Origin: an uncultured delta proteobacterium | Lineage (GTDB): Bacteria; Desulfobacterota; RBG-13-43-22 | Reading direction: 5' to 3' | Assembly: GCA_963802945.1 (NCBI GenBank) | Contig: CAWDKY010000017.1 | Location: 128,001 to 192,000, forward strand | DNA length: 64,000 nucleotides | Part shown: piece by piece, positions 1 through 64,000 of the stretch | Numbering within the stretch: the first letter of the stretch is position 1 | Layout of the letters: each line of letters starts with the position of its first letter | Notes under the pieces: generated by a model | The model's input: the letters and a program-made list of their open reading frames with translations, nothing else | Told to the model about the DNA's origin: nothing | The model's database searches: none | Made by a program: the position numbers and the translations under genes

Positions 1-515
1 GGGAGGATTTCGTCGTCATTGATCCCCTGCAAGGCCACCACATTGATCTTGATGGGTGAAAAGCCGATTCGTTCGGCCTCCTGTATCCCTTCCCAAACCT
101 GGTTAAAATAATCGAATCGGGTGATCCGGGCATAGTTTTGCGGATCCAGGGTGTCCAGGCTGATGTTGATTCTATTAATCCCGGCATCCCATAAGGACTG
201 GGCCTTTTCCGCCAGAAGCACCCCGTTGGTGGTCAGGCTAATTTCCTTGATACCTGGGATTTGCTTTAAAGCGACGATCAGATCGGTAATGTTTTTCCGG
301 ACCAGAGGTTCTCCGCCGGTCAGGCGAATTTTTTCAATACCCAGGCGAACACTCAGTCGGGCCAGCCTCATCAATTCTTCATAGGTCAGGATGTCCTCGT
401 GAAAAAGTTTCGGTACACCTTGTTCCGGCATACAATAGATACAACGCAGATTACAGCGGTCGGTCAACGAGATACGCAGGTAATTGAGGCGGCGATTATA
501 GGAATCAAGAAGCAT
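1..515 (-). CDS. moaA: GTP 3',8-cyclase MoaA (5' part; runs off the window start)
   Basis: Manual translation from ATG 515: MLLDSYNRRLNYLRISLTDRCNLRCIYCMP (CxxxCxxC), later RLTGGEP and INVVALQGINDDE; divergent from moeA. Not in the ORF track. Confidence 0.93.
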   Translation of the reverse strand, partial: MLLDSYNRRLNYLRISLTDRCNLRCIYCMPEQGVPKLFHEDILTYEELMRLARLSVRLGIEKIRLTGGEPLVRKNITDLIVALKQIPGIKEISLTTNGVLLAEKAQSLWDAGINRINISLDTLDPQNYARITRFDYFNQVWEGIQEAERIGFSPIKINVVALQGINDDEIL

Positions 516-672
516 GAGAGCAACATTAACTGGTTTTTAATCTTGCAATATTATGCCTTTTTTTACATAATAATTCAATAAGAATTTGTAAGACTATAAA
601 ATCAAAAAGAATTCTATGGCTTTGGCACAGGGGAATTAATGATTTTCACTCAAACCCTTGACTCCTTGAAAC

Positions 673-815
673 CTAGTGTACTGTAACAGTATTCGGTTTA
701 CAAAGTTGTCATTCCGGACTTGATCCGGAATCCAGTATTTTTAACCTGGATTCCTGCTTTCGCAGGAATGACGGATCAGGAATATTGTAAACCTGTTATT
801 GTGACACTACACTAG
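673..815. mobile_element. MITE-like element with ~31-bp imperfect TIRs, CTAG at both ends and an internal palindromic repeat
   Basis: Left ctagtgtactgtaacagtattcggtttacaa vs reverse complement of right ctagtgtagtgtcacaataacaggtttacaa; GTCATTCC...GGAATGAC repeat at 708-772. Confidence 0.65.
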
Positions 816-829
816 AAACCAAAAATTTT

Positions 830-2057
830 ATGAAACCATTCTTTCAGGTCAAAACCTCCCAAGAAATTTTTGAACTCATTAAGGTCTTTCCCCCTTTACC
901 TGCCGAAAAAGTATTGCTATCAGAAGGTTTGAATCGGGTCTTAGCAGAAGACGTCATTTCTCCAGAGGACCTCCCCCATTTCCCAAGGGCGACCATGGAT
1001 GGTTATGCTGTACGGGCCAGGGATACCTTCGGGGCCTCGGAGGCTGTTCCGGCCCTACTGACCCTGTCCGGAGAGATTACCATGGGTCAGGAGGTGAAGG
1101 CCCCGGTTGAACCGAATCATTGTTTCCGTATTGCCACCGGCGGGATGGTTCCGCCTGGGGCCGACGCTGTGGTCATGATCGAGCACACTCAACAGCTTGA
1201 TTCGAGAACCATTGAGATATTCAAATCGGTTTCTCCTTTGGATTGTGTCATTCAAGTGGGGGAAGATATCAAAAAATCCGAGACTGTTTTGATTGCCGGG
1301 CAGAGGCTTCGCCCACAGGACTTGGGTCTCCTGGCCGGCCTGGGTGTGGTTGATATACCGGTTTACCGTCAACCCAAAGTGGCGATTATTTCCACCGGTG
1401 ATGAAATCGTGCCGGTAGAAGAGCAACCCCCACCTGGTTTTATCCGGGATATTAATGCCGTTACGCTACAGGCCCTGACCGTCGAGACCGGGGCCAAAAC
1501 GGAATTTTTTGGCCGCGTCCAGGATACTTTTGAGGAATTGAAGGCAGTTTGTCAAAGAGGGTTTGAGCAGTCCGATATGGTTCTGATTTCCGGAGGCAGC
1601 TCCATGGGGATGCGGGATTATACCTTAGAGGTTCATTCGGAGTTTTCCAGAATCGGAAATTCTGGCCCATGGCATTTCGATCAGTCCGGGAAAACCGACC
1701 ATCCTGGCCCGAGTCGGAAATAAGATCCTCTGGGGTCTGCCAGGTCATACCGTTTCAGCTATGATTGTCTTTGCCCTTTTCGTCAAACCCTGTTTGAAAC
1801 ATTTGGAAGGAGAAAAGGTCAGCAGACAAATACCCGGGGTCAAAGCCCGATTGACCCGGAATATTGCTTCGGCCCAGGGACGGGAGGAATATATACGAGT
1901 GGCTCTTAAAAAAGGGGAGGCAGGTTGGGAGGCCGTACCCGTCCTGGGAAAATCGGGACTTATCTCCACCATGGTCCGGGCCGACGGCTTGATTCGAATT
2001 GATCAGAATTGTGAAGGGCTGGAAAAGGGAGAGTGGGTGGAGGTACTTTTGTTCTAA
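830..2057 (+). CDS. moeA: Molybdopterin molybdotransferase MoeA (frameshift near 1640)
   Basis: MDGYAV, IATGG, STGDE, ISGGSS motifs; PGKPT region out of frame; C-terminus in ORF 1761..2057. Confidence 0.9.
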
Positions 2058-2304
2058 TAGGGAAAAACGAATGTCGAACACCGAATTTCGAATCATGAAT
2101 GGATTTTTTATCCATACTTCAACATTCCTTATTCGATATTCGAAATTCGAAATTTTCATGATTCATGGTGCCCTATAGGGGCATGAGGGATAAAAGAGAA
2201 AGATTCCAGGGTTCGAGGGTTATTACTTCCATGCCTTCCCATCCGCTCTGCGGTCCTTGAATCCTTGACCCCTCGACCTCTTGAATCCTTTATTGAGGAG
2301 TTTT

Positions 2305-4225
2305 ATGAAACGAAAAATATATTTGCACATGAAATCCTTGGAAGAGGCCCGGGAACTCTTTTTGAATTGTCTGGACTATGGCCGGATGTTGACCGGGGAA
2401 CGAATATCCACAGTGGAAGGCATGGGGCGCATCCTGGCTGAGCCGGTCTTTGCCCGGTTTTCTTCACCTAATTTTCACGCCGCGGCCATGGACGGTATTG
2501 CTGTTTTGGCTGAAGATTCTTTTGGAGCAAGCATTGACCAACCCAAACAATTTCGGATCGGGAAACAGGCCTTTTGGATCAACACCGGTCAGCCAATGCC
2601 TGCGGGAACTAATGCCGTCATCATGGTCGAGCAGATCAATCTGATCGAAGAAGATCTGGCGGAGATCCAGGCGGCGGCCTTTCCCTGGCAATATGTGCGC
2701 AAGATGGGGGAAGACCTGGTGGCTACCGAACTTCTCCTGCCCCAGGGGCACCGCATAACCGCTTATGATTTGGGGGCCTTGATCGCCGGGGGAGTTTTTG
2801 AACTTCCGGTGATCCAAAAACCAAAAGTGGTGCTGATCCCAACCGGGTCCGAGCTGATCGAATGGCAGGAAATGGCCAAATCATTGCCCCCCGGAAAGGT
2901 CCCTGAATATAATACCCTGATCCTTTCCGGACTGGTACATGAATGCGGGGGAGAGCCGGTTCGCTGGCCCATCACCCGAGATAAAAAAGAATTGATCCAG
3001 GGAACCCTGGCCAAGGCAGTGGACTCAGATTGTCAAATGGTCATCATCAACGCCGGTTCTTCTTCCGGCAGTGAGGATTACAGCCTGACGGCCATTGAAG
3101 GTCTGGGAGAAGTCCTGGTCCATGGCGTGACCATCATGCCCGGAAAACCTACCATCCTGGGAATCATTCAGGGCAAGCCGGTGATCGGAAATCCCGGCTA
3201 TCCGGTATCGGCCACCATATCCTTTGAACAATTCGCCCGTCCGGTGCTTTTTAAGATGCAGGGCATCGCGGCACCGGATCGGAAAAAGGTTCCGGTCTAT
3301 CCGGCCCGGGCTTTTCCTTCTAAACTGGGGCAAGAGGAATTTCTCAGGGTCAATCTGGGCCGGGTGGGGGATAAGATCATTGCCAATCCATTACCTCGCG
3401 GGGCCGGGACCATTACTTCTTTGACCCGTGCCGATGGCATTATTCGCATTCCCATGAATTCGGAAGGCATTAACTGGGAGGAGCCGGTTCTGGCCGAACT
3501 CCTGCGGGAGGAAACAATCCTTGCCCACACCGTGGTCATTGTCGGCAGTCATGACAATACATTGGACCTACTGGGGAATTTTTTATCCAGACAATATCCG
3601 AAATTTCGTCTGACCTCCAGCAATGTGGGCAGTACCGGGGGCTTGATGGCCCTGAAGCGGGGGATTGCCCATGTGGCCGGTTCTCATTTGCTGGATCCCG
3701 AAACCGGCGGGATATAATATCACCTATATCCGGCGTTTGATCCCGGATGTGCCGGTCAAGGGCGTCAATCTGGTATTGCGTCAGCAGGGATTGATTCTGG
3801 CCAAAGGGAATCCCAAAAAGATAATCGGCCTGGAAGATATGGCTCGAAAGGATGTGGCCTTCATCAATCGACAGGCCGGGTCTGGGACCCGTATTCTACT
3901 GGATTTTCGATTGAAGGAATTGGAGCTTGATCCGTCCGATATTCGCGGTTATGAGGAAGAAGAATTCACCCATATGGCTGTAGCCGTGGCCGTCCTGAGC
4001 GGACGGGCTGATGCGGGCCTGGGGATTTATGCCGCAGCCCGGGCCTTGGATCTGGATTTTATCCCGGTGGTTCAGGAGGAATATGATCTGGTCATTCCTG
4101 ACAAATATTATGAAGAGGAAAAAATTCAAGCCTTGTTATCGGTCATCCGGTCAGCCAATTTTCAAGAGGCCGCGAAGGCCCTGGGAGGCTATGACCTTTC
4201 TTTAACCGGGAAAATCATTTTTTAA
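2305..4225 (+). CDS. moeA: MoeA fused to a periplasmic-binding (PBP) type C-terminal domain (frameshift near 3710)
   Basis: MDGIAV, PGKPT, GNPGYP, then GSHD/GSTGGL and INRQAGSGTR, THMAVA in ORF 3665..4225; GAGGAG SD before ATG 2305. Confidence 0.88.
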
Positions 4226-4259
4226 TTCTAAAGAGAATGCCCCTCTTTTGGGATTGGCT

Positions 4260-4841
4260 TTAACTAACTGGAGACGGAGTGGTTGCCTTGCGGCCAAGTT
4301 CAAAGGCCTCACGCTTGGCTGCTTTGTTCCCGGCAATTTCACCTTTATCCGTGGCTGAGGCCATAACGGTTCCGATCCAGCGGAGTTTGGTGAAGTCCGC
4401 AGTGTTTTTAAAGGAATGAACGATAGGGTCGGCCGTATGTACGTTCGTATCTCCGCAGACCGTGATCAGCCCGATGCGTTTTCCCTTCACTCGGGGATAG
4501 TAAGCCTTATGCCATCTCCACTGGGCGTCGAAAAAAGCGCACCACCTGTCCAGATAGGCTTTCATTTGGGAGGTCATGGACCAAAAATAAACGGGTACAC
4601 TGTGGATAACCGCATCCGCCTCCAGAATTTTCTTGTGGATTTCAGGCATGTCGTCCTTAAGGACGCAGAGGCCCGTTTCGTTACACTTCTTGCAATCATG
4701 GCAGCCTAAAATTTTTTTCTGATTGAGAATAATCTTTTCCACCTCCGCACCGGCATCCCTGGCCCCGGCCAGGGCCTGATCTAAAAGTATATCGCTATTA
4801 CCCCCGATGCGTGGACTCCCCAAAATACCCAGAATTTTCAT
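4260..4841 (-). CDS. Flavodoxin-fold NADPH-dependent FMN reductase / iron-sulfur flavoprotein
   Basis: GSPRxGGNS; CHDCKKC..GLC cysteine motif; PVYF. Confidence 0.85.
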   Translation of the reverse strand: MKILGILGSPRIGGNSDILLDQALAGARDAGAEVEKIILNQKKILGCHDCKKCNETGLCVLKDDMPEIHKKILEADAVIHSVPVYFWSMTSQMKAYLDRWCAFFDAQWRWHKAYYPRVKGKRIGLITVCGDTNVHTADPIVHSFKNTADFTKLRWIGTVMASATDKGEIAGNKAAKREAFELGRKATTPSPVS

Positions 4842-4959
4842 TTTCGTCCTCCTGATTTTTTCATCTTTGTATTAGGTTAGCAAAAAACGGCCGGGAAGGG
4901 AAGACGGCAAGTAATTTTTTTAGATGAAAAAATGAATCGGTGCCTGGACCTGTTTCGGG

Positions 4960-4989
4960 TTGACACACCCTTTTAAAAACTGGTAATCT
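4960..4989 (+). promoter_or_regulatory. Putative sigma70 promoter for the dehydrogenase gene
   Basis: TTGACA (4960), 18-bp spacer, TGn-TAATCT extended -10. Confidence 0.5.
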
Positions 4990-5067
4990 TAAAAAAGATT
5001 TTTCTAAAGATAAAGACTGAACATCTTGTCATAAGTATCCAAATTAGAAGAAGGAGACCAGAGCCCT

Positions 5068-5985
5068 ATGAAAGCAGCAATATATCATGGCATTCGTGAT
5101 TTGCGGGTTGAAGAAGTCCCCGAACCAATGTCCAAATCGGGGGAGATAAAGGTTAAGATTAAATACTGCGGGATTTGCGGATCGGATTTACATGAATATC
5201 TGCATGGTCCATTCCCCCAGAGTCCTTTCGGCCATGAGGCCTGCGGTCAGATCGTTGAAATAGGACCAGGGGTGAGCGGATTTCAGAAAGGTGATCAGGT
5301 TCTGGCCTTTCAAAAAGGGGCCTACGCCGAATACCTCGTGTTAGAGCAGGAAAGGGTGATCAAAAAACCCGACAACATGACTTGGGAACGGGCGGCAGTG
5401 GTCGAGCCGTTGTCCGGTGCCGCTTATGCTATTGAAAGAGGTGGCGTCCTGCCTGGTGACACTGTTCTCATTGCCGGAGCCGGGCCGGTGGGCCTTATGG
5501 CCTTGCTGGGTCTCAAAGCTATTGGAGTGGAAAAAATTTACCAGACGGATATTTCGGAAACCCGAAGAAAAAAAGCCGAAGAAATGGGGGCCACCCTGGT
5601 CCTGAATCCTCTGACAGAAAAAATTCCAGCAAAAATGAAAGAACTTTCGGTCGGAAGGGGGGTGGATGTGGCCATCGAGGCCGTGGGTATCGAGGCCACT
5701 TTGAAGGATTGTCTGGCTTCCGTACGCTATCAGGGAAAAGTGATTGTTCAGGGGATTTTTACTGACCGGATTCCCGTGCATATGCTTGGATTCGTGACCC
5801 GGGAAACGTCCATGATCGGTACAAACTCTATCAATGCCTCTTTGGCCATGTCTTGGATCGAGACTCAAGGGATCAGGCCGGAGCTAATCATAACAAAAAT
5901 TTTGCCCTTAGATCAGACCGCTGAGGGATTTGAACTGCTGACCCAAAAGACCAAGGAGCAGATTAAGATTTTGATTGAACCTTAG
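5068..5985 (+). CDS. Zinc-dependent medium-chain dehydrogenase (butanediol/sorbitol DH-like)
   Basis: CGICGSDLH, GHE, GAGPVG. Confidence 0.88.
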   Translation: MKAAIYHGIRDLRVEEVPEPMSKSGEIKVKIKYCGICGSDLHEYLHGPFPQSPFGHEACGQIVEIGPGVSGFQKGDQVLAFQKGAYAEYLVLEQERVIKKPDNMTWERAAVVEPLSGAAYAIERGGVLPGDTVLIAGAGPVGLMALLGLKAIGVEKIYQTDISETRRKKAEEMGATLVLNPLTEKIPAKMKELSVGRGVDVAIEAVGIEATLKDCLASVRYQGKVIVQGIFTDRIPVHMLGFVTRETSMIGTNSINASLAMSWIETQGIRPELIITKILPLDQTAEGFELLTQKTKEQIKILIEP

Positions 5986-6045
5986 TTCAAAGAGACGTTG
6001 ATTAGTTTTGATAGATTACTAAGAAGTCGTTAACATAGAATTCAT

Positions 6046-6290
6046 GTCATTCCGGAGAAGAGACTGTGTCGTAATTATATTTTTGTCATTCCGTGCAAGC
6101 GAAGCGCGACACGGAATCCAGTATTTTCATTAAGTTCTGGATGTCGGCTTTCGCCGGCATGACGGCTTTGATGGCGCTGTCCGCTATTACGACACAGTCT
6201 CGAAAGCCGGAATCCAGTGTTTTTAGTTTAGACATATACTGGACCCCGGTTGGAGTTTATCCCGCACTTGATGCGGGGCCGGGGTGACGA
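6046..6290. repeat. Compound palindromic repeat hosting a 142-bp MITE and a mini-palindrome
   Basis: GTCATTCCGGA[GAA-insert-GAA]AGCCGGAATCCAG ... CTGGACCCCGG-(loop)-CCGGGGTGAC. Confidence 0.8.
6060..6201. mobile_element. 142-bp MITE, copy 1
   Basis: Perfect 16-bp TIR GAGACTGTGTCGTAAT; GAA on both flanks (6057-6059, 6202-6204). Confidence 0.85.
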
Positions 6291-6350
6291 CTTGTTATGA
6301 ACTTTTCTATTTTCAATATTCAAGTTGCCCCTCGTCAACAAGCAGGGGTA

Positions 6351-8087
6351 TCAAGTTATTCTGCCAGTATATCTGTTCGTAATCGGCAGGCGCCAGTCCT
6401 TGCCGAAGGCCCGGGAGGTGATTTTGATGCCCGGCGGGCTTTGACGGCGTTTGTATTCGTTACGATCCACCATCCGGATCACCCTTTGGACCATTTCCCG
6501 GTCGAATCCTCGCTGGATGATTTCATCCACTGAACAACTTTCCTCCACATAGGCCGTCAGGATAGGATCCAACTGTTCATAGAGGGGCAGGGAATCCGAA
6601 TCTTTTTGATCGGGACGCAGTTCGGCCGAAGGGGGCTTTTCCAAAACACTTTGGGGAATAAGCTCCTTTTCCTGACGTTGATTGAGATAACGGCACAAAG
6701 AATAGACCAAGGTTTTGGGCACATCCTTCAATACCGCAAATCCACCGGCCGTGTCTCCATAGAGAGTGGAATAGCCCACACCGGTTTCGCTTTTGTTGCC
6801 CGTGGTCAAAACCAGCCAGCCGAATTTATTGGACAGGGCCATGAGCAAGGTCCCGCGGATCCTGGGCTGGAGGTTCTCTTCTGTCAGATCTTCAGACACC
6901 TCTTTGAAATGGGGTTTCAAAATTTCCAAATAGGATTGAAAAACTTTTTCGATAGGAATGTTTAGGAAATGGATCCCCAAATTTCCGGATAACAGTTCGG
7001 CATCCTTCAGACTGTGATCGGAAGAATAACGGGTGGGCATGGCAATACCGTAAACCTGGTCCGCGCCCAACGCATCGGCAGCAATGGCCGCGGTCAAGGA
7101 ACTGTCAATACCACCGGAAAGACCGACCACCACTTTTCTGAACCCGTTTTTCCGGCAATAGTCTCCGGTGCCGAGCACCAGGGCCTGATAGACTTCGGCC
7201 TCCGGTGAAAGGGGTACTGCTTTTTGAGGAGAAACCGGTTTTGTTTTTTTGGGGGGTTGGGTTTTTGGGATTTTAATTTCCTGAATACCCAGCCCTTCCT
7301 CCTTAACCTCTTTGCGCCGGCGAGGATCAAATAGTCGCCAGCGTAAAACTTCCTTCAGGTCCAGATCGGCGACTAAAAAATCTTCCACGAACTGACCGGC
7401 TCTGGCAATCATTTCACCTTGAGGATCAAAGATCATGCTCTGGCCGTCAAAGATCAACTCGTCCTGGCCGCCCACCAGATTGCAGTAGGCCAGATAAGCG
7501 CGATTATCAGCCGCTCGTGTTGAGAGCATCCTCTCCCGGTCCTGGCCCTTTCCCAAGATAATAAGGGGAAGAGGAAATATTGATCAGTATTTGGGCTCCT
7601 CCTTGAGCGGCTTGTGATTGAGGAGGACCGTTAGGGTACCAGATGTCTTCACAGATACTGATCCCGATCAGGGTTTTATCAAAACGGAAAACCGGGTTTT
7701 TTTTACCGGCCTGAAAATAGCGGTTTTCGTCAAAGACGCCATAGTTGGGCAAGAAATGTTTGGCATAAACCCCTATGAATTGCCCGTCGGACAATACGGC
7801 CGCCCCGTTGTAGAGGTCATCTTCCATCCATAGACAGCCAATAACGGCCACCAAGTCCTTTGGTTGGCCGGGACCAGTTCGGTCAGAATTCCCTGGGCCG
7901 ATTCCACAAAGTCCGGTTTAAGCAGAAGGTCTTCCGGCGGGTAGCCGGTAATGGCCAGTTCCGGGAAGGCCACCACCTGAACCCCAGCCTGGCGGGCCTT
8001 TTCCAGGCCTTCCATGATTTTGTTGCGGTTGCCGGACAAATCTCCCACGGTGGCATTGATTTGGGCCAAGGCAATGCGAAGAGTCAT
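6351..8087 (-). CDS. nadE: Glutamine-dependent NAD+ synthetase (split by two frameshifts)
   Basis: Nitrilase domain ([20 protein letters not shown]) plus SGGIDSS, TGNKSE, PPSAEL, EYKRRQ across ORFs 7773..8087, 7507..7854, 6351..7556. Confidence 0.93.
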
Positions 8088-8149
8088 GATTTTTCTTCCT
8101 TATAGTAATACCTTCGATTGTTGAAAGCTAATTTTCGAACTCTTTGTCT

Positions 8150-8869
8150 TTAAGTTATTTTCTTTTTACCATAAGGGCATACTCGAATGCAAACTCCACA
8201 GATCCTTGTGCCGATACCGGAAAGATTTTTAAATTCGATCAATTTTTGGTAACATTTTTCTAAATCCAAAGCGGCCTCCCTGGATTCATAAAAACTGTCG
8301 GTCGAGGTATTTTTTATAGCCGAGGCTGGACAGGCCTGGACACATTCCAGGCATTGGCCGCATCGGTTTTTTATCGGCCGGTCCGGGGTCAGAGGCATGT
8401 CGGTTAAAACGGTAACCAGCCTGACCCTTGGGCCGTATTCTGGATTGATCAAAAGGAGGCTCTTTCCCTGCCACCCCAATCCGGCCATCCTGGCCACAGC
8501 TTTATGGGAGATACTGCCCAGGAGGGAGGTTTCATTCACCGTTTCAGCGGCCGGGATGGCCGTCACCCGGAATCCTTTTTCCTTGACCCATTGGACAACC
8601 TGAGCGGAAATTGTGTCCAGCGATGTATTGACATTTCTATAGTGTTGGGCATATTCAGGTGTCGGCCTATCCACAATATCCTCGATGACTTCATCTTTTA
8701 ACCGAACCCCTATAGATAGGCCATGGCAATAAGATTCTATCAGGTTTTCGGGGAAAAGGGGCAGTCCTTTTCGGAGCGGGTCCAGATTGGCCACTCCGAT
8801 CAAATCAGCGCCAAGACTTCTGGTAAAAGTTTTAAGGTCTGAAGTAGTGTCTATAAATTTATTTTTCAA
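8150..8869 (-). CDS. QueG/reductive-dehalogenase-like 2x[4Fe-4S] protein
   Basis: AGLGWQGK, GPRVRLVTVLTD, CGQCLECVQACP, CGVCIRVCP. Confidence 0.8.
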   Translation of the reverse strand: MKNKFIDTTSDLKTFTRSLGADLIGVANLDPLRKGLPLFPENLIESYCHGLSIGVRLKDEVIEDIVDRPTPEYAQHYRNVNTSLDTISAQVVQWVKEKGFRVTAIPAAETVNETSLLGSISHKAVARMAGLGWQGKSLLLINPEYGPRVRLVTVLTDMPLTPDRPIKNRCGQCLECVQACPASAIKNTSTDSFYESREAALDLEKCYQKLIEFKNLSGIGTRICGVCIRVCPYGKKKIT

Positions 8870-8910
8870 AATAGCCTTTCATGAAAGTCGCGAGACGTCA
8901 TTCCGGCGGA

Positions 8911-9052
8911 GAGGCTGTGTCGTAATTCCATTTTTGTCATTCCGTGCAAGCGAAGCGCGACACGGAACCCAGTATTTTCATTAAGTTCTGGATGCCGGCT
9001 TTCGCCGGCATGACGGCCTTGATGGGGCAATCTGCAATTGTGACACAACCTC
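8911..9052. mobile_element. 142-bp MITE, copy 2, inside a palindromic repeat (8897-9068)
   Basis: TIR GAGGCTGTGTCGTAAT / ATTGTGACACAACCTC; GGA on both flanks (8908-8910, 9053-9055); interior closely similar to copy 1. Confidence 0.85.
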
Positions 9053-9071
9053 GGAAGCCGGAATCCAGGCC

Positions 9072-10250
9072 TCAATACATCATATCCTTTAACAACGCTC
9101 CCAACCGTTTTATGCCCTTCCTAATGGTTTCTTCATCGACGCTGGAAAAATTTAATCGCAAGGTATTGACCTCTTTTTTATTGATATAGAAAGGGTCGCC
9201 GGGCACAAAAGCCACCTTCTTGTTGATCGCCTCATTAAAGACCTCCATGGCCGACAACCCTTCCGGCAGGGTAATCCAGAGGAACATCCCTCCTTCCGGT
9301 TGGGTATACTGGGTTTCTTCTGGAAAGTATTCTCTGATGGCCGACACCATGGCATCTCTTTGCCTTCCATAGGCTTGCCTGATTTTGGCGATATGTTCAT
9401 TGATATCATTATCCTTCAAATATTGCATAATGATTCTCTGGCCGAAATAGTTGGTATGGAGGTCAGAGGCCTGTTTGGCGATGATAAGCTTGTCCATAAT
9501 TTCGTCCTTGGCCACAATCCAGCCGATCCTGAAAGACGGCACGACAATCTTGGAAAAAGATCCCAACAGGACCGTATTTTCCGGAATGAGTTGGTAGAAA
9601 GAGGGTTGGTCTTTTCCTAAAAACCGCAGCTCCCCATAAGGATCGTCTTCAATAAGGATCGTTTTTTTGTCTTTCAATATACGGGCAATTTCCTTGCGAT
9701 TTGGCTCCGAATAACTGATCCCGGAAGGATTTTGAAAGTTCGGAACACCATACATTAACTTGATCGGGTGTTGGGTTGTTGTCTGCTCAAGCAGGTCGGT
9801 GACCATCCCTTCCGGGGTCACCGGTATCGGGAAAAACGTGGCCCGGTAAATGGAAAAGGCCTGAATGGCGCCGAGGTACCCCGGTTCTTCGATAACGACC
9901 TTGTCTCCCTCGTTGAGAAAGGTCTTGCCGAGAAGATCGAGCCCCTGCTGGGAGCCGGTAGTAATCAGGACATTATCGGCCTGGACCGTAATATGTTTTG
10001 ACTTATACCGGTTAACAATCCATTCCCGTAATTCTTCAAAGCCTTCAGAGGTGCTGTACTGGAGCGCATCCTTACCGGCGGTTTCCAGCACCTTTTGAGT
10101 GGCCGCCTTTATTTCCTCCAAAGGAAACAGATCCCGGCTCGGCAATCCGCCGGCAAAGGAAATAACGGATTCGTCTATGGTAAACTTCAAAATTTCTCTG
10201 ATAAACGACCTAGGGACATCGGAAATCCGGTCTGAAAAGATATTGCCCAT
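9072..10250 (-). CDS. PLP-dependent class I aminotransferase (LysN/AvtA-like)
   Basis: SFAGGLP, FQNPSG, EDDPYGEL, GSFSK, LRLNFS. Confidence 0.9.
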   Translation of the reverse strand: MGNIFSDRISDVPRSFIREILKFTIDESVISFAGGLPSRDLFPLEEIKAATQKVLETAGKDALQYSTSEGFEELREWIVNRYKSKHITVQADNVLITTGSQQGLDLLGKTFLNEGDKVVIEEPGYLGAIQAFSIYRATFFPIPVTPEGMVTDLLEQTTTQHPIKLMYGVPNFQNPSGISYSEPNRKEIARILKDKKTILIEDDPYGELRFLGKDQPSFYQLIPENTVLLGSFSKIVVPSFRIGWIVAKDEIMDKLIIAKQASDLHTNYFGQRIIMQYLKDNDINEHIAKIRQAYGRQRDAMVSAIREYFPEETQYTQPEGGMFLWITLPEGLSAMEVFNEAINKKVAFVPGDPFYINKKEVNTLRLNFSSVDEETIRKGIKRLGALLKDMMY

Positions 10251-10339
10251 CTGGTTTTATCCTTTATATCTGTGTGGGTCAGTAGATGATGCTAGCTTAT
10301 TTTTTAAATTTGAAAGTTTGTTAATAAGCTCTTAGGGCC

Positions 10340-10403
10340 GTCACCCCGGCGAAAGCCGGGAACAATACAAGAGAACCTAGATTCCAGCTTTCGCCGGAAT
10401 GAC
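10340..10403. repeat. GTCA-tagged double-hairpin palindromic repeat
   Basis: GTCACCCCGGCGAAAGCCGGG ... ATTCCAGCTTTCGCCGGAATGAC. Confidence 0.7.
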
Positions 10404-10442
10404 AAACATAGATCTACTATTTCCTTTTTTGAATTTCATCAT

Positions 10443-11636
10443 TTATGAAGCCCCACAAAAACCAATAATTGTCTCGGCTACTATTTTAGTAAGGGTTATG
10501 ACCGACTCGAAATCCACGTATTCCGTGGCGGCATGAAACCCCTCCCCGCCGGGGCCGATAATAACCGTCGGTATACCTGCTGCCGTCATGATGGCCGAAT
10601 CCATCCATCCGCTTACGCCGATAAATTCCGGAGCTTGTTTTACGACTTTGGAGTATGCTTTAGCCAAAGCGCCGACTACTAAATGATCCCGAGAAACTTC
10701 GAGGGGAGGCCGGTAAAAAGAGACCTCGAAGCTGGCTTTAAATTGTTCATCTTCCGTACCGATATTTTCGAGCAGGGTTCTCATTTCTTCTTTCACTGTT
10801 TCAACGGATTCTCCCGGTATGGTCCTTCTTTCTAATTCGATCAGACAATAATCAGGATAAGTGCTGAGTTCGGTTCCTCCTTTGATCAGGGAGGCATGGA
10901 TGGAGGGTGAACCCAGCAAGGGATGTTTTTTTTGCACCAAAATGTTATTTCCGAGATTTTCTATTCGGCCTAAAAATTTTCCTGCCTTGACAACGGCATC
11001 AATGCCTTTATCCGGCCGGCTTCCGTGGGCGGCCTTACCGAAAACTTCAACTTTAATCCAGGCGAAACCCTTATGGGCGATACAAACCTTTAAATGGGTT
11101 GGTTCACAGATGATGGCGGCGTCGGCAGAGAAGTCCTTAATCAACATTTCCGTGCCAATACTCAGGTATTCCTCATCGGCTACAAAGGCCAGAATCACAT
11201 CCCCTTTGGGTTTCAGGCCCGCATCCCTAATGGATTTAACGGCGGTCAGCATGGCCCCTAAGCCACTTTTCATGTCAAAGCTGCCTCTTCCGTAAACCTT
11301 GCCGTCTTTAAATACAGGGTTTAAGGGTTCAATGTTCATCCCGGATATGCCGACGGTGTCTGTGTGCCCATTCAGCATGATGGATCTGCCTTCACCGCTG
11401 CCTTTAAGCACACCGATCACATTGACTCGCTTCGGTTTTATTTCCTGATAATGGACCTCCAGACCCATCTTGCTTAAATAATTTCCTAGGTGTTCGGCAA
11501 TCAGGTACTCACCGTTTCCCATACCGGCCAGTTCAGGATTAATTGATTCAATGCGGATCAAATCCTGCACAACCCTTAACAGCTCTTTTTCATCAATAGA
11601 AATATTGCTCAACTCCAAACCCTTTCTAAAATTCAT
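10443..11636 (-). CDS. M20 family ArgE/DapE-like deacylase
   Basis: NGHTDTV, GRGSFDMK, DEE, CEPT, C-terminal HAATE. Confidence 0.9.
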   Translation of the reverse strand: MNFRKGLELSNISIDEKELLRVVQDLIRIESINPELAGMGNGEYLIAEHLGNYLSKMGLEVHYQEIKPKRVNVIGVLKGSGEGRSIMLNGHTDTVGISGMNIEPLNPVFKDGKVYGRGSFDMKSGLGAMLTAVKSIRDAGLKPKGDVILAFVADEEYLSIGTEMLIKDFSADAAIICEPTHLKVCIAHKGFAWIKVEVFGKAAHGSRPDKGIDAVVKAGKFLGRIENLGNNILVQKKHPLLGSPSIHASLIKGGTELSTYPDYCLIELERRTIPGESVETVKEEMRTLLENIGTEDEQFKASFEVSFYRPPLEVSRDHLVVGALAKAYSKVVKQAPEFIGVSGWMDSAIMTAAGIPTVIIGPGGEGFHAATEYVDFESVITLTKIVAETIIGFCGAS

Positions 11637-11673
11637 CAGGTCTTGTCCGACCCCATGTTGAGATGTTGGAAGT

Positions 11674-12150
11674 TCAATTATTTTCCTGGATTTCTTTCAA
11701 TCTGGTTTCAAAGTGCTCCAGATGTTCTTTGAAATGCCTCAGATAATCGGTCAGCAATTCTTCCAGAGAAAAAACCCGTTCGCCAAACCGATCGCCTCCG
11801 AACCAGCGGTTTTTCAAACAATCCGGATTCACATTTTCAATCAGATGGGACAAGTAACGATTATAATATTCGAACAAATTCAAAATGTCGAGCCACCCGA
11901 GCAGATTCCATTTTTCTGCTGCCAGCCATTTTTCATTTTCATAAGACGGGAAATGCAATTTGTTAGCCAGTTGTAATCGGGTAATTCGTTGGTGATTATT
12001 AGAGGCCGAATCAATCAAATGACCGATAATCTCTTTTAAAGTCCACTTGGATTCATCGAGTTTTATTGTCGTTATTGCTTCGGTCAATTGCCGATGCTGG
12101 TCAACGAAGTCACAGGCCAGTTGTTTAAGTGAAGCAGCGATCATTTTCAT
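11674..12150 (-). CDS. DinB/YfiT-family protein
   Basis: KWTLKEIIGHLIDSA, YLRHFKEHL. Confidence 0.85.
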   Translation of the reverse strand: MKMIAASLKQLACDFVDQHRQLTEAITTIKLDESKWTLKEIIGHLIDSASNNHQRITRLQLANKLHFPSYENEKWLAAEKWNLLGWLDILNLFEYYNRYLSHLIENVNPDCLKNRWFGGDRFGERVFSLEELLTDYLRHFKEHLEHFETRLKEIQENN

Positions 12151-12262
12151 GCTTCTATCCTTTTCCTTCCAAGCTCAATCCCTCTTCCCGTTGTATCCCT
12201 AATACAGGGGATCTATTTATTGACAAAAAGGATGTCATTAGAACCGTCCTTTAATACTTGTC

Positions 12263-12445
12263 CTATTTCTGAGCTGTAGTAAAAAAATTGACCAAAAATT
12301 CGCTTTCCTTGGGAGACAGGTTGAACCTTTCCCCGGCCTTGTCAATCAGTTCGGCCAGAGACGGCTTGGGAACCAATTCTCGCTGTTCGCTGATCCAGCT
12401 GATGGCCCTTCGCAGCAATTCACCTTCAGGTAATGGGGCAGCCAT
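12263..12445 (-). CDS. Small hypothetical protein (~60 aa)
   Basis: GGAGG SD before ATG 12445; EGELLRRAISWIS...RFNLSPKESEFL. Confidence 0.65.
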   Translation of the reverse strand: MAAPLPEGELLRRAISWISEQRELVPKPSLAELIDKAGERFNLSPKESEFLVNFFTTAQK

Positions 12446-12516
12446 AAAAATCCTCCTTATTAATTCCATTTGGCGGCCAAAAGAAAAACCCGACCGTTAA
12501 TTCAATTCCAATAAAT

Positions 12517-12621
12517 GAGTTCAAATCTTTTTTCTTGACGTTAGGCCGGCGCGCACTCCTCGTAGAACCCCTTTTTTTCTGAAGAAAGGTTATGAATTGT
12601 CAAGATTAAAAATTTGGCCCC
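12517..12621. repeat. Inverted 24-bp REP-like doublet (REPIN-like)
   Basis: GAGTTCAAATCTTTTTTCTTGACG vs reverse complement of right arm GGGGCCAAATTTTTAATCTTGACA. Confidence 0.55.
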
Positions 12622-12628
12622 AAAGACT

Positions 12629-13268
12629 TTAGCGCTCCATTTTCTTGGCCATGGCGGTAATCCAATTCTTTTGAGGAAGGTTATCAATTTCAACACTATG
12701 GTATCCCGCTTCAGTTAGAAAATCTTTATATTCATCTGGAGTATGAATTCGCATATCGCTTAAGTTAGCCCATTTGGTATTTCGTGTTTCGAATCGATCA
12801 TCTTTATAAACTTCATTGACAAGTAGAAGGGTTCCTCCTGGTTTTAAAACGCGCTTAATTTCTTTCAGATCGTCTATTAAATTCGGCCAAAAATAGTTAG
12901 CTTCAAATGCCGTTGCAAGATCGAACCTATGGTCTGCAAAGGGCAGAGATGAAACAGCGCCATATTTTATTTCCACCAGACCCTTTTTGATCAGAGTCTC
13001 ATTTACCTTTTTTGATAATTGGACCATATCTTCAGAATAATCAATTCCATAAACTTTTCCGTTGGGACAAGACCTGGCTAACTCCTGAACGCCCTTACCC
13101 CCGCCACAGCCAATATCAAGAATGGTTGCATCGGGCTTAATAGACAATGTGACCAATCCCCCAGTGTCTTAATTTAGCATGGCCGAAATTCATCGTTCTA
13201 CCGACAAATCTACCAAATCGGCCTGTCGGTTTTCGGCATTGCTTTACGAATTTTTCAACAAATCCCAT
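12629..13268 (-). CDS. Class I SAM-dependent methyltransferase (frameshift in a G run near 13160)
   Basis: MGFVEKFVKQCRKPTGRFGR from ATG 13268 (AAGGAG SD); LDIGCGGG, VLKPGG in ORF 12629..13156. Confidence 0.85.
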
Positions 13269-13282
13269 GAAAGGCTCCTTTA

Positions 13283-13357
13283 GGGCTTAACGAGGCACAG
13301 GGCAAAGTCCTCAATTGAAAGACATCGTGACCAAGTCGTTCTTTCATGAATGTCCCC
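13283..13357 (-). repeat. 75-bp direct repeat, copy 1
   Basis: Minus strand GGGGACATTCATGAAAGAACGACTTGGTCACGATGTCTTTCAATTGAGGACTTTGCCCTGTGCCTCGTTAAGCCC; colinear with copies 2 and 3. Confidence 0.92.
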
Positions 13358-13391
13358 ATTACTCCCAATATTATTAAAACTCCTTCTTCAA

Positions 13392-15029
13392 CTACGTACT
13401 TTTCAATTTCTTTTTCCTCTGTTTCTCTTCATACATTTGGTTGTCGGCCTGGATCAAGAGGTTATCTATAGAAACCGGGTGCTCCGGGTCATAGCGGACA
13501 ACTCCCATACTCATCGATAATGGATAAGGGCGGTTTGTTTTTTCATTAAAAAGATCGAGGTTCTTCTGCAACCTCTTCAACATTAACTCAGGACCGACTT
13601 CCGGGGCCGCTTCTATAGTCAGGATTACAAACTCATCCCCTCCAATACGGGCCAGGATATCCGGATCACGAAAGGTTTCCTTCAGGATACGGGCGGTGTC
13701 GATCAAGGCTTGATCCCCTTGCAGATGTCCAAAGGTATCATTGATGACTTTCAAATCGTCCAGGTCGTTGAAGAGTAAAAAAGTTCCCCGTTTCATACGG
13801 TTGGCAATCTTCAACTCCTGGCTGGCCAAGGTTAAAAATCCTCGGCGATTATAAAGCCCGGTCAGTTCATCCTCTAAGGACATGGCCTTTAAAGCCTCTT
13901 CGGCCAGCTTTCGCTCGGTAACATCCTGGTTGCTGGCCCTTTGGCCAAGAGTTCTTCCGTCGACACTAACAACGGGATAGCAAACATGAGCAATCCAATG
14001 TTCCCGGCCGTTTCGATCGATAATTCTGAAATCAATTGGAAGCACTTCACCCTTTTCTGATATTTCATGATGATGTCTGATCATGATTTCCCGGTCGTCT
14101 GGATGAATGATCTTATATAAGAGATTGGGATCTCTTAGAAAGTCTTCACGAGGATAGCCGGTAATTCGTTGACAGGAAAGAGAACTGTATAGAAATTTTT
14201 GATTCGGGTCCAACCAATATTCCCAATTATAGGTAAAATCGGCTATCGTGCGAAAGCGTTCTTCAGATCTCTTGAGCGCCTCCTTCTCTTTTTTGCGTTC
14301 AGTGACGTTGCGGATATTACATTGAATGAACCTGGTCTTGTTGATCAGATAGATATCGGCATAAATAACTTGCCCGGCCTTATTTTTTATCGAAACCTCT
14401 TCGTTATGAATCAGGCCGTTCTTATTCAAGATATGGTTTATCTTTTGAATAGCATACAGATCAGGAGGGAAACCCACATCCTGAAGCTTGTTCCCGATGG
14501 ACTCCTCTTCCGAATAGCCAAGCATTTTTCTGAAGGCAGGATTAGTATAGGTTATATTCCCTTGACTTTTTTCGAGAAACAATATCCCGCTCTCTGCGGT
14601 CTCAAAAAGACGCCGATAGCGCTCCTCAGGCTCCACTAATAAATCTTCCTGTCGCCGGCGTCCAGTCAGGTCTTCTATGGCCAGTAAGATTATCTCAGAA
14701 CCGACATCTTTTTGAATGATACGGCGGGCATTGAGCAACATGATTTTAGGCCCGATGTTTGGAAAGAAATGTTCAACCTGATAGTTATCGATTTTTTTGT
14801 CTTGGGGGAGAATATCTTCAAGCAACCTTCGAAGCCAAGGAATATCCCATTGCCGGTTTCCGAGGTCATAGATAAGATGGCCTAAGGTTTCCTTGGATGT
14901 TATCTTAAAGGTTTGATAAAAACTCCTGCTGGCCTTAAGAACCTTCAGGTCTGAACCCAACACTAAAAAAGGCTCACTTACGGTCTCAAGAACGTCTTCA
15001 ACTATAGAGCCTACCTGAGCTTTCAACAC
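13392..15029 (-). CDS. Multi-PAS diguanylate cyclase
   Basis: PAS segments, DELTGLYNRR, NDTFGH, RIGGDEF; start uncertain. Confidence 0.9.
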   Translation of the reverse strand: MLKAQVGSIVEDVLETVSEPFLVLGSDLKVLKASRSFYQTFKITSKETLGHLIYDLGNRQWDIPWLRRLLEDILPQDKKIDNYQVEHFFPNIGPKIMLLNARRIIQKDVGSEIILLAIEDLTGRRRQEDLLVEPEERYRRLFETAESGILFLEKSQGNITYTNPAFRKMLGYSEEESIGNKLQDVGFPPDLYAIQKINHILNKNGLIHNEEVSIKNKAGQVIYADIYLINKTRFIQCNIRNVTERKKEKEALKRSEERFRTIADFTYNWEYWLDPNQKFLYSSLSCQRITGYPREDFLRDPNLLYKIIHPDDREIMIRHHHEISEKGEVLPIDFRIIDRNGREHWIAHVCYPVVSVDGRTLGQRASNQDVTERKLAEEALKAMSLEDELTGLYNRRGFLTLASQELKIANRMKRGTFLLFNDLDDLKVINDTFGHLQGDQALIDTARILKETFRDPDILARIGGDEFVILTIEAAPEVGPELMLKRLQKNLDLFNEKTNRPYPLSMSMGVVRYDPEHPVSIDNLLIQADNQMYEEKQRKKKLKST

Positions 15030-15141
15030 AATGCTTTCCCCGCCAGGTTGAATGATTGATCTTAATTCTTAAACATTCTTTTTCTAAACCAATAGAATAA
15101 CGGGGACAACGTCCCATTTTCTTATAAATATCTTTCTATGC

Positions 15142-16066
15142 TTAATTCCTCTTCCCATAAGGCTTCCGCCCATAAGCAACGATGATATCATCCGTAATTT
15201 TCACGACCCCTTTGCGCTCGAAGTAGTTGCGTGCTTTTATGGTTTCTTTGTTCCTCTCGATCGGAGGGACCTTGGCATACCACCAGTTAGAGGATATAGC
15301 GGCAAAGAAGTCATAGGCTTCCCCTCCGGTCTTGAAAGTGTTCCGCCAGGTGAGCCTGTTGGTCCGGATATCGACCAGGCCGGCTTTCGCCAGGAGTCGT
15401 CGGACCTCTTGTTCCTTCCGAGGCCAGAATTCCAAACGGTAGCCAAGGACATACCGCTTGTTGATTACCCTGAATGAGGCGTCACAGGCTTCCCAATAAT
15501 GCTCGGGACCGTGGGCGCCGACTGAAAGAAGGCCGGCGGGACGAAGAACGCGAACCATCTCGGTCACTGCTTTTTCCGGGTCGGGAAGTAACCCCAGCAT
15601 CATTCCGGTCATGACAAAGTCGAAGCTTCGCATCTTCAAAAGGCAGGGATTCGGCATCAAGCTGACGGAAATCAATGCGGTCGGCGCCGTAGCCTTGTCT
15701 ATCTGCTTTGGTCCGACCTACCTCCAGCATGTAGTTGGAGATGTCTCCGCAGACTACTTTGGACGCACCTTTCTGCAGGGCGAGTAGGGATATGATCCCG
15801 GTGCCGCAACCCACGTCCAGCACTTCCTTGCCTTGGAGATCCACTCCTTCGAGCTGGGCTGTTGCCGCCTTCGTCTGAAACTCCGCTCCCAGCTCATCAT
15901 ACCTGGTCACGTGTTCCGAGAAAGCACCGTCATATCCCTGCCTCATACGGTCCTTCATGGCGGCCGTGTCTCTGGCGTTGCCCGTGAGCCAGGCTAAGAT
16001 GTTATTGGCATTGACCATCAAGGTCATCGGCAGCGAAAGCTTACCGGTCCAAAAAATTGTGGGCAT
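15142..16066 (-). CDS. Class I SAM-dependent methyltransferase (frameshift near 15630)
   Basis: LDVGCGTG, DAESLPF in ORF 15482..16066; EMVRVLRP in ORF 15142..15675; GAGGAGG SD. Confidence 0.85.
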
Positions 16067-16125
16067 AAGATTATACCTCCTCGTTGGAAAATGGGTGACC
16101 CCAATGACTCCTGCAGTTTCTGCTC

Positions 16126-16200
16126 GGGCTTAACGAGGCACAGGGCAAAGTCATCATTTGAAAGACATCCTGACCAAGTCGTTCTTTCATGAATATCCCT
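16126..16200 (-). repeat. 75-bp direct repeat, copy 2 (abuts the LysE stop codon)
   Basis: Ungapped match to copy 1 with a few substitutions. Confidence 0.92.
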
Positions 16201-16862
16201 CAAGTCCAGTTGACACTGTAAATTGTTTTTAAAGCATAATATAAGGCCATTAACCCAAATATTATTAAAATGATGTTGGAAAAAAGAATCAGGCCTTTTT
16301 TTAACTGGTCGTTTATTCTCTTTTTTAATTTACTGACGATAAAAGTAAGTGGGACAAACCATATCAACACTCCCAGCATGATCAATGATACCGATACTAC
16401 CCCATAATTTCTGTAAGTTGGAAATTTAGTATTCCAAATTAGAAAGAAATTCCCTGACACAACAATCCAACCCGCTATGGTCAAAGGATTAGATAAGGTG
16501 ATCAAAATACCGGAAATAAATGTAGCCAGTGGATTAGATTGAAAACCTGATTTATTTTCTTCGATTCCAAGGTTCTTTCTTATTGAACTTATGGATGACA
16601 TTCCAAGAATGATCAATATTATTCCACAAACAATCCAAAGTACGATTTTTAAATATTGATTGTTTGAAATGAGATTGGCAACTCCAATATAAACGAGTGT
16701 TATATAAAAGATGTCCGAAAGACATGATCCCAAAGTGAAAAAAATACTATTTCTGAATCCATATTGAAGCGCTCTTTGACAAGCGATAATAGTGACTGAA
16801 CCCGGAGGAACCGCAACAACTATACCTAACAAAACTGCCGATATTAAATATTCAGTTAACAT
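16200..16862 (-). CDS. LysE/RhtB-family translocator (AT-rich)
   Basis: PPG near N-terminus, ITLSNP, multiple hydrophobic helices. Confidence 0.85.
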   Translation of the reverse strand: MLTEYLISAVLLGIVVAVPPGSVTIIACQRALQYGFRNSIFFTLGSCLSDIFYITLVYIGVANLISNNQYLKIVLWIVCGIILIILGMSSISSIRKNLGIEENKSGFQSNPLATFISGILITLSNPLTIAGWIVVSGNFFLIWNTKFPTYRNYGVVSVSLIMLGVLIWFVPLTFIVSKLKKRINDQLKKGLILFSNIILIIFGLMALYYALKTIYSVNWT

Positions 16863-16974
16863 ATTTACTCAAATCTATTTTCGCCCGATCTCAAAAAAAT
16901 AGGTGACCCGAAGACCAGCGCAGGCTCAATCCCTTTCCTCATGATAAGGATTATGGCTCTTGTTGTTTCTGTTC

Positions 16975-17049
16975 GGACTTAACGAGGCGCAGGGCAAAGT
17001 CGTCAATTGAAAGACCTCCTGGTCAAGTCGTTATTTCATGGACGCCCCC
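16975..17049 (-). repeat. 75-bp direct repeat, copy 3 (most diverged)
   Basis: Ungapped match to copies 1 and 2. Confidence 0.9.
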
Positions 17050-17070
17050 TAACTCATTTCTGAATTAATT

Positions 17071-17137
17071 GGCCAACACCTTTCCTCATAATAATCAGCC
17101 GCAAGTGTACCGAGTCGGCTGGATGATTCTGTTATAA
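17071..17137 (-). other. Degenerate integron attC-like site
   Basis: TTATAAC-AGAATC-ATCCAGCCG...CGGCTGAT (extra C in left arm); GTTGGCC core displaced by ~10 nt. Confidence 0.55.
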
Positions 17138-17313
17138 ATAGCAACTTGATTTGTTGTTAAAGTCTAAATAGGCATTATAGTATTCATAGGGGTATTTAAA
17201 TAATCTTATAAAATTAAATAGTTATTATATGTCTCGTGTGAATTAGAATTAGAATTCACACATTTGAAGCAGTATACCATTTTTCAAACCTATCACAAAC
17301 CTATCAAATTTAT

Positions 17314-18045
17314 TAGGGACATAATACTTATATCACTTTCTAGATGGCCTACCAGGTTTTCTCTTTGACAGATCTCGAGCCGTTAACCGTTCTATTATTT
17401 TCATAAAAGAAGCCTCACCTACCGGTCGCCCGGTACGGGTCATTTTCCGAATCTCTTGATCTTTGTCTTTGGTCGCCTGACTTAAAAAATCCATCCAATT
17501 CTCCACCAAACCTCTTAGAGTTCGATCTTCGACCAACGGGTCCGTATTTCGTCGCCCTACATGAAAAGCAGCGCTGGACCAGGGATAAGCCCACGCCCTT
17601 TTAGCCATTCCAGCTCGCACTGGATTCAACTCCACGTATGCTGTAGCAGCTAATAAATGCCTCTCATCTAAAACACAAGAATTGAACCTTCCTTGAAAAA
17701 GATACCCCCGTACCCCTTCGGCAAAATTTTTCATCCGCGTATAACGACGATGCCCTTCCCCAAAAGCACGCGCCAGAGAATCTTCCTGCTTTGGAACCGC
17801 AATAAAATGAACATGGTTGGTCATTAAACACCAAGCCAAAATTTCTACTCCAAACCGCTTCGTCTCTTCAGACAAAAACTGAAGATAAGTTTGCCGATCT
17901 AAATCGGTCTGAAATATCTCCATCGACCGAACACCGCGCTGTGTGACATGGTGGGGGTACTTTGGTACCACTATCCTCTATATTCTAGCCATAACCTCTC
18001 AATTACCTTACTCACGATATCAATGATATAAGTATTATGTCCCCA
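17314..18045. mobile_element. RAYT (TnpA-REP) element bounded by 22-bp inverted repeats
   Basis: TAGGGACATAATACTTATATCA (17314-17335) and TGATATAAGTATTATGTCCCCA (18024-18045), 21/22 complementary. Confidence 0.85.
17333..17992 (-). CDS. REP-associated Y1/HUH transposase (RAYT); in-frame TAG at codon 5
   Basis: MARI*RIVVPKYPHHVTQRG, MTNHVH (HUH), LFQGRF, YVELNPVRAG, YPWSS. Confidence 0.88.
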
Positions 18046-18101
18046 GATTTAAGCAGAATGCCCTTAAGGGTCGTCGTGCCTGCAGCGAATTGTTATGTAC
18101 C
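18046..18101 (-). other. Left half of an attC-like site overlapping a stop codon; right arm missing next to the RAYT end
   Basis: GGTACATAAC-AATTCG-CTGCAG; the TAA is the stop of 18093..18857. Confidence 0.55.
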
Positions 18102-18857
18102 GCCAGACCTAATCTTTGACATCTTGTTCACAACCTCTACACATAACCCCCACAAATCCTGTACCTCTTGAATGTCATAGATTTTTTCTGGGTGCTGAGT
18201 CGGATTCCTAAACGACGACCTAATGTTGTCTAGGTTTTTCAGTAGTGCTTCGTTCATCTTCGCTCTTCTGTGACTCAAAAGAGCTTGAACCATTGGTCCC
18301 CATAGCATCGGTTTGATACGGTTTTTTTTAACAAAATAACAGTAAAGCTCTCGCAACTCTGACTCTGTGCCACGCAACAAATGAAAAGCAGCGGCGGTAG
18401 GTCGCTCAAAAGCAATGCATTTCCCGGCCTCCGAAAAATCGTACTGAGCGTGCCTGGATAATAAAGAAAAGACTCCCGGAGCCAACAACGAAGGAACATC
18501 TCCTAACAAGCGATCCGTATCAACCCGTTTTTGAGAAACAACATATGCAGTTTTTAGTGTTATTTCTGAATCAAGAGTTTTGCGGAAAACCTTGATCGTA
18601 TTTTGCAGTTCCATTGCCTGTTCGTTCGTTAATTTTGAACCCTCTGGTAGAGCTTTGAATTTTTTTCGAAGCCGGCGCAAATCTTCAGATGCACCCCGAG
18701 ACACCGGAAGATTAAGATCATCTATATACTTCAGAACTACTTCAATATTACTAATTACAAAGAGTTCCCCATAGAGAGGTTGTCCAGGAGGGGCGCTATT
18801 CAAGTAGCGAACGTGCGCACCAAACTTGTAGAACTTTTGTATAGAAATTTTATTCAT
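18093..18857 (-). CDS. Hypothetical protein with HEPN-like C-terminal domain (cassette-like gene)
   Basis: AAAFHLLRGTE and FRNPTQHP (RxxxxH). Confidence 0.65.
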   Translation of the reverse strand: MNKISIQKFYKFGAHVRYLNSAPPGQPLYGELFVISNIEVVLKYIDDLNLPVSRGASEDLRRLRKKFKALPEGSKLTNEQAMELQNTIKVFRKTLDSEITLKTAYVVSQKRVDTDRLLGDVPSLLAPGVFSLLSRHAQYDFSEAGKCIAFERPTAAAFHLLRGTESELRELYCYFVKKNRIKPMLWGPMVQALLSHRRAKMNEALLKNLDNIRSSFRNPTQHPEKIYDIQEVQDLWGLCVEVVNKMSKIRSGGT

Positions 18858-19371
18858 AGGCGCTCTTTAAGGTACAGAACAAGTTATTCTAAAATTTTCC
18901 GTACATCTCCACAAATCAGAAGATTCCTGCGGGTTTCTATTAAATGACAATTCTTTTTATTTGTCTTTTAAAAAGAAGCTTTTTTGTTTCTTCTTCAACT
19001 TACTCATTATAAATTATTAATAATCTTTTGATAGATATTTTATAACCAAGTACTTAACCCTACTGTATATCATTATTAAGGATAGGCAGAAATAGAATGA
19101 TCCTTCATGTCGCCCATTCCCTCCTCAATTCAGATGCAATTTTGGAAATAGTTGTGAAATACAACAACATCAAAATCAAAAGGGTTTTGAGCTTGATTAC
19201 AAAAGAAAGATGTATGACTAAAAGCAACAGGTGTTTGCTTGGGTGGATCTTTTGAGATATGGATCAGGGCCATGAATCTCCTTAAGATCTAAAGAAAGGT
19301 TTTTGTACGAATAAGACTGAAAGGAATCATAGAATATAACTGGCTAATTTGTAAAGGATATTATTTTATGC

Positions 19372-19400
19372 TTGACAAAAGTTAGCAAATTTGCTAACCT
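19372..19400 (+). promoter_or_regulatory. TA operon promoter with palindromic operator
   Basis: TTGACA-17 bp-TAACCT; perfect palindrome GTTAGCAAATTTGCTAAC at 19381-19398. Confidence 0.75.
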
Positions 19401-19407
19401 CATTATC

Positions 19408-19731
19408 ATGAATTATGCGATAAAATATTTCCATGCTCGCGTCAAAGCTGAGATCGAAAGATGGCCGGACGATTTATTGGCTGATTATGCGCGGATAGTG
19501 GAATTATTAATGGAGTTCGGGCCAAATTTGCGAATGCCGCACTCACGGGCTTTGGGCGGCGGACTTTTCGAGTTAAGGCCTCGAGGGCGAGGGGGTATTG
19601 GACGGGCATTTTACTGCTTTATCATTGGTCAGCGCGTTGTATTACTCCACGCCTTCTTGAAAAAAACACAGGATACCCCGGAACAAGAATTAAGAATTGC
19701 CCGGAGAAGAATGAAAGAGGTACAGAAATGA
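19408..19731 (+). CDS. HigB/RelE-like (Gp49-type) toxin
   Basis: GPNLRMPHSRALGGGLFELR, LLHAFLKKTQ. Confidence 0.88.
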   Translation: MNYAIKYFHARVKAEIERWPDDLLADYARIVELLMEFGPNLRMPHSRALGGGLFELRPRGRGGIGRAFYCFIIGQRVVLLHAFLKKTQDTPEQELRIARRRMKEVQK

Positions 19732-20087
19732 CTGATTTAAAATATCAACCCGTTTCCCATGATCATACATCTTTCCTCAAAAAAGCCCTTAAGCGGAAAG
19801 AATTCAGGAAAGTCTACGAGGAATTGGAAGAAGAGTATGCCCTTACCCGGGAAATGCTTTCCGCGCGCACCAGATTCGGCCTAACCCAGGAAGCCGTTGC
19901 GGAGTTGATGGGAACGACCAAAAGTGCGGTTTCACGTTTGGAGGCAGCCGACAAACATGCGCCATCCCTCACAACCCTCAAGAAATATGCTCAAGCCGTC
20001 GGCTGTCGCCTTGAAATCAAGCTAGTTCCTACCTCCCGCTTAACCAAAGGCAAATCGCGGACCGTAAAAAAACAGGCTGCCGGTTAG
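19728..20087 (+). CDS. XRE-family HTH antitoxin (HigA-like)
   Basis: LTQEAVAELMGTTKSAVSRLE; ATGA overlap with toxin. Confidence 0.88.
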   Translation: MTDLKYQPVSHDHTSFLKKALKRKEFRKVYEELEEEYALTREMLSARTRFGLTQEAVAELMGTTKSAVSRLEAADKHAPSLTTLKKYAQAVGCRLEIKLVPTSRLTKGKSRTVKKQAAG

Positions 20088-20378
20088 CTTTCGGAGACAT
20101 TGTAATACTGGATTCCGGCCTTCGCCGGAATGACGCCAGGCCCCCGGTGCCTGTTCCAGACTTGATCCGGGATTCGCAGGGGACCAGACAGTGTAAAGTA
20201 TGCGGTAATTACCAACCCTTATTCTGGTACCCTCACGGCCATGAAGGTTTTTCGAGTTATGAGGGAATGGATTCTCTTTTAAGGAGAGGATGGTCTTTAT
20301 AACTTTGTTATGAATCTTTGCAGGGAGATCGTCTAATTCTTTTTCAACCGATCTTTTTAGTCGGACAGTAAAAGGCAT
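20040..20378 (-). pseudogene. RelE-family toxin, C-terminus replaced by repeat-derived sequence
   Basis: RelE-like up to RIRVGNYRILYTV, then reads through the repeat at 20108-20185. Confidence 0.7.
20108..20185. repeat. Palindromic repeat fragments
   Basis: CTGGATTCCGGCCTTCGCCGGAATGAC plus a segment similar to the reverse complement of 25562-25601. Confidence 0.7.
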
Positions 20379-20587
20379 TATCTGCCCTTTTTCTTCCTGT
20401 CTGATAGATATTCATCCAGACCCCGGGAGGGTTCTTTACGACGTTGTTCGATAATAACCGTATCTATTAGATCTTCGATAAATTCCTTATCGTTCAGCAT
20501 CTTGCCCAAAACGGCCTCTCTCGCCTTTTTGGGCAAAGCCCGGAAGGCTGTCATAAAAACCTCGGATGTTGCTTCGATGGTACTCAT
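20378..20587 (-). CDS. Putative antitoxin upstream of RelE
   Basis: 69 aa, AGGAGAG SD, TAATG coupling to the toxin. Confidence 0.7.
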   Translation of the reverse strand: MSTIEATSEVFMTAFRALPKKAREAVLGKMLNDKEFIEDLIDTVIIEQRRKEPSRGLDEYLSDRKKKGR

Positions 20588-20743
20588 GCTAAGTCTCCTC
20601 CTAATCTAGATGGCTTAAATTATAACAAAAGAGGAAAAATTATCAATCCTGTTAATAGAATCACCTGGAGGCCGCGATTATTTAATCTCATATCCTTTTT
20701 GCAGAGCTGTGAAATATAAATAACTGGAACGTCCCTTTTATTT

Positions 20744-21967
20744 TTATTTCCTTATAAGGAGGCCTTCGGCCATGACGGCCTTGGGCAGCGCGGAAAGGTG
20801 AAACGGGCTCTTATTCCACACTGTTAAGCTGGCCAGTTTATTTTTTTCGATGGTGCCAAGAAGATTATCAATTCCCAATATCTTGGCATTGCAATAGGTG
20901 ATAATGGACAGGGCTTTTTCTTCGGACATGCCGGCAATCAGGAAGAATTTCAAACTCTCGCGCAACATGGGTGTCATTATCACCGGATGATCGGTCATAA
21001 GGCCATAAAAGGCCTTTGATTTCATGAGTAGGGCCGCGTTCTTATAATTTTCGTTCTTGAGCTCCACCTTGTAGGGCAGAGAGCCCAGCGGCCCGTACAC
21101 CACTGGGATATGGTTATCAGCCAGCGCATTAAAAATCTCCGTGTGGAAGACATCGGAAAGATGGTCGGCTGTGACGATAAGATCGTACTTCTTCGCCAGC
21201 TCAATAAGATAGAGAACGTCGTCTTCCTTGTGAACATGGACCTTGACCGTTCTTTTATTCACCAAAATATCCAGGATGGCCTTGTCTTCGGTATCGAGTT
21301 CCAATACCAGTTCCTTGTCAATCATGACCTTTTCCGCGTCAACATCTTTTCGCGCCAATTTCTTTTCCTTGGTGCGCGCCTCCAGTTCCTTAAGTTTCTT
21401 TTCCTTGGCCAGCTCAGCCTTTTTATGCTTGTCCAAGACCTGGGAAAACTTCTTTTCTATGAGGGAATAAATGCCCATGCGTGTATTGGGCCGCGCCCCT
21501 TTCCAATCTCTTGTGGAGCGCGGATTATACCCCAGCGCCATTTTATAGCCATAATCTTTAAAGAGCGCCTCCTGACGGTTCGGCGCGAAGTTCCTGATAA
21601 TCATGGCTTTTCCGCCGATCAAATTGCCGCTGCCCGGAACAATGCAGCTATAGAGCACGCCGAAATCCACGGCTTCCGTAAAAGCGCGATCATCGAAGTA
21701 GATGCTGTTCAGCGGATTATTGAGGGGCAGAAATTGGTCCGTATGATCATTGCTTTCTTCTTCGCTTCCGGGTTCGCCGAACCTCACCATGCCGATATGC
21801 GAATGCGCATCAATGAAGGCCGGGGTGACAACACCGGAAAAAGCGGCCCTTAGCTTTTTGTTCACCACATCAACGATTTTGTCGCCCTCCACGATGATGG
21901 AGAAGTTCTCTTTCCGTGTTTTACCGTCAAAGAGTGTTTCAGCGAAAATGATGGTCTGATTTTTCAA
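20744..21967 (-). CDS. Amidohydrolase family protein
   Basis: FIDAHSHIG, TDHP, AKILGI..LGTIE. Confidence 0.88.
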   Translation of the reverse strand: MKNQTIIFAETLFDGKTRKENFSIIVEGDKIVDVVNKKLRAAFSGVVTPAFIDAHSHIGMVRFGEPGSEEESNDHTDQFLPLNNPLNSIYFDDRAFTEAVDFGVLYSCIVPGSGNLIGGKAMIIRNFAPNRQEALFKDYGYKMALGYNPRSTRDWKGARPNTRMGIYSLIEKKFSQVLDKHKKAELAKEKKLKELEARTKEKKLARKDVDAEKVMIDKELVLELDTEDKAILDILVNKRTVKVHVHKEDDVLYLIELAKKYDLIVTADHLSDVFHTEIFNALADNHIPVVYGPLGSLPYKVELKNENYKNAALLMKSKAFYGLMTDHPVIMTPMLRESLKFFLIAGMSEEKALSIITYCNAKILGIDNLLGTIEKNKLASLTVWNKSPFHLSALPKAVMAEGLLIRK

Positions 21968-22094
21968 GGGAAGCCTCCATTCAGGATAGTCTAATATTTG
22001 AAGAACTTGCTTTTTAAGGGAAGACTATAAGGAAAGAAAAAACCACGGTCAAGGAGAAAAATAGGGCGGAAGGTAAGGGGACAGGAGGCGTCTT

Positions 22095-25000
22095 CTATTC
22101 TTTGATTTCGTGCTCTTTTTGCAAGGCCGTTAAATAAAGGAAGGTATGGATCAGGGTGGGATCGATGGAACGGGCATAGGCCAGCATTTCTTTGTAGGCC
22201 AGTAATTGTTCCCGGTACAAAGCGGACTGTTCCTGTAAGAAGGTTTCAATCGATATTCCTTCCGGCAGAGGGGTGGTTTTATAATCCACCAAAAGCCATT
22301 CTTTCCCGTCAAAAACGATCCGGTCGATAATCCCGCTTCGCACCGTGCCTTCATCAGGATGATCTTCCAAGGCCCATTCACAGGCGCAAAACGGGTGATC
22401 GGTCCGGAGGATATTAGCGCAGAAGGGCTCTTGTTGACAGGCACTCACTTCCTCCAATATCGAGACGGCCATTTCTCGGGCGGCATTAGAGGCAACCCCT
22501 TCAGCCATCAAGGCCTGGATTACTGCTTTTTGCGTTGGAGGATTCTTTCCCAGGGACAGATGTTCCAATATCCTATGGGTCACTGTGCCTCGCTCCATTC
22601 CAAAAGGGGTCTGGAATTCTTCCGGAAAGGAATCTTCTATTTCATCTGTTCCATTTATGAACGGGCCTTCTTGATGAAGCCCCGAAGGCGGGATGATCCG
22701 AAAGGGAATCGGTTCAGAGACAAAGGGCAAAGGCCGGATATCTTCTTCCATCTCAGGTTTAGCAAATCCTGGTTTTATTACAGGGGATGGTGGGTCATAT
22801 TCGACTTCCAGGAATTTTTCTTTATCCGGATGGTTCAAAAGATATTCCAACAATGAATTTTTCGAGGCCTTTTCCTCTTCATTTTTAACATGAAAAACCC
22901 CACTCAAAAAAAGGCATTTTTTGGCCCTGGTCAGGGCCACATAATAAAGCCGTTTGGCCTCTCCGAGAACTCGTTCCTTTTTCAGGCTTTTTAATAATCC
23001 ATAGACCCCTGGATCTTGTTTAGTCCGACGATCCGGCCGTAAGGCGATCAGGTGGTCTTCTCTTTCTCCGGGAAGCCGCTCGATAATATAAGGAAGATCT
23101 TCCCGGCCGCTTCCCCCCAAAGGATTCCTGTCCAGATGCGGCACGAAGACCGTGTCGAACTCCAGGCCTTTGGCATGGTGAACGGTCATGATCGAGACTT
23201 GAGAACGGGAGGCCAGGGGATCGGGCGGGGCATAGGCCGTAGTCAAACGAAATTCCAGGCGGGACAAGGTTTCTTCAGGCAGGCCTTTTTCAGCCAGAAA
23301 CAGAAGCTGTAAAAATTGGCGGCAGTTGCGGACGCCCGACAGGCCATAACGCTCGGCCACGGCCTTCGGACCGAAAAGGTCTTCCCAGACTTTCTGCACA
23401 ACCCGATGTAAGGGGAGACGGCCCACCAGTTTCAGATCATCCTCTAAAACCTGGCCAAGAAGTTTAACGGACTCCGGGGCCTGCGGTATTTGAGAGAAGG
23501 TCATGATCTTTTCGGCCAAGGATGAAGCCGGGATTTGGGAGATCTGATATAGATCATTCAGCCCCACCCAGCACCAGGCCGAACGGACCAAAGAGGCCCA
23601 GGCCAGATCGTCCTGAGGTCTGACCAGGGCTTTGGTGATGGAGAGCAGGTCCATGACCTCCGGCCGTTCTCCAAGATTGAGTCCTTCCTGCACCTGGACC
23701 TGTACCCCTTGCTCATAAAGGGCCTTGAGATAAAAGGGCAGATGGGTGCGGGCAAAAAGCAGAATCCCAACCGATCCGTAGGATGAGTCTTGATCGGCCT
23801 TTTTTATTTCCCCGGCCAGCCAGGCCGCTTCTTTTAAGCGGGAGAGGCTGGAATCTTCATCTTGGCTGAAGAGAGTCAACCCTATTTTACCCGGCTCCTG
23901 GGTCAACATCTCCGGAGCCGCCTGGGCTGCCATAAACTGGACTTCATCGGCTTCGAGGTTAGGGTGGGCCATAATGGTCTTGGAAAAGAGGTCATTGACA
24001 AAATCAATGAGGCCTTTCCTGGACCTGAAATTGGTGCTGATATGAACAGGTGTTAAGGGCAATATGCCCTGACCGGGAAGGGGAAGCCCTTCGCGGGCCT
24101 TCAGAAAAAGAGAGACTTCGGCCTTGCGGAATCCATAAATGGATTGTTTGGGATCGCCGACGATAAACAGGGTCCGGCCGTCTCCGGGGCTCCAGCCGGC
24201 ACAAAGGTATTGGATGAGCTGCCACTGGTTCAGGCTGGTGTCCTGAAATTCATCCACTAAAATGTGGTTGATCCTCTGATCGAGCAGGAGCTGCAAATCC
24301 GTTGGCGCCTCTTCGCCGCCCAGGACCTGCAGAGCGGCCTGTTCCAGTTCAACGAAGTCGATGACGCCCCGCCGGTGACACAACTGACGATAGTGATCGA
24401 CCACCTGACTGATCAGGAGGATCAGATCAAAAAGCATGGCTATGTCCACCGGAGACGTTGGCCGGGAAGGGAATGCTTTTATCTTTTGAAGCCATTCTAG
24501 GATCGGCTGAGAGAGGGATTCAATATGATCAGCCCAGGGTGTTTGTTTAAAGCCGGAATAAAAACCGTTACTGGGGCCGAATGATTTGCGGGCCGAACCG
24601 GCCTTGGTGGTGAACAACTCGGCAATGCCCTGCCAGACTGGCAGATCGTTCCAGTCGCTGCCGGGTAAAGAGACCGGTATTTGAGCGGAGGCCGCAGCCC
24701 CTTTCAGGATCAGATGATTACTGAAAGCATTCCACTGCCGGCCAAGTTCTTGAGATTCCATTTGGGCCTTTAATGCCTGCAGGTGCCGGCTGATCAAAAA
24801 TCCCAGACGTTCCCTTAAGACCTGATCCAACTTATCCGGATCGGGATTGGTCCGGACGATTTGAAACAGATCCATCAGCAGGTCTCTCTGGGCAATGAGT
24901 TGAGCCAGGTCGGAGGAAAGGGCCTTCCAATTATTGTTTGAAAAAAGAAGGGCCTTTTCCAAAGCCTTTCGAAGGGGGTCTGTGGAAGACAGGGACATCA

Positions 25001-25487
25001 GGACCTGTTGGCTGCGGCCGAGAGATTCGTAGATCAATTCATCCTGTTCTTCCTCGGCCAGGATGACTGTTTCCAGAGGGACTTGAGCTTCGACCGGGGC
25101 CTGTTTGATGATTTGACTGCAGAAGCTATGAAAGGTGGTGATCTGTAAACCGTCCGGGTCCAGGAAAAGATGTTGGTGAGTTCTGTGTTTCTTTAAAGCC
25201 TTTTTGGCCACAATGAGGAGTTCGTTCTCCCAGTCGGATTCGGATGTATCGTTATTTTCTGCCTGCTGGAGGATTTTCCGGACCCTTTCCAGCATCTCAT
25301 TGGCCGCCTTGTTGGTAAAGGTCAGGGCCAGGATTTCCCGGGGATAATTGACTTGGGCCAACAGGTGGATAAAACGGGCGGTCAGCAGAGAGGTCTTCCC
25401 GGCCCCGGCCGGAGACTCGACGTGAAAGCTCCCTTCAGGGGATAAGACTTGCTTGCGGATGGAAAAATCATTTAAAGGCTGAGTCAT
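22095..25487 (-). CDS. addA: UvrD-family helicase-nuclease (AddA/RecB-like)
   Basis: PAGAGKT, LTFTNKAA, VDEFQDT, VGDPKQSIYGFR, TVHHAKGLEF, YVALTRA, C-terminal GIIDR..VDYKT. Confidence 0.85.
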   Translation of the reverse strand: MTQPLNDFSIRKQVLSPEGSFHVESPAGAGKTSLLTARFIHLLAQVNYPREILALTFTNKAANEMLERVRKILQQAENNDTSESDWENELLIVAKKALKKHRTHQHLFLDPDGLQITTFHSFCSQIIKQAPVEAQVPLETVILAEEEQDELIYESLGRSQQVLMSLSSTDPLRKALEKALLFSNNNWKALSSDLAQLIAQRDLLMDLFQIVRTNPDPDKLDQVLRERLGFLISRHLQALKAQMESQELGRQWNAFSNHLILKGAAASAQIPVSLPGSDWNDLPVWQGIAELFTTKAGSARKSFGPSNGFYSGFKQTPWADHIESLSQPILEWLQKIKAFPSRPTSPVDIAMLFDLILLISQVVDHYRQLCHRRGVIDFVELEQAALQVLGGEEAPTDLQLLLDQRINHILVDEFQDTSLNQWQLIQYLCAGWSPGDGRTLFIVGDPKQSIYGFRKAEVSLFLKAREGLPLPGQGILPLTPVHISTNFRSRKGLIDFVNDLFSKTIMAHPNLEADEVQFMAAQAAPEMLTQEPGKIGLTLFSQDEDSSLSRLKEAAWLAGEIKKADQDSSYGSVGILLFARTHLPFYLKALYEQGVQVQVQEGLNLGERPEVMDLLSITKALVRPQDDLAWASLVRSAWCWVGLNDLYQISQIPASSLAEKIMTFSQIPQAPESVKLLGQVLEDDLKLVGRLPLHRVVQKVWEDLFGPKAVAERYGLSGVRNCRQFLQLLFLAEKGLPEETLSRLEFRLTTAYAPPDPLASRSQVSIMTVHHAKGLEFDTVFVPHLDRNPLGGSGREDLPYIIERLPGEREDHLIALRPDRRTKQDPGVYGLLKSLKKERVLGEAKRLYYVALTRAKKCLFLSGVFHVKNEEEKASKNSLLEYLLNHPDKEKFLEVEYDPPSPVIKPGFAKPEMEEDIRPLPFVSEPIPFRIIPPSGLHQEGPFINGTDEIEDSFPEEFQTPFGMERGTVTHRILEHLSLGKNPPTQKAVIQALMAEGVASNAAREMAVSILEEVSACQQEPFCANILRTDHPFCACEWALEDHPDEGTVRSGIIDRIVFDGKEWLLVDYKTTPLPEGISIETFLQEQSALYREQLLAYKEMLAYARSIDPTLIHTFLYLTALQKEHEIKE

Positions 25488-25510
25488 GTTTAAACCAAAT
25501 AGTAATTTCT

Positions 25511-25707
25511 AATGGCTTCGTAAAAAGTTGTCACCCCGGTGAAAACCGGGGTCCAGACATTGTCCTGGCGAATCCCGGATCACGTCCGGGACAGGCACCG
25601 GGAACCAGTTTCAACTCCCTGGATTCCGACTGGAGTCTATCCCGCACTTGATGCGGGGTCGGAATGACGAAAATGGGCTTTTCGACGACTTTCTACGGGC
25701 CCATCAA
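25511..25707. mobile_element. MITE-like compound repeat between addB and addA
   Basis: Ends ATGGCTTCGTAAAAAGT / ACTTTCTACGGGCCCAT; nested GTCACCCCGG, ATCCCGGATCACGTCCGGGA and CCCGCACTTGATGCGGG palindromes. Confidence 0.65.
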
Positions 25708-25709
25708 CT

Positions 25710-28396
25710 TTAACAAACTCCAGAATCTTTCTTCCAATAGGTGCATAAACTTTTATAGGGGCAATAGGTGCAGGCCCCCTCATTCGTGCCTTTGGGCACA
25801 GGCTTCGGGTCGGCCGGAAATTGACTGGCCTTTAATTTTTCCCCGATCAGGCTGATTTCTTTTTCCCAGGCCGGCAAACAAGCCTCCCAGGACGAGGTCT
25901 CTTTCAAAGGATCTGACACAGACAATTCCCCTTCTGATTTGAGACCGACATACCCGGCCCTGAACCCGGCCAGGTTTTCTTTCTGTAATTCAGGCAGGGT
26001 GATCAAGGCCAGAAGATATAAAGGCAACTGCGGGGCTAAAAAATTTTTGATGATGTCGTTGGTAGAAGGGAGACCGCCGGTCTTGTAGTCCCAACAACAG
26101 GCCTCGTTCAGGGCTTGGTTAAAATCAATACGATCGATGCGGCCTTGAACGGAAAACGACCAGGAGGGAAAGAAAAGATCTTTAAAAGAAACCTCTTCTC
26201 TTTCCCATCGCCAACCTTCTTCCCAACGTTGTCTTTCCTGCTCCAGCCAGGCGCCCAGTATCCCGCCCAAACCTTCCTCTTCGCCGATCAGCCTCTTTTT
26301 TTCTACCTGCCAGTGCGGGTTTTCGGTTTTTTCTTTGAAGACCTCATTGAGGCACTGATCAACAGCTTTTTTTATGACCTCTTGATCCTGGAGAGAGATT
26401 CCCTTTTGCCGCAGGGTCTTGGTTATCAAGGCCATGAGGTTATGTAAGATCTCTCCCCTTTGCAAAGGAGAAATGCCGATGGCTATTTCATCCAGAGGAA
26501 GGATTCGAAGCAACCGCTCGGCAAAAAACTTAAAGGGGCAGGCCAAAAACGTTTCCAAAGAGGTCACGGAAAGGTTGGAAATCGAATTGTCCAGAGCGGG
26601 TTCCGAATCGTCGGGGGGATGGTTTACAGGATAACTTTTTATGCCTTGAAAGGTTTGTTTAAGCCATTCGGCCCGGGGCCAGACATGCCCTGGGACCGTC
26701 CAATAATTTCTTTTCTCTTCTTCGGAGTGTGCCGGCCAAAATGGGGAAGGAGGCAAGGGATCTCCTTTTTCCTCTTGCGGCCGGGTCAGGGTCATTTTCG
26801 GAGAAAGGGTTTTAAGAAGAGAAAAAGCGATCCGGGCAAAATCGAATTGGCTTTTTAAAGTGGCCCCCTGAACCTGCCTTCGTTCTTCCGGGCCGAGAAA
26901 GGGAAAGGTGCGAACCGGCTGAGGCAGACTGCCTTTGGACATGCCGGCCAGGAAGAGTCGGTCAAAGGCCAGTCCCCTGGCTTCGATCAGGCCCAGGACC
27001 TGTATCCCGGATTGTTCATAACCGGGTTCGTTGACCAGGGTTTGACTGAGAAGGTGTTTCAACCAGGTAAAAAATTGAAAGCCGTCCAGAAGCTTGGTGT
27101 TTAAATCATTAGCCAAATTTTTCAGAATTTTTTTAAGGTCTTTATATAGGGTTGCCTCGCCGGCCAAGGTTATGACCGGGAAACCGAGGCCCTGCCAGCA
27201 TTGTTCCAGAGAAGCCACCCATTCGGCAGCCGTCTGTTGGCCCTGATTCAATCGGATGAGAGGTTCCAGGGAGATTCCCTGGAGATTGAGACCGGATAAG
27301 CTAAAAGAATATTCATGAACGAGACCTTTCAAAAGGGCATCCAATCCCGCATCAACAGAATGCTTCCGCCAGATCCGGTCGGCCTGGGCCACCTGGGACA
27401 GGAGGGAGCGATGGGCTTCCCAGGCCCGATAATAGGGGGACAGGAGCAAAGAAAGGAGCAGGATACGGGGCTCCCCTTCCAGGAAAAAGCGTAAGGGCAG
27501 GAGTCCGGCCTGGATCAAAGGCTGATCCAGAAGGGGTTGACCTAGGGAGATATTGTAATTTCCCGTCTGCTCAAAGATCATAGGGCCGATGAGTTCTTTG
27601 AAAGCCGAGGACAGATCCGGGGCATACTGGGAAAGATTGGGCACGACAATCCCGATCCGATGCAAGGGGTATGTTGAGCCTCCAATAAAACTTGCTCTAT
27701 GAGCCAGGCTACCTCTTCTTCTTGATCGGGCAGACTGACGGCAGTAAGGGCCGGTTCTTGATTTATTTTAGAAAGGCAGGAAACCGCCTTGAAATATTTT
27801 ATTAAAAACTTGAGCAAGTCCGTCTCGATGGGCGCCGGGAAGGCGAAGCCCAGGAGAAAAACCTTTTTCGGACGGGGTCGAACTTTGATGATTTTTTCGT
27901 CAAGGACTTTTATCGGGAGTATCGAAGGATGGATCAGCCCCTGTTCAAGAAGCAATTTTTCAAATCTTCTGAAGATCTCTTCCCGCCAGACCATGAGGGG
28001 AGTTTCATGGCCGTTTTTTATGGGAGGTACTTTATCTCGTATCTTGGCCCTATAGGTTTCATCTAAGGTTTGATAAAGCGGGATATCTGCCGTAAGCCCC
28101 TCAGGCAGATCGAGCATTTGAACCGATTTTTCCCAGAGCTCAATAATTTTTATGGGAGAGGCAGGGGTCTCCTCCGGCCAGGAACAACGCCAGGTTTCTT
28201 CAATCCAGGCGTTCAGGCTTAGGACCTTGGGGGTCAGCCAGCCGGACTGGCCTTTTTTTATCCGATCCAGCCGAAAGGCATGACGCAACTGCCGGGCCAG
28301 CCTTCCACCGGAGGTCAGGATCAAGGTTTGTTCATCGGCTTCGGCAACAACCTCAGCCTGTAAGGCTTCCGTAGTTGGGGCAACCCAATCGGTCAT
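25710..28396 (-). CDS. addB: AddB-like PD-(D/E)XK nuclease with Fe-S staple (frameshift near 27670)
   Basis: ACPFKFF, GRIDRID, WDYKTG, QLPLY, CTYCPYKSLC; N-terminus in ORF 27578..28396. Confidence 0.8.
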
Positions 28397-28456
28397 GAGG
28401 GATTCTTTTTATCTTATTTTTGGATTGATGGATATGGATGATAAAGGGGGGCACTT

Positions 28457-29092
28457 TTAATAAATTAGTGAATCCTTCACTTCTTTTTCAATTTTTTGTT
28501 CTTCCTTTTCGGTCTGTCCCCGCTCTATTTTAACAATCTTTTCCAAGGTATACGGGTTATAATAAAAAACGCCTCTTTCGCTTGAAAAAACATACAGCTG
28601 ATCCGATTTATATTCAAAATAAGGACTGCTTCGGGCCGTTCCGAAACTTCGGAGGACCCTTCCTTGGGGATATTTTTCTTTTAAGATTCTGATTACTGTT
28701 TCCGGGAAGAACTCCGGGTGATCTTTAAAAAAAATAGCTCTGCCGAAAAATTTTCCTTCAAAAGAGTATCCGAAAAGACGGCCATAAGTTGAGGGATCCG
28801 TTGAAACAAGCAGGGCTGTTACCTTTCCCCTTCTGAACTTTATGGACTTTTCCGGTGTATATTGGAGTTCAATTTCAGACCGGTCTTTGTCTTCTCTGAT
28901 CTGGCCGGTTTTATTTTTTTCCTTAAAGGCCTTATTTAATTCTTCCAGATTCAAGCCCCAAGGAGGAGGCGTCCAGTCAATATCCTGACTGAATGCCGTT
29001 CCAGCCAGGAGGATAAAAAAAACGATAACGGATAGAGGTAAAAATATTTTTCTCCTTTTCTTTCGACTTTTAATTATTTTTTGTTCCTTCAT
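28457..29092 (-). CDS. Hypothetical exported protein
   Basis: GGAGGT SD; basic/hydrophobic signal peptide. Confidence 0.7.
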   Translation of the reverse strand: MKEQKIIKSRKKRRKIFLPLSVIVFFILLAGTAFSQDIDWTPPPWGLNLEELNKAFKEKNKTGQIREDKDRSEIELQYTPEKSIKFRRGKVTALLVSTDPSTYGRLFGYSFEGKFFGRAIFFKDHPEFFPETVIRILKEKYPQGRVLRSFGTARSSPYFEYKSDQLYVFSSERGVFYYNPYTLEKIVKIERGQTEKEEQKIEKEVKDSLIY

Positions 29093-29137
29093 GCGTCACC
29101 TCCAAAATGGAGAGAAATAAAAGGTTATCTTGTTCGC

Positions 29138-29788
29138 TTAAAAAGCACTCTTTAAAGAAAGATATCCTCTCAGCAGATAATAACCCAGCTTTAGGTATTC
29201 GGTGACAAAGGCCCTAACACCATCGGTGATGAGCCACCAATTATTTGGCTGATAGGAAATATAATAGGGCCGAGGAATAATATGCATCCCCAATTTTGCT
29301 CCTTCTTGCCGATAAACTCCAATACTCCGACGGGTGTGAAATCCCTCGGAAAGTAAGATGGCACTCTGTACTTTTAATTTTTCCAGTTCGGCCAACACCA
29401 ATTTAGCCTCGTTCAAAGTAATCGGATGAATAACAGGGACAGATATCACCAGGAATTGATCTTTCGTAAGGCCCCGCGCCTCCAGTTCTTTTTTAACCAG
29501 TTGAGCATAATTTAAGGGAAGGGCAAAGGGTTCCTCTTTTCTGGGGGTCCGATGAATGACCACGATCAGGCGAGCGGCCTGCCTGTTGAATATTAGCTCT
29601 ATCCCTGTGGCTACACCTCCTTCTGAGACCACCTGAACCCCTTCCAAAATGACCACTTCAGCCTTTCCCTCTTCAGAGGGGGCCAAATAGCCCGCTGTTC
29701 CTCTTAAGATGGGTTGGTAACAAAAAAAGAAAATAATGAGCAAGGCAGCCAAAATCAGACCACTGCGGAATACCTTTTTGACTTTCAG
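29138..29788 (-). CDS. YdcF/DUF218-family protein (start uncertain: CTG 29788 or TTG 29752)
   Basis: TLNEA, SEGFHTRR, EYLKL. Confidence 0.75.
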   Translation of the reverse strand: MKVKKVFRSGLILAALLIIFFFCYQPILRGTAGYLAPSEEGKAEVVILEGVQVVSEGGVATGIELIFNRQAARLIVVIHRTPRKEEPFALPLNYAQLVKKELEARGLTKDQFLVISVPVIHPITLNEAKLVLAELEKLKVQSAILLSEGFHTRRSIGVYRQEGAKLGMHIIPRPYYISYQPNNWWLITDGVRAFVTEYLKLGYYLLRGYLSLKSAF

Positions 29789-30265
29789 CTACACACCTCC
29801 TAAATTTTCTATTTAGCCTTTTTAATACTAAGGGTATCAAACTATGGTTGACCAATAATAACAATACTTCATTCTTTTTAACCATGCAACATGGAAGTTA
29901 ATCTATCGGCTATGTTCTATTTTTTTATCTTAGGTGACCCCTTTGAGGCAACATTTACCCCTTTTCATTTAGAAAGAAAACCCATCAAATATTCCTTCAG
30001 GGTTGCTTTAATCCAGGAACAGCTTTTGATTAATCAGGTTCAATGAAAAAATTTGACGCCGGATAGGTGATCGATTATTATCATTTTATAATTAAGGATA
30101 GGTGATTTAAAGACGTTCCGGAATCTCGCCTTTGTACTAAGCCGTCCCTTTTAACATCACCAGCCATAAAAAGAGGAGGAATCGAAGGATATGACCAATG
30201 GGATTCGGGATTTTAAACAGGACCGGAAAAGAGGGGCCTTGGAATAATTCGGAAAGGAGAAATCA

Positions 30266-31123
30266 ATGAAGTTTGACAATGTTCTGACCAGGATGCTCGG
30301 GGTGAAGTACCCCATCATACAAGGGGCTTTCGGCTGGCCGGGGACCGGAACATCCCAGATAGCCGCACCGGTTTCCGAGGCCGGGGCCTTGGGTATTCTG
30401 ACCACGATCTGTTACAAGAATCCGGAGGCTTTTGCCGAAGACGTCAAACGGGCCAAGTCGATGACCGACAAACCCTTTGCGGTTAACTTCACCCTGATGA
30501 AGGACACCAAGTACGATAATGCTTATCATGAAGAGTTCATCAAGATAACCATGGAGGAAGGGATACGAACTATCTTCACTTCGGCCTATGACGGCTCGAT
30601 TATCGGGCGCAGATTTAAGGAAAAAGGATGCAACTGGATCCACAAGTGTGCGACGATCGAACATGCCGTATCGATAGCCAAAAAGGGGCCGGATGCCGTG
30701 GTCATTGTCGGCCTGGAAGGGACGGGTTATAAAAACCCGAATCAAAACACGACGCTGGTCAACATGACTATGGGACGGAGGTTGATCGGAGTTCCGTTAA
30801 TCGCTGCCGGTGGAATCGGCGATGCCCGGGGCTTTGTCGCCGCCTTGGCCATGGGTGCTGTGGGTATCTACATGGGAACCGCCTTTATGGCCACGGAGGA
30901 GTTTAATGTTCCTGACAAGCTGAAAGGAAAAATCGTCGTCCAGGACATCTTAGACGCCGGGTTCCGCAAAAAAATTTATCAGATGGATCACGGCGGTCAA
31001 CATTCTCTAGCCTCTGGGGTCATCACTGCAGTCAAACCAGTTAAACAATACATCGAAGAGATGGTTCAGGGAGCGGCAGAGATCATGTCCGAATTCAAGC
31101 AATGGGGAATGCTTGAGGATTGA
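30266..31123 (+). CDS. Nitronate monooxygenase / FabK-like flavoprotein
   Basis: YPIIQG, AAGGIGD, MGTAF. Confidence 0.85.
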   Translation: MKFDNVLTRMLGVKYPIIQGAFGWPGTGTSQIAAPVSEAGALGILTTICYKNPEAFAEDVKRAKSMTDKPFAVNFTLMKDTKYDNAYHEEFIKITMEEGIRTIFTSAYDGSIIGRRFKEKGCNWIHKCATIEHAVSIAKKGPDAVVIVGLEGTGYKNPNQNTTLVNMTMGRRLIGVPLIAAGGIGDARGFVAALAMGAVGIYMGTAFMATEEFNVPDKLKGKIVVQDILDAGFRKKIYQMDHGGQHSLASGVITAVKPVKQYIEEMVQGAAEIMSEFKQWGMLED

Positions 31124-31233
31124 CCTCCCTTATTATTAATTCCTTCTCGATGAAAGATCGTTTTTATTTTAATAGAATCATATGATTTTTCACCAGCAAA
31201 GACAAGTGCCTTAAGAAAGGGGGCAAACAAATC

Positions 31234-32094
31234 ATGTCAAAAAAAGTGATTATCACCGCTGCGCTGGCCGGTGCCGGTACCTTTAAAAATCAGAATCCCC
31301 ATGTACCGTACACCTTAAAAGAATTTGCCGAAGAGGCCCACAAATGCTGGGAATTCGGCGCCGCCATGGTCCATGTCCATCCACGGCAGGATGACGGTAT
31401 TCCGACCCATGATATCGAACGGGTCAAGGCAACCTACAATGCTATTCGGGAGAGAACCCCCGAACTCATCGTAAACTTAAGCTCTGGTTTGGCTTTTGAT
31501 ACAACAAAAGAAAAAAGACTTGCCCAGATTCTGGCCGTCAACCCGGAGATGGCTTCTCTGAACACCAATACCATGAATTTCAGCTTCATCGATCGAAAAA
31601 CGGGCCAACTCTTTCAAGACGGTGTCTTCGAAAATACCTTTACCATGCTCCAGGAATTCGGCAAAGCTATGGAGGCAAACGGGGTCAAGCCAGAAATCGA
31701 GGTTTATGATATCGGGGGCATTGACAACGCCCTACTTATCGCCAAACAGGGCTTTTTCTCTGACCCGATGATTTTTAATTTTGTCTGGGGAGTGGCTGGC
31801 GGTGCGGCCTTCAGGGCCGATGCCTTTGTCGCCATGATGCACGCCCTGCCTCAAGGAGCCATTTTTACCACTTGCGGTGTCGGTCTGGAGCAATTTCCCA
31901 GTGTCACCCAGTCCTGCCTGCTCGGTGGCCATATGAGGGTGGGTCTCGAAGACAATATCCGGATGCCAAACGGTGAACTGGCCAAAGGAAACTATGAGCT
32001 CGTGGAAGTTGCGGTCAGGATAGCCGAATGTCTCGGCAGAAGGCCGGCAACCCCGGATGAAGCCCGTGAAATCATGGGAATCAGGAAGAGATAA
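31234..32094 (+). CDS. Beta-keto acid cleavage enzyme (BKACE/Kce family)
   Basis: VHVHPR, PEMASL, RVGLEDN, ATPDEAR. Confidence 0.9.
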   Translation: MSKKVIITAALAGAGTFKNQNPHVPYTLKEFAEEAHKCWEFGAAMVHVHPRQDDGIPTHDIERVKATYNAIRERTPELIVNLSSGLAFDTTKEKRLAQILAVNPEMASLNTNTMNFSFIDRKTGQLFQDGVFENTFTMLQEFGKAMEANGVKPEIEVYDIGGIDNALLIAKQGFFSDPMIFNFVWGVAGGAAFRADAFVAMMHALPQGAIFTTCGVGLEQFPSVTQSCLLGGHMRVGLEDNIRMPNGELAKGNYELVEVAVRIAECLGRRPATPDEAREIMGIRKR

Positions 32095-32190
32095 CGGTCA
32101 TCGTCCTGATAGGCAACCCTTGAAAAAAACCTTTGGGACTTCACTATTCACAAACTTGTCAGTCAAAAAAAGTTAACTTTGGAGGAACCT

Positions 32191-32952
32191 ATGCGCATCA
32201 TTGATCTTTCAGCCCAAATCGCTCAGACACCGGAGGATACGCCTGAATATTCTGCCGTTGGAATAGCCTACCATACACACGCCGAAGGCGCGGCTGCCGT
32301 TGAAAACCTTCTCAATGTTCCCCGGGCTCTTATGAGACAAGCGGAAGGATGGGCCACCGAAACCATCACCAGGCTGGAAACCCACGGCACCACCCATGTG
32401 GATGCACCCTGGCATTACAACAGCATCATACAAGGTCAAAAAGCAGAGACTATTGATGAGCTTCCCCTGGAGTGGTTCTTCGGTGACGGGGTCAAACTTG
32501 ATTTTCATATTAAAGAGGAAAGAGATTCCATTACGGTCGAAGATATGGAAAACGAGCTTCAGCGGATCGGTTATACTTTGAAACCGATGGACATTGTTTT
32601 GATGTTCACTGGAAGGGATGTCTTTATTAATCAAGGGGATTATTTCTTCAAGGGCTGCGGGGTTACCGCTGCTGCTACGATCTGGCTCTATGAAAAAGGG
32701 ATACGTGTTATGGGTATCGATGCCTGGGGCTGGGATAGGTCCCTTCACCTGCAGGCCCAGGAGGCGATTGCGGAGGATAAGCCGGATATTTTCTGGGCGG
32801 CCCACCAGATCGATGCCCCCTATTCCCATATGGAACGGTTGGTCAATCTCGATTCCCTGCCCTCTTTGGGATTCAAGGTGGCCTGCTTTCCGCTCAAGAT
32901 TAAGGGCGCCAGCGCATCCCCAGCACGAGTCGTGGCCATTCTATCGGAATAG
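32191..32952 (+). CDS. Cyclase / kynurenine formamidase-like metal hydrolase
   Basis: HGTTHVDAPWH, GIDAWGWD, ERLVNL, ASPAR. Confidence 0.88.
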   Translation: MRIIDLSAQIAQTPEDTPEYSAVGIAYHTHAEGAAAVENLLNVPRALMRQAEGWATETITRLETHGTTHVDAPWHYNSIIQGQKAETIDELPLEWFFGDGVKLDFHIKEERDSITVEDMENELQRIGYTLKPMDIVLMFTGRDVFINQGDYFFKGCGVTAAATIWLYEKGIRVMGIDAWGWDRSLHLQAQEAIAEDKPDIFWAAHQIDAPYSHMERLVNLDSLPSLGFKVACFPLKIKGASASPARVVAILSE

Positions 32953-33158
32953 GTAATCATGGTCAGGCGATCAAATTCCCTTTTGAATAAAAAGCGTATT
33001 AACTAAGTCCAAAGAGGAATTTCAGTTAGGTAAAACCATGGGAAGGATTGTGGATTGGTAAATATTGTTCAATGATAATTAGAAGAGAATTACGGAAGAT
33101 CGGGTGAGTCTAAAGTGATTTCCAATTAAGCAACCACTTATTAAAAAGGAGAAACGCT

Positions 33159-33704
33159 ATGGACCTGTATGAAGCAATCGCCAGGAGAAGGACCATCCGT
33201 GGGTTTACCAAAGCCGTGCCGGAGGAGACGCTGCGCAAGATAATCATGGCCGGTGCTATGGCGGCCTCGCCGATAAACCTGCAACCCTGGGAGTTTATCA
33301 TTGTCGATGACCCCAAGCTCATTGAACAAATTGCCGAGCACAAGTACCGCCAGAACCAGAAAATGTTTCCCGGGCCGACAGCGCTGGCCCAGAAAAACAC
33401 CTATAAAAATTGCAGTGTGGTCGCTGTCTGTTACAAGAAAGGTCATGGCAGCCATTGGTGTGCCTGGATGTGTATTCAGATCATGGCCCTGGCCGCCACC
33501 GCGGAAGGATTAGGCATTGTCCCTTCGGAGTTATGGGCAGAAGGCCAGGTCGCTGTGGAAAAATTGCTCGGGTTGACGAGGGACTACAAACTTGCAGCCG
33601 TGGTGCTCATAGGGAGGCAAAAAGGATATCCCAAGGTCCCCAAGGTGAAACGCCGACCGGAGTGGAGCTGGCTCCACCGAAACCAATTCGGAGTCAAACC
33701 CTAA
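33159..33704 (+). CDS. Nitroreductase family protein
   Basis: RRTIRGF, ASPINLQPWEF, LAATAEGLG. Confidence 0.88.
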   Translation: MDLYEAIARRRTIRGFTKAVPEETLRKIIMAGAMAASPINLQPWEFIIVDDPKLIEQIAEHKYRQNQKMFPGPTALAQKNTYKNCSVVAVCYKKGHGSHWCAWMCIQIMALAATAEGLGIVPSELWAEGQVAVEKLLGLTRDYKLAAVVLIGRQKGYPKVPKVKRRPEWSWLHRNQFGVKP

Positions 33705-33859
33705 AGCAGAAAGATTCTTTTTGGAAGGGTGAAGAATCTATAAATCCTATTTTTCTTATCTAAAAAAGAGTAAAAGTTTAAAGGTCATTAACTCCTTAAA
33801 ACTCTTTCTGATGGCCGGCCTTTCATGACCTTTTAAAATTATCTTTCCAAAAGATTAAT

Positions 33860-34435
33860 TTATTTTGCTGGTAAGAAGTCCTTACCCAGATAAAAAGCTT
33901 TTCCCAGAAACTGTCCTATCCCATAGTAACTCCGACTGTCCGGGGCCCATAGAACCGGCTTTATCTTGGTGATGTCCGGCCCTTTCTCGCCCAGCACCTC
34001 TTCATCTACCTTGATATCCAGGATTTCACCGATGAATTGGGTGTGCAAACCGATTTTGTAATGATGGATCACTTTGCACTCCAAGACAAAAGGGAATTCC
34101 TTGACATAAGGGGCATTCACCAAATCGCTCTTGGCAGGCGTTAGGCCTGAGACAGTGAACTTATCCTCATTTCTTCCCGAGGCCATACCGAAGTAATCCG
34201 CCTGTCTGAGGTGCGACTCGCTGGGTAGGCTGATGGTAAAGGCCTTTTGCTCTATAAGATTACCGTAAGTATAGGTGGCCTCTCGTAGGGCGATGGCCAC
34301 GCAGGGGGGAACAGAGCAGCAAATCCCTCCCCAGGCCGCGGTCATGACATTGGGTTTGCCTTCCCGGTCGTAAGTGCCCACTACAAAGACGGGAGTGGGA
34401 TAGACTATGGTTTTTGCACCTAAGGACTTTTTCAT
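33860..34435 (-). CDS. Flavin reductase-like protein (flavoredoxin)
   Basis: [30 protein letters not shown]. Confidence 0.88.
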
Positions 34436-34524
34436 GGGATTCCTCCATTGGAAATAAATGCTGTTTTGTTGAAAGAAAGGGGAAATTGATTAGGACTGTC
34501 ACCAAGGTTTCAAAAGGTCAAAGA

Positions 34525-34593
34525 AAGGTTTAAGGTTCACGGCCTAAGGTCCAAGGTCAAACCTTAAACCGTATACCTTGAACCTTATACCTT
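34525..34593. repeat. Heptamer tandem repeats arranged as an inverted pair
   Basis: (AAGGTTY)n then (RAACCTT)n, intergenic. Confidence 0.7.
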
Positions 34594-34601
34594 TTTTCGG
34601 A

Positions 34602-35351
34602 TTATAGCCCCAGATAAGTCTTGCGAATGATTTCGTCTTCCATTAGCTGTTCGCCTGTCCCCTGGGCGATGATCTTCCCGGCGGAAAGGACGTAATTGTT
34701 TTTGGTCATCTTAAAGACCGAACTGACTTCTTGTTCGACCAACAGGATGGTTATTCCCAGCCGGTTGATTTGAAGTATTTTCTCGAAGACTTCCGCCCGC
34801 AGTATGGGGGCCAGACCCGTTGAAGGTTCGTCGATACAAAGGAGTTTCGGTTCGGACATCAAGGCCCGTCCGATAGCCAGCATTTGCTGTTCTCCGCCGG
34901 AAAGGGTCCCGGAGATTTGTTTAGCCCGCTCATTAAGCACCGGGAATAGATCATAAACCTTGTCCAGATTTGCCTGGTTTTTTTGCTTGTCCTTGTATAG
35001 ATAAGCCCCGGCCATTAAGTTTTCCAGAACGGTCAGTTCCCGAAAAGGTCTTCTTCGTTCCGGACAAAGGATAAGGCCCCGTTTGACGATTTCATGGGCC
35101 GGGACATTATCGATCCGCTGGCCGTCGAAGTTCACTGTGCCTTCTATATGGATCTCTGCAGCCGTAGAGCGGCGCTTGATCTCTCTTTCCCAGGCTACCA
35201 GGCCGGTGATGGCCCGAAGGGTGGTGGATTTCCCGGCCCCGTTTGGGCCGACCAGGCTGACTAGCTCCCCGGTATCGACGCTCAAACTCAAGTCATTGAT
35301 GAGCACGGCCTTTTCATAGCGAACGTTTAAATGGATGATTTCTAAGAGCAC
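34602..35351 (-). CDS. livF: Liv-type ABC transporter ATPase
   Basis: GPNGAGKST, LSGGEQQMLA, DEPSTGLAP. Confidence 0.88.
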   Translation of the reverse strand: MLLEIIHLNVRYEKAVLINDLSLSVDTGELVSLVGPNGAGKSTTLRAITGLVAWEREIKRRSTAAEIHIEGTVNFDGQRIDNVPAHEIVKRGLILCPERRRPFRELTVLENLMAGAYLYKDKQKNQANLDKVYDLFPVLNERAKQISGTLSGGEQQMLAIGRALMSEPKLLCIDEPSTGLAPILRAEVFEKILQINRLGITILLVEQEVSSVFKMTKNNYVLSAGKIIAQGTGEQLMEDEIIRKTYLGL

Positions 35352-35353
35352 GG

Positions 35354-36124
35354 TTACTGGCCTCCTCCTCCACCCAGATAGGCCTCAATGACCTGTGGGT
35401 TGTTGACGACTTCCTCGGGTTTGCCTTCAGCCAGCAGGTTCCCGAAGTTGAGGACTATGATGCGATCGACGATTTTCATTAGTTGCTGTAATTTGTGTTC
35501 CACAATAATCATGGCCGGACCTTCGCTGTGCAGACGTCCGAAGCGGCCGCCTTTATGAAGTCTTCGGATCGATTTGGCCATCAGGTCGGTTTCGGCCGGG
35601 CTCAAGCCCCCGAAAGGCTCGTCCAGGAGGAGAAGCTCCGGGTCCGTTGCCACGGCTCGGGCCACTTCCAGCCGCTTCAGATCGCCTTGAGACAGGGTCG
35701 AGGCCTTTTCCAAAGCCATATCCGAGATACCGGCGAATTCCAGGGCATCCATGGCCTTGGCCTCCACTCTCTTTACCCACTCCCCGTGTTTCATGGAACG
35801 GGGCGACAGGCAGGAGACCATGACATTGGCAATGATCGGCAGTCGACGGAAAGGTCTCATGTTCTGAAAGGTGCAGGATACCCCCAGGTTGACGATATCC
35901 CAGGTCTTCATCCCCACCAGTTCCTTGCCCTTGAATCGGACGCTCCCGGAATCCGGTTTCAGTATCCCGGTGAACATACGCAGCAAGGTGGTTTTTCCTG
36001 CGCCATTAGGCCCGATCAGGCCGATGACTTCCTTTTCCTCCATGCGAAACCGGATATCATTGACCGCTTTCAATCCCCCGAAACTTTTTGTCAGTCCTTC
36101 AACTTCCATTAATGGTACGGCCAT
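35354..36124 (-). CDS. livG: Liv-type ABC transporter ATPase
   Basis: GPNGAGKTT, LLLLDEP, VIEAYLG. Confidence 0.88.
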   Translation of the reverse strand: MAVPLMEVEGLTKSFGGLKAVNDIRFRMEEKEVIGLIGPNGAGKTTLLRMFTGILKPDSGSVRFKGKELVGMKTWDIVNLGVSCTFQNMRPFRRLPIIANVMVSCLSPRSMKHGEWVKRVEAKAMDALEFAGISDMALEKASTLSQGDLKRLEVARAVATDPELLLLDEPFGGLSPAETDLMAKSIRRLHKGGRFGRLHSEGPAMIIVEHKLQQLMKIVDRIIVLNFGNLLAEGKPEEVVNNPQVIEAYLGGGGGQ

Positions 36125-36125
36125 A

Positions 36126-37832
36126 TCAGACTTCCTCACCCTCTTCTCTTAGTTCTCGCCGGGAGACCTTGCCCACATCGGTCTTGGGCAGCTCACCCCG
36201 GAACTCGACGATCTTGGGTACTTTATAATGGGCCAGTTTCTGGCTGCAAAATTCCATGATTTCCTCTTCCGAGATCTTACCCCTGGCCTCACTTTCCAAA
36301 ACGACATAGGCCTTGATCATGTTGCCCACCTTGGGGTCCGGAACCCCGACCACTCCGGCGGCCTTGATCTGGGGATGTTGAAAAAGGACTTCCTCCACGT
36401 GCCTGGCGAAGACGGAATAGCCCTTATATTTGATCAGGTCCCGCTTGCGGTCAAAGAAGTGGAAATACCCTTCTTCGTCCATGCTGACCAGATCTCCGGT
36501 GCGCAGCCAGGTCTCACCATCCAATTCCATCATGGATTCTTTGGTGCTGTCCGGTCTTTTCCAATACCCTTTCATAATATTCGGGCCGTTTAATATCATT
36601 TCCCCCACTTCCCCCACAGGAAGAAAATCCGTTCCTTCGGTTTCGATGATGGCCGCTTTCATATGGGGCATGGGCACGCCGAAAGAGCCTCTCTTGGGCC
36701 GGTTGTAAGGGTGTACCGTGACTTACGGAGGTAGTTTCGGTCATCCCATAACCTTCTAAGATTATGGAATCGGTCCTCTTCTCCCAGGCCTCAACCGTCG
36801 AATCATGCAAGGTATCGGCCCCGCAGACGATCATCTTCAGCTTTTTCCAGTTGACCCGGTCGGTCTTTTCGTATTCCTTGAGATATTCAAACAGGGTGGG
36901 CACACCGAAGAAGCCGGTGGCCTGATAGCGCTCCATGCCCTCTAAAATGTCCTCAATATCCGGGGTGGTGAACAGGACCATGGTCGAACCCTGGACCAGA
37001 CCGGAGAGCATGACCACGACCTGTCCGTAAATATGAAAAAAGGGCAGGAAGGCCATGATCACCTCTTTCCCGTCTTCCAGGATAGGCCAGAAGGCCCGGG
37101 TTTGTTTCTGGACAGCTACCATATTGCGATGGGTTATCATGGCTGCCTTGGGCAGGCCGGTAGTGCCCCCGGTGTAGGGCAGGGCCGCCAGGTCCTCTCC
37201 GGGGATCAATGGTGACCTTGGGGCGGATTGGGCGGATATTTTTTAAGCAGTTCCTGAAAGGAGTAAATCCCTGCCCCTTTAAGGGATTCCACCGAAGGGG
37301 CCTCTTTCCCACTGTCGGTCTTGGTTTTCTTTCCGAACCATTTTTTCATGGCCGGAAGGTACTCTTCGATACTGGTCAAAATCACCTTTTCCGGCTGCAC
37401 GCCGGACTTGGCCAGGTTGTCAAAGAGGATATTCTGACAGATGGCCATCTTGGCCTCGCTGTCCTGAATCTGATGCTTGACCTCGATACTGGTATAGACC
37501 GGGCTGATCGGGGTGACCTTGGCCCCCAACCTGAGCATGGCAAAATAGGCAATGACATATTGAGGGCAGTTTAGAAGATATAAGGCAACCGTATCTCCCT
37601 TTTTGATTCCCAAATCGGCCAGGGCGGTGGCCAGACGGTCCACCGAGTCCTTGATCTCCCGGTAGGTGATCTTCTTGCCGTAAAAGATCAGAGACGGCCG
37701 GTTTCCATATTTTTCAACCGACTGATCAAAGAGGTCCATGACGGATCCCTCCGGAATTTCGACTTCGGCCGGAACACCTTCCGGATAATATTTCAGCCAG
37801 GGTTTGGATAAATAAATTTCTTTTGGGGTCAT
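36126..37832 (-). CDS. Long-chain acyl-CoA ligase (two frameshifts)
   Basis: YTGGTTGLPK, EGYGMTE, RTGD, PKTDVGK across three ORFs. Confidence 0.88.
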
Positions 37833-37944
37833 GTTAACTTCCTTCTTTCAGTTCAATTTATAAATTGGGGTAAGGGTTCCCTGATTTTGATTCCGAGCAT
37901 TTTTCTTGAATCCTAGAATCCTTGACCCTTTGAATCCTTTATTT

Positions 37945-38991
37945 TTAATCCAGATCCGCCGTACAGATCCGGCAGGTCTTCCGGGGTGCTACGTTTCTGA
38001 CTTTGCACCGTGGACATTCTTTTTCAATCTTGTCCCTTACCCAGGGGATCAAACCTTCGGGCATGTACAAGAGGATCAGCAGGACGAAGACGGCAAATAT
38101 CATCATGCGGTACTCGGGCCAGATCCGGACGAATTCCAACAACGGGATAAGGATAAAAACCCCGGCTACGGGGCCGTAGATGGTGGCTATTCCCCCGAAG
38201 ATCGCCCAGATCACAACCTGGAAGGACATGGAGACCGCCAGGGTGGAAGGTCCGGCAATCCGCATATAATGGGCATAGAGTCCGCCGGAAATGCCGGCAA
38301 AAAAGCCGCTGAGGCTAAAGGCCAACAGTTTATATCGGGTGGTGTTGATCCCCGAGGCCTTAACGGCCAGCTCATCCTCCCGGATGGCATGAAAAATAAT
38401 ACCCGTATTGGAGTCGGTTATCTTCCACATGATGAAACACAGTACCAGCATGACTATGACATGAAGATAATAATTGCCCATCAGGGAACTGGTGAATCGC
38501 TGCTACCCCGGACATCCCCAATTCACCGCCCGGTTAAATCCGGCAGGGCAATGATGATCCCCATTAAGATGATCGGAAAGGCAAAGGTGGTCAGGGCCAG
38601 GTAAGTGTGTTTCAATCGCAGGCAGGGGATCCCGATAATAAGGCCGGCCAAAACAGCCACCACGGCCCCCAAAGGCACACTTCCCCAGGGGGGAATATGA
38701 AGATGGGTATTCAAAATGGCCGAGCCGTAGGCCCCCACTCCGAAGAAAAGGGCATGGCCGAAATTCAGTCTGGCCGGTGAATCCCGGACAGGAGGTCCCA
38801 ACTGGCGGCCAGGATGGCAAAGATGACTGGTTAGAATGACAATGCGGACCACATAGGGGTCCTGGGTGACCAGGGGCAGTCCCAGTATAACAATAAGAAA
38901 AAGGCCCACGATGATTCGACTGGGAAGCACCAGCACCTCATTTCGCAGGAGTGTAAACCAGTTTTCTAATATAAAATAAGACAAAACCCAT
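37945..38991 (-). CDS. livM: Liv-type permease with C-terminal Cys4 tail (frameshifted; start approximate)
   Basis: NFGHALFFGVGAY, AIREDE, MPEGL, CPRC..CRIC. Confidence 0.78.
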
Positions 38992-38997
38992 GCCTTT

Positions 38998-39863
38998 TTA
39001 CCTCTCTTCCTCAAAAGCGATACCAAACAGGCCCTCCGGCCGTATCAACAGGACCAGGATCATGATCGATCAAGGCCACAGGCATCTTCAAAAAGGCCCC
39101 TGTGGGGAGAAGGAAAACCACCAGTGCCTCAGCAAACCCCAAAATATAAGCGCCTATAAAACTTCCCTTGATGCTGCCCAGCCCACCCAGGACCACGACG
39201 GCCATCATCATGATCATGGGTTCCATCCCACATGTTGGGAGTTAGGACCATAAGAGGTCCGATCACCGCTCCGGTAATCCCGGCCAGGCAGACCGAAAGA
39301 CCCATCGTGATCATGGCCAGCCGGCTCTCGTTCATCCCCATCAGATTGGACACCTCCCGGTCCTCGGCCGTGGAACGGATGGCCAGGCCCAAGCGGGTCT
39401 TCATCAACAGGAACCAGACGACCAGCAAAATCAACAGGACCACTCCAAAGGTCAGCAACTGTTGATAAAAAATCTTGTTGTCTCCCACAGTAAAGTACCC
39501 TTGAATCAGGAAATCCACACTCCGGTATTCAAAGGTGAAGAGCTGCAGGATGACTTCTTGAAAGAACATGGCCAGGGCTATGGTGGCAATCAGGACCGCC
39601 GCCTCATGCTCGCGTATCGGATCGATGGCAAACTTATAGGTCAGCAAACCGATCAGAGTAACGGTTGCAACAGCGATCAGCATGGACAAGATGACATTAA
39701 ATCCAAGCCTGAAGGACAAGTAATAGATACAGTATGCCGCGACCATATAAAAGGCGGTGTGGGCGAGGTTGATGATTTTGGCCACCCCAAAGATCAGGGA
39801 GAAACCGATGGAAAGTAAGGCCAGCATACTGCCTGTGATTAGACCGGTAATTATTATATTCAT
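38998..39863 (-). CDS. livH: Liv-type permease (frameshifted)
   Basis: GFSLIFGV..INLAH, VVLGGLGS, RPEGLFG. Confidence 0.8.
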
Positions 39864-39917
39864 AAGGCCTCAAGAAAAATAGAATTCAATGGTTCACGTG
39901 GATATAAATCTTTTTTT

Positions 39918-39974
39918 GAGTTCGGAGTTCGGAGTAATTCAGTCTTTACTCCGAACTCCATGCTCCGAACTCGA
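39918..39974. repeat. Heptamer tandem repeats arranged as an inverted pair
   Basis: GAGTTCG x2 ... ACTCCGA/GCTCCGA. Confidence 0.65.
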
Positions 39975-40009
39975 AAACTTAATTCACAACCTATTTAATC
40001 AGTTAGTAA

Positions 40010-41309
40010 CTATTTCTTCATCCAGGGGGGCAGTTTAAGAGCGACCATCCCTTTATAAGTGACCTCCGGGGCATCCGCTGTGGCCTTCCACTTATTGGGC
40101 CAGACCCCGACCAGTTTACCGTCCTGCCACTGGCAGCCGACGCCTGTCTCAAAGCCCGGGCCCCAGGTCAAATCATGGGTCGACACCCCTTGAGCATTCT
40201 TTTCATATTTGATGATCCCACTGGGGACCTTATACACCGCGGTTCTCCAGGTGGGCGACTATCTTATCGGCATCCAGACTCCCTACGGCCTCGATGGCTG
40301 GGACCAGGGCATAGAGGATGGCGGAATAGGTATCGGCCGTATAGGTTGGGGTCGTCTTAAACTCCTTAATAAAGCGGTCCAAAAATGGTTTGGTTAATTC
40401 ATTTTGTTCAATCCCTCGGACATAGGTATTCATGGTATAGACATAATTACCCATACCCTTGGTGGCTTCCCAGAAGCCGTCCTTTTGGGACTCGACATTG
40501 ATGCCCACCTGGAGGGCCGGGATCTTGAGTTCCCCGGCCTGCCGGGAAAAGGTAATCCCCACCGATCCGGAGAAAATGGGAAAGATCAAGTTGGCCCCGC
40601 TCTTCTGGATGGCTGAAAGCTCGGCGGTGACATCCGTAGCCAGGGCGGATGGCTGCCAGAGCCCGACTACCTCTATGCCCATCTTAGGCAGCACGGTTTG
40701 GGCAACCTTGACCATACCTTCGGTCCAGGCCAGTTTCTCGGCCACGATAGCGCATTTGACCGGGACCTTTAATTCGCTTCTAATGAGTCCTGCGGCTTGG
40801 CCCACCATGGCAAAACAGGTTTTCACCAGATAAGAGGATTTGAAGGGGGTGCCCCGGAACCAGTATTTATAGCGGTTGTAATTTTGGCCTACCTTATCGC
40901 AGAGCACATCGGTGGCGGCCCCGCAGCCGATAAAGATTTTTTTATAGTCCATGGCTATGTCCTGCATGGGCAAAACGGCCTCGGTCCTGAACCCGCCGAC
41001 AACAAAATCCACTTTGTCCTTGGTCATTAATCGTTCCATGGCATTGGTGGCATCGGTGACGTTTTTATCTTCATTGGAGTCGGCCTTGACCAGCTCGATT
41101 TTCATTTTTTCCTTGCCGACCTGAACGCCCCCCTTGGCATTGACAATTTCCGCAGCCATAGTGGCCCCAGCCCAATGGTCCCTACCTTCCAGACCCTGCA
41201 TATTGCCGATGACGCCGATTTTAATCGTCCGCCCCCAGGCCGGGAAACACATGACCATGACCAGGCAGGCAATAAGCAACATGCTCCATCCAAAGCTGAA
41301 CTTCTTCAT
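40010..41309 (-). CDS. LivK-like substrate-binding protein (frameshift near 40235)
   Basis: Signal peptide, IKIGVIG, VVGGFRTE; C-terminus in ORF 40010..40237. Confidence 0.82.
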
Positions 41310-41909
41310 CGTGTTTTCTCCTTTCAAGTTTGTGGGTTATTTTTATTATAGAAATACGCAGGAATACTACCGGGTGAGATGAATTTATTTAGATAAAGGG
41401 AGCCTTTTGATTTATGCATCCCTTCCTCCGATTGATAAGGTTGAATCTAACATAAATTCGACCTTTATTACACCTCCAAAAATGAGGAACGTGCTGTTTT
41501 CAGCAAGACTTAGCAGTTTTTCAAGGTAAGCCGCTTTTTTTTATTGCCATGGTCAAAAAGCCTTTTCTACCAAATCAATTTATGAAAAGTCAACACTTTT
41601 TTAAAAAAATTTCGGAAAAAGGCAAACCCCTCTCCGGGCAAAAACGGAAACGCTTCAGGGGGGGGTAAAAAGTATAGTGTATTTCTCTTGGCTAATAAAG
41701 GCTAATACAGGGCGTTGGCCGCAACAAAATTAGGAATCTGAAATCCGAATTTCGAAACAAATTTAAAATTCAAAATGCTCCAATTTTCGAATCAGAAAAA
41801 AAGGTGAGCAGGGTTTTGGGCAATTACATTTGGACCTTGAATTTTATATTTCGAATTTCCAACCTTTCGGCAAAATTAAGCTACAGGCTAAACTAAGGCT
41901 CTACACCCC

Positions 41910-42668
41910 TTATATAGTACTCCCTCCATCAACGGCCAGGACCTGACCGGTGACATAACTGGAGGCATCCGAAGCCAGATAAATAACAGCCCCCAACATT
42001 TCTTCTGGATCGGCTATCCGGCCCATCGGAGTTCTGCCGGTCACCGCTTTCAGGATGTCCGGATTACTCCAAAGGGGTTGGCTGAAGCCGGTTTTGGTCA
42101 TACCTGGGGCCACGACATTGGCCCGGATATTGTACTGGGCCCATTGTTGGGCCATCACCTTGGTGGCCATGATCACTCCGGCCTTACTAATGGAGTATAT
42201 TGGCAAAATATCCGGGCTGATCCCAGCGATAGAGGCAATATTGATGATTTTGCCGCCTCCCTTTTCCTTCATGATCTTGGCCACTGCCTGACTCAGGAAA
42301 AATAAACCCTTGAGATTCAGGTTCATAATCGAATCCCAAGCCCGGTCGTCAATGTCCATGGCCTGGGCCATGGTGGGATTTGTGGCTGCGTTGTTCACCA
42401 AGATGTCGATTTTCCCGAACTCGTCCACGACCCGCTTAACCAGATTGTTGATTTCCTCTATCCGGCCCACATGGGTAGGTATAGCCAGACATTTCCGTCC
42501 AATTTTTCTGATCTCTTCGGCCACCTTTTCCAAGTCGGGGAGTTTCCGGCTGGCAATGGCTACATCCGCCCCGGCCTGGGCCAGCCCTAGGGCTAAAACC
42601 CGGCCGATTCCCCGACTGGCTCCGGTAATGAGGGCCATTTTACCTTGTAATGAAAAATCCATTTCCAA
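41910..42668 (-). CDS. SDR family oxidoreductase
   Basis: TGASRGIG, NNAA, YSISK. Confidence 0.9.
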   Translation of the reverse strand: MEMDFSLQGKMALITGASRGIGRVLALGLAQAGADVAIASRKLPDLEKVAEEIRKIGRKCLAIPTHVGRIEEINNLVKRVVDEFGKIDILVNNAATNPTMAQAMDIDDRAWDSIMNLNLKGLFFLSQAVAKIMKEKGGGKIINIASIAGISPDILPIYSISKAGVIMATKVMAQQWAQYNIRANVVAPGMTKTGFSQPLWSNPDILKAVTGRTPMGRIADPEEMLGAVIYLASDASSYVTGQVLAVDGGSTI

Positions 42669-42845
42669 TTACCTCCTGTGAAATAATTTCCTTATAGATG
42701 GAACGAGTATAAAATAAGAAGGAACCAGGGGTCAAGGAGAATAACAGTAATGATTTATTATAGTGTTTCAAACTTTCTGCTTGATAAATTTCTTTCAGGA
42801 ATTAATATGGCCGAATGAGTACAATAAATTTATGGAGGTTTAACC

Positions 42846-43655
42846 ATGTTTGATCTGTCGAAGTTTTCATTAAAGGGCAAAACCGCGATTGTGACCGGCG
42901 GCAGTCGCGGTATCGGCAAAGCAATTGCCTTGGGGTTTGCCAAGGCCGGGGCCAGGGCGGTAATCACCAGCCGCAAGATTAACGATTTGGAAGCAACCGC
43001 TGCAGAAATTAAGACCTTTGGCGGAGAGGCCTTCCCTATCCAGGCCCATCTGGGCAAGATGGAAGAAATTAATAAAATGGTCGACACCGTCATTAGTAAG
43101 TTCGGGAAAATCGATATCCTGGTCAATAATGCCGGGGCCAGCCCGGCCATGGGCAACGTGTTGGAAACCGACGAACGCCTCTGGGACACCATTATGAACC
43201 TGAACATGAAGGGGCTTTATTTTACCAGCCAGGCTGTGGCCAAAGTGATGAAAAAGCAAGGAGGTGGGAAAATTATCAACTTCGCTTCCATCGACGGCTT
43301 CAGCCCGGAACGCAATGTAAGCGTTTATAGTATTTCCAAGGCCGGTGTCCGCATGATAACCAAGGCCTTCGCTTTGGAATTGGCCCCTTTTAATATTCAG
43401 GTGAATGCCATCGCACCTGGACCGATAAGCACCAAGATGTTGAATTCCCATTGGTTCCACCTTCCACCAGAAGAGGCTAAAAAGGGACAGGAAGCCATGG
43501 CCAAAATGACCCCTATGGGACGGATCGGCCAACCTGACGATATAGTCGGTGCGGCGATTTATCTGGCTTCCGACGCTTCCAGCTACACCACCGGGGCTGA
43601 AATTGTGATCGACGGCGGGGTTCTACAAGGCAAAGGCCTGGAGCCTACCGGTTGA
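42846..43655 (+). CDS. SDR family oxidoreductase
   Basis: TGGSRGIG, NNAG, YSISK. Confidence 0.9.
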   Translation: MFDLSKFSLKGKTAIVTGGSRGIGKAIALGFAKAGARAVITSRKINDLEATAAEIKTFGGEAFPIQAHLGKMEEINKMVDTVISKFGKIDILVNNAGASPAMGNVLETDERLWDTIMNLNMKGLYFTSQAVAKVMKKQGGGKIINFASIDGFSPERNVSVYSISKAGVRMITKAFALELAPFNIQVNAIAPGPISTKMLNSHWFHLPPEEAKKGQEAMAKMTPMGRIGQPDDIVGAAIYLASDASSYTTGAEIVIDGGVLQGKGLEPTG

Positions 43656-43883
43656 TTAAATTTATAACTTAAATGACGAACTCGGAAAAAGTCACTATGT
43701 CGGTCACCATGGTCCCGTACTTGATGCGGGACCGGGTGACTTAATCCGGATTTCGGCGACTTTTTTTGCATCCATCAACAATGAAAGAGCAACGCTGTGA
43801 AGGATTTGGACAAAAGCTTGATATGTCTCAGACCAAACTGAGGATTAATGAAGTGTTGACCCCGCCGAAGGCGAAATTAATGC

Positions 43884-44330
43884 TCATACTCCAGTTGAAA
43901 GGTTGATTTCCAATAAAGCCTTCCGAATTTCTTCAGGAATCAAAAATTCCATCTCCATTTTCGGTAAGAGAAGGGCCACTTGTTCACTTTGGCCCTTGGC
44001 ACAAACCAATCCATTGGACAGCAGATTTATCTCAAATTTTAAGACCATCTTAATTCTCGCTTCCTTAAGGATGGCGGTGCAGACGAATTCGTCGTCCAGC
44101 CTTAACGGATGAATATGTTTGATCGTGGAGCGGATGACCGGGAAAACATAACCTGTTTTTTTCGCATAGTCCAGCAAATCCAACCCCTGTTTCTTAAAAA
44201 GGGCCTGTCGGGCCACCTCGAAATATTTAAAGTAATTTCCATTCCAGACGAACTGCATGATATCGACATCATAATAAGGCACTTTCATCTGGACACTGGT
44301 CGAAACGGATTGAAGCATTTCCTTTTCCAA
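43884..44330 (-). CDS. Hotdog-fold acyl-CoA/ACP thioesterase (4HBT/YbgC-like)
   Basis: DVDIMQFVWNGNYFKYFEVAR. Confidence 0.88.
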   Translation of the reverse strand: MEKEMLQSVSTSVQMKVPYYDVDIMQFVWNGNYFKYFEVARQALFKKQGLDLLDYAKKTGYVFPVIRSTIKHIHPLRLDDEFVCTAILKEARIKMVLKFEINLLSNGLVCAKGQSEQVALLLPKMEMEFLIPEEIRKALLEINLSTGV

Positions 44331-44553
44331 TTATGATTATGAAAGCTTTTTAGTTTGTTTCTTCTCCCAATTAGTTGGTTGAAAGGGGTCGAGGATTCAA
44401 GGGTTCAAGTGACCTAGAGTTTCCAACTTTGCTAATGATAGCCCTTTATTTTTTAATTGAAGGCCGCCACAATGTCAAGGATCATATTCGGATTGACTAG
44501 GATAGTGTCATTTTATATTATTTTGGTAATTTTCTCTAGGAAAGCTGAAGATT

Positions 44554-45252
44554 TTGTCTGCAACAAATTTAGGCTCTAATTCCATAACGGATGGGCCTCC
44601 CGTCTCCTGGTCGGGGATCGAGCAATTTCGATCAGCCTGTCTAGGAATGGTGATCCTCGATAGAGAAACCCTTTTCCCCATGGAAGACCATCTGTTCACT
44701 TCCCGTGAATTGGGCAAGGCCTCAAGGATAGGGCCACGAAGACGGAAAAGTTTCTTTGCCGCCAGGATAGCCCTGAAGAATTTATCCCGCCAACTTGGCC
44801 TTGTTGGGGAAAACAGACCGGACCGGACTATTGAAACCCTGGGTCTAGATGACTTAAGTCCTTGCTTGGCTGAAAGCGATTTATATTGCTCTGTCTCCCA
44901 CAGTTCCAGGTTCGTTGTCGCCGTTGCCCACCGCTATCCGGTTGGTGTGGATATCGAGGCGGTTACCGATAAGATCGTCAGGATTCAGCACCTTTTTCTA
45001 TCGATGGGTGAAAAACAATTGATTTCGCAGTCCGGTCTTGATTTTACGCAAGCCGCAACTCGGGTATGGACTGCCAAGGAGGCGGCGGCCAAAGCCCTGG
45101 GGCTGCACCTTTTTCAGGCCATTCGAGAGATCGAGGTGGTCAAAGTGGGAAAGGAAGCCGGTGTATTGAGATATCAGGGTAAGAAATACCCAGTAGGACA
45201 TGGCGAAGGAAATGGGCAGGTGATTTCATTAATCACCTGTGATGATTCTTGA
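44554..45252 (+). CDS. 4'-phosphopantetheinyl transferase (Sfp/EntD-like)
   Basis: SVSHS, VGVDIE, WTAKEAAAKA; start uncertain. Confidence 0.85.
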   Translation: MSATNLGSNSITDGPPVSWSGIEQFRSACLGMVILDRETLFPMEDHLFTSRELGKASRIGPRRRKSFFAARIALKNLSRQLGLVGENRPDRTIETLGLDDLSPCLAESDLYCSVSHSSRFVVAVAHRYPVGVDIEAVTDKIVRIQHLFLSMGEKQLISQSGLDFTQAATRVWTAKEAAAKALGLHLFQAIREIEVVKVGKEAGVLRYQGKKYPVGHGEGNGQVISLITCDDS

Positions 45253-45337
45253 AAATTTCCTGCCCATCTTTTCGGCCAGACCCAAGGCCCTTTAGGTTAG
45301 GGCACGAATGATGGTTTCAAGCATTCTGATCGACTTC

Positions 45338-47059
45338 TCATGGGGTTTCGGGAAGAAAGGCCATACCCCAAGCACCCGGCCCCATATGGGCTGCGGAGGT
45401 GAGCGAAAGGAGTTGTAAAAAAACTTCCATTGAAGGAAACCTGCGTTCTATCTCCGGTTTGATCTCTTTTTCCAGCCAGTCCCTGTTGTCCGAGTATTCG
45501 AGAAGCAGGGTGAATTTCTGGTCTTTGGGAATTTCTTGCTCCAAAAAACGGAAGGCAAATTTGACCTGATCCTGAGTGCTTCTCACCACCCCCATCTTTC
45601 GCGCCCCATCCGGAAAGGGGCTGACGATGGGTTTAATGTGAAGGACATCCCCAAAAAAGGCGCCGGTTCTGGACATGCGTCCGCCAGCGGCCAGGAATTG
45701 CAATTTGTCCAGGAATATATATTCCTGCACCTCTTGAACAGCTTTTTCGGCAAAGGCTACGACCTCCGCAGGATTTCTGACTTGAAGGGCCAGTTCGGCC
45801 GAGGCCTTTGCTACCAATCCGAGTTTCCCAGAGGCCACGCCGGTGTCAATGACGATCATTCGGTTTTCTGGGTCATGGTCGGCCTTCCATTTCATAACGG
45901 CCTGATAATTCCCAGTATAGAAAGAGCCGACGCAGAGGTAAAGTACCTGATCATAGGTCTTCATGACCCTATGATAACACTCCAGGCGTTCGGCATCCGA
46001 AGCCTGGCTTGTGGAAACCTTGGCCCCGTTTTTCATGGCCGCAAAGAGTTGGGAGGCGTTTACAAAGGTTTCAGGAAGACAGAGCTGGTCCACGGTGATG
46101 TAACTGTTCAGCAGTGTGATGCCCAGTTCTTGAGCCAGGTCCCGGGTTATAGAACCGGCGCCGTCGGTCATGATATGGATGCACTGGTTTTTTCTGGGCT
46201 CATGGAACCGCAGGGTCTGTTCGGCCAGATCATCTTCGGACCAACTGATGATGGAGCCCAGGGCTGCCAGTTCTTGCCTGGCCCTTATCCGGTCCGGGGC
46301 GTGGAGATGTATCTTCAACCAATCTCCCCCGGGCATGGCCACCAATGATTCACCCATTCCTGACATCTGTTTCATCACCTCTTGCTCATTGCCTTCCACC
46401 TTGAGCACCACATCCAGGCAGTAGCCTTGATAAGTCCGGTCCTGCCAAGCGGAAGAAAGTTGGAGGACTTCCTTAAGTTCGTCGATGAACAGGGACTGCT
46501 CCACCACTTGACCGGCCAGGATGTTCAACAAGGGATCGAGAAAGACCAACATACCCAGAGCCCCCGCATCGACCACCCCGGCTTCCTTGAGTTCGGGCAA
46601 TTGTTCGGTGGTTAGTTTTACCGCCTCTTCCAGATCGTGGATAACCGCTTGCACCCACTTTCCTGAATCTTCAGGATGGGTTTTCTTCAGAGAAATCACC
46701 AGGGCATCAAAGAGAGAAAGCATGGTTCCCTGTTTAGGATTGGAAACGGCCTGGTAAGCCGAATCGCGGCCCGTTTCGGCCGATACGGCCAAGGTGTCAA
46801 GGGTGTGGCACTGGAGAAACCCGGAGAGAAACCGGGCGGCGATGTTGCCGGAGTTTCCCCTGGCCGAGAGCAGGACCTCACGGATTAATGTCTCCGGTGA
46901 CCCAGCATTGTTCTTCAAGGCGCTCAACGTAATGACAAGATTCCGACCCGTATCCCCATCCGGTACTGGATAGACATTGATCTGATCAAGAATATCGGCC
47001 CAGGCCACAATCCTTTCATAGCCAGCGGCCAGGGCCTTCATCATAAGTTCATCATTCAT
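45338..47059 (-). CDS. DAK2-DegV fusion (FakA/FakB-like fatty acid kinase)
   Basis: NVYPVPDGDTG, ARGNSG, VVDAG; then VSTSQ, GGR, IKPI, HMGPG. Confidence 0.88.
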   Translation of the reverse strand: MNDELMMKALAAGYERIVAWADILDQINVYPVPDGDTGRNLVITLSALKNNAGSPETLIREVLLSARGNSGNIAARFLSGFLQCHTLDTLAVSAETGRDSAYQAVSNPKQGTMLSLFDALVISLKKTHPEDSGKWVQAVIHDLEEAVKLTTEQLPELKEAGVVDAGALGMLVFLDPLLNILAGQVVEQSLFIDELKEVLQLSSAWQDRTYQGYCLDVVLKVEGNEQEVMKQMSGMGESLVAMPGGDWLKIHLHAPDRIRARQELAALGSIISWSEDDLAEQTLRFHEPRKNQCIHIMTDGAGSITRDLAQELGITLLNSYITVDQLCLPETFVNASQLFAAMKNGAKVSTSQASDAERLECYHRVMKTYDQVLYLCVGSFYTGNYQAVMKWKADHDPENRMIVIDTGVASGKLGLVAKASAELALQVRNPAEVVAFAEKAVQEVQEYIFLDKLQFLAAGGRMSRTGAFFGDVLHIKPIVSPFPDGARKMGVVRSTQDQVKFAFRFLEQEIPKDQKFTLLLEYSDNRDWLEKEIKPEIERRFPSMEVFLQLLSLTSAAHMGPGAWGMAFLPETP

Positions 47060-47098
47060 TTTGATTTCGTTAACTCCATTCGTTTTCTGGATTGGACC

Positions 47099-48010
47099 TC
47101 AAAGACCGGCAGATGGTTTTCTTAAGTCGGCCGGAAGAGGTTGGAAAAAAGGTTCAAAGATGTACCACTGAAAAGGATGGCGGCGGACCATCTCCTCTAA
47201 GGCCTCAGCGTAGGCCTGGGCGCTCTCCTGAAGGACTTTGTCCCTTTCAGAATGGGAAGAGGCCTTCACCTGTCTGGGAGGAAGGACAATGACCTGATGC
47301 CTTCCTCGTTTAACCCGAAAGGTGAATAGAATGAAGAGAGGCGCCCCTGAGATCATAGCCAGCAGATAGGGACCTGAGGCCAGGGCTACATCTCGGCCAA
47401 AAAATTTCACCGGGAGAAGTGAGCGCTGTTCGGTCCAGATCAGATCACCGGCCAGGGAAACGAATCCCCCTTCCCTGATAAACTTGATCGCCTCCAGCCC
47501 TCCCATGAGAGAATCTCCCTGTTCCCTAGCCACCTGAATGGTGATCCCCCGGTCCTTTAAGGTCTGGCGCTGATCCCGAGCCACCAGCCTGGCCTCCTTT
47601 TCACCCATGATCAGGAGGAGCTTAAGTCCATATTTCTGAAAGCCTCTGGCCGCAATTTCATAACTGCCCAAATGGGACATGAGGATAATCCCTCCGGTAC
47701 CCCTTTTATTCGCCTCTAATATCCCTTCCTTCCCTTCCGTTGATGTGTAGACCCTTTTTTCGCTCTCAATATCAATCCGGTCCCCGTAAGTGGCGGCAAA
47801 GGAATGAAACTGGCGCCAGGCGCAATAAAGATGATACCATCCCCTTCGATCAGGAAAGATAGCCTGGTAGAGCTGGACACTGAGTTTCCTCCTGGAGGAG
47901 TAAAAGAAAAAGTATCCTGTGGACACCCACCAGGCGAAAAACCGAAGGGGCCGGGAGCCCAGAAGCAAGGCAACTCCGGTGACCGTTTTGAAAAGTAAGG
48001 TCTTTATCAT
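47099..48010 (-). CDS. LpxL-like lysophospholipid acyltransferase
   Basis: SHLGSYE, LAGD, HPFQWY. Confidence 0.85.
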   Translation of the reverse strand: MIKTLLFKTVTGVALLLGSRPLRFFAWWVSTGYFFFYSSRRKLSVQLYQAIFPDRRGWYHLYCAWRQFHSFAATYGDRIDIESEKRVYTSTEGKEGILEANKRGTGGIILMSHLGSYEIAARGFQKYGLKLLLIMGEKEARLVARDQRQTLKDRGITIQVAREQGDSLMGGLEAIKFIREGGFVSLAGDLIWTEQRSLLPVKFFGRDVALASGPYLLAMISGAPLFILFTFRVKRGRHQVIVLPPRQVKASSHSERDKVLQESAQAYAEALEEMVRRHPFQWYIFEPFFQPLPADLRKPSAGL

Positions 48011-48015
48011 TCTCT

Positions 48016-49655
48016 CTAACCGGCCTTAATCTCTTGCCTTAAGATCCTCTTCAAGATCTTTCCTGCCGGATCCCTGGGAATTTCCCGCCGGATAAGGATG
48101 GTCTTAGGCACCCGATAATCAGGCATATTTTCTTTGCAGTACTTTAGAAATTCCTCTTTACCCCCTTCCAGACCTTCTTTCAAGGCGATCACCGCCGCGA
48201 TTGCCTGCCCTTTGATCCGGTCAGGGACTCCGATTACGGCAACGTCCTTGACCTTGGGGTGCTTTTCCAGGACGGCTTCGATCTGACTGGGGTAGATGTT
48301 GAATCCACTGGAGATGATCAAGTCATCTTTCCGGTCCACCAGGTAGAAATATCCCTTTTCATCCATTCGAGCCAAGTCCTTGGTGTACAGCCATCCGTTA
48401 CGCAAAGCCGATGAGGTGAGTTCCTTGTTATTCCAATAGCCCTGCATAATCTGAGGCCCTTTCACCACCAGTTCGCCGATTTCACCCACCGGGCACATTC
48501 TCTCTGACCTGTTTCTATGTCCATGATCCTGACCTCCGTGTCCGGTGAGGGTAACCCAATGGAGCCTCGGGGTCCGCCGCTGGGTGAAGGCGTGAAGTGG
48601 GTGGCCCCGGAGGCCTCCGAGAGCCCATAGGCCTCGATGATCTTCCTGCCGGTGAGTTTTTCATAACGGTCATGGACCCAGGAAGGGAGGGGTGCCCCTC
48701 CGCTGGTAGCCACCTGAACGGAAGAGAGCTGGGGCCCGGCAACTTCCGGAGGAAGGGACAAGATGGCCGCCCATAAACTGGGTACGACCGGGAAGGAAAT
48801 GGGCCGGTAATGCTCATTGGTTTTCATCAAAGAGAGGATGTCCATCGGGTCAATCCTAGGGAGGAGTATCATCCGGTATCCTTTATATACGGAAACGAGG
48901 AGACAAGCCGACATCCCGAAAACGTGGAAGAAAGGAATCACACACAGGACCGCTGCATTCCCGGCTTTCTGTTCTCCCATCCAGGCATCGGACTGGAGTA
49001 CACTGGCAACGATATTGAAGTGGGTCAGGGTAGCCGCCTTGGGCACTCCGGTGGAACCGCTGGAATACTGAAGCACTGCCACATCTTTGGAAGAGACCTG
49101 AACCCCCGGCTCTTCTGCCATATTGACTGAGGACAGGACCTCTTGGAATATCTGAGGTTGAGGGACCCCTTTTTCCAGGGGGATTTTCTTTTCCAGCCCG
49201 AATATGGAGTGAAGAATGATGGTTTTCACCCCGGTTTTAGTAATCACCAGATAAAGATTCTGAGCGAATAGGTCCAGGGTGACGACCATCTTGGCACCGG
49301 AGTCGTTCAAACAGCGGATAAGTTCTTCTCCCTGAATCCCGACACTCATATTGACCACAATAGCCCCCAGCTTTAGGGCGGCAAAAAAGGCGATCACATA
49401 GGTAGGGGAGTTCACTAAAAGAAAGGCGATTCGATCTCCTTTTTCCAACCCGCGCTTCCGGAGGGCCTGGGCCAACTGGTTCACCCTCTCGTTCAGGTCC
49501 CTGTAAGTCATGTCGATCTCGTTGAAAGTGATGGCCGTATAATCAGGATGGTTGGCCACCGTGTCCAGAAGGAATTGTTGGATGGAAATCTCCGGGTAAG
49601 CAATGGAATGGGGGACATGTCTTTCATATTGTTTAAGCCATGGCTTGTCTCTCAT
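48016..49655 (-). CDS. Long-chain acyl-CoA/ACP ligase (frameshift near 48500)
   Basis: YSSGSTGVPK, EAYGLSE, DRKDD, PAGKIL. Confidence 0.88.
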
Positions 49656-49815
49656 TGATGGATCTTCCTCCCGGGGATAGGTTTTATCTAAAAAATTTTT
49701 TTGGTTATTTTTTAACAACAGGCTCATACGGACCCCAGGATGCCAAGTCTGTCTTTGTCTGTGGGGAGTGGTGCTTAACTCTTTTTTCCACCTTATTTAA
49801 GGAATGAATCTTCTA

Positions 49816-50076
49816 TCACTTTTTCCGGTTGGCTTCAATGTATTCAGCTAGGGAGGAAAGGGTAATGAAGACCTTCTCGCCCAAGTCCTTACTGAAGATC
49901 TCAACCCCGTAATCCCTTTCAACCAGGACCACCAGGACCAATAGATCCACGGAAGCCAGCCCCAGACCTCCATCAAAGAAAGGGGTATCATCGACCAGTT
50001 CATCCGGATTCACATCCTCGAGCTGGAGCTCTTCCACGATTTTTTCTTTGAGTTCTTGCAGGAGTTGTTTCCTCAT
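49816..50076 (-). CDS. Acyl carrier protein
   Basis: Acidic 86 aa, GLGLASVDLL carrier motif. Confidence 0.85.
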   Translation of the reverse strand: MRKQLLQELKEKIVEELQLEDVNPDELVDDTPFFDGGLGLASVDLLVLVVLVERDYGVEIFSKDLGEKVFITLSSLAEYIEANRKK

Positions 50077-50097
50077 TTTCCCTTTATAAGTGGACCT

Positions 50098-50249
50098 CTA
50101 TCCGAAAATGTCTTTCTTTGGATTCAAATTCCTCGTTAAGTAGTCTACAACACCCTAGGCGGTTCCGATCGTTCTAAATTCTTTCTCGATAATAGGCAGG
50201 CCGATCTCGGATACCATCGCAGCCAATCCAATGCGTCAATACTGTCCAT
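50098..50249 (-). pseudogene. Remnant of a second ACP
   Basis: MDSIDALD, frameshift, then AAMVSEIGLPIIEKEFRTIGTA*GVVDYL. Confidence 0.55.
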
Positions 50250-50374
50250 GGCACTGCTTTCTTATACTAAAATCAATTTTTTTTATCAAATATTTTTCCA
50301 TGTGAAATAATATATAGGCTGAGGCTCTATCTTCGGAAGGGGAAGAAGGCAGAGTTAACAAAGAGAGTATAATC

Positions 50375-51634
50375 TTATTTTTCAACCCGGCCGAATTTTC
50401 GGGCGCCCTTGCTCTTCCATCGGCGGAAGGTCCCGTCGGCCATTTCCTTGGCAACAACCCGCTTGAACAGTTCGAACATCCGATAGGACTGGGATTTTTC
50501 GCGGTAGAAGATTTCCCAGGACTGGTCATATAATTCCTGAAGGCGCTCCGGACTCATGTGTTTGGGCTGGAAGACGACCTTGTCACAGGTATAGTCGTCC
50601 CAATTAAAGGAAAGAATCCGCCCTTCCTGAAGCAAATCACTAAAGGCCCGCGTGTGGGGGAAAGGGGTCAGGACGGTAAATTCCGCCAAGTCCAATTCGA
50701 TCTCCAGGAGGAAGTCGAACAAACGGCGGATATACTCCTCCGTATGGTGGTCGAGTCCCAGGAGGATGGTTCCTTCAACACCGATACCGAAATCGTGGTA
50801 GTGCTTAATCCGGTTGCGGATGAAGTCCGAGGTATCGAAGATCGCCTGATAGACGTACCAGGCCCCGGCCTGGGCCGCTAGATTGAGGACCTCATCATCG
50901 TCCTCGATGGGGTGGGAACACCATTTCTTTTTTAAAGGAATCATCTCCCGGAAAAGCTGCTTTTCCCAGGCTTTGTCCTGAGCCAGGGAATTATCAACGA
51001 TGAAAAGGCGGTTATTGTCTATGGCGTCCAGTTCCTCCACGACCTTCTCCATGGGGCGGGGCCGAAACTTGCGTCCTCCGAGGAAGCTGACACAGCAGGG
51101 ATAGCAGTTAAACCGGCAACCTCGTGAGGCGTGGAAAAGATCGACCATCTGGAGACCTTTGAAATTGTAAAGCTCCCGCTTCAGGATGTCCCGCCGGGCC
51201 GTGCCGACCGAAGCGATGGGAGGAAAATCCGTCAGAAAATTGTAGACCTTTCGAAGACGGTTATTCCGGAAATCATCAAAGACCTGCTCCATCCGTCCTT
51301 CCGCTTCCCCAAGGAAGACGGCGTCGCTGTGCTGGGAAGTCTCTTCGGCATGAAGCATCGTTGCAATGCCGCCGCAAATGACCGGTACCCCCTTTTTCCG
51401 GTATTCATCGGCGATTTCCCAACCCCGCTTAACCTGGCTGGTCAGCATCAAAGAGATCCCGACCATATCCTCCGAATCGTTAATATCGATAGTCTCCAGA
51501 TTTTCATCGACGAATTCGATTTCCACCTCTTGGGGTATTGTGGCGGCAAAGACCACGGGGCCGTGAGGGGGAAGATGGAATTCGGTCTGGCCCTTAAGCT
51601 TCTTCCATTTAGGATAAATAAGTTTAAATTTCAT
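50375..51634 (-). CDS. B12-binding radical SAM protein
   Basis: GGIA..GEAE N-terminal domain; SRGCRFNCYPC; TPFPHT. Confidence 0.9.
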   Translation of the reverse strand: MKFKLIYPKWKKLKGQTEFHLPPHGPVVFAATIPQEVEIEFVDENLETIDINDSEDMVGISLMLTSQVKRGWEIADEYRKKGVPVICGGIATMLHAEETSQHSDAVFLGEAEGRMEQVFDDFRNNRLRKVYNFLTDFPPIASVGTARRDILKRELYNFKGLQMVDLFHASRGCRFNCYPCCVSFLGGRKFRPRPMEKVVEELDAIDNNRLFIVDNSLAQDKAWEKQLFREMIPLKKKWCSHPIEDDDEVLNLAAQAGAWYVYQAIFDTSDFIRNRIKHYHDFGIGVEGTILLGLDHHTEEYIRRLFDFLLEIELDLAEFTVLTPFPHTRAFSDLLQEGRILSFNWDDYTCDKVVFQPKHMSPERLQELYDQSWEIFYREKSQSYRMFELFKRVVAKEMADGTFRRWKSKGARKFGRVEK

Positions 51635-51756
51635 GAAAAAAAAGTATCATAGCCGAGGGGCCAGGTCAACCCTTTAGCGAATTTTCAAGACTGAACTATG
51701 ACCTGGTCCAAAGGACCAGGGTTTCTATGCCCAACTAAATCATATTTCCATTCTTG

Positions 51757-51838
51757 TCATTCCGTGCAAGCATAGCGCGACACGGAATCCAGTGTCTTCA
51801 TTTAGTTAGTTCTGGATGCCGGCTTTCGCCGGCATGAC
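51757..51838. repeat. GTCA-tagged palindromic repeat of the subtype carried inside the 142-bp MITE
   Basis: GTCATTCCGTGCAAGCATAGCGCGACACGGAATCCAG...CTGGATGCCGGCTTTCGCCGGCATGAC. Confidence 0.8.
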
Positions 51839-51903
51839 GGCATAGCTACATTTATCTTCAATAACAATCCAGCCTTTTAATGATGGTGTTCGTAACCAAT
51901 TCA

Positions 51904-52497
51904 TTATTTTTCAAAACCTGTTTCCTTTGCTGCTGGTTTCTTTAAACCCTCAATGTTGGATTTATGGGCCAGGAAGATTAAAACCAGAGTCAAACCAGCA
52001 GCGATAACCACCGGCCATGCCCAAGAGTAATGCATCATGGTTCCCACACCCAAAACCGTAATCATAAAAAACGATCCGATGAAGGTTACACGGAACAACC
52101 CATAAACCAGGACCCAAACTAGGCAAGCAATTCCGGTTGAAACAGGGGAGATCAACGCGGTAAACCCCAGATAGCCGGCCACCCCCTTTCCACCGCGAAA
52201 TCCGTGAAACAAAGGCTTTTGGTTCCCAACCACGAGGGCCAGACCTAGTAAAGGCACTAAGGGAGCAGGCAGAAACCAAACCCCGCATTGGGCGACGGCT
52301 GCAGCGCGGCCGACATCGAGAAGGAGGATCACCAGGCCCCAGGGTTTGCCCAGTAGCCTAGTGACGTTCGTTGTTCCGGCATTGCCGCTGAAATAGCTTC
52401 TTGGGTCACCTTTATCGAGGATCCCAAATAGAAGGATGGAAAAGTTGATCGAGGCGGCCAGATAGGTCAACAGGATCAATAGGATTAAATTCCCCAT
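51904..52497 (-). CDS. plsY: Glycerol-3-phosphate acyltransferase PlsY
   Basis: SGNAGTTNVTR, FRGGKGVA, HKSNI. Confidence 0.88.
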   Translation of the reverse strand: MGNLILLILLTYLAASINFSILLFGILDKGDPRSYFSGNAGTTNVTRLLGKPWGLVILLLDVGRAAAVAQCGVWFLPAPLVPLLGLALVVGNQKPLFHGFRGGKGVAGYLGFTALISPVSTGIACLVWVLVYGLFRVTFIGSFFMITVLGVGTMMHYSWAWPVVIAAGLTLVLIFLAHKSNIEGLKKPAAKETGFEK

Positions 52498-52596
52498 TTA
52501 TTCCTCCGCTCCGGATAACAAAAGATTTTATGCCCCCGGCCTAAGCCGATGTTAGGGCTGTCCCTGGTCAGGTCTCTCTGAACGGCCCGCGGTTCT

Positions 52597-53778
52597 TTAG
52601 GCATTGATAACGGACTTTTCCTTTTTCAGAGAGAAGGTGGCGACATAGATTAGGCTGCCGATTAAGACCCCGAAAAGAGGGCCAAGGACAAGGCTGCCGA
52701 TGATCCACTCAAAGATCCTTTCTAATGCCTGATATCCGAGGGTGTTCAGGGAAATCTCCGTGAGGAACTTCCCGTGACGAATATAATACCCCGCTTCGAT
52801 ACAGAGGGCCGGCACAACAGGGTGATAACACAGTTGGCTGGCAACTAGGGCCACATATTTGTTGAGGCGAAAATAACTGGCTGTAATGAGGATGGTCAGA
52901 GTCCAAAAACCGATCAGTGGGAGAGTACCGAGAAGCACCCCGAAACCGGCCGAAATCGCCAATTGCGACTGTGAGATTTTTCTCCTAAGGAAGATTCTCA
53001 AAGACTGCAAGGGGTAGCGGATGGTTATCTTTTCCGGTTCGTTTTCAAAGGGCATAAATTGTCTCGACGGTATGGGGGCAATGGCCATTATTGTCAGGCG
53101 CATGTTGAGCACTGCCCGGGCCAGGGTATCCCTGAAAAAACGGAAATGAGATATATGCTCACCGGGTGGTGGATAGTATACCGAAACATCCACCTCTTGG
53201 AATTGAATTCCCGCCCAGGCTGCCTTTACTAGGATTTCCTTCTCAAAGGAATATCCTTTATCGTGGAGCTCCAACCAGGCCAGGACGGCAACCGGATAGG
53301 CTCGAAAGCTGCATTGGGTGTCTTTCAGGGAACTGCCGGTCTGAACCCTGAACCAAAAGTTGGAGAAGTGTCTATAGAACCGGGACGAGAAGGGAATCCT
53401 TGTGTTTTTTAAGATCCTTTTCCCCACCACAATCGCCAGGGGATTTTCCTGAATCATAGGAAGGAATTTGGAAAAATCCGCCGGGTCATATTGCCCGTCG
53501 GCATCCAGGGTAATCATATGGGTCATCCCAAGCCTTCCGGCTTCCTTGGCCGCTGTAAGGATCGCCGCCCCTTTGCCTCTATTTTTCTCATGCCGAACCA
53601 GATGGATAGGAAGGCCTTTGATAACTTCTGCGCTGTCGTCGGTGCTGCCGTCATCTAGAACCAGCACATCGCTCCAGACACTGAGCGCCCGGACAACCAC
53701 ATTCCGGAGTGAACCAGCGTGGTTGTAAACGGGGATAACTATCAGGGGCCTTATTTTCTTGCTTTCTGATCCGTTCAT
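52597..53778 (-). CDS. GT2 glycosyltransferase fused to a DUF2062-like membrane domain
   Basis: IPVYN, DDGSTD, GKGAA, DADGQ, DTQCSFR; hydrophobic C-terminal half. Confidence 0.87.
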   Translation of the reverse strand: MNGSESKKIRPLIVIPVYNHAGSLRNVVVRALSVWSDVLVLDDGSTDDSAEVIKGLPIHLVRHEKNRGKGAAILTAAKEAGRLGMTHMITLDADGQYDPADFSKFLPMIQENPLAIVVGKRILKNTRIPFSSRFYRHFSNFWFRVQTGSSLKDTQCSFRAYPVAVLAWLELHDKGYSFEKEILVKAAWAGIQFQEVDVSVYYPPPGEHISHFRFFRDTLARAVLNMRLTIMAIAPIPSRQFMPFENEPEKITIRYPLQSLRIFLRRKISQSQLAISAGFGVLLGTLPLIGFWTLTILITASYFRLNKYVALVASQLCYHPVVPALCIEAGYYIRHGKFLTEISLNTLGYQALERIFEWIIGSLVLGPLFGVLIGSLIYVATFSLKKEKSVINA

Positions 53779-53835
53779 CGTATTTTTTCTGATATTGGGG
53801 AGCAAGGACGTTTCTTCAGGGAACTAGAACAAAAG

Positions 53836-55346
53836 TTATTTTTCCAATGAAGAAGCAGCCTGATTTTCCGATACTTTCGTCCCCTTTCCCGGACCTGCAA
53901 TCCTGGCATCGGTCCGGACGAACCGGAAAAAACCTCCGAAATCGGTCAGGAACCTCTTCCAACTGTCGGGAGAACGCCAGATCATGGCGATATAACCGAG
54001 GAGCATCTTAGGTCGCATAAAGTGTTTCTGATAGAACCTAATGAAAAGTTTTTCCAGACGCTCTCCGGTCATCCCTTTGGGGATGAAGATGAAATGCATG
54101 CAGTCCATCTTTTCCCAGTCTTCTTCAAAAGTCCCCAGTTCATGGGCCTTTTCATAGAGGGGCGTGCCTGGGAAGGGAGTGAATTTGGACACATTGATAT
54201 CGTCGATGGGTAAGGAAAAAACATAATCCATGCTCTTTTGGATGCTCGACTCGGTTTCGCCGGGCAGACCCAGCATAAGCAGTCCCTTGACCCGGATTCG
54301 GGTTTTATGGATCAGCCGGATCTTTTCCGCCAGCATCTTCAGGTCGGGGTTTTTCCGGTGCTGGGCCAGGAGGTCTTCATCGCCGGTCTCCACACCGAGG
54401 CTGATCATCCAGCATCCGGCCTCTTTCATCATCCTGGCCAGATCGAGATCGATATGCTCGGCCCGCACGGCACAGTTAAAGGTCATTCCCAGAGGCTTAT
54501 CAATCATCATCCGGCAGAAGGCTTCAATCCTTTTGCGGTTGAAGGTGAACTGGTCGTCATAGAAATTGATGTGCCGGATATGAAAACGGTCATGGAGGTA
54601 TTTCAGGTGTTCATAGAGATATTCAGCGGAATTGAAACGGAAACTGCTCCCAAACACCGAACGGTCGCAGTAACTGCAGGCATAAGGGCATCCGCGGCTG
54701 GATATACAGCTGGTATTGGGGACCTTCGGATAGTTGAAAATGGGTAGCTTGTAGGCCTGAGGATAACCGTCCAGTTTTTCATAGGCTGGAAAAGGAAGGG
54801 TGTCGAGATCGATGCCTTTTGCCCGATAGCCGGTAAAGTGCGGGATTCCATCTTTATCGCGATAGACAATACCGGGGATCGAGGGACGTCTCATTGATTT
54901 CTCCATTGCAGGCCAGAAGTTCGGCCAGGGTCTCTTCCCCTTCACCGGCCACGACAAAGTCCACTTCCGGGAAATCGGCCAGGACCTTGGTTTTCAGGGC
55001 GGAGACATGGGGACCCCCAAAAACCGTCTTTATGCCCGGCAGAATTGTTTTTCGCCATTTCTGCAATGCGGACCCCATCGAGAAAGCTCGAGGTGGTGCA
55101 ACTAAGACCAATAAAAGAGGGCTTTTCCTCGGTCAGATAATCCCTGATGAAACGATCGGAAAAGGGCTTGGCAAAACAGTCAACGATATCCGCCTCGATA
55201 TTTTTTTTGTTCAGATAGGCGGCCATGCTGGCCAGGCCCAGCGGGGGCATGATATTGGCTATCCGCGAAACATCCTGTCCCGCCCTTTCCATCTTGTAAC
55301 CCAGGGGATGGACGAGAAGGATTTTATTCTGTTTTAAAATGTCCAT
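53836..55346 (-). CDS. B12-binding radical SAM protein (two frameshifts)
   Basis: PPLGLA, GGPH, GEGE, SRGCPYACSYC, GLPGET, TPFPGT. Confidence 0.88.
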
Positions 55347-55447
55347 AGGTTACAGTTTTGCGCGTCGAATGGAGAGAGTATAAGATAAGGCACAGACGGG
55401 GTCAAGGAGGAAAACGGTTTGGTAATAAATCTAGGTAACCTCCATTC

Positions 55448-55496
55448 GTCATTTTGGTCCCGCATCAGGTGCGGGATAGACTCCAGCCGAAATCCA
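55448..55496. repeat. Palindromic repeat half containing the CCCGC mini-palindrome
   Basis: Reverse-complement variant of 25620-25668. Confidence 0.65.
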
Positions 55497-55561
55497 ATCC
55501 CTCTTGGCAGGACAAATAGGTCTTCTTCATCAGTTCATCAACTTTAAAAAAATCCATATTC

Positions 55562-55575
55562 TTGACTTAAGTCAA
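55562..55575. promoter_or_regulatory. Crp/Fnr-family (HcpR-like) binding site upstream of hcp
   Basis: Perfect palindrome TTGAC-TTAA-GTCAA; candidate -10 TATGGT at 55598. Confidence 0.65.
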
Positions 55576-55658
55576 TGTAGCTCTAAGCTTTAGTGATTAT
55601 GGTAAGGGCAACAAGTTGATCGAATGAAAAGCCTCTTTCATAAGGAAAGGAGAAAATC

Positions 55659-57293
55659 ATGTTTTGTTATCAATGCGAACAAACAGCCAAAGGGGAAGGA
55701 TGTACTAAAATCGGGGTATGCGGCAAGCAGCCGGAAGTGGCAGCTTTGCATGATCTTCTGATTTATGCCTTACGGGGATTATCTCAGGTTGCCCTGGAAG
55801 GAAGAAAATGGGGGGTGAACGACCGGCAGGTCAATGTTTTTATCTGTGAGGCCACCTTTTCAACCCTGACCAATGTGGACTTTGACCCGGACCGGTTTGT
55901 GGAATTCATCAAAAAGACCGTGGAACTTCGAGAAGACCCTGAAAGACAAAGGTCAAGGCCGCCGGCGGCCAGGTGGATTTTCCGGAAGGCCCGGCTGTTC
56001 TCAAACCGAAATTAACGCTGGAAGGGATGATACGCCAGGGGGAAGGGCGTGGGCATCCAGTCCGATCCCACCATAGACAAAGACATTCATGCCCTGCAGT
56101 GGACCTTGACCTTCGGTCTCAAAGGCGTCTGCGCCTATGCCGACCATGCCCAGATCCTGGGCCAGGAAGATGATGCGGTTTATGCCTTTGTTCAGGAAGG
56201 GCTGGCTGCACCGTTAAACAAGGCCCTGAGCCTGAATGATTGGATCGGTCTGGTCTTAAAATGCGGGGAGATCAATCTGAGGACCATGGAACTGCTGGAT
56301 GCCGGCAATACCGGGACCTATGGACACCCGGTCCCGACCAAGGTGCCTCTGGGGGCTAAAAAAGGCAAGGCCATCCTGGTTTCCGGACATGACCTGAAGG
56401 ACCTGGAAGAGGTCTTAAAACAAACGGAAGGCAAAGGGATCTATGTCTATACCCACGGAGAAATGCTCCCCTCCCATGGCTATCCGGGCCTAAAAAAGTA
56501 TCCCCATTTCTACGGCCACTTCGGAACGGCCTGGTTTAACCAGACTAAAGAGTTTGCAGATTTCCCAGGGGCCATTTTGATGACCACGAATTGTATCCAG
56601 AAACCCAAGGAATCCTATCAGGGAAATATCTTCACCACCGGACTGGTCGGCATGCCCGGGGTTGTCCATATCCCAGATAAAAATTTCGGCCCCTTAATTG
56701 AAAAGGCCTTATCCCTGCCCGGATTTCCGGAAGATATCGACCGCGGAGAAGTGACCTGCGGTTTCGGCCGTAATGCCGTTTTGGGTGTGGCCGACAAGGT
56801 GATCGAGGCCGTTAAGAATAAAGACATCCGCCATTTCTTTTTGGTGGCCGGCTGTGATGGGGCCAAGCCGGGCCGAAACTATTATACCAAATTCGTAGAA
56901 ATGGTGCCCAAGGACTGCGTTGTCCTGACCCTGGCCTGCGGAAAATTCCGCTTTTTTGATAAGGACTTGGGAGATATCGGCGGAATTCCCAGATTACTGG
57001 ATATAGGCCAATGCAACGATGCCTATTCGGCCATCCAGATCGCCGTAGCCCTGTCCAAGGCCTTTAATGTGGGGGTAAACGACTTGCCCTTATCCATGAT
57101 CCTGTCCTGGTATGAGCAAAAGGCCGTGGCTATCCTGCTGACCTTGTTTTATCTGGGGATCAAAGATATCCGGCTGGGACCATCCCTGCCGGCCTTCATT
57201 ACCCCCAATGTGCTCGATGTGCTGGTTAAGAACTTCAACATCATGCCCATCAGCACTCCGGAGGAGGATTTGAAGGCGATATTGGGAAAATAA
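55659..57293 (+). CDS. hcp: Hybrid cluster protein (frameshifted near 55940-56050)
   Basis: MFCYQCEQT..GC...GVCGK, SGHDL, THGEM, TTNC, GCDG, GQCND, SWYEQKA. Confidence 0.95.
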
Positions 57294-57302
57294 ATAAACG
57301 AT

Positions 57303-57380
57303 ATAAGGTATAGGGTGTAAGGTATAAGGAAAGGCTTTATACCCCCTCACCTTGAACCTTGAACCCTGGACCTTGACCCT
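57303..57380. repeat. Heptamer tandem repeats arranged as an inverted pair
   Basis: (AAGGTAT)n ... (CCTTGAA)n. Confidence 0.65.
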
Positions 57381-57394
57381 TTTTAGGAGTTTTT

Positions 57395-58117
57395 ATGAAA
57401 TGTCCCGGTCAAGACAGCCGCTTTTGGAAACCCGGTTTTATCTTTGAAATCAATTGTCCCCAGTGTGGGCAGGCCATAGAGTTCTTTAAAGACGACACCA
57501 CCCGCCGCTGTAATAAATGCGGTTCCCGTCTCCTGAACCCCAGGATGGATTTCGGGTGTGCCTCCTATTGTCAATATGCCGAACAATGCCTGAGGGATTT
57601 GCCGCCGGAACTGATAGCCCAGAAAGAAGACCTCCTAAAGGACCGGGTAGCTGTTGAAATGAAAAAATATTTCGGAAAAGAGTTTCGCTTGATCGGTCAC
57701 ACTACGAAAGTGGCCCGTTATGCTGAACGGATCGGCAAAGAAGAAAAAGGCAATCTGGCGGTGATCCTGCCGGCGGCTTATTTGCACGACATCGGCATCG
57801 TAGAGGCGATAAGAAAGTACCAGAGTGCGGCCGCCCGTTATCAGGAAGAAGAAGGTCCGCTCATAGCCCGGGATATCCTGATGCGATTGGGCGCCCGGAA
57901 GGATTTGATCGAAGAGGTCTGTGATATTGTCGGTCATCACCATCATCCCAGAGAAGAGGAAACGATCAATTACAGGGTCCTCTATGATGCCGACCTGATC
58001 GTCAACCTGGAAGAAGCCCCGAAAGAAAAACCTTTTCAGTCGGACAGGATGGAACAGATTACCCAAAAATCCTTTCTGACCGAAAGCGGACGAAAATTGG
58101 CGAGAGAGATTTTTTGA
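57395..58117 (+). CDS. Cys-rich N-terminal domain plus HD-domain protein
   Basis: MKCPGQD, CPQCG, CNKCG, CASYC; LHDIG, HHH, YDAD. Confidence 0.85.
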   Translation: MKCPGQDSRFWKPGFIFEINCPQCGQAIEFFKDDTTRRCNKCGSRLLNPRMDFGCASYCQYAEQCLRDLPPELIAQKEDLLKDRVAVEMKKYFGKEFRLIGHTTKVARYAERIGKEEKGNLAVILPAAYLHDIGIVEAIRKYQSAAARYQEEEGPLIARDILMRLGARKDLIEEVCDIVGHHHHPREEETINYRVLYDADLIVNLEEAPKEKPFQSDRMEQITQKSFLTESGRKLAREIF

Positions 58118-58144
58118 TTCCATAGGTTAATAAGTTAAAATATT

Positions 58145-58269
58145 CAGGGTGATCAAAAACGTCCAGATGTAAGGCCCCCGAAGTTCTGAGGAATGAGGCG
58201 TACTCAAATGTACGCTGCAATGACGAAGAACGAGGGAAACGCAACAGATAGGCACTTTTCGTCAACCTG
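58145..58269. mobile_element. MITE-like element (~125 bp)
   Basis: Ends CAGGGTGATCAAAAA / CTTTTCGTCAACCTG; internal GCGTAC..GTACGC hairpin. Confidence 0.6.
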
Positions 58270-58289
58270 CGGTTCATGAGGAGAATGAA

Positions 58290-59024
58290 ATGAAAATTAA
58301 ACGAAAAATCATTGAAATCAATCCGGAGCGCTGTGATGGTTGCGGTTTATGTGTGCCTTCCTGTGCTGAAGGGGCCATTCAAATCATCGACGGCAAGGCG
58401 AGGTTAAGTGCTGAAAAATATTGCGACGGCTTAGGGGCCTGTTTGGGAGAATGTCCCAATGATGCCCTCAAGATCATCGAGCGTGAAGCCGAGGATTTTG
58501 ACGAAGCCGCCGTCGAAAAACATCTCGAAAAACAGGTGAAAGCGGATAATCCAGTGTCAACTGTTCTTCCCTGCGGCTGCCCTTCCACTCAATTGCAGAG
58601 CTTTTCCGGATCCGACCTCTGTCAGGAGGCCAATCGGCCTCGCTCTCAGGAGGGTCAGATTTCAACCCTCGGTCATTGGCCGGTCCAGATCAAACTAGTG
58701 CCTCCCACTGCTCCCTTTCTGAAAGGGGCTGATCTGTTGGTCGTTGCCGACTGCACCCCGCTGGCCTATCCTAATTTCCATCGGGATTTCCTTCCCGGCA
58801 AGGTGGTCATGATGGGTTGTCCCAAGTTCGACGACCTTCAGGAATATATCGCCAAGTTTACCGATATTTTTAGAACAGCCGGGATAAAAAGTGTTTCCAC
58901 CGTGGTTATGGAAGTCCCCTGCTGCTCCGGCCTGCCGTTCATTGTTAAGAAGGCCGTGCAAGCCTCAGGTAAAAAAATTTCCCTGAAAGAAAAGGTCATA
59001 AGCATTAGGGGAGAGCTGATATGA
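58290..59024 (+). CDS. 4Fe-4S dicluster protein
   Basis: CDGCGLCVPSC, CDGLGACLGECP, WPVQI, GCPKFD, MEVPCC. Confidence 0.88.
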   Translation: MKIKRKIIEINPERCDGCGLCVPSCAEGAIQIIDGKARLSAEKYCDGLGACLGECPNDALKIIEREAEDFDEAAVEKHLEKQVKADNPVSTVLPCGCPSTQLQSFSGSDLCQEANRPRSQEGQISTLGHWPVQIKLVPPTAPFLKGADLLVVADCTPLAYPNFHRDFLPGKVVMMGCPKFDDLQEYIAKFTDIFRTAGIKSVSTVVMEVPCCSGLPFIVKKAVQASGKKISLKEKVISIRGELI

Positions 59025-59400
59025 CAGGAATTTATTTTTGGATCATGTCCAACACGTTGGACATGATCCAATTTTCCCGCCGAACGCCAAACAACGATTT
59101 TTTTTGCCCCAATACAAAAAAATCCTTGACTCCCCCCTTTCTCATCTATAAACTGTTCAATACCCAATCTTACCGAGTAAGTTTCTTTATAAATATCCTT
59201 CGTATTTTGTGAAGCTAACATTTTTTTGTTGATATAAGTTCCCGGGCCTAATTGTCGGTTGAATGGACAACTGAGCAGATAAATCCTTTTTTCAAACGAA
59301 AAAGTCTCAAATTATATTTAAATGAAGAAGTGTCCCCATGGTGCATTTAATTTTTATGAAGGCATCAAAAAAATAAACATATTAAAAAGGAGGAAGGGCA

Positions 59401-59913
59401 ATGAGTAAAATTTTAACAGGTTTTTTTGTTTTGGTTGGTCTTGTCATGATGTTGGCGTTTATGCCGGTCCCGAATGCAACAGCAGAGACTTTTGTGAATA
59501 AAGCGCCTGATTTCACTATGACCATCCCTAGCTGGAAAGATGTTGCTTCACGTAATAAAAACTCAGTAGTGAGACGGGCCGAAGATCCCTATGAGCTTAC
59601 CTCATTCGATGTGGCTGTGGCCGACCTCCCCGAGGGTAAGACTAATAAGGATTTGGTGAAAGATGTGGTGGGCTATCTTACGGACCAATATGAGGGTTCA
59701 AATTATAGCACGCTTTATGAAAGAGAGATAAAACTGAAGGACGGCACACCGGCCTATGAGCTGGAGGTGAAATGGAATCATCCACTGGTATTGTTATATA
59801 CTTACGAGTTGGCTGTTTTTAAGGACAAAAAAATGATCACTGTCCAGGTAACCACTGAAAAGCCGGTCAGCGACAAGCTCAAAGAGATTCCTATGTCCCT
59901 GGTATTCAAATAA
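59401..59913 (+). CDS. Hypothetical exported protein
   Basis: AGGAGG SD, signal peptide, 170 aa. Confidence 0.75.
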   Translation: MSKILTGFFVLVGLVMMLAFMPVPNATAETFVNKAPDFTMTIPSWKDVASRNKNSVVRRAEDPYELTSFDVAVADLPEGKTNKDLVKDVVGYLTDQYEGSNYSTLYEREIKLKDGTPAYELEVKWNHPLVLLYTYELAVFKDKKMITVQVTTEKPVSDKLKEIPMSLVFK

Positions 59914-59942
59914 GGATCTGTTCTGTTTCTCCGGTAGTTATT

Positions 59943-59977
59943 TCGATCTTGCCTCTTTCTTTAAGAGGCAAGATCGA
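59943..59977. terminator. Hairpin, probable terminator
   Basis: 15-bp stem TCGATCTTGCCTCTT/AAGAGGCAAGATCGA, 30 nt after the stop. Confidence 0.6.
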
Positions 59978-60130
59978 TTCTCCCCTTGTCTACGAGGATC
60001 TTGGGGTCACATCGTCATAGGGCATTAATTTATTAAACAGAATTATATCCCGATCCCTAATCATTCTATCTCTTTTATCATCCACCCCAAAACAAAAGAT
60101 GAGCGGATTACTGGAGTCAGTCACTGGTAA

Positions 60131-60418
60131 TACCGAAGAGGGGCGGACCTTTGTTTGGCGGGCGTGCCGGGCACAATGAATTTTCTGAGTGTCTGTGGCA
60201 AAACCTGCCGGGTCGACGTCCGTGGATTTTTGGTGAACCCGGATGAATAAGATGAGCAGTATGCTGTGTACCGGGCCGTGGGTATGAAAATCAACGGCGG
60301 GAAATTGAGTGACAAATACTGGCCGATTATAGGGTTACTCCGCGAGAGTTATAGAAAGACCAATCGAATGCCCGTGCTTTTCGAGACCCGCGAAGCCAAT
60401 GATCTAAAAATTAGTTGA
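60131..60418 (+). pseudogene. TusE/DsrC-family sulfur-relay pseudogene
   Basis: VDVRGFLVNPDE*DE (TAA 60248-60250), LSDKYWPII..LRESY; no C-terminal arm. Confidence 0.7.
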
Positions 60419-60487
60419 CAAAACTATTATTATAATAGATATACCAAATTTTAGTTTTAACCTCACAGGGACTAAAGGAATAGTGCG

Positions 60488-61039
60488 ATGATTGAAGTTC
60501 GATTTCATGGTCGGGGAGGGCAGGGCGCCGTTACCTCAGCCGAATTAATAGCCCTAGCCGTTATTAATGAAGGGCAGTATGCCCAGGCCTTTCCCAGTTT
60601 TGGGCCGGAACGCCGTGGGGCGCCGGTGGTGGCCTTCCTGCGAGTCAGCCCATCTCAGATCCGCATCCGCTCAAAAATTTATCATCCGGATATCGTGGTG
60701 GTTCTTGATCCCACTTTATTGGATATCGTTGATGTTTCCTCCGGGCTGAAACCCAAAGGAACTTTGGTCATCAACACGGCCAAGTCCGTGGAACAGATCC
60801 GGAAAGATCACGGTTTCAAAGGCCGGCTGGCTGTCGTGGATGCCGATAAGATCGCCATGGAAGAAATGAAAGTAGCCATCACCAATACAACCATGTTGGG
60901 GGCCTTGATCCGGACGGCCGGAATCTCCCGTATGGATTCCATGGACGGGCCCTTGGATGCCCGATTCGGCAAGGTGGCCGAAAGAAATAAAAAGGCCATG
61001 CAACGGGCCTTTGATGAGACTATAATCAAGGAGAAATGA
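60488..61039 (+). CDS. porC: 2-oxoacid:ferredoxin oxidoreductase gamma subunit
   Basis: HGRGGQG, FGPERRGAP, NTTMLGA. Confidence 0.9.
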   Translation: MIEVRFHGRGGQGAVTSAELIALAVINEGQYAQAFPSFGPERRGAPVVAFLRVSPSQIRIRSKIYHPDIVVVLDPTLLDIVDVSSGLKPKGTLVINTAKSVEQIRKDHGFKGRLAVVDADKIAMEEMKVAITNTTMLGALIRTAGISRMDSMDGPLDARFGKVAERNKKAMQRAFDETIIKEK

Positions 61040-61338
61040 ACGTGGCTAAAATAGATGCCCTTCACCCCTGGAAAGAAGTTCCCCTAGGCTGTGCTATTTT
61101 GGAGGCCGGAAATGCCCGGGAGCTCAAAACCGGAGACTGGCGCTCCAAGATACGGCCTTTGACCGACAAGGAAAAATGTATTAAATGCGGGATGTGTTGG
61201 ATCTTTTGCCCGGATATGGCCTATAGCCAGAACACGGACGGCTATTTTGACTGGAACACGTATTACTGTAAAGGGTGTGGTATCTGTGCCCGTGAATGTC
61301 CTAAAAAGGCCATACAAATGATTGCGGAGGAAGAATAG
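61036..61338 (+). CDS. porD: 2-oxoacid:ferredoxin oxidoreductase delta subunit
   Basis: TGDWR, CIKCGMCWIFCP, CKGCGICARECP. Confidence 0.9.
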   Translation: MNVAKIDALHPWKEVPLGCAILEAGNARELKTGDWRSKIRPLTDKEKCIKCGMCWIFCPDMAYSQNTDGYFDWNTYYCKGCGICARECPKKAIQMIAEEE

Positions 61339-61340
61339 TT

Positions 61341-62519
61341 ATGCCCATTCGAAAAGGCATGGAAGTTTCCATTGCCGTCAGTGAAGCTGTAAAATTGGCC
61401 AATGTGGATGTGATCTCGGCCTACCCCATAACGCCCCAAACCCATATTGTGGAACACCTTTCCGAATTGGTGGCCGATGGGGACCTTAAGGCGGCCTTTA
61501 TTCCCGTTGAATCGGAACATTCGGCCTTGAGTGCCGCTATAGGGGCGGCAGCGGTGGGGGCCAGGGCTTACACGGCCACCAGTTCCCAGGGTCTGGCCCT
61601 GATGCACGAGCTCATGTTTATCGCCTCCAGCATCCGTATGCCTTTGGTTATGACCGTGACCAACCGGGCCATTTCAGCCCCTATCAATATCTGGAATGAC
61701 TTGAGCGATATTATGCCTCAACGGGATTGCGGCTGGGTACAGCTCTTTGCCATTAATGGCCAAGAGGCCGTAGACCTCACCTTGCAGGCTTTCAGGATCG
61801 CTGAGGACCCAAGGGTATTGCTGCCTGTGGTGGTCAACCTGGACGGCTTTATTTTGAGCCACGTGATTGAACCGGTGGAAATGCCCGATCAGGCGACGGT
61901 TGACCGTTTTCTGCCCGTTTTTAAACCTGTATTGCGTCTCGATCCGGACCAGCCCGTCTCTCTAGGGAATTTCGGCAGTCCGGATGTCTTTATCGAAGTC
62001 AAAAAACAGGTCGAGGAAGCCTTGATCGGCGCTCAAAAGGTGATGGCTGAGGTCTGGAAGGAATACGGGGACATCTTCGGCCGGACTTATAAACCGATTG
62101 AATCCTATAAGACCAAAGGGGCTGAGACCCTGCTGGTGACCATGGGCAGCATTACGGAAACGGCCATGACGGCTGTCGATGCCTTACGTGAAAAAGGGCA
62201 GAAGGTCGGACTGATACATATTCGTCTCTGGCGCCCCTTTCCGTTCAGAGAATTTTTCCAAGCTATTCGGGATGCCAAGTGCCTGGCTGTGGTAGACCGG
62301 GCCTTGGTACCAGGCGGTGCAGGCGGGCCAGTAGGCCTGGAAATCAAATCAGCCCTTTTTGAGAAAAAGGAACGGCCTTATGTGGCCGAGTTTGTTGCCG
62401 GCCTGGGGGGCCGGGATCTGACGGTGGAGGTCTTTGCCGAAATGGCGGCCAAAGCCGAAAAATATGCGAAAATGCAAAAAGATATGCGTTACGAAATGAT
62501 CGGAGTGCGTGAGAAATGA
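61341..62519 (+). CDS. porA: 2-oxoacid:ferredoxin oxidoreductase alpha subunit
   Basis: YPITPQT, VESEHSA, TSSQGL, GLGGRD. Confidence 0.92.
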   Translation: MPIRKGMEVSIAVSEAVKLANVDVISAYPITPQTHIVEHLSELVADGDLKAAFIPVESEHSALSAAIGAAAVGARAYTATSSQGLALMHELMFIASSIRMPLVMTVTNRAISAPINIWNDLSDIMPQRDCGWVQLFAINGQEAVDLTLQAFRIAEDPRVLLPVVVNLDGFILSHVIEPVEMPDQATVDRFLPVFKPVLRLDPDQPVSLGNFGSPDVFIEVKKQVEEALIGAQKVMAEVWKEYGDIFGRTYKPIESYKTKGAETLLVTMGSITETAMTAVDALREKGQKVGLIHIRLWRPFPFREFFQAIRDAKCLAVVDRALVPGGAGGPVGLEIKSALFEKKERPYVAEFVAGLGGRDLTVEVFAEMAAKAEKYAKMQKDMRYEMIGVREK

Positions 62520-63490
62520 TTGCCGAAGACTTAAAGGATTTCAAAAGATTTACGCCCAAAACCCTGCCCAAAGAAGAACCTCTAGTATTCGGACATAGGG
62601 CCTGTCAGGGTTGTGGGGAGGTCTTGGCTTTACGAATGGTGGCCAAGGCCATCGGAAGTCCCATGATTGCCGTCAGCGCCACAGGATGCATGGAGATCAT
62701 CTCCTCTCCCTATCCCCAAACTGCCTGGGCCGTACCGTGGATTCATGTAGCCTTTGAAAATTCCGCGGCCGTGGCCTCCGGCGTCGAAGCCGGCCTGAAG
62801 ACCTTGATGGCCAAGGGGCGAATTCCTGAGAAAAAAATTACCGTCGTTACCTTTGCCGGTGACGGAGGGACTGCGGATATCGGGCTCCAGTCTCTTTCCG
62901 GGGCAATGGAACGGGGTCATGATTTTGTCTATGTCTGTCTGGACAATGAAGCCTACATGAATACCGGCATTCAGCGTTCCAGTGAAACTCCTTTCGGGGC
63001 CATGACCACCACTTCCCCGGCTGGAAAAATCACGGCCGGTCAAACCACTTGGAAGAAGAATCTCCCGGCCATTATGGCCGCTCACAACATCCCTTATGTG
63101 GCCACGGCCTCGCCGGCTTATTATCTGGACCTGATGAACAAGGCCAAGAAAGCGGCCTTGATCCAGGGGCCGGCCTATCTCCATGTCTATTCGCCTTGTC
63201 CCACGGGCTGGCGGCATGGAACGGATTTGGCCATTGAGGTCAGTCGTTTAGTTGTAGAAACTAATATTTTCCCATTGTATGAAGTGATTGAAGGAAAATA
63301 TGTGGTCCGGAAAAACACCAGAGTCAAACCGGTGGAAGAATATCTTAAACAACAGCGGCGCTTTAGCCACCTGACCCCGGAATTGATCCAGACCATCCAG
63401 AGCCGGGTGGATGTGGAATATGAAAGACTGCTTAAAATGGAGTCTTTAACAGGATCAGCAGAGACCAAACCGGAAGCCAAAGAAGAATAA
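62516..63490 (+). CDS. porB: 2-oxoacid:ferredoxin oxidoreductase beta subunit
   Basis: ACQGCG, GDGG, DNEAYMNTG, PCPTGW. Confidence 0.92.
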   Translation: MIAEDLKDFKRFTPKTLPKEEPLVFGHRACQGCGEVLALRMVAKAIGSPMIAVSATGCMEIISSPYPQTAWAVPWIHVAFENSAAVASGVEAGLKTLMAKGRIPEKKITVVTFAGDGGTADIGLQSLSGAMERGHDFVYVCLDNEAYMNTGIQRSSETPFGAMTTTSPAGKITAGQTTWKKNLPAIMAAHNIPYVATASPAYYLDLMNKAKKAALIQGPAYLHVYSPCPTGWRHGTDLAIEVSRLVVETNIFPLYEVIEGKYVVRKNTRVKPVEEYLKQQRRFSHLTPELIQTIQSRVDVEYERLLKMESLTGSAETKPEAKEE

Positions 63491-63559
63491 TTTGATTTCA
63501 TTAACGGCTTGAGATATAATTTCTATTAATCTTAATCCGAAATCCGCAATTGTCATTCT

Positions 63560-63665
63560 TCCCCGGTAGCTCAGTCCCGCTGTTAGCGGGATTTCGCTTG
63601 AGCTCAATTGGGGGGAGTCCCGCTCGGGGCGGGATTAATTCCGCTGGAAGCGGGATTCGAGTCCG
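63560..63665 (+). pseudogene. tRNA-Asn remnant interrupted by three mini-palindromes
   Basis: First 17 nt and T-loop TTCGAGTCCG identical to the downstream tRNA. Confidence 0.7.
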
Positions 63666-63706
63666 GAAAAGAATAAAAATATTTTTAGAATTTAATTAGA
63701 CGACAT

Positions 63707-63782
63707 TCCCCGGTAGCTCAGTCGGTAGAGCGGGTGGCTGTTAACCACTTGGTCGGCGGTTCGAGTCCGTCCCGGGGAGCCA
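63707..63782 (+). tRNA. tRNA-Asn (GTT)
   Basis: 76 nt; TCCCCGG/CCGGGGA acceptor stem, CTGTTAA anticodon loop, GTTCGA T-loop, encoded CCA. Confidence 0.97.
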
Positions 63783-63791
63783 AAAATTGAG

Positions 63792-63818
63792 AGGCCCGTT
63801 AATAAAATGGGCCTTTTT
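63792..63818 (+). terminator. Rho-independent terminator
   Basis: AGGCCCGTT..AATGGGCCT followed by a T run. Confidence 0.65.
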
Positions 63819-63834
63819 AATTAAGAGGGCGACC

Positions 63835-64000
63835 TTGCCTTTTTGGGTTTACATCCTCAGCAGTAAAACCACAGGGAAATATTACTGTGGACAAACCAAC
63901 AACCTCCAACTTCGAATTCAAGAACACAATGACCCGAATTACCAGGGCACAAGAACCACAAAACGATTTTGGGGACCTTGGGAATTGGTTTGGAAATTGG
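63835..64000 (+). CDS. Small GIY-YIG nuclease (runs off the window end)
   Basis: Manual translation from TTG: MPFWVYILSSKTTGKYYCGQTNNLQLRIQEHN...TKRFWGPWELV. Confidence 0.85.
   Translation, partial: MPFWVYILSSKTTGKYYCGQTNNLQLRIQEHNDPNYQGTRTTKRFWGPWELVWKL

Follow-up and report, generated by a model that had tools for sequence, protein, structure and literature searches.

A small mobile-type element found throughout a strain-variable gene island in an uncultured, sulfate-reducer-related group of bacteria

Three repeats lie among unrelated genes in a 64,000-nucleotide stretch of DNA (the window, to which unassigned positions refer) from a genome of 4.37 Mb (G000). Judged by comparison with related sequences, they are the left arms of an inverted-repeat element of ~200 nt. 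The element family is new, small, and of a familiar type, and on balance we favor the reading that the repeats are what is left of the left arms of a noncoding, MITE-like element limited to one genus, some copies of which hold passenger genes. Seen directly are the repeats, the full-length inverted-repeat form in relatives, the split halves, the variable genes, and the heterogeneous junctions. They sit in a hypervariable accessory/defense island that occupies a single chromosomal site in a genus of uncultured Thermodesulfobacteriota.

The repeat search of the window gives a single family with three copies (13261–13363, 16104–16206, and 16953–17055), spaced by 2843 and 849 nt and all in the orientation of the genes, on the minus strand. 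Copies 1 and 2 are 94.6% identical over 74 nt (blastn, E 3e-27), copies 2 and 3 are 85.2% identical over 88 nt (E 2e-22), and copies 1 and 3 are 84.6% identical over 78 nt (E 1e-18), a likeness that exceeds chance by far. A blastn search with each copy against the whole genome returns no further copies. The first-pass annotation, which described a gene-cassette array, was thus right that three co-oriented repeats exist (85–95% identical over 74–88 nt), and right about their starts, which in gene orientation are GGGGACAT (copy 1), AGGGATAT (copy 2), and GGGGGCGT (copy 3), and about the motif GTTAAGY present in all of them (GTTAAGC in copies 1 and 2, GTTAAGT in copy 3). It also rightly placed two copies closely behind a stop codon: copy 2 begins at the LysE stop and is followed by ~20 nt of LysE-type leader and then by methyltransferase 2, and copy 1 starts 34 nt past the PAS-GGDEF stop and is joined to the leader of methyltransferase 1. 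Copy 3 lies 282 nt past the stop of a RAYT-like gene and is joined to the LysE leader. The 75-bp bounds given to the repeats do not stand, as similarity to a profile of five full-length relatives runs over 90–134 nt, past GTTAAGY. Nor does the 75-mer link a RAYT end motif with an integron core: it makes up the first third of the ~200-nt inverted-repeat element, and GTTAAGY lies inside that element (Table 1).

Table 1. Element parts, short sites, and genes of the island, in window positions
Feature	Positions	Strand	Basis or remark
Hypervariable island	12172..20677	.	flanks conserved with G005 (91–97% nucleotide identity outside), rearranged inside
Middle-part fragment GGGAAGAGGGATTGAGC (17 nt of the middle part)	12164..12189	-	repeat search; directly upstream of DinB-like gene
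Degenerate short site AAGGACGGTTCTAATGAC	12234..12251	-	after 68-aa ORF
Methyltransferase 1, split into 43-aa and 175-aa ORFs	12629..13268	-	frameshift near 13145
Copy 1: left arm, profile 12–111 (90 nt)	13271..13360	-	profile of full-length relatives
PAS-GGDEF gene	13392..15029	-	
Middle/right fragment, profile 120–156 at 15124–15160	15092..15178	-	profile match, E 0.003
Methyltransferase 2, two overlapping ORFs, frameshift near 15627	15142..16066	-	cargo between copy 2 and right fragment
Copy 2: left arm, profile 9–108 (100 nt)	16107..16206	-	profile of full-length relatives
LysE-family exporter gene	16200..16862	-	
Copy 3: left arm and middle part, profile 8–141 (134 nt)	16923..17056	-	profile of full-length relatives
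Second middle-part-like fragment TTATTATGAGGAAAGGTGTTG	17074..17094	-	repeat search; 24 nt upstream of copy 3
RAYT-like unit, CDS 17333–17971, perfect 20-nt inverted repeats on both sides	17316..18043	-	repeat and domain searches
Short GGGAC...TTATTT site GGGACGTTCCAGTTATTTATATTTC	20711..20735	-	just after conserved amidohydrolase gene, upstream island edge

The complete element is found in congeners and on metagenome contigs. It is ~200 nt long, with termini GGGGACGTCCATGAAATAAC...GTTATTTCATGGACGTCCC; its terminal inverted repeats match perfectly over 19 nt and give a stem of about 25 bp. An alignment of 20 copies includes six that are complete or nearly so (~190–205 nt) and have matching inverted termini, GGGGAC followed by GTCC at the head and GGAC followed by GTCCC at the tail. 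Exact or near-exact terminal 19-mers in the correct inverted arrangement occur as two pairs on contig C25 and one on contig C38 of G010, and copies with perfect termini were seen in the G010/L077/L087 lineage only. Folded as single-stranded DNA, one complete copy reaches -31.9 kcal/mol, the value for shuffles being -16.6 +/- 2.8 (z -5.5; 0/200 shuffles equally good). The complete element folds into a long hairpin, of which the window copies carry one arm only. It has no coding capacity, the sole ORF-like feature, ATG AAA TAA, not being conserved. The element family has 15 matches in 7 of the 14 genomes of the genus (G000, G005, G006, G008, G010, G011, and G012), whereas the terminal 19-mer is absent from all seven other genomes of the family or order. 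Copy numbers peak at no more than six in G010, where the element is on four contigs in unrelated contexts (beside VapBC and metabolic genes, beside a Fer4 gene, and beside a pyrimidine-dimer glycosylase); G000 has three. The mean column identity of the arm is 86%. By our tabulation, 14 of the 15 genome copies lie behind a co-oriented upstream ORF, and 13 have a gene in the same orientation downstream of the arm.

The window has no intact copy, and its other element parts are fragments. About 40 nt of the 15124–15160 match are backed by a separate alignment, and the fragment is followed by the hairpin GGGAC-GTT-GTCCC (15103–15115), a palindrome already noticed in the first pass, and then by GTTATTC. 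By eye, this hairpin and GTTATTC are read as a decayed right terminus. Copy 2 and this fragment, ~1 kb downstream, flank the frameshifted methyltransferase 2, and copy 1 and the middle fragment at 12164–12189 flank methyltransferase 1 and a 68-aa ORF, so that copies 1 and 2 look like halves of split elements. Complementary halves occur in G005 too, where an arm (profile 10–84, at 9356–9431) and a middle part (79–155, at 11276–11351) flank the PAS-GGDEF gene. On a metagenome contig, a left arm is joined to DinB through a fragment of the 12164–12189 type (joint 12189-16990), and metagenome contigs show more arrangements of the element parts, with seven joints. The degenerate site at 12234–12251 is similar to the left terminus of a second inverted-repeat element, GGGGACGGTTCTC...GAGAACCGTACCC (GGTTCTC...GAGAACC), seen in G005 and L077. 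A GGGGAC head and a GTCCC tail are common to the ~200-nt element, this second element, and the repeats flanking the RAYT-like gene.

Relatives differ in what lies between the repeats: the island has another gene content and order in G005, G008, G011, G012, and G010. The gene calls of the first pass (methyltransferase, PAS-GGDEF, methyltransferase, LysE, and Y1 transposase-like) were borne out, as was the presence of cargo between conserved repeat parts, which is seen in the window; the "HEPN-like" ORF at 18093–18857 has no significant match in Pfam or NCBIfam. Toxin–antitoxin (TA) pairs occur in the island, which in relatives also carries Shedu, TIR, RnlA, CHAT, and GmrSD genes. The ortholog of methyltransferase 1 is intact in G005 (212 aa), and the PAS-GGDEF gene is there too, at 93.6% nucleotide identity and with different neighbors on both sides. 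In G000, G008, G011, and G012, a left arm precedes a LysE-family gene. No clean pair of filled and empty orthologous sites was found among the relatives; the nearest is the 3′ end of LysE, where relatives carry a short GGGAC...CCC-TATTT hairpin in the place of the G000 arm. The presence or absence of methyltransferase 2 between G000 and G005 shows CGTTA at both edges, and the G005 form is also on a metagenome contig. No cargo-bearing unit recurred at a second locus.

Mobile insertion cassettes (MICs; PMC5444012 and PMC3129680) are units bounded by inverted repeats, with passenger genes and without a transposase. The element resembles MITEs and MICs in its perfect 19-nt terminal inverted repeats, its small size and lack of coding capacity, its several copies per genome in differing contexts, and the splitting of some copies by ~1–2 kb of passenger DNA. 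It has no transposase of its own, and its copies sit just downstream of co-oriented genes in the strain-variable accessory/defense island. Genes of the window are enclosed by element halves or abut them, which is the layout of a MIC, a MITE with passengers. The element would have been mobilized by an enzyme acting in trans, and later insertions, deletions, and recombination between copies would then have produced the patchwork. The left arm may in addition drive transcription of downstream genes. The junctions between arm and downstream DNA fall at element positions ~50, 64, 72, 79, 80, 83, 100, 128, and 140, a scatter that fits decay and illegitimate recombination and not one crossover site. 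Some observations count against a MITE. There is no target-site duplication at the flanks of the six full copies, and no autonomous element with matching termini in the 21 genomes of the order or in plasmids. The copy number is very low, the co-orientation with the upstream ORF is not predicted by random transposition, and CGTTA marks both edges of one cargo gain or loss. The want of a clean filled and empty site pair, and of a cargo-bearing unit shared by two loci, counts in the same direction. In its lack of target duplications and of a matching insertion sequence, its low copy number, its strong orientation bias, and its concentration in one variable island, the element differs from MITEs and MICs.

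The RAYT-like gene raises the question of a REPIN-like system, in which an HUH enzyme of RAYT type, working on single-stranded DNA, would recognize the GGGGAC/GTCCC head or hairpin and move the elements, sometimes with adjacent genes. REPINs are doublets of REP sequences mobilized by RAYTs, according to PMC3337134 and PMC3116915, and some features are alike: full copies in relatives have two inverted arms and fold into a long hairpin, inverted repeats border a RAYT-like gene nearby, and the absence of target duplications and the consistent orientation are as in single-strand HUH transposition. The bracket of the RAYT unit (GGGGAC-ATAATAC...GTATTAT-GTCCC, in the window and in L087) parallels that of the element (GGGGAC-GTCC...GGAC-GTCCC), and the second element of G005 has it too. 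RAYT adjoins element copies in two lineages, that of the window and that of the metagenome locus L087, where the unit (2680–3418) has five copies of the RAYT repeat nearby; in the lineage with perfect termini, two contigs start inside the RAYT repeat, and G010 probably has a RAYT that is unassembled. Against this reading, the sequences differ. The repeats flanking the gene (17316–17335 and 18024–18043) start with (T)GGGGACATAATAC, and the first pass equated this with the start of copy 1. The 8-mer GGGGACAT is indeed in copy 1, but it is a substitution of that copy, also present in a G011 copy (GGAGACAT), and in the consensus the RAYT repeat GGGGACATAATACTTATATCA and the element terminus share only their first 6 nt and the T at position 8, differing past GGGGAC(A/G)T. 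Nor does the distribution of the element appear to track the RAYT clade. In the assemblies, close RAYTs (83% amino acid identity or more) are seen in G000 and G004 only, and six genomes with the element, G010 among them, lack one; G004 has two close copies (83%), five paralogs (48–49%), and ten matches to the RAYT repeat but no element, whereas the assemblies of G005, G006, G008, G011, and G012 have the element and no RAYT above 45%. Copies number a handful, against tens to hundreds for REPINs, and G000 shows no enrichment of GGGAC-N0-6-GTCCC hairpins (30, against 4–46 for seven control arm sequences). The ORF itself is predicted to encode a protein like Y1 HUH transposases, its subfamily being uncertain, because it scores above the cut-off for Pfam Y1_Tnp (30.5 bits versus 23) but below the one for NCBIfam REP_Tyr_transpos (NF047646, 56.2 bits versus 80). 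The apparent link between RAYT and element is thus weak, the repeats are not proven targets of the neighboring gene, and we consider a REPIN-like system unlikely. A broader scheme, in which an undescribed hairpin-targeted cassette system runs the island, seems to us a decidedly long shot. Short GGGGAC...GTCCC-TTATTT hairpins downstream of genes would be landing sites, where at least three inverted-repeat units (the ~200-nt element, the GGTTCTC...GAGAACC element, and the RAYT unit) would insert and regenerate the site on both sides; genes enclosed between halves would be gained, lost, or shuffled, driven in trans by a RAYT-like HUH enzyme or some other recombinase.

An integron-type or other site-specific cassette system (a CALIN), where AAATAAC...GTTAAGY would be the site of an IntI encoded elsewhere or lost and exchange would occur between G and TTA, is very improbable. 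The repeats do stand co-oriented among unrelated single genes whose content varies by strain, with a GTT-containing motif, no nearby integrase, and cassette-typical cargo (TA pairs, methyltransferases, DinB, and LysE). Their spacing falls within the clustering rule for CALINs in PMC4889954 (at least two attC sites on one strand, <4 kb apart). The CGTTA edges of the methyltransferase 2 difference, cut as CG and TTA, are as expected of a site-specific core, and the metagenome contig with the G005 form adds to this. Congeners have IntI (G010, 295.6 bits, above the cut-off and cut by a contig edge; G011, 247 bits, partial), and a 25-aa C-terminal IntI remnant is on contig C41 of G000. Against this, G000 has no IntI above the cut-off (best TIGR02249 match 79.6 bits versus 265), the remnant is on another contig than the repeats, and no element copies lie in the 12–19 kb surrounding IntI in G010 and G011. 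Also as first noted, the repeats are not attC-like hairpins: the 81-nt copies fold like shuffles on both strands (z -0.50 to +0.29 against 200 shuffles), and attC-like R/L pairing shows no compensatory changes in 12 pairs, with shuffles equally good. The copies remain similar for 8–120 nt beyond GTTAAGY, the inverse core is AAATAAC or AAAGAAC and not RYYYAAC, and the unit is far longer than the supposed core, the full element being a long and almost perfect palindrome that lacks the bulged arrangement of spaced R/L boxes. Arm-to-gene junctions at about nine element positions, roughly 50–140, speak against a single crossover between G and TT. A purely cis-regulatory role, with the left arm retained upstream of diverse genes as a promoter, leader RNA, or tiny upstream ORF, is more doubtful still. 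The survival of arms with loss of the right halves, their strong conservation, their position relative to genes, and the ATG AAA TAA mini-ORF in 9 of 12 aligned copies agree with it. However, the mini-ORF is not conserved, the downstream genes are unrelated in function, the distance from arm to start codon varies from ~60 to 490 nt, sigma-70-like promoters are not called inside the copies, neither candidate helix shows covariation, and Rfam 15 has no family match at the repeats, either with the gathering threshold or with E relaxed to 10.

In conclusion, half-decayed inverted-repeat elements among co-oriented accessory genes can mimic an integron-like cassette array. Three repeat families share the GGGGAC...GTCCC bracket, and genes lie repeatedly between complementary halves of one element. 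If the bracket and the halves reflect a targeted mechanism and not decay, genes would be captured here by a new route; were the hairpin-targeted cassette system true, it would be a gene-capture mechanism other than the integron.

Three direct repeats, all in one orientation, were recovered by a repeat search of the window, with identities between copies of 94.6% over 74 nt, 85.2% over 88 nt, and 84.6% over 78 nt (E from 1e-18 to 3e-27). Read along the minus strand, as the genes are, copies 1, 2, and 3 start with GGGGACAT, AGGGATAT, and GGGGGCGT; each contains GTTAAGY, and the window also holds a GGGAC-GTT-GTCCC palindrome. In all this the first-pass annotation was right, as it was for the genes: two class-I methyltransferases, a PAS-GGDEF protein, a LysE-family exporter, and a Y1 (IS200-like) transposase-like ORF. 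The latter lies between perfect 20-nt inverted repeats and scores 56.2 bits with the NCBIfam RAYT model, below the cut-off of 80. The ORF earlier called HEPN-like has no significant match in Pfam or NCBIfam; the motif TTTAGAATAACTTGTT found 5′ of it recurs in a 49-nt repeat near an integron integrase (IntI) remnant on contig C41 of the source genome (G000), and may be a shared operator or site. Each of the two methyltransferase genes is divided between two overlapping ORFs. Because the metagenome contigs of relatives (three for each gene) are one base shorter at these places, the splits are either frameshifts of G000 or single-base assembly errors.

The 75-mer of the first-pass annotation is present in only three copies, all in the window, which have no matches in the whole 4.37-Mb G000 assembly beyond each other. 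However, these 75 nt belong to a larger element. By DNA and sequence-model searches, seven of the 14 genomes of the genus have the repeat, with 15 matches (three in G000, six in G010, two in G005, and one each in G006, G008, G011, and G012), and its terminal 19-mer was not found in the seven other genomes of the family or order. Pattern scans of public collections matched 23 genome and 31 metagenome stretches, which were judged by the sequence model. True copies are restricted to close relatives (loci L077, L087, L070, L073, and L078), the titled records among them being MAGs of Thermodesulfobacteriota or "Deltaproteobacteria", and the remaining matches were dismissed as chance. Six of the 20 sequences aligned with their flanks are complete or near-complete, with a length of ~190–205 nt. 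Full copies start with GGGGACGTCCATGAAATAAC and end with GTTATTTCATGGACGTCCC, and the 19-mer termini are correctly inverted as pairs in G010:C25 (two pairs) and G010:C38. As single-stranded DNA, one complete copy folds into a long hairpin closed by ~25 bp (−31.9 kcal/mol; shuffles −16.6 ± 2.8, z = −5.5). The window repeats match a profile of five full copies beyond 75 nt, so the 75-mer makes up between one third and two thirds of the element, counted from its start. It is thus not a bounded unit ending in GTTAAGY, as had been proposed: this motif is at element positions ~68–74, i.e., well internal.

Coordinates of the features (window positions unless a locus or contig is given)
Feature	Location	Element positions
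Variable island	12172-20677
Copy 1 (minus strand)	13271-13360; repeat search 13261-13363	12-111
Copy 2 (minus strand)	16107-16206; repeat search 16104-16206	9-108
Copy 3 (minus strand)	16923-17056; repeat search 16953-17055	8-141
Right-half fragment	15124-15160	120-156 (E 0.003)
GGGAC-GTT-GTCCC palindrome	15103-15115
Middle-part piece	12164-12189
Metagenome joint of arm to DinB	12189-16990
Overlapping methyltransferase ORFs	13137-13268; 15482-15675
Base missing from relatives' contigs	13145; 15627
RAYT-like unit	17316-18043 (CDS 17333-17971)
Inverted repeats of the unit	17316-17335; 18024-18043
ORF earlier called HEPN-like	18093-18857
Motif 5′ of this ORF	~18862-18900; L108 (on G000:C41) 7416-7464, 11934-11982
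Toxin-antitoxin genes	19372-20378; 20378-20587
Second inverted-repeat element	L097 (G005:C67) 11160-11275
Its left end	L077 ~4080-4140; degenerate at 12234-12251
RAYT-repeat cluster	L087 1384-2700
IntI remnant	G000:C41:19297-19371 (L108 5298-5372)
127-nt direct repeat	L108 5410-5536, 11817-11943
Solitary terminus-like site	G000:C16:28811-28850; G005:C13:48326
Dispersed ~500-nt repeat	L104:9508-10025

Parts of the element are found on both sides of genes. Aligned directly with five right halves, the right-half fragment was confirmed over ~40 nt. After it come the GGGAC-GTT-GTCCC hairpin and GTTATTC, an arrangement that by eye resembles the right terminus CATGGACGTCCC-TTATTTC. Hence, copy 2 and this fragment bracket ~950 nt with methyltransferase 2. 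This gene is covered by metagenome contigs; when it was sought elsewhere as a loaded unit, none of 20 further genomes of the family proved to have its DNA. A piece of 17 nt from the middle part, GGGAAGAGGGATTGAGC, lies immediately 5′ of the DinB-like gene, and in a metagenome contig the left arm is joined via this piece to DinB, the intervening genes being absent; copy 1 and the piece thus bracket methyltransferase 1 and a 68-aa ORF. In G005, the arm (positions 10–84) and the middle part (79–155) flank the PAS-GGDEF gene on its two sides. These three cases look like a single element interrupted by 1–2 kb of cargo. A second inverted-repeat element, likewise small, lies 3′ of the G005 PAS-GGDEF gene. 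It reads GGGGACGGTTCTC...(85 nt)...GAGAACCGTACCC, with GTTATTT after it, and its left end is found again in L077 and, in degenerate form, in the window.

Some features recall integrons, in which the copies would be attC sites. The repeats are clustered in one orientation, congeners have IntI (295.6 bits in G010, truncated by the contig edge; 247 bits for the partial gene of G011), and the single clean difference between G000 and G005, the presence or absence of methyltransferase 2, shows CGTTA at both edges, although for this one event a 5-nt microhomology accounts for it equally well. Fold, covariation, the spread of junctions, and the lack of IntI in G000 make this reading very improbable. 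Shuffled sequences fold as well as the 81-nt copies do, whichever strand is taken (z from −0.50 to +0.29), and none of the 12 pairs of the best attC-like pairing (TAACGA/TCGTTA with an inner helix) shows a compensatory change, column shuffles doing equally well. Similarity between copies extends past GTTAAGY, and the arm meets what follows it not at one position but at several: ~50 (DinB in G010 and L077), ~64 (an internal deletion in G010:C38), ~72 (PAS-GGDEF in G005), ~79, ~80 (copy 1), ~83 (G010:C23), ~100 (copy 2; LysE in G008, G011, and G012), ~128 (copy 3; DinB in the window), and ~140 (a ZIP transporter gene in G005 and L073). IntI had been stated to be absent, and in G000 the best TIGR02249 matches are Xer-like, with at most 79.6 bits versus a cut-off of 265. 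The exception is the C-terminal remnant of 25 aa, 80% identical to the G010 IntI and syntenic in its flank with the locus of the partial G011 IntI; beside it there is a 127-nt direct repeat with two copies only, 91% identical. No element copy or repeat array lies in the 12–19 kb surrounding the G010 and G011 IntI genes. As for expression signals, a riboswitch or leader RNA was rejected because there is no Rfam match and no covariation, a conserved leader peptide because of a stop at codon 3 in copy 3 and most relatives, and a promoter within the arm because a sigma-70-like site is called in no copy.

The link between the element and the RAYT is weak. The start of the 75-mer had been equated with the RAYT terminal repeat, but the consensus shares with it only GGGGAC and the T at position 8, the identical 8-mer being a variant of copy 1. 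The repeat and this RAYT clade seem to differ in distribution: proteins at least 83% identical to the window RAYT are found only in G000 and in G004, which lacks the element, and in five element-bearing genomes the closest RAYT has at most 45% identity. G010 calls for caution, as two of its contigs start inside the RAYT repeat and a RAYT is probably present, unassembled. The 18-nt RAYT repeat occurs nine times in G000, 10 in G004, five in G010, and 0–3 elsewhere. Two more findings caution against dismissing the link outright. First, locus L087, which over 4.7 kb has 99.9% identity to G010:C6, has the RAYT unit and five RAYT-repeat copies between two element copies; these five (TCTGGGGACATAATACYTATATCGATTC...) cluster 5′ of the unit, and 30 nt after one of them comes a complete element copy. 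Second, a GGGGAC...GTCCC bracket is common to the RAYT unit, the element, and the second inverted-repeat element (GGGGAC-GGTTCTC...GAGAACC-GTACCC in G005). Across the G000 genome, however, GGGAC...GTCCC hairpins show no enrichment (30 versus 4–46 in controls).

The best-supported reading, which we consider fairly probable, is that of a non-autonomous, MITE-like inverted-repeat element. Its copies would have accumulated within a recombination-prone accessory island and would later have lost parts, been interrupted by inserted genes, and recombined. The element differs from a textbook MITE in the lack of target duplications at its full copies and of an autonomous partner with matching termini in the genomes searched, and also in its very low copy number and near-uniform orientation with the neighbouring genes. 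These differences temper our confidence and would also allow for a mechanism that is targeted and directed by hairpins, which we regard as improbable. No intact empty site for the insertion contexts of G010:C23 and G010:C38 was found among the 14 genus genomes, homology ending near the element, and known plasmid elements do not match it. Three solitary terminus-like sites, inspected by profile and ORF listing, have no second terminus nearby. An orthologous solitary site of G000 and G005, GGGGAC(A/G)TCCATGAAATAATAACTAGACAAGG(T/C)CCCC, lies directly 3′ of a conserved gene in both and folds into a GGGGAC...GTCCCC hairpin whose loop measures 25 nt. A separate dispersed repeat of ~500 nt also shows the genome to be repeat-rich: each of the 14 genus genomes has it, and of its more than 100 matches ~20 are in G000.

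The flanks of the island are collinear with G005, the closest genome, at 91–95% identity on the side of methyltransferase 1 and 97% on the other, and its interior spans 8.5 kb in G000 versus 14.3 kb in G005. The blocks common to both (methyltransferase 1, PAS-GGDEF, a ParE-type pair, and HigBA) have different neighbourhoods. At the same general locus, LysE follows the left arm in G008, G011, and G012 with other cargo: a TIR-domain protein (TIR_2), an RnlA-like toxin, and ParE in G008; a Shedu SduA-like protein (SduA_C) and a cyclase in G011; and HicB in G012. The G005 island has CHAT-TPR and GmrSD-like (GmrSD_N) genes. A gene order fixed across relatives, which would have spoken against the proposed array, is thus not observed, as cargo varies. 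Seven more joints between the same parts came from four metagenome runs; these are contigs with small shares (at most 0.16) of the sampled words and show alternative arrangements only, and none of the runs listed was of RNA. Toxin-antitoxin genes, partly common to G005, G008, and G011, occupy the upstream end of the island. On the plus strand these are a Gp49/HigB-like gene and an HTH antitoxin, and on the minus strand a ParE-like toxin and its small partner. The locus behaves as a hotspot for defence and accessory genes.
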